The notes under the pieces were generated by a model. That model ran no database searches and had not been told where the DNA came from. It was given only the letters and a program-made list of their open reading frames with translations. The translations under genes and the position numbers were made by a program. This document shows positions 1 to 555 of a stretch of 555 nucleotides of DNA, piece by piece. This DNA is from a phage. The DNA is taken from the sequence record EF517108.1; one strand, written 5' to 3'. Numbering within the stretch: the stretch's first letter is position 1; the number at the start of each line of letters is the position of its first letter.

Positions 1-99
1 TAGAGTGCATAAAGTATGCATAATGGTGTACCTAGAGTGACCTCTAAGAATGGTGATTATATTGTATTAGTATCACCTTAACTTAAGGACCAACATAAA

Positions 100-107
100 G
101 GGAGGAG
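100..107 (+). promoter_or_regulatory. Shine-Dalgarno ribosome binding site for the 112-261 CDS
   Basis: GGGAGGAG at 100-107 (core GGAGG 101-105), 6-nt spacer (AGACTC) before the ATG at 112. Read directly from the sequence. Confidence 0.7.
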
Positions 108-111
108 ACTC

Positions 112-261
112 ATGTTCCGCTTATTGTTGAACCTACTGCGGCATAGAGTCACCTACCGATTTCTTGTGGTACTTTGTGTTGCCCTTGGGTACGCATCTCT
201 TATTGGAGACCTCAGTTCACTGGAGTCTGTCGTTTGCTCTATACTCACTTGTACCGATTAG
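112..261 (+). CDS. 19.5: Small hydrophobic phage protein of unknown function, 49 aa (T7 gene 19.5-like); translation MFRLLLNLLRHRVTYRFLVVLCVALGYASLIGDLSSLESVVCSILTCTD
   Basis: ATG at 112 preceded by a strong SD; open frame of 49 codons ending at TAG 259-261. Basic N-terminus (R3, R10, H11, R12, R16), then a hydrophobic stretch (about residues 17-31), then a Cys-containing tail (C22, C42, C47). Position (last gene before the right-end repeats and terminal repeat) and length match what I recall of T7 gene 19.5; the exact residue identity to T7 was not verified by alignment. Confidence 0.8.
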   Translation: MFRLLLNLLRHRVTYRFLVVLCVALGYASLIGDLSSLESVVCSILTCTD

Positions 262-500
262 GGTCTTCCTGACCGACTGATGGCTCACCGAGGGATTCAG
301 CGATATGATTGCATCACACCACTTCATCCCTATAGAGTCAAGTTCTAAGGAATACCCATAAAGAGCCTCTAATGGTCTATTCTAAGGTCTATACCTAAAG
401 ATAGGCCATCCTATCAGTGTCACCTAAAGAGGGTCTTAGAGAGGGCCTATGGAGTTCCTATAGGGTCCTTTAAAATATACCATAAAAATCTGAGTGACTA
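262..500. other. Non-coding right-end region between the last gene and the terminal repeat
   Basis: No ORF longer than about 22 codons on the + strand and none with a credible RBS on either strand; dense with short repeats and small palindromes. Consistent with the non-coding right end of T7-group genomes. Confidence 0.6.
343..429. repeat. Array of imperfect heptamer-type short repeats (CCTAAAG family), resembling the short-repeat region inside the right end of T7
   Basis: Copies read from the sequence: TTCTAAGG 343-350, CCCATAAAG 355-363, TTCTAAGG 380-387, CCTAAAG 394-400, CCTAAAG 423-429. Further copies lie inside the terminal repeat (CCTAAAG 517-523 and 541-547), and related copies occur upstream (CATAAAG 8-14 and 94-100). 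A 7-bp direct repeat GGTCTAT sits at 374-380 and 386-392. Confidence 0.6.
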
Positions 501-555
501 TCTCACAGTGTACGGACCTAAAGTTCCCCCATAGGGGGTACCTAAAGCCCAGCCA
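501..555. repeat. Start of the right-hand direct terminal repeat (terminal redundancy) of a T7-like genome; the repeat continues beyond the window
   Basis: TCTCACAGTGTACGGACCTAAAGTTCCCCCATAGGGGGTACCTAAAGCCCAGCCA matches my recollection of the first 55 bases of the T7 genome left end. The boundary cannot be proven from this window alone because the other copy is not present here. Confidence 0.6.
524..540. other. Short GC-clamped hairpin / inverted repeat (CCCCC-ATA-GGGGG) within the terminal repeat
   Basis: CCCCC at 526-530 and GGGGG at 534-538 are reverse complements separated by a 3-nt loop (ATA), with an additional T-A pair possible at 524/540. Flanked by CCTAAAG repeats on both sides. Function not assignable from sequence. 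Confidence 0.4.

What the first reader, a model, noticed from the sequence alone, without database searches (positions are those of the whole stretch)
112..261. Gene 19.5: an orphan 49-aa basic-then-hydrophobic small protein at the extreme end of the genome
The ORF has a strong RBS and is clearly meant to be translated. The product has a cluster of basic residues in the first 16 positions, a roughly 15-residue hydrophobic core and three cysteines, which is the profile of a small membrane-associated or membrane-inserted peptide. As far as I know the T7 protein is non-essential and functionally uncharacterised. Small membrane peptides in phages sometimes modulate lysis timing, membrane potential or host defences, but none of that is shown by the sequence.
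Basis: partly seen in the sequence, partly recalled or inferred. Interest (0 to 1): 0.4.

Follow-up and report, generated by a model that had tools for sequence, protein, structure and literature searches.

The report
T7 gene 19.5 hides second frame
The last gene of phage T7, a small membrane peptide already linked genetically to the timing of host-cell bursting, seems to carry a second, unannotated protein-coding frame inside it, probably read by ribosomes that slip forward one base, so this one short gene may make two membrane peptides.

Summary
Window 112-261 is gene 19.5 of a T7 variant (98.7% identical to T7), with a GGAGG ribosome site, 49 codons, a basic N-terminus, one hydrophobic helix and three cysteines.

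It is not an orphan. It belongs to NCBIfam NF040465, Pfam DUF5465 and PHROG 2193, and it is syntenic in more than 440 phage genomes. It is also not wholly uncharacterised. Published genetics tie it to lysis timing: A24D and E38G recur in holin- or lysozyme-deficient T7, and deletion gives small plaques.

The new result is comparative. In enterobacterial T7-like phages, codons 17-49 carry a second layer of coding constraint in the +1 frame.
- Changes silent in 19.5 become rarer than changes silent in +1. The ratio flips exactly at an invariant U_UUC (window 160-163).
- The +1 frame is stop-free in 65 of 66 distinct sequences and has no start codon.
- It ends at a fixed place, usually 19 nt past the 19.5 stop (window 278-280).
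- It keeps coding periodicity beyond that stop.
- Pseudomonas relatives (UUC, +1 closed) and gene 19 show normal patterns.

The best reading is +1 ribosomal frameshifting that yields a 55-aa trans-frame membrane peptide. This rests on computation only.

The parts
101..105 (+). Shine-Dalgarno core GGAGG, 6 nt upstream of the gene 19.5 ATG
   Evidence: Read directly. An AGGAG/GGAGG-type site 5-9 nt before the start is present in every homologous locus.
112..261 (+). Gene 19.5 coding sequence (49 codons plus TAG)
   Evidence: ORF list. Annotated as gene 19.5 in T7. NF040465, PF17553 and PHROG 2193. Intact in all 88 loci.
112..159 (+). Codons 1-16: basic, amphipathic N-terminal segment. It would be shared by both predicted products.
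   Evidence: Net charge +4. Substitution pattern is that of ordinary single-frame coding: changes silent in 19.5 at 1.40 per site against 0.45 for changes silent only in +1.
142..162 (+). Codons 11-17: the motif H-R-V-T-Y-R-F next to the membrane helix, the most conserved part of the protein
   Evidence: H11, R12, T14 and F17 are invariant and R16 nearly so, across enterobacterial and Pseudomonas phages.
160..163 (+). T_TTC (U_UUC in the mRNA): candidate +1 slip site. tRNA-Phe on UUU can re-pair with UUC.
   Evidence: TTT-C is present in all 67 distinct enterobacterial-type sequences, with no change at any position of codon 17. Pseudomonas relatives have TTC-C. The extra constraint starts here. 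UUU_Ynn is a known +1 shift-prone site in bacteria (PMC5009743).
160..207 (+). Codons 17-32 of gp19.5: predicted transmembrane helix FLVVLCVALGYASLIG
   Evidence: Hydropathy and additive insertion energy of -1.7 kcal/mol for residues 17-31. AlphaFold helix at 12-30. G26 is invariant.
208..258 (+). Codons 33-49 of gp19.5: acidic, amphipathic C-terminal helix with E38, C42 and C47
   Evidence: E38 and C42 are invariant and C47 nearly so. C42 and C47 show no or almost no change at first codon positions that are wobble positions of the +1 frame. This shows that frame 0 is still under selection here.
161..280 (+). Conserved +1 reading frame with no start codon: FLWYFVLPLGTHLLLETSVHWSLSFALYSLVPIRVFLTD, stop TGA at 278-280. 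Fused to residues 1-16 it gives a 55-aa trans-frame product.
   Evidence: Stop-free in 65 of 66 distinct sequences; no other alternative frame is. Amino-acid identity 55.6% against 53.5% for frame 0. Changes silent in +1 run at 1.29 per site against 0.71 for changes silent in 19.5; the ratio is reversed relative to codons 4-16, Fisher p = 8e-9. tblastn with this 39-aa product finds 722 phage records.
262..280 (+). Tail of the +1 frame beyond the 19.5 stop (..RVFLTD, then stop)
   Evidence: The +1 stop lies 19 nt past the 19.5 stop in 46 of 67 distinct sequences, and TGA, TAG and TAA are all used. The three hydrophobic codons changed 11, 1 and 12 times at positions 1, 2 and 3 (binomial p = 8e-4). 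The whole tail gives 29, 21 and 43. Overall nucleotide identity here is only about 0.37.
501..555 (+). First 55 bases of the right terminal repeat (context, not part of the gene)
   Evidence: Corresponds to T7 39778-39832. Each T7 record holds two matching places, as expected for a terminal repeat.

Best explanation
Window 112-261 is gene 19.5 of a T7 variant. It is the last gene before the right terminal repeat and is transcribed late from the phiOR promoter, which lies just upstream of the window.

It is translated into a 49-residue inner-membrane peptide. The basic N-terminus, with the invariant H-R-x-T-(Y/W)-(R/K)-F motif, would lie on the cytoplasmic side. One transmembrane helix follows. 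The acidic C-terminal helix, with invariant E38 and C42 and nearly invariant C47, would lie outside. This topology is inferred from charge and hydropathy.

Published genetics, not this work, indicate that the peptide acts on the membrane step of lysis and tunes its timing, as an auxiliary holin or as a modulator of the gp17.5 holin.

The new point concerns the enterobacterial T7, T3, BA14 and KP32-type phages. From codon 17 onward the same DNA also encodes a second conserved frame (+1, window 161-280). That frame has no start codon. It begins at an invariant U_UUC and ends at a fixed stop, usually 19 nt beyond the 19.5 stop.

The simplest mechanism, which is inferred, is +1 ribosomal frameshifting of tRNA-Phe from UUU to UUC. 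A fraction of ribosomes would then make a 55-residue trans-frame peptide. It would share residues 1-17 with gp19.5 and then continue with a different, aromatic-rich hydrophobic part and C-terminus (LWYFVLPLGTHLLLETSVHWSLSFALYSLVPIRVFLTD).

Two peptides with a common cytoplasmic head and different membrane parts could act as an opposing or cooperating pair in lysis timing. That last step is speculative.

My estimates:
- Real translated membrane peptide: about 0.9.
- Role in lysis timing: about 0.6.
- The +1 frame is under protein-coding selection: about 0.8.
- Entry to it is by +1 frameshifting at U_UUC: about 0.55.
For: Identity and translation:
- 98.7% identical to T7, annotated gene 19.5.
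- Family hits.
- Shine-Dalgarno site, start and stop conserved in 88 loci, with ATG to TTG or GTG replacements that keep a start.
- The Pseudomonas clade shows classical purifying selection, dN 0.09 and dS 0.97.

Membrane peptide: and the TMHMM prediction reported in PMC2680503.

Lysis link, from papers:
- A24D compensates for the 17.5 deletion and delays lysis in wild type; E38G arose in a lysozyme-deficient line (PMC2680503).
- Both mutations recurred, with rising mRNA, in an independent holin-deleted line (PMC8365609).
- A clean deletion gives small plaques and burst 152 against 224 (PMC12153263).

Second frame:
- T7 against T3: dS 0.23 in 19.5 but 1.92 in the adjacent gene 19 tail, while dN is similar.
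- Parsimony changes at codon positions 1, 2, 3: 34/13/44 in codons 2-13, 106/59/74 in codons 14-49, 169/115/409 in gene 19, and 17/7/43 in the Pseudomonas 19.5.
- Changes silent in 19.5 against changes silent in +1: 1.40 against 0.45 per site upstream of codon 17, and 0.71 against 1.29 downstream. Fisher p = 8e-9. The Pseudomonas control is 1.45 against 0.67.
- Third-position changes drop from a mean of 4.5 to 2.3 per codon exactly at codon 17.
- Only frames 0 and +1 are open: 66 and 65 of 66.
- The +1 stop position is fixed while the stop codon itself varies, and coding periodicity continues beyond the 19.5 stop.
- In several lineages a +1 stop lies 3 codons before F17 and no start-like codon follows it before the conserved W-Y.
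- UUU_Ynn is a recognised +1 shift site in bacteria (PMC5009743).
- No conserved RNA structure explains the constraint.
Against: - There is no direct evidence that the +1 frame is translated. I found no proteomic or ribosome-profiling data, and no known stimulator (stop codon, rare A-site codon, upstream Shine-Dalgarno-like site) is evident at the slip site.
- The region is short, about 100 nt. The sequences are related, and parsimony on a tree built from the same region is crude. The doubly silent class that sets the neutral rate has only about 4 sites.
- The +1 tail is not rigid. Its length is 19, 22, 25 or 31 nt, and one T7-like contig (L022) has a 1-nt deletion that rewrites it.
- The region lies in DNA involved in concatemer processing and packaging, so a nucleic-acid constraint cannot be excluded altogether.
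- The lysis role of gp19.5 rests on compensatory mutations and deletion phenotypes. The older deletion also removed the M-hairpin (PMC2680503). Hole-forming activity has never been shown, and there is no sequence similarity to holins.
- AlphaFold confidence for gp19.5 is modest (pLDDT 65.6).
Confidence: 0.6

Rival explanations
1. There is only one product. Gene 19.5 encodes only the 49-aa peptide. The extra conservation of its silent sites reflects a cis-acting nucleic-acid element that overlaps the coding sequence, such as part of the packaging or concatemer-processing signal, the secondary replication origin next to phiOR, or an element that stabilises the very abundant late transcript.
For: The gene lies between phiOR and the terminal repeat, in DNA used for concatemer processing and packaging (PMC9860248; M-hairpin cited in PMC2680503). 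The 19.5 RNA is unusually abundant (PMC6938266). A weak hairpin around the slip site shows a few compensatory pairs.
Against: - The constraint has a three-base period and follows the +1 codon positions.
- It starts at one codon and ends at a conserved +1 stop whose sequence varies among TGA, TAG and TAA.
- Beyond the 19.5 stop only the second codon positions (T) are kept.
- The consensus RNA fold is weak: -8.6 kcal/mol, covariation term -0.2, single-sequence z-score -0.15.
- The flanking intergenic DNA is poorly conserved.
Confidence: 0.15
2. The +1 frame is coding but is not reached by ribosomal slippage at U_UUC. Alternatives are initiation at a non-canonical codon inside 19.5, slippage by the RNA polymerase, or genomic one-base deletions that arise often in the phage population and switch individual genomes from one product to the other.
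For: At least five independent one-base deletions in short homopolymers fuse the frame-0 N-terminal part to the +1 C-terminal part in assembled phage genomes. One protein cluster has 12 members and another protein was seen on 5 contigs. In Yersinia phage Yep-phi the +1 frame is open far upstream and is annotated as an 82-aa CDS (PHROG 30163). T7 and the window have a TTG at 164.
Against: - No start-like codon is conserved between the last +1 stop and the conserved W-Y. T3-type phages have none before a CTG at the sixth +1 codon.
- The constraint begins at codon 17, not further downstream.
- A run of three T is short for polymerase slippage.
- The search that found the hybrids could only find +1 fusions, so their number says nothing about selection. 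Some may be assembly errors.
Confidence: 0.15
3. gp19.5 works in DNA maturation rather than in lysis. It would help to form or process the hairpin intermediate at the concatemer junction. Late lysis and small plaques would then be secondary to poor packaging.
For: The gene sits next to gene 19 (large terminase) and the concatemer junction. According to PMC2680503, Kim et al. 1997 suggested that 19.5 acts to generate the M-hairpin. The burst falls when the gene is deleted.
Against: - A 49-aa peptide with a transmembrane helix is an unlikely DNA-processing factor.
- The recurrent adaptive mutations arose specifically in holin- or lysozyme-deficient phages.
- I could not identify a convincing hairpin next to the gene. 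The 291-331 inverted repeat folds no better than shuffled sequence, z-score -0.39.
Confidence: 0.1
4. gp19.5 is a membrane peptide with a role unrelated to lysis timing, such as countering a host membrane-associated defence, excluding superinfecting phage, or altering membrane potential late in infection.
For: Small phage membrane peptides often have such roles (general knowledge). The gene is dispensable in laboratory hosts. It is conserved across many host genera.
Against: There is no match to any anti-defence family, and no host-specific phenotype has been reported in the papers found. The existing genetics point to lysis.
Confidence: 0.07

Closest known systems
T7 gp19.5 family (NCBIfam NF040465, Pfam PF17553/DUF5465, PHROG 2193)
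   Same: Same protein. It differs at 3 of 49 residues from the T7 reference (A23V, T31I, S48T) and is identical to a UniRef entry named 'Uncharacterized protein 19.5' of phage T7. It occupies the same position after phiOR and before the terminal repeat.
   Different: Nothing about the 49-aa product differs. None of these family descriptions, and none of the genome annotations I looked at, mention the overlapping +1 frame as part of the gene.
Phage holins and their partner antiholins (T7 gp17.5; lambda S105/S107 made from two start codons)
   Same: A small, late-expressed inner-membrane peptide with a charged end. Mutations in it shift lysis time and compensate for loss of the holin (PMC2680503, PMC8365609). 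As in lambda S, one gene may give two membrane peptides that share sequence and differ at one end.
   Different: There is no sequence similarity to gp17.5 and only a chance-level hit to one holin PHROG (E 0.11). Hole formation has never been shown. The two products would differ at the C-terminal side through a frameshift, not at the N-terminus through two starts.
+1 ribosomal frameshifting at UUU_Y sites in bacteria (argI error site, Yersinia YopN-TyeA fusion; influenza PA-X UCC_UUU_CGU)
   Same: The same tetranucleotide, UUU followed by a pyrimidine, on which tRNA-Phe can re-pair one base forward without an adjacent stop codon (PMC5009743). The result is a product with a shared N-terminus and a new C-terminus.
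   Different: Frameshifting is not demonstrated here and its efficiency is unknown. No stimulatory element was identified. The new frame overlaps the old one for 33 codons, so both C-terminal parts are encoded by the same bases.
T7 and T3 gene 10A/10B capsid frameshift
   Same: It is a precedent, in the same phages, for a second product made by programmed frameshifting late in infection (PMC5009743).
   Different: That shift is -1, lies near the end of the gene and adds an extension. Here the shift would be +1, one third of the way into the gene, and would replace most of the protein.
PHROG 30163 / Yersinia phage Yep-phi CDS00045 (82 aa, hypothetical)
   Same: The last 36-38 residues of this family are the +1-frame product (E 1.6e-8; sequence).
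   Different: It is an automatic call of a longer +1 ORF that runs through the 19.5 ribosome site in a few genomes. It has no function assigned and is not recognised as overlapping or as related to gene 19.5.

Membership tests
T7 gp19.5 family (NF040465 / PF17553 / PHROG 2193) | Sequence match above the curated cut-off | tested here: met
   NF040465: 84.9 bits against a cut-off of 33. PF17553: 37.8 bits against 25. PHROG 2193: E 3e-24.
T7 gp19.5 family (NF040465 / PF17553 / PHROG 2193) | Position: last gene, after the large terminase gene and the phiOR promoter, before the right terminal repeat | tested here: met
   The window aligns to T7 39278-39832. The same order is seen in T3, BA14, Q19, AP10, phiA1122 and Pseudomonas phages.
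Holin | Small protein with at least one transmembrane helix and a charged terminal domain | tested here: met
   Hydrophobic residues 17-31, N-terminal charge +4, C-terminal part with three acidic residues. AlphaFold helix at 12-30.
Holin | Sequence membership in a described holin family | tested here: not met
   Only PHROG 4712 at E 0.11. No alignment to T7 gp17.5. No Pfam holin family.
Holin | Forms membrane lesions that release endolysin at a set time; complements a holin-null phage | not testable with these tools
   Only indirect genetics exists: compensatory A24D and E38G, and late lysis of a deletion (PMC2680503, PMC8365609).
Holin | Encoded in the lysis cassette next to endolysin or spanin genes | tested here: not met
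   T7 genes 17.5 and 18.5/18.7 lie about 2-3 kb upstream, with the terminase genes in between. 19.5 stands alone after phiOR.
Programmed +1 ribosomal frameshift | Shift-prone site on which the P-site tRNA can re-pair in the +1 frame | tested here: met
   U_UUC at window 160-163, present in all 67 distinct enterobacterial-type sequences. UUU_Ynn is described as shift-prone (PMC5009743).
Programmed +1 ribosomal frameshift | Conserved open +1 frame downstream that lacks its own start and shows protein-coding selection | tested here: met
   65 of 66 open. No conserved start. Substitution classes and periodicity.
Programmed +1 ribosomal frameshift | Stimulatory element (slow A-site codon or stop, upstream Shine-Dalgarno-like site, downstream structure) | tested here: inconclusive
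   The A-site codon is CUU, CUC or CUG. No Shine-Dalgarno-like site lies just upstream. There is only a weak hairpin with little covariation.
Programmed +1 ribosomal frameshift | A trans-frame protein is detected | not testable with these tools
   No proteomic or ribosome-profiling data for this region were found in the papers searched.

The most novel reading that the evidence does not exclude
T7-group phages of enterobacteria make two membrane peptides from gene 19.5 by +1 ribosomal frameshifting at U_UUC. The +1 frame arose by overprinting after the split from the Pseudomonas relatives. The two peptides act as a timing pair at the membrane, comparable to a holin and its antiholin, and so account for the 'second holin activity' that has been inferred for T7 but never assigned. 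On this reading the recurrent adaptive mutations A24D and E38G owe their effects partly or wholly to the +1 product. There they read as P to T at an invariant proline, and S to G.
Probability: 0.25. Interest if true: 0.8.

Novelty: new member of a known kind. Interest (0 to 1): 0.62.

Why it matters
T7 is one of the most thoroughly annotated genomes, and its gene list has hardly changed since 1983. A conserved, unannotated coding frame in its last gene would be a real addition.

It also bears on an open question. Deleting the T7 holin delays lysis only slightly, so another membrane-acting factor has long been suspected, and gene 19.5 is the only candidate that evolution experiments have pointed to. 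If the locus makes two peptides, earlier results need re-reading. A24D delays lysis in wild type yet compensates for holin loss, and every mutation or deletion studied so far altered both frames.

The finding gives simple, frame-specific mutations that would separate the two products.

There are practical consequences too. Silent recoding of gene 19.5 in engineered T7 genomes would not be silent. Phage annotation pipelines currently miss this frame, or mis-call it as a separate hypothetical gene.

Tried and rejected
1. Conserved RNA structure as the cause of silent-site conservation. RNAalifold gave -8.6 kcal/mol with a covariation term of -0.2, and the single-sequence z-score was -0.15. Rejected as the main cause.
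2. A DNA hairpin next to the gene (possibly the M-hairpin). The inverted repeat 291-331 folds no better than shuffled sequence, z-score -0.39. I could not locate the M-hairpin; the original papers are not in the library.
3. Recent horizontal transfer as the cause of low dS. Rejected because codons 2-16 of the same gene show the normal third-position rate.
4. Free exchange among L, V, I and F in a membrane helix as the cause of high first-position change. Rejected because the Pseudomonas clade of the same family shows the normal pattern.
5. An antisense gene. The antisense frames are open in only 16, 32 and 1 of 66 sequences.
6. An independent start for the +1 frame. No conserved ATG, GTG or TTG exists.
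7. Similarity to the T7 holin, to solved structures or to Pfam families for either product. None found.
8. Structure prediction. gp19.5 gives three helices at pLDDT 65.6. The trans-frame peptide folded alone gives one long helix, which is uninformative for a hydrophobic peptide without an alignment. No fold search was run for that reason.
9. A stop-freeness test by synonymous recoding gave only P = 0.02-0.12 per lineage and cannot separate cause from effect.
10. The representative-library search added only 10 distant family members.
Full report
**What is there**

The 555-base window is the right end of a T7-type genome. It is 98.7% identical to T7 positions 39278-39832, with 7 differences. The terminal repeat begins at window 501. 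The phiOR promoter lies about 50 bases upstream of the window.

- 112-261, ATG start, 49 codons.
- GGAGG at 101-105, six bases before the start.
- Basic residues R3, R10, H11, R12, R16.
- A hydrophobic stretch from F17 to G32.
- Cysteines at positions 22, 42 and 47.

This is gene 19.5. The protein differs from the T7 reference at three residues and is identical to a UniRef entry for a T7 strain.

**It is a real, conserved gene and not an orphan**

It matches NCBIfam NF040465 'T7_gp19.5' (84.9 bits, cut-off 33), Pfam DUF5465 and PHROG 2193. tblastn finds it in 446 phage records from Escherichia, Yersinia, Klebsiella, Salmonella, Serratia, Erwinia, Pectobacterium, Dickeya and Pseudomonas phages.

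In every annotated relative I fetched, it follows the large terminase gene and the phiOR promoter and precedes the right terminal repeat. All 88 loci collected have an intact ORF with a Shine-Dalgarno site. In two of them the ATG is replaced by TTG or GTG, which keeps a start.

The invariant residues are H11, R12, T14, F17, L18, V20, G26, E38 and C42. R16 and C47 are nearly invariant. C22 is not conserved.

**What kind of protein it is**

Charge and hydropathy fit a single-pass membrane peptide. The N-terminal 16 residues carry +4 and no acidic residue. Residues 17-31 have a favourable additive insertion energy. The C-terminal 17 residues are acidic and amphipathic. AlphaFold with a 12-sequence alignment gives helices at 2-9, 12-30 and 34-48 at modest confidence, pLDDT 65.6.

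By the positive-inside rule the N-terminus would be cytoplasmic and the C-terminal helix with C42 and C47 outside. This is an inference. There is no similarity to the T7 holin gp17.5, to any solved structure, or to a holin family beyond a chance-level hit.

**What is already known about its function (from papers)**

- Heineman, Bull and Molineux 2009 (PMC2680503) evolved T7 that lacked the 17.5 holin. The only strongly compensatory change was A24D in 19.5. In a wild-type background that change delays lysis by 2 minutes. E38G arose in a lysozyme-deficient line. They noted a TMHMM transmembrane prediction and proposed 19.5 as a candidate for T7's unexplained second holin activity.
- Xu et al. 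2021 (PMC8365609) saw the same two mutations, and rising 19.5 mRNA, in an independent holin-deleted line.
- A clean deletion gives much smaller plaques and a burst of 152 against 224 (PMC12153263).
- An older deletion that also removed the adjacent M-hairpin lysed late (cited).
- The 19.5 transcript is the most abundant T7 RNA late in infection (PMC6938266).

So 'functionally uncharacterised' is only partly true. The biochemical activity is unknown, but the genetics point to lysis timing.

**The unexpected result: a second coding frame**

The usual test for coding selection gave an odd answer. Across enterobacterial relatives dN/dS was about 0.6 and dS was very low. For T7 against T3, dS is 0.23 in 19.5 but 1.92 in the last 130 codons of the neighbouring gene 19, while dN is similar at 0.29 and 0.26. 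In Pseudomonas relatives the same gene behaves normally, with dS 0.97 and dN 0.09.

Parsimony counts of changes at codon positions 1, 2 and 3:

| Region | Pos 1 | Pos 2 | Pos 3 |
|---|---|---|---|
| 19.5, codons 2-13, enterobacterial | 34 | 13 | 44 |
| 19.5, codons 14-49, enterobacterial | 106 | 59 | 74 |
| Gene 19 tail, enterobacterial | 169 | 115 | 409 |
| 19.5, codons 14-49, Pseudomonas clade | 17 | 7 | 43 |

Third-position change falls from a mean of 4.5 to 2.3 per codon exactly at codon 17.

The +1 frame (window 161-280) explains this:
- It is stop-free across codons 18-49 in 65 of 66 distinct sequences. The other alternative frames are open in 6, 16, 32 and 1.
- Its translation is as conserved as gp19.5 itself, 55.6% against 53.5% mean identity.
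- tblastn with its 39 residues finds 722 phage records, more than gp19.5 does. They include 407 Klebsiella phages.

I classified substitutions on 62 distinct sequences by their effect in each frame.

| Region | Silent in 19.5, altering +1 (per site) | Silent in +1, altering 19.5 (per site) |
|---|---|---|
| Codons 4-16, enterobacterial | 1.40 | 0.45 |
| Codons 18-49, enterobacterial | 0.71 | 1.29 |
| Downstream region, Pseudomonas control | 1.45 | 0.67 |

The reversal between the two enterobacterial regions gives Fisher p = 8e-9. Doubly silent changes run at about 2.4 per site in both regions.

Frame 0 is still selected downstream. C42 and C47 show almost no change at first codon positions that are wobble positions in +1.

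**The frame continues past the annotated gene**

The +1 frame runs beyond the 19.5 stop and ends 19 nt later in 46 of 67 distinct sequences. In others it ends 22, 25 or 31 nt later. TGA, TAG and TAA are all used at the same place.

In this stretch overall nucleotide identity is only about 0.37. Yet the three codons after the basic residue keep T at the second position and vary at the first and third: 11, 1 and 12 changes (binomial p = 8e-4). The whole tail shows 29, 21 and 43. This is a coding signature in DNA that no annotation treats as coding.

**How the frame would be read**

The +1 frame has no conserved start. In BA14, AP10, Tarrare and fPS-26 a +1 stop lies three codons before F17. No start-like codon follows it before the conserved W-Y. 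T3-type phages have none until a CTG six codons in.

The constraint begins at codon 17. That codon is TTT followed by C in every enterobacterial-type sequence, with no change at any of its three bases. Pseudomonas relatives have TTC-C and a closed or unconserved +1 frame.

UUU followed by a pyrimidine is a recognised +1 shift-prone site in bacteria even without a neighbouring stop. The YopN-TyeA fusion of Yersinia is an example (Atkins et al. 2016, PMC5009743). That review, and the papers that mention gene 19.5, say nothing about frameshifting in this gene.

The predicted trans-frame product is 55 residues: MFRLLLNLLRHRVTYRF-LWYFVLPLGTHLLLETSVHWSLSFALYSLVPIRVFLTD. It has two hydrophobic stretches separated by ETSVHWS.

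**Alternatives considered**

- A nucleic-acid element is the main rival, because the region lies in DNA used for concatemer processing. It does not predict a three-base period, a sharp onset at one codon, a conserved stop position with interchangeable stop codons, or T kept at second positions only. No conserved RNA fold was found.
- Recent gene transfer is excluded by the normal silent rate in codons 2-16.
- Free exchange of hydrophobic residues is excluded by the Pseudomonas control.
- Antisense coding is excluded by stops.

**Caveats**

- The region is short and the sequences are related.
- Parsimony is crude.
- The tail length varies, and one contig has a one-base deletion that rewrites the tail (L022).
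- No stimulatory element is evident at the slip site.
- Nothing here shows that the trans-frame protein exists.

**Natural variants**

A profile of the +1 products, searched against the large protein collection, returned two things.
- An annotated 82-aa +1 ORF in Yersinia phage Yep-phi. This is the PHROG 30163 type.
- Several proteins that start as gp19.5 and finish as the +1 product, with junctions near codons 10, 26, 33 and 36. Four were checked at the DNA level. Each is a one-base deletion in a short homopolymer, three of them in near-full-length phage contigs. One protein cluster has 12 members and another protein is on 5 contigs.

The search could only find fusions into +1, and some may be assembly errors. 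They are therefore suggestive, not decisive.

**Consequences for earlier work**

A24D (GCC to GAC) changes the invariant proline of the +1 product to threonine. E38G changes a serine to glycine there. Every published mutation or deletion therefore touched both frames.

Of the three amino-acid differences between this window and T7, two (A23V and T31I) are silent in +1.

**Verdict**

The interpretation as a small membrane peptide is sound, but 'orphan' and 'uncharacterised' are not.

The gene itself is already known. The overlapping frame appears to be a new instance of known mechanisms: overprinting and +1 frameshifting at UUU_Y.

Noticed in passing
window 464-503: The block CCTTTAAAATATACCATAAAAATCTGAGTGACTATCT, which runs into the first bases of the terminal repeat, is the best conserved non-coding stretch among T7, T3 and BA14-type phages apart from the phiOR promoter. 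Mean pairwise identity is 0.58-0.79, against 0.2-0.4 for the surrounding DNA. It is probably the site where concatemers are cut.
   Followed up: partly
window 393-400, 421-428, 516-523, 540-547: Repeated ACCTAAAG motifs, and related TCTAAGG and TAAAGAG units, lie on both sides of the start of the terminal repeat.
   Followed up: no
L057 1143-1313; L089 601-768; L090 601-780; L091 601-771: Assembled phage contigs carry one-base deletions in short homopolymers (ACATTGG to ACATGG, GGGG to GGG, CC to C, GG to G). Each deletion fuses the frame-0 N-terminal part of gp19.5 to the +1-frame C-terminal part, and the ORF ends at the +1 stop. One such protein cluster has 12 member sequences and another protein is on 5 contigs.
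   Followed up: partly
P0017 (Yersinia phage Yep-phi CDS00045, 82 aa); PHROG 30163: In a few genomes the +1 frame stays open upstream through the 19.5 ribosome site and is annotated as a separate hypothetical protein. PHROG 30163 matches the +1 product at E 1.6e-8.
   Followed up: partly
L022, about 1115-1140: One T7-like viral contig has a one-base deletion just after the 19.5 stop. It changes the +1 tail from RVFLTD to RSSLPTDG. This is a counter-example to strict conservation of the tail.
   Followed up: no
L054 755-904 (Klebsiella phage EKp2): The otherwise invariant Cys42 of gp19.5 is Tyr (TGC to TAC). In the +1 frame the same change is Ala to Thr.
   Followed up: no
window 179, 203, 254, 303, 344, 351, 381: These are the seven differences from the T7 reference. 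The three inside gene 19.5 all change gp19.5 (A23V, T31I, S48T), and two of them are silent in the +1 frame.
   Followed up: yes
window 137-196 (alignment A2, columns 38-97): A weak predicted RNA hairpin places the U_UUC site in its loop and shows a few compensatory pairs (CG/AU at three positions), but many sequences break it. It could be a frameshift modulator or nothing at all.
   Followed up: partly
L003 923-1240 (phage BA14 AS7_0055); window 217-327 minus strand: Other overlapping ORF calls exist in some records: a 105-aa 'unknown product' in the +2 frame of BA14, and short minus-strand calls by PHANOTATE in the Shigella phages ESh1 and ESh2. These frames are not open across relatives.
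   Followed up: partly
L028 965, L035 965: Two T7-like contigs start gene 19.5 with TTG or GTG instead of ATG, behind an unchanged Shine-Dalgarno site.
   Followed up: no

Follow-up and report, generated by a model that had tools for sequence, protein, structure and literature searches.

Co-oriented, lineage-specific heptamer arrays around the terminal repeat of T7-like phages: a possible loading platform for the packaging machinery

The right end of the bacteriophage T7 genome carries an array of short heptamers, all on one strand, which runs from unique DNA into the terminal repeat (TR). We herein show that a one-orientation array is present on both sides of the TR in every Studiervirinae lineage examined and in SP6, that the heptamer itself differs between lineages while the spacing register is conserved, and that one copy keeps its place beside a conserved block abutting the TR. 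Judging from these sequence comparisons, we propose that the array may act in cis at the concatemer junction, as a platform onto which the terminase/maturation machinery is loaded, an explanation that we consider plausible and rate somewhat short of an even chance. The array itself is already known: it presumably corresponds to the short-repeat arrays SRL/SRR flanking the T7 terminal repetition, a pair of terminal arrays reportedly described by Dunn and Studier in the 1983 T7 genome paper. The T7 array (T7 39620-39832) has the same sequence, coordinates, heptamer and orientation as that in the DNA analysed here, which carries seven point substitutions. Our additions are modest, and genome papers may already mention some of them: a core specific to each lineage, a conserved register, one copy fixed beside the conserved block, and the extension to SP6. 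In the literature accessible to us (the primary T7, T3, phiYeO3-12 and phiA1122 papers excepted) we found no function assigned to the array, which places it among the few conspicuous sequence features of T7 of this kind. T7 serves as a model phage and also as a chassis on which transducing particles, phagemids and continuous-evolution systems are engineered, and these applications all rely on the pac/TR region; once the role of the heptamers in concatemer processing is known, designers could minimise or insulate packaging signals.

The window (i.e., the whole 555-nt stretch of record EF517108.1 that was analysed) aligns without gaps to nt 39278-39832 of phage T7, + strand, with 98.7% identity and seven substitutions, in agreement with its preliminary assignment to the right end of a T7-group phage. 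It extends from just 3' of the promoter phiOR through gene 19.5 to the initial 55 bp of the right TR. By this alignment, window position 501 is T7 nt 39778, base 1 of the right 160-bp TR, which begins with TCTCACAGTG; hence, the array does cross the boundary between unique DNA and the terminal repeat, as had been claimed from the letters alone. The landmarks are as follows.

T7 39229, 49 nt upstream of the window: promoter phiOR, from the original annotated T7 record
Window 112-261 (T7 39389-39538): gene 19.5, from the T7 annotation
Window 465-500, + strand: junction block GTCCTTTAAAATATACCATAAAAATCTGAGTGACTA, immediately left of the TR, conserved in seven aligned genera
Window 501-555, + strand: first 55 bp of the right TR, identical in sequence to T7 nt 1-55

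The window differs from T7 at positions 179, 203, 254, 303, 344, 351 and 381, and five of the seven changes are C>T or G>A transitions. All three differences within gene 19.5 alter the protein (A23V, T31I and S48T); those at 303, 344, 351 and 381 were seen in none of 13 close relatives, and a 27-nt exact pattern spanning 344 and 351 had no match among viral contigs. The record may derive from a mutagenised or laboratory-evolved T7, or the sequence may have been altered. Two of the substitutions (344 and 381) degrade heptamer copies, as can be seen among the repeats of the window.

8-14, + strand: CATAAAG, between phiOR and gene 19.5; phiA1122 has extra copies in this stretch
94-100, + strand: CATAAAG, overlapping the ribosome-binding region of gene 19.5
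344-350, + strand: TCTAAGG, which is CCTAAGG in T7 and 13 relatives; the private substitution hits the first base
357-363, + strand: CATAAAG, 13 nt past the preceding copy (344)
374-392, + strand: GGTCTAT twice with 12-nt spacing, in the spacer of adjacent repeat units; overlaps the primase-type TGGTC at 373-377
381-387, + strand: TCTAAGG, again CCTAAGG in T7 and 13 relatives, with the first base privately substituted
394-400, + strand: CCTAAAG, unchanged across 13 T7-clade relatives
423-429, + strand: CCTAAAG, kept in 12 of 13 relatives within a variable stretch
446-452, + strand: degenerate CCTATGG; frame CCT..GG constant, core ATG, AGG, GAG or AAG in T7-clade relatives
457-463, + strand: degenerate CCTATAG, adjoining the junction block; one mismatch to CCTAAAG
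517-523, + strand: CCTAAAG within the TR; CCCAAAG in 7 of 13 and CCCAAGG in 2 of 13 relatives, CCCAAAG in T3
541-547, + strand: CCTAAAG within the TR

The heptamer motifs lie where the preliminary description had placed them, and their number is far from random. CCTAAAG occurs four times (394, 423, 517 and 541) against 0.12 expected, a count that none of 200 shuffles reached; together with CATAAAG at 8, 94 and 357, the total for C[C/A]TAAAG is seven against 0.17 expected, and the minus strand of the window holds no heptamer copy. The CTAAGG copies (345 and 382) were likewise placed correctly, but as a motif on its own CTAAGG is not above chance in the window (two against 0.52 expected; 20 of 200 shuffles reach two). 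GGTCTAT, described earlier as a nested direct repeat, is found at 374 and 386 as given (3 of 200 shuffles reach two copies); rather than nested, it forms the spacer of 12-13-bp units, and it is included in an imperfect 22-nt duplication (343-364 versus 380-401). The start-to-start gaps of the right-end array are irregular (13, 24, 13, 29, 23, 11, 60 and 24 nt), and the copies at 8-14 and 94-100, which lie outside the array proper, may be outliers.

Of the 22 copies of CCTAAAG on the + strand of the T7 genome, nt 1-340 hold 11 and the final 270 nt another five, which leaves only six for the 39 kb in between; the - strand carries three copies genome-wide. These counts confirm that comparable arrays lie inside both ends of T7 DNA, and the view of the array as non-coding is in line with them. 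To the right of the left TR the copies follow a near-perfect 13-bp period.

T7 nt 175, 188, 201, 213, 226, 239, 267, 280, 293, 306, 319 and 332: copies of the left array

The right- and left-end arrays have the heptamer in common, but their spacers differ. Moreover, the heptamers are direct (co-oriented) at both genome ends, and their layout is symmetric about the TR in the concatemer junction, not about the mature termini.

To look at relatives, we scanned seven reference genomes with true ends, from 450 nt left to 350 nt right of the TR, and determined the most frequent 7-mer in each, with no motif presupposed.

T7: CCTAAAG, 13 copies
phiA1122: CCTAAAG, 13 copies
T3: CCTAAAG, 9 copies
phiYeO3-12: CCTAAAG, 13 copies
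K1F: CCTACAG, 6 copies
K11: CCTGAGG, 5 copies
gh-1: CCATAGG, 8 copies

No reverse-complement heptamers were found in the junction regions of these seven phages, and all seven carry their own heptamer on both sides of the TR. When the copies were re-counted within 300 nt per side, every phage stood above all 200 dinucleotide-preserving shuffles, K11 only marginally (five copies versus a shuffle maximum of four). From copy to copy, the commonest distance is 12-13 bp, and distances of 23-26 bp form a second group. A further 80 IMG/VR loci, gathered via the large terminase (gp19 79-100% identical to that of T7), add the heptamers CCTAAGG, CCTATGG, CCTTATG, CCTAATG, CCTTAGG and CTATCAG; the array is present in most of them, and in one (L094) CCTAATG recurs at 20-bp spacing. 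SP6, which belongs to another subfamily, has seven copies of an oriented CTTAGTG on both TR flanks and no reverse-complement copies, and the phiKMV junction gave no significant heptamer array. Thus, comparison with close relatives, as the preliminary description had advised, revealed that the position, orientation and spacing of the array are conserved and that the copies far exceed the expectation from base composition. In the Yersinia fPS phages, 11-34 repeats run from the left TR to the first phage promoter, their number varying among close relatives (PMC5923468), and the same survey lists repeats from the last promoter to the right TR, to which it assigns no function (PMC5923468, Tables S19 and S20). 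Like T7, these phages have short direct repeats at both ends, between promoter and TR; their heptamer and period differ from those of the window.

Most of the lineage heptamers fit a CCT-NNN-G frame. This frame is a tendency, not a rule: a strict universal version of it fails, since CTATCAG (in L035) and the CTTAGTG of SP6 fall outside it, and CCATAGG of gh-1 conforms only on the opposite strand. We compared alignment columns among 13 relatives within the T7 clade, taking heptamer positions 1-3 and 7 as the frame. Variable columns amounted to 4/36 in the frame, 6/27 in the core and 33/104 in the spacers; frame and spacers differ in variability (Fisher p = 0.016), whereas the difference between core and spacers in these 13 relatives is not significant.

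The most conserved neighbour of the array is the junction block. Across genera, 36-38 nt left of the TR are kept (...CCTTTAAGAATnTnACCAnAAAAATCTGAnTGnnTA, followed by TCTCA at the TR start); an HMM profile of the block matches 76 of the 80 loci, and only one of 46 columns varies within the T7 clade. In T3-like and K11-like phages, K1F, gh-1 and two of the loci (L028 and L046), a heptamer of the phage's own lineage starts about 45-46 nt before the TR, and the window copy at 457 occupies the position of the block-abutting heptamer of T3, phiYeO3-12, K11, K1F and gh-1. Since a heptamer stands beside the block across genera in which its sequence differs, the position has been kept while the sequence changed. 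Between T3 and T7 it is the heptamer that is common, and the block that differs at several positions. On conservation, we regard the block at 465-500 as a candidate terminase recognition or cut-positioning element, and as a better candidate for that role than the heptamers.

Replicating T7 genomes are joined head to tail via one shared copy of the TR. At such a junction the co-oriented heptamers lie on both TR flanks and in the left part of the TR, for the most part 12-13 bp or a multiple of this apart, and the (A)CCTAAAG-type array could serve in cis as a platform with many sites onto which the maturation/packaging machinery is loaded. This machinery is terminase (gp18/gp19), perhaps joined by T7 RNA polymerase that has paused there. 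On the array, the complex would be gathered and oriented beside the 36-bp block, near the cut that defines the left TR boundary. The CCT...G frame would be the part that is probably read, by a conserved protein surface sensing frame and register, while the three core bases would drift and be homogenised within each lineage. The symmetry about the TR, the co-orientation, the periodicity and the fixed copy make a multi-site platform the simplest reading, and spacings of 12-13 and 23-26 bp are those expected if an oligomeric protein contacts the DNA repeatedly. Protein binding and any packaging role of the array are what we infer from these features. In T7 the pac signal consists of PacB and PacC, gp18 recognising PacB and gp19 cutting at PacC (PMC9860248); gp18 is interchangeable between T3 and T7, and packaging specificity is conferred by gp19 and the terminal 5% of the DNA (PMC3276506). 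The heptamer that T3 and T7 share, together with their divergent block, would be compatible with separate tasks for array and block. The role in end recognition, packaging or replication suggested at the outset is broad and fits the evidence presented here.

We propose the platform mechanism because of its analogy with known small-terminase recognition arrays, the R sites of lambda cosB and the pacL/pacR boxes flanking the pacC cut of SPP1. In both systems, as in T7, several short direct repeats lie near the terminase cut site, and in SPP1, again as in T7, they are found on both of its sides. The T7 array offers multiple sites adjoining the cut-site region, on both TR flanks, one of them abutting the block about 40 nt from the TR. 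Compared with those of lambda and SPP1, its units are more numerous and, at 7 bp within a 12-13-bp register, shorter; a further difference is that gp18 divergence does not track the repeat, and terminase binding is suggested here by analogy.

As to what might read the array, a host protein is disfavoured, given that K1F and T7 both infect E. coli and have different heptamers. Nor does the overall identity of gp18 go with heptamer class, as would be looked for in a co-varying reader: gp18 of T7 and of phiYeO3-12-like phages are 73% identical and go with the same heptamer, whereas those of phiYeO3-12-like and K11-like phages are 81% identical and go with different ones. Global gp19 identity likewise does not track heptamer class. 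Residue 45 of gp18 (D45 versus E45) splits phages with CCTAAAG or CCTAAGG from the others, a split confounded with phylogeny. Close relatives with near-identical gp18 differ in their TR copies (CCTAAAG versus CCCAAAG), and the two substituted copies in the window would suggest, provided that the phage they come from is viable, that individual heptamers are dispensable. Two further points speak against a platform, namely the uneven gaps of the right-end array and the changeable repeat number in the fPS phages (PMC5923468). The only Pfam match of gp18 is PF11123, and our search for a solved gp18 structure returned none. A separate observation is that the gp18 amino-acid sequences of the T3 reference (L004) and phiA1122 (L019) are identical in the comparison that also covers L029; T3 and phiA1122 thus combine identical gp18 with gp19 and genome ends of different groups, which we read as a sign of mosaic exchange in the packaging module.

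A more general statement, which we regard as possible but doubtful, is that the arrays belong to the packaging signal in both Studiervirinae and SP6-like phages, as a hitherto uncharacterised component, and that a conserved terminase surface reads them only through the CCT-N3-G frame in its 12-13-bp register. The core would then be free to drift, concerted evolution acting across the concatemer junction would homogenise it, and the copy that stands at a constant distance from the junction block would contribute to positioning the cut. If this were true, the core would be neutral, marking the lineage but encoding no specificity, and packaging in engineered T7 could be tuned or insulated by a redesign of the array.

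Several other explanations have to be weighed against a packaging platform. Possibly, the heptamers are slippage-prone tandem repeats without sequence-specific function, tolerated as spacer DNA between TR and promoter, their similarity on the two sides being maintained by unequal exchange or gene conversion within concatemers. Whole 13-bp units have indeed been duplicated with their spacers (CCTAAAGACCAGA in T7 and CCTAAAGCCACCA in phiYeO3-12), and such neutrality would also suit the copy number of 11-34 among close fPS relatives (PMC5923468), the private substitutions in two copies of the window, the core that is no more conserved than the spacers, and the rapid turnover of the core triplet between lineages, which is independent of terminase divergence. 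However, the array persists in at least six Studiervirinae genera and SP6 in a single orientation on both flanks, its two ends share the heptamer but not the spacer, the frame is more conserved than the spacers (p = 0.016), and one copy has stayed fixed against the junction block across genera despite sequence change. On balance we consider functionless repeats unlikely.

A second alternative, which we judge rather improbable, concerns the replication of ends and the duplication of the TR: repeats and spacers would provide last-chance priming or pausing sites inside each TR, which would thus be left single-stranded for concatemer annealing or be copied during maturation. Primase-type pentamers (GGGTC, TGGTC and GTGTC) are in fact enriched in both arrays, on opposite strands.

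Window 373-377, 417-421, 431-435 and 463-467, + strand: primase-type pentamers of the right end
T7 (L003) 249, 290, 303, 316 and 329, - strand: primase-type pentamers of the left end

The four sites of the right array fall within 158 nt (top 0.4% of T7 windows) and the five of the left array within 200 nt (top 0.2%); at either end they lie on the strand that would be the lagging-strand template for a fork running to that end, and similar + strand sites, together with GGTCTA(T), occur left of the heptamers in T3, K11 and K1F. The clusters may serve last-chance priming that defines a single-stranded TR tail. Nevertheless, primase sites occur in the spacers and not within the heptamers; a single duplicated unit accounts for four of the five left-end sites, which are therefore not independent; and gh-1 lacks such sites of T7 specificity. 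Moreover, an element related to the fork should invert between the ends, as the primase sites do, whereas the heptamers are direct.

Transcription offers a further, quite unlikely, explanation, in which the array slows or pauses T7 RNA polymerase coming from phiOR, or CCUAAAG repeats act in the RNA. The copies are all oriented along T7 transcription, with phiOR 49 nt upstream of the window, but the RNA showed no sign of structure (z = -0.20; 77 of 200 shuffles gave folds as good or better), no Rfam family scored above chance (best E = 0.38, 19 bits versus a gathering score of 50), and the window holds no terminator-like site. With folding against shuffles and Rfam both lacking a signal, we rejected a structured RNA or DNA element. 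The RNA polymerases of T3 and T7 differ in promoter specificity, and yet the two phages share the heptamer. T7 RNA polymerase recognises a class II pause/termination signal of the ATCTGTT type at the concatemer junction. This signal resembles the array in acting at the same junction, in cis and directionally, and it was found right after the TR in all seven reference phages; its sequence, however, is unlike the heptamer, and it is located just past the TR, outside the window. The pause signal at the concatemer junction is also dealt with in the work on T3/T7 packaging specificity cited above (PMC3276506). The junction block does hold ATCTGA (window 488-493), a partial look-alike of ATCTGTT. 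Promoter activity within the window was discarded as well, its single sigma-70-like site being at chance level and inside gene 19.5. An origin of the heptamer from promoters was rejected, again because T3 and T7 share the heptamer and not the promoter specificity, and because the K11 heptamer is unlike the K11 promoter.

Protection or handling of the physical ends, by Chi-like modulators of host exonuclease or by portal/core contacts during ejection, is hardly credible: copies do occur close to each mature end (a few hundred bp at most), but an element that meets an end-entering enzyme should invert between the ends and the copies are direct, on which ground the Chi-like version was rejected, their arrangement is symmetric about the TR in the concatemer junction and not about the mature termini, and T7 encodes a RecBCD inhibitor (gene 5.9 by annotation).

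Apart from the heptamers, the junction region contains several other sequence features. GGTCTA(T) recurs left of heptamers in four genera (in K11, for example, as GGGTCTAcctacGGGTCTAT), and it lies about 70-130 nt left of the TR in K11 (L014), K1F (L012) and gh-1 (L013); it may be a separate conserved element or a mere reflection of primase sites. SP6 (L097/L095) and phiKMV (L098/L096) share AATTTTGATAT, about 20-30 nt left of the TR. Its dissimilarity to the T7-group block suggests, at the level of sequence, subfamily-specific pac cores. At window 291-331, about 190 nt left of the TR in a stretch that is near-invariant in the T7 clade, there is an imperfect inverted repeat with 19-nt arms that are 74% complementary and a 3-nt loop. 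A hairpin intermediate of T7 concatemer processing was reportedly mapped to roughly this place by Chung, Nardone and Hinkle in 1990; as single-stranded DNA, the inverted repeat at 291-331 folds no better than its shuffles (z = -0.87). Finally, a palindrome, CCCCCATAGGGGG, lies at window 526-538, within the TR and between two heptamers. The C-run that it includes varies from 5 to about 11 C among relatives, and variation of this kind has also been reported for poly-C tracts in the repeats of the fPS phages.

Follow-up and report, generated by a model that had tools for sequence, protein, structure and literature searches.

The 555 nt of phage DNA deposited as record EF517108.1 (hereafter the window, meaning the whole stretch that was analyzed) raise the question of where a phage chromosome ends: do the letters from position 501 onward open a direct terminal repeat of the bacteriophage T7 type, and is the step between positions 500 and 501 the place at which such a molecule is cut? 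We are close to certain that the window comes from the right end of the genome of T7, or of a variant very close to it, and that the 160-bp direct terminal repeat starts at position 501. The feature at this position is already known, textbook and ordinary, and constitutes no new finding; it restates knowledge gained from the T7 genome sequence and from classic packaging work and leaves that picture unchanged. Its use lies in annotation and in assembly quality control: the boundary tells at which point to end or re-linearise a T7-like contig and draws attention to possible repeat collapse or false circularisation there.

Correspondence with the right end of T7

The window aligns without gaps and with 100% coverage to nt 39278-39832 of T7 (V01146), with 548 identical positions out of 555 (98.7%), and its best full-length matches in the phage collection are T7 records. 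Positions 1-500 correspond to T7 nt 39278-39777 without gaps and in native order, gene 19.5 and its downstream spacer standing directly before the repeat. Since position 1 of the window is T7 nt 39278, position 501 falls on T7 nt 39778. The features discussed below are collected in Table 1.

Table 1. Features of the 555-nt window (window coordinates; the arrow marks the repeat boundary)
Feature	Position	Strand	Observation
Gene 19.5 (49 aa), last T7 gene before the right end	112..261	+	ORF; annotated in V01146 at 39389-39538
CCTAAAG heptamer array, both sides of the boundary	394..547	+	Perfect copies at 394, 423, 517 and 541
Conserved block across the boundary, CCTTTAAAATATACCATAAAAATCTGAGTGACTA↓TCTCACAGTG	467..510	+	44/44 identical in eight aligned records
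Repeat boundary	500..501	.	Repeat starts of T7, 13a, Sekstaphage-1, phiYe-F10 and T3 at the homologous position
First 55 bp of the T7-type direct terminal repeat	501..555	+	55/55 to T7 nt 1-55 and 39778-39832

The terminal repeat and its left boundary

A first-pass annotation of this DNA, made from the letters of the window, had proposed that from position 501 the sequence matches the beginning of the T7 genome, that this position is the left boundary of the terminal repeat, that the T7 repeat measures about 160 bp and that the right end should lie some 105 bp past the window. All of these propositions are borne out, and for T7 they can be given to the base. The last 55 nt of the window, TCTCACAGTGTACGGACCTAAAGTTCCCCCATAGGGGGTACCTAAAGCCCAGCCA, have perfect matches in the phage collection (E = 4e-20), including nt 1-55 of T7, and in nearly all T7 records listed their best place is record position 1-55, i.e. 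the deposited left terminus, the second place being the right end. A suffix-prefix comparison of the ends of V01146 yielded an exact direct repeat of 160 nt (nt 1-160 and 39778-39937), the length also given in the literature (PMC7697293). Because the right copy starts at nt 39778 and the window at nt 39278, the coordinate 501 is correct to the base, and the distance from the last letter of the window to the T7 right end is exactly 105 bp (39937 - 39832 = 105). The end of the molecule from which the window itself was read would, by extrapolation from T7, lie 105 bp further on; given the seven private substitutions that separate it from T7, its own repeat could have a length other than 160 nt, as in phage 13a (170 nt).

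T7 DNA is linear and non-permuted and carries 160-bp repeats (PMC7697293, PMC3896407). Physical, non-permuted ends of this kind are recognized by read starts clustered at the termini and by an about two-fold coverage of the repeat (PMC3896407, PMC10438801). The window holds a single repeat copy and stops 55 nt inside it. This copy is either the right-hand one or, if the sequence stems from a concatemer or a permuted assembly, the copy located at a junction.

The boundary in related phages

Terminal repeats were computed from both ends of the complete records of T7, 13a, Sekstaphage-1, phiYe-F10, T3 and PP81 and measured 160, 170, 227, 235, 231 and 151 nt, respectively. The first five of these phages have in common the boundary ...AAAAATCTGA(G/A)TG(A/G)(C/G)TA↓TCTCA(C/T)AGT.... 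At the opposite edge, the repeat ends with ...TCCCT and is followed by ATCTGTT at the left end in T7, 13a, T3, Sekstaphage-1 and PP81; the repeat computed for phiYe-F10 extends a few bases beyond ATCTGTT, the motif standing just inside the repeat end. In T7 this heptanucleotide is found 106-112 nt beyond the end of the window, and only left-end or junction sequence displays it. It corresponds to the class II T7 RNA polymerase pause motif at the concatemer junction (bioRxiv 10.64898/2026.02.12.705533).

T7 itself (V01146 / NC_001604) shares with the window the identical 55 nt of repeat, the identical 119 nt upstream (382-500), the same boundary and the same gene 19.5, and differs from it by seven substitutions, all upstream of position 382 and none in the repeat or in the preceding 119 nt. 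Phage 13a (EU734174) resembles T7 in its boundary, ...CTGAGTGACTA↓TCTCACAGTGTACGG, and in its right edge, ...TCCCT↓ATCTGTT, but its repeat is 10 nt longer than that of T7 and it departs from the window at five places within 511-555, one alignment gap counted. T3 and the Teetrevirus phages (NC_003298; phiYe-F10; Sekstaphage-1) display the boundary AAAAATCTGAATGGGTA↓TCTCAyAGT, CCTAAAG-type heptamers on both sides and the same architecture, with the right edge ...TCCCT↓ATCTGTT found in T7, apart from the phiYe-F10 offset described above; their repeat is, however, about 70 nt longer than that of T7 and its interior only loosely alignable.

Pectobacterium phage PP81 (KY124276.3) keeps the conserved ...AAAAATCTGAGTGAGTA↓TCTCATAG block (locus 401-466). 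Its 151-nt repeat, both annotated and computed (locus 518-668), begins roughly 80 nt further right, at CGTTATC..., and ends with ...CTCCCT↓ATCTGTT. This leaves two explanations, a shift of the left cut in that genus or an error in the deposited left end.

A conserved block across the boundary

Eight Teseptimavirus records were aligned over this region, namely the T7 reference, 13a, YpP-R, HZ2R8, vB_Yep_15, JeanTinguely, NC-A and the permuted T7 assembly OZ035731. In the six relatives other than T7, all 44 positions of 467-510 are identical to the window, compared with 38-41 of 45 in 511-555 and 75-81 of 85 in 382-466, which makes this block the best-conserved stretch of the junction region among the Teseptimavirus records examined. 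In a five-genome alignment of the junction, invariant columns reach their highest share, 0.65-0.8, at -29..+30 around the boundary, versus 0.1-0.5 in most flanking windows of that alignment. Conservation extends to more distant phages: with BLAST, roughly positions 467-534 gave matches of about 80-88% identity in Klebsiella, Serratia, Pectobacterium and Leclercia phages, and the boundary stretch can still be made out in Teetrevirus, Pektosvirus, Klebsiella and Serratia phages. The boundary thus lies inside the best-conserved stretch, which fits a role as the cut site of the mature left end. Judged from its conservation, the block 467-510 is a candidate for the signal that is recognised or cleaved when the left end matures.

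The differences between the window and T7 have a distribution of their own. The seven substitutions (positions 179, 203, 254, 303, 344, 351 and 381) are confined to a span of 203 nt (179-381; P about 0.011), both 1-178 and 382-555 being identical to T7. Five of the seven are C:G>T:A changes and none is common to any of the eight relatives or T7 records compared. Three of them alter residues of gp19.5 with respect to T7 (A23V, T31I and S48T). The exact gp19.5 variant was absent from the collections searched, and an exact 40-mer spanning two of the private substitutions had no match in viral, metagenome and genome contigs. The window may stem from a T7 lineage not yet described, perhaps a line that was mutagenised or evolved, though we give this idea only a slim chance. 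If the substitution pattern reflects purifying selection, it would outline a constrained packaging and processing region beside the left-end cut site, and the 44-nt block 467-510 would represent a minimal left-end maturation signal, a proposal that can be tested.

Concatemer processing and packaging

Established T7 biology suggests how the boundary would be used. Replication is expected to produce head-to-tail concatemers, with one repeat copy common to each pair of adjacent genomes, and terminase (gp18/gp19, together with the procapsid) would cut fixed sequences during packaging. A cut at the left edge of the repeat, between positions 500 and 501, would generate the mature left end 5'-TCTCACAG..., and a cut at its right edge, ...GTCCCT (...GTGTCCCT), placed 105 bp past the window in T7, would generate the mature right end. 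The repeat would have to be duplicated so that both daughter genomes retain a copy. The conserved block 467-510 is most probably the sequence read for the left-end cut, a candidate role suggested by its conservation.

Published work describes concatemers with one repeat per junction, the second copy being made during maturation (PMC10438801, PMC4281155). Strand-displacement and primase-initiated models have been put forward for this duplication, with mention of a hairpin intermediate (PMC4281155). The small terminase subunit gp18 recognises PacB and gp19 cuts at PacC (PMC9860248). According to the account of Chung and Hinkle 1990 given in PMC13236587, plasmids carrying the junction and a T7 origin get packaged. 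The packaging and concatemer-processing signals, which the first-pass annotation expected in and around the repeat, are indeed placed at the concatemer junction by the literature (PMC9860248, PMC3276506, PMC13236587); on the exact T7 pacB and pacC coordinates, the secondary literature that was searched offers general statements only, the original reports being those of Chung and Hinkle 1990 and of Fujisawa and Morita 1997.

Assembly behaviour and alternative origins of the window

The annotation had also anticipated that contigs would stop at this place, become falsely circularised or look like a junction. Public records bear this out in both directions, some stopping before position 501 and others reading through. 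GU071091, LR745710 and LC730325 have a length of 39,778 bp, i.e. T7 minus one repeat, and the matches of LC730325 and LR745708 end exactly at window position 500, which indicates that one repeat copy was collapsed. OZ035731, a T7 assembly of 39,778 bp in which the junction lies at 2755-3309, reads through the repeat into the left-end ATCTGTT (...TCCCT ATCTGT...), as do HZ2R8 and JeanTinguely, and YpP-R reads through into the variant ATCTGTA. Contigs linearised at the wrong place, loss of the terminal repeat and a peak of coverage across it have been described (PMC10438801).

These records lend substance to another reading of the window, namely that its source is an assembly that was permuted or circularised, or else a read or contig running across a concatemer junction. 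The boundary would then be the same, but the repeat would run on into the left end ATCTGTTACAG... and no terminus would follow. Such a topology is present in OZ035731, HZ2R8, JeanTinguely and YpP-R, and permuted or junction assemblies are a common outcome (PMC10438801). In addition, the sequence of 501-555 was found in 174 records at 289 places in the phage collection, so that about a third of these records carry one copy only. Against this, 39 of the best 40 full-length matches have the repeat at both ends and match the window at the right end, and we regard a junction origin as possible, though rather unlikely. That the window is part of an engineered molecule (a phagemid, for instance, or a packaging-signal plasmid bearing the T7 concatemer junction) rather than of a phage genome is barely conceivable: plasmids with the T7 pac site and terminal repeat do exist (PMC13236587, PMC9860248), but 500 nt of the window are uninterrupted native right-end sequence, gene 19.5 included, and its seven substitutions are absent from any laboratory T7 record. 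A comparison of the window with 72,556 plasmid records and with E. coli genome records returned no match, and plasmid and host-chromosome origins are unlikely. Finally, the region is rich in CCTAAAG-like heptamers, which could in principle create a chance or low-complexity likeness between 501-555 and the T7 left end. We dismiss this explanation outright, in view of a match of 55 out of 55 (E = 4e-20), of the 500 nt upstream, which are collinear with the T7 right end, and of a boundary located exactly at the repeat start computed for five phages.

Heptamers and structural scans

Besides the perfect CCTAAAG copies, copies with one mismatch occur elsewhere in the window. At no more than one mismatch, 12 matches were counted for 2.2 expected, an about five-fold excess, and none of 200 shuffled sequences reached 12. 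In the T7 record, perfect copies are located at 39671, 39700, 39794, 39818 and 39837 and occur 11 times in nt 1-332. We take these heptamers to be the arrays of short repeats flanking the terminal repetition that were noted in the original T7 sequence paper.

Several candidate structures were considered and rejected. The T7 palindrome CCCCCATAGGGGG (525-537) and the stem at 446-464 do not persist in the T3 group, so that neither qualifies as a conserved structure. The imperfect dyad CTGAGTGACTATCTCACAG (490-508), whose centre falls 1-2 nt to the left of the cut position, was rejected on the same account; it forms six of nine pairs in T7 by manual count and fewer in T3, and is for this reason probably not significant. 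DNA folding of 440-555 proved no better than that of shuffled sequences (z = 0.45). A scan of the window against Rfam gave a single match at chance level (E = 0.38), far below the gathering score, and was not retained as a known RNA family. The promoter and terminator scan of the window detected none above chance and none in 501-555.

Annotation of the repeat in public records

The homologous stretch is annotated as a terminal feature in both PV223880 and 13a. The 13a record places a 'concatemeric junction' at 169-177. In this record (EU734174.1), the left repeat is annotated with 170 nt and the right repeat with 164 nt (38678-38841); since the two ends share an exact repeat of 170 nt, the right-end annotation starts 6 nt late. 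In the engineered T7 records PV223880 to PV223883, the 160-bp repeat (locus 1101-1260 in PV223880.1) is labelled 'cohesive-end site', a wrong name for a genome that is blunt and terminally redundant.
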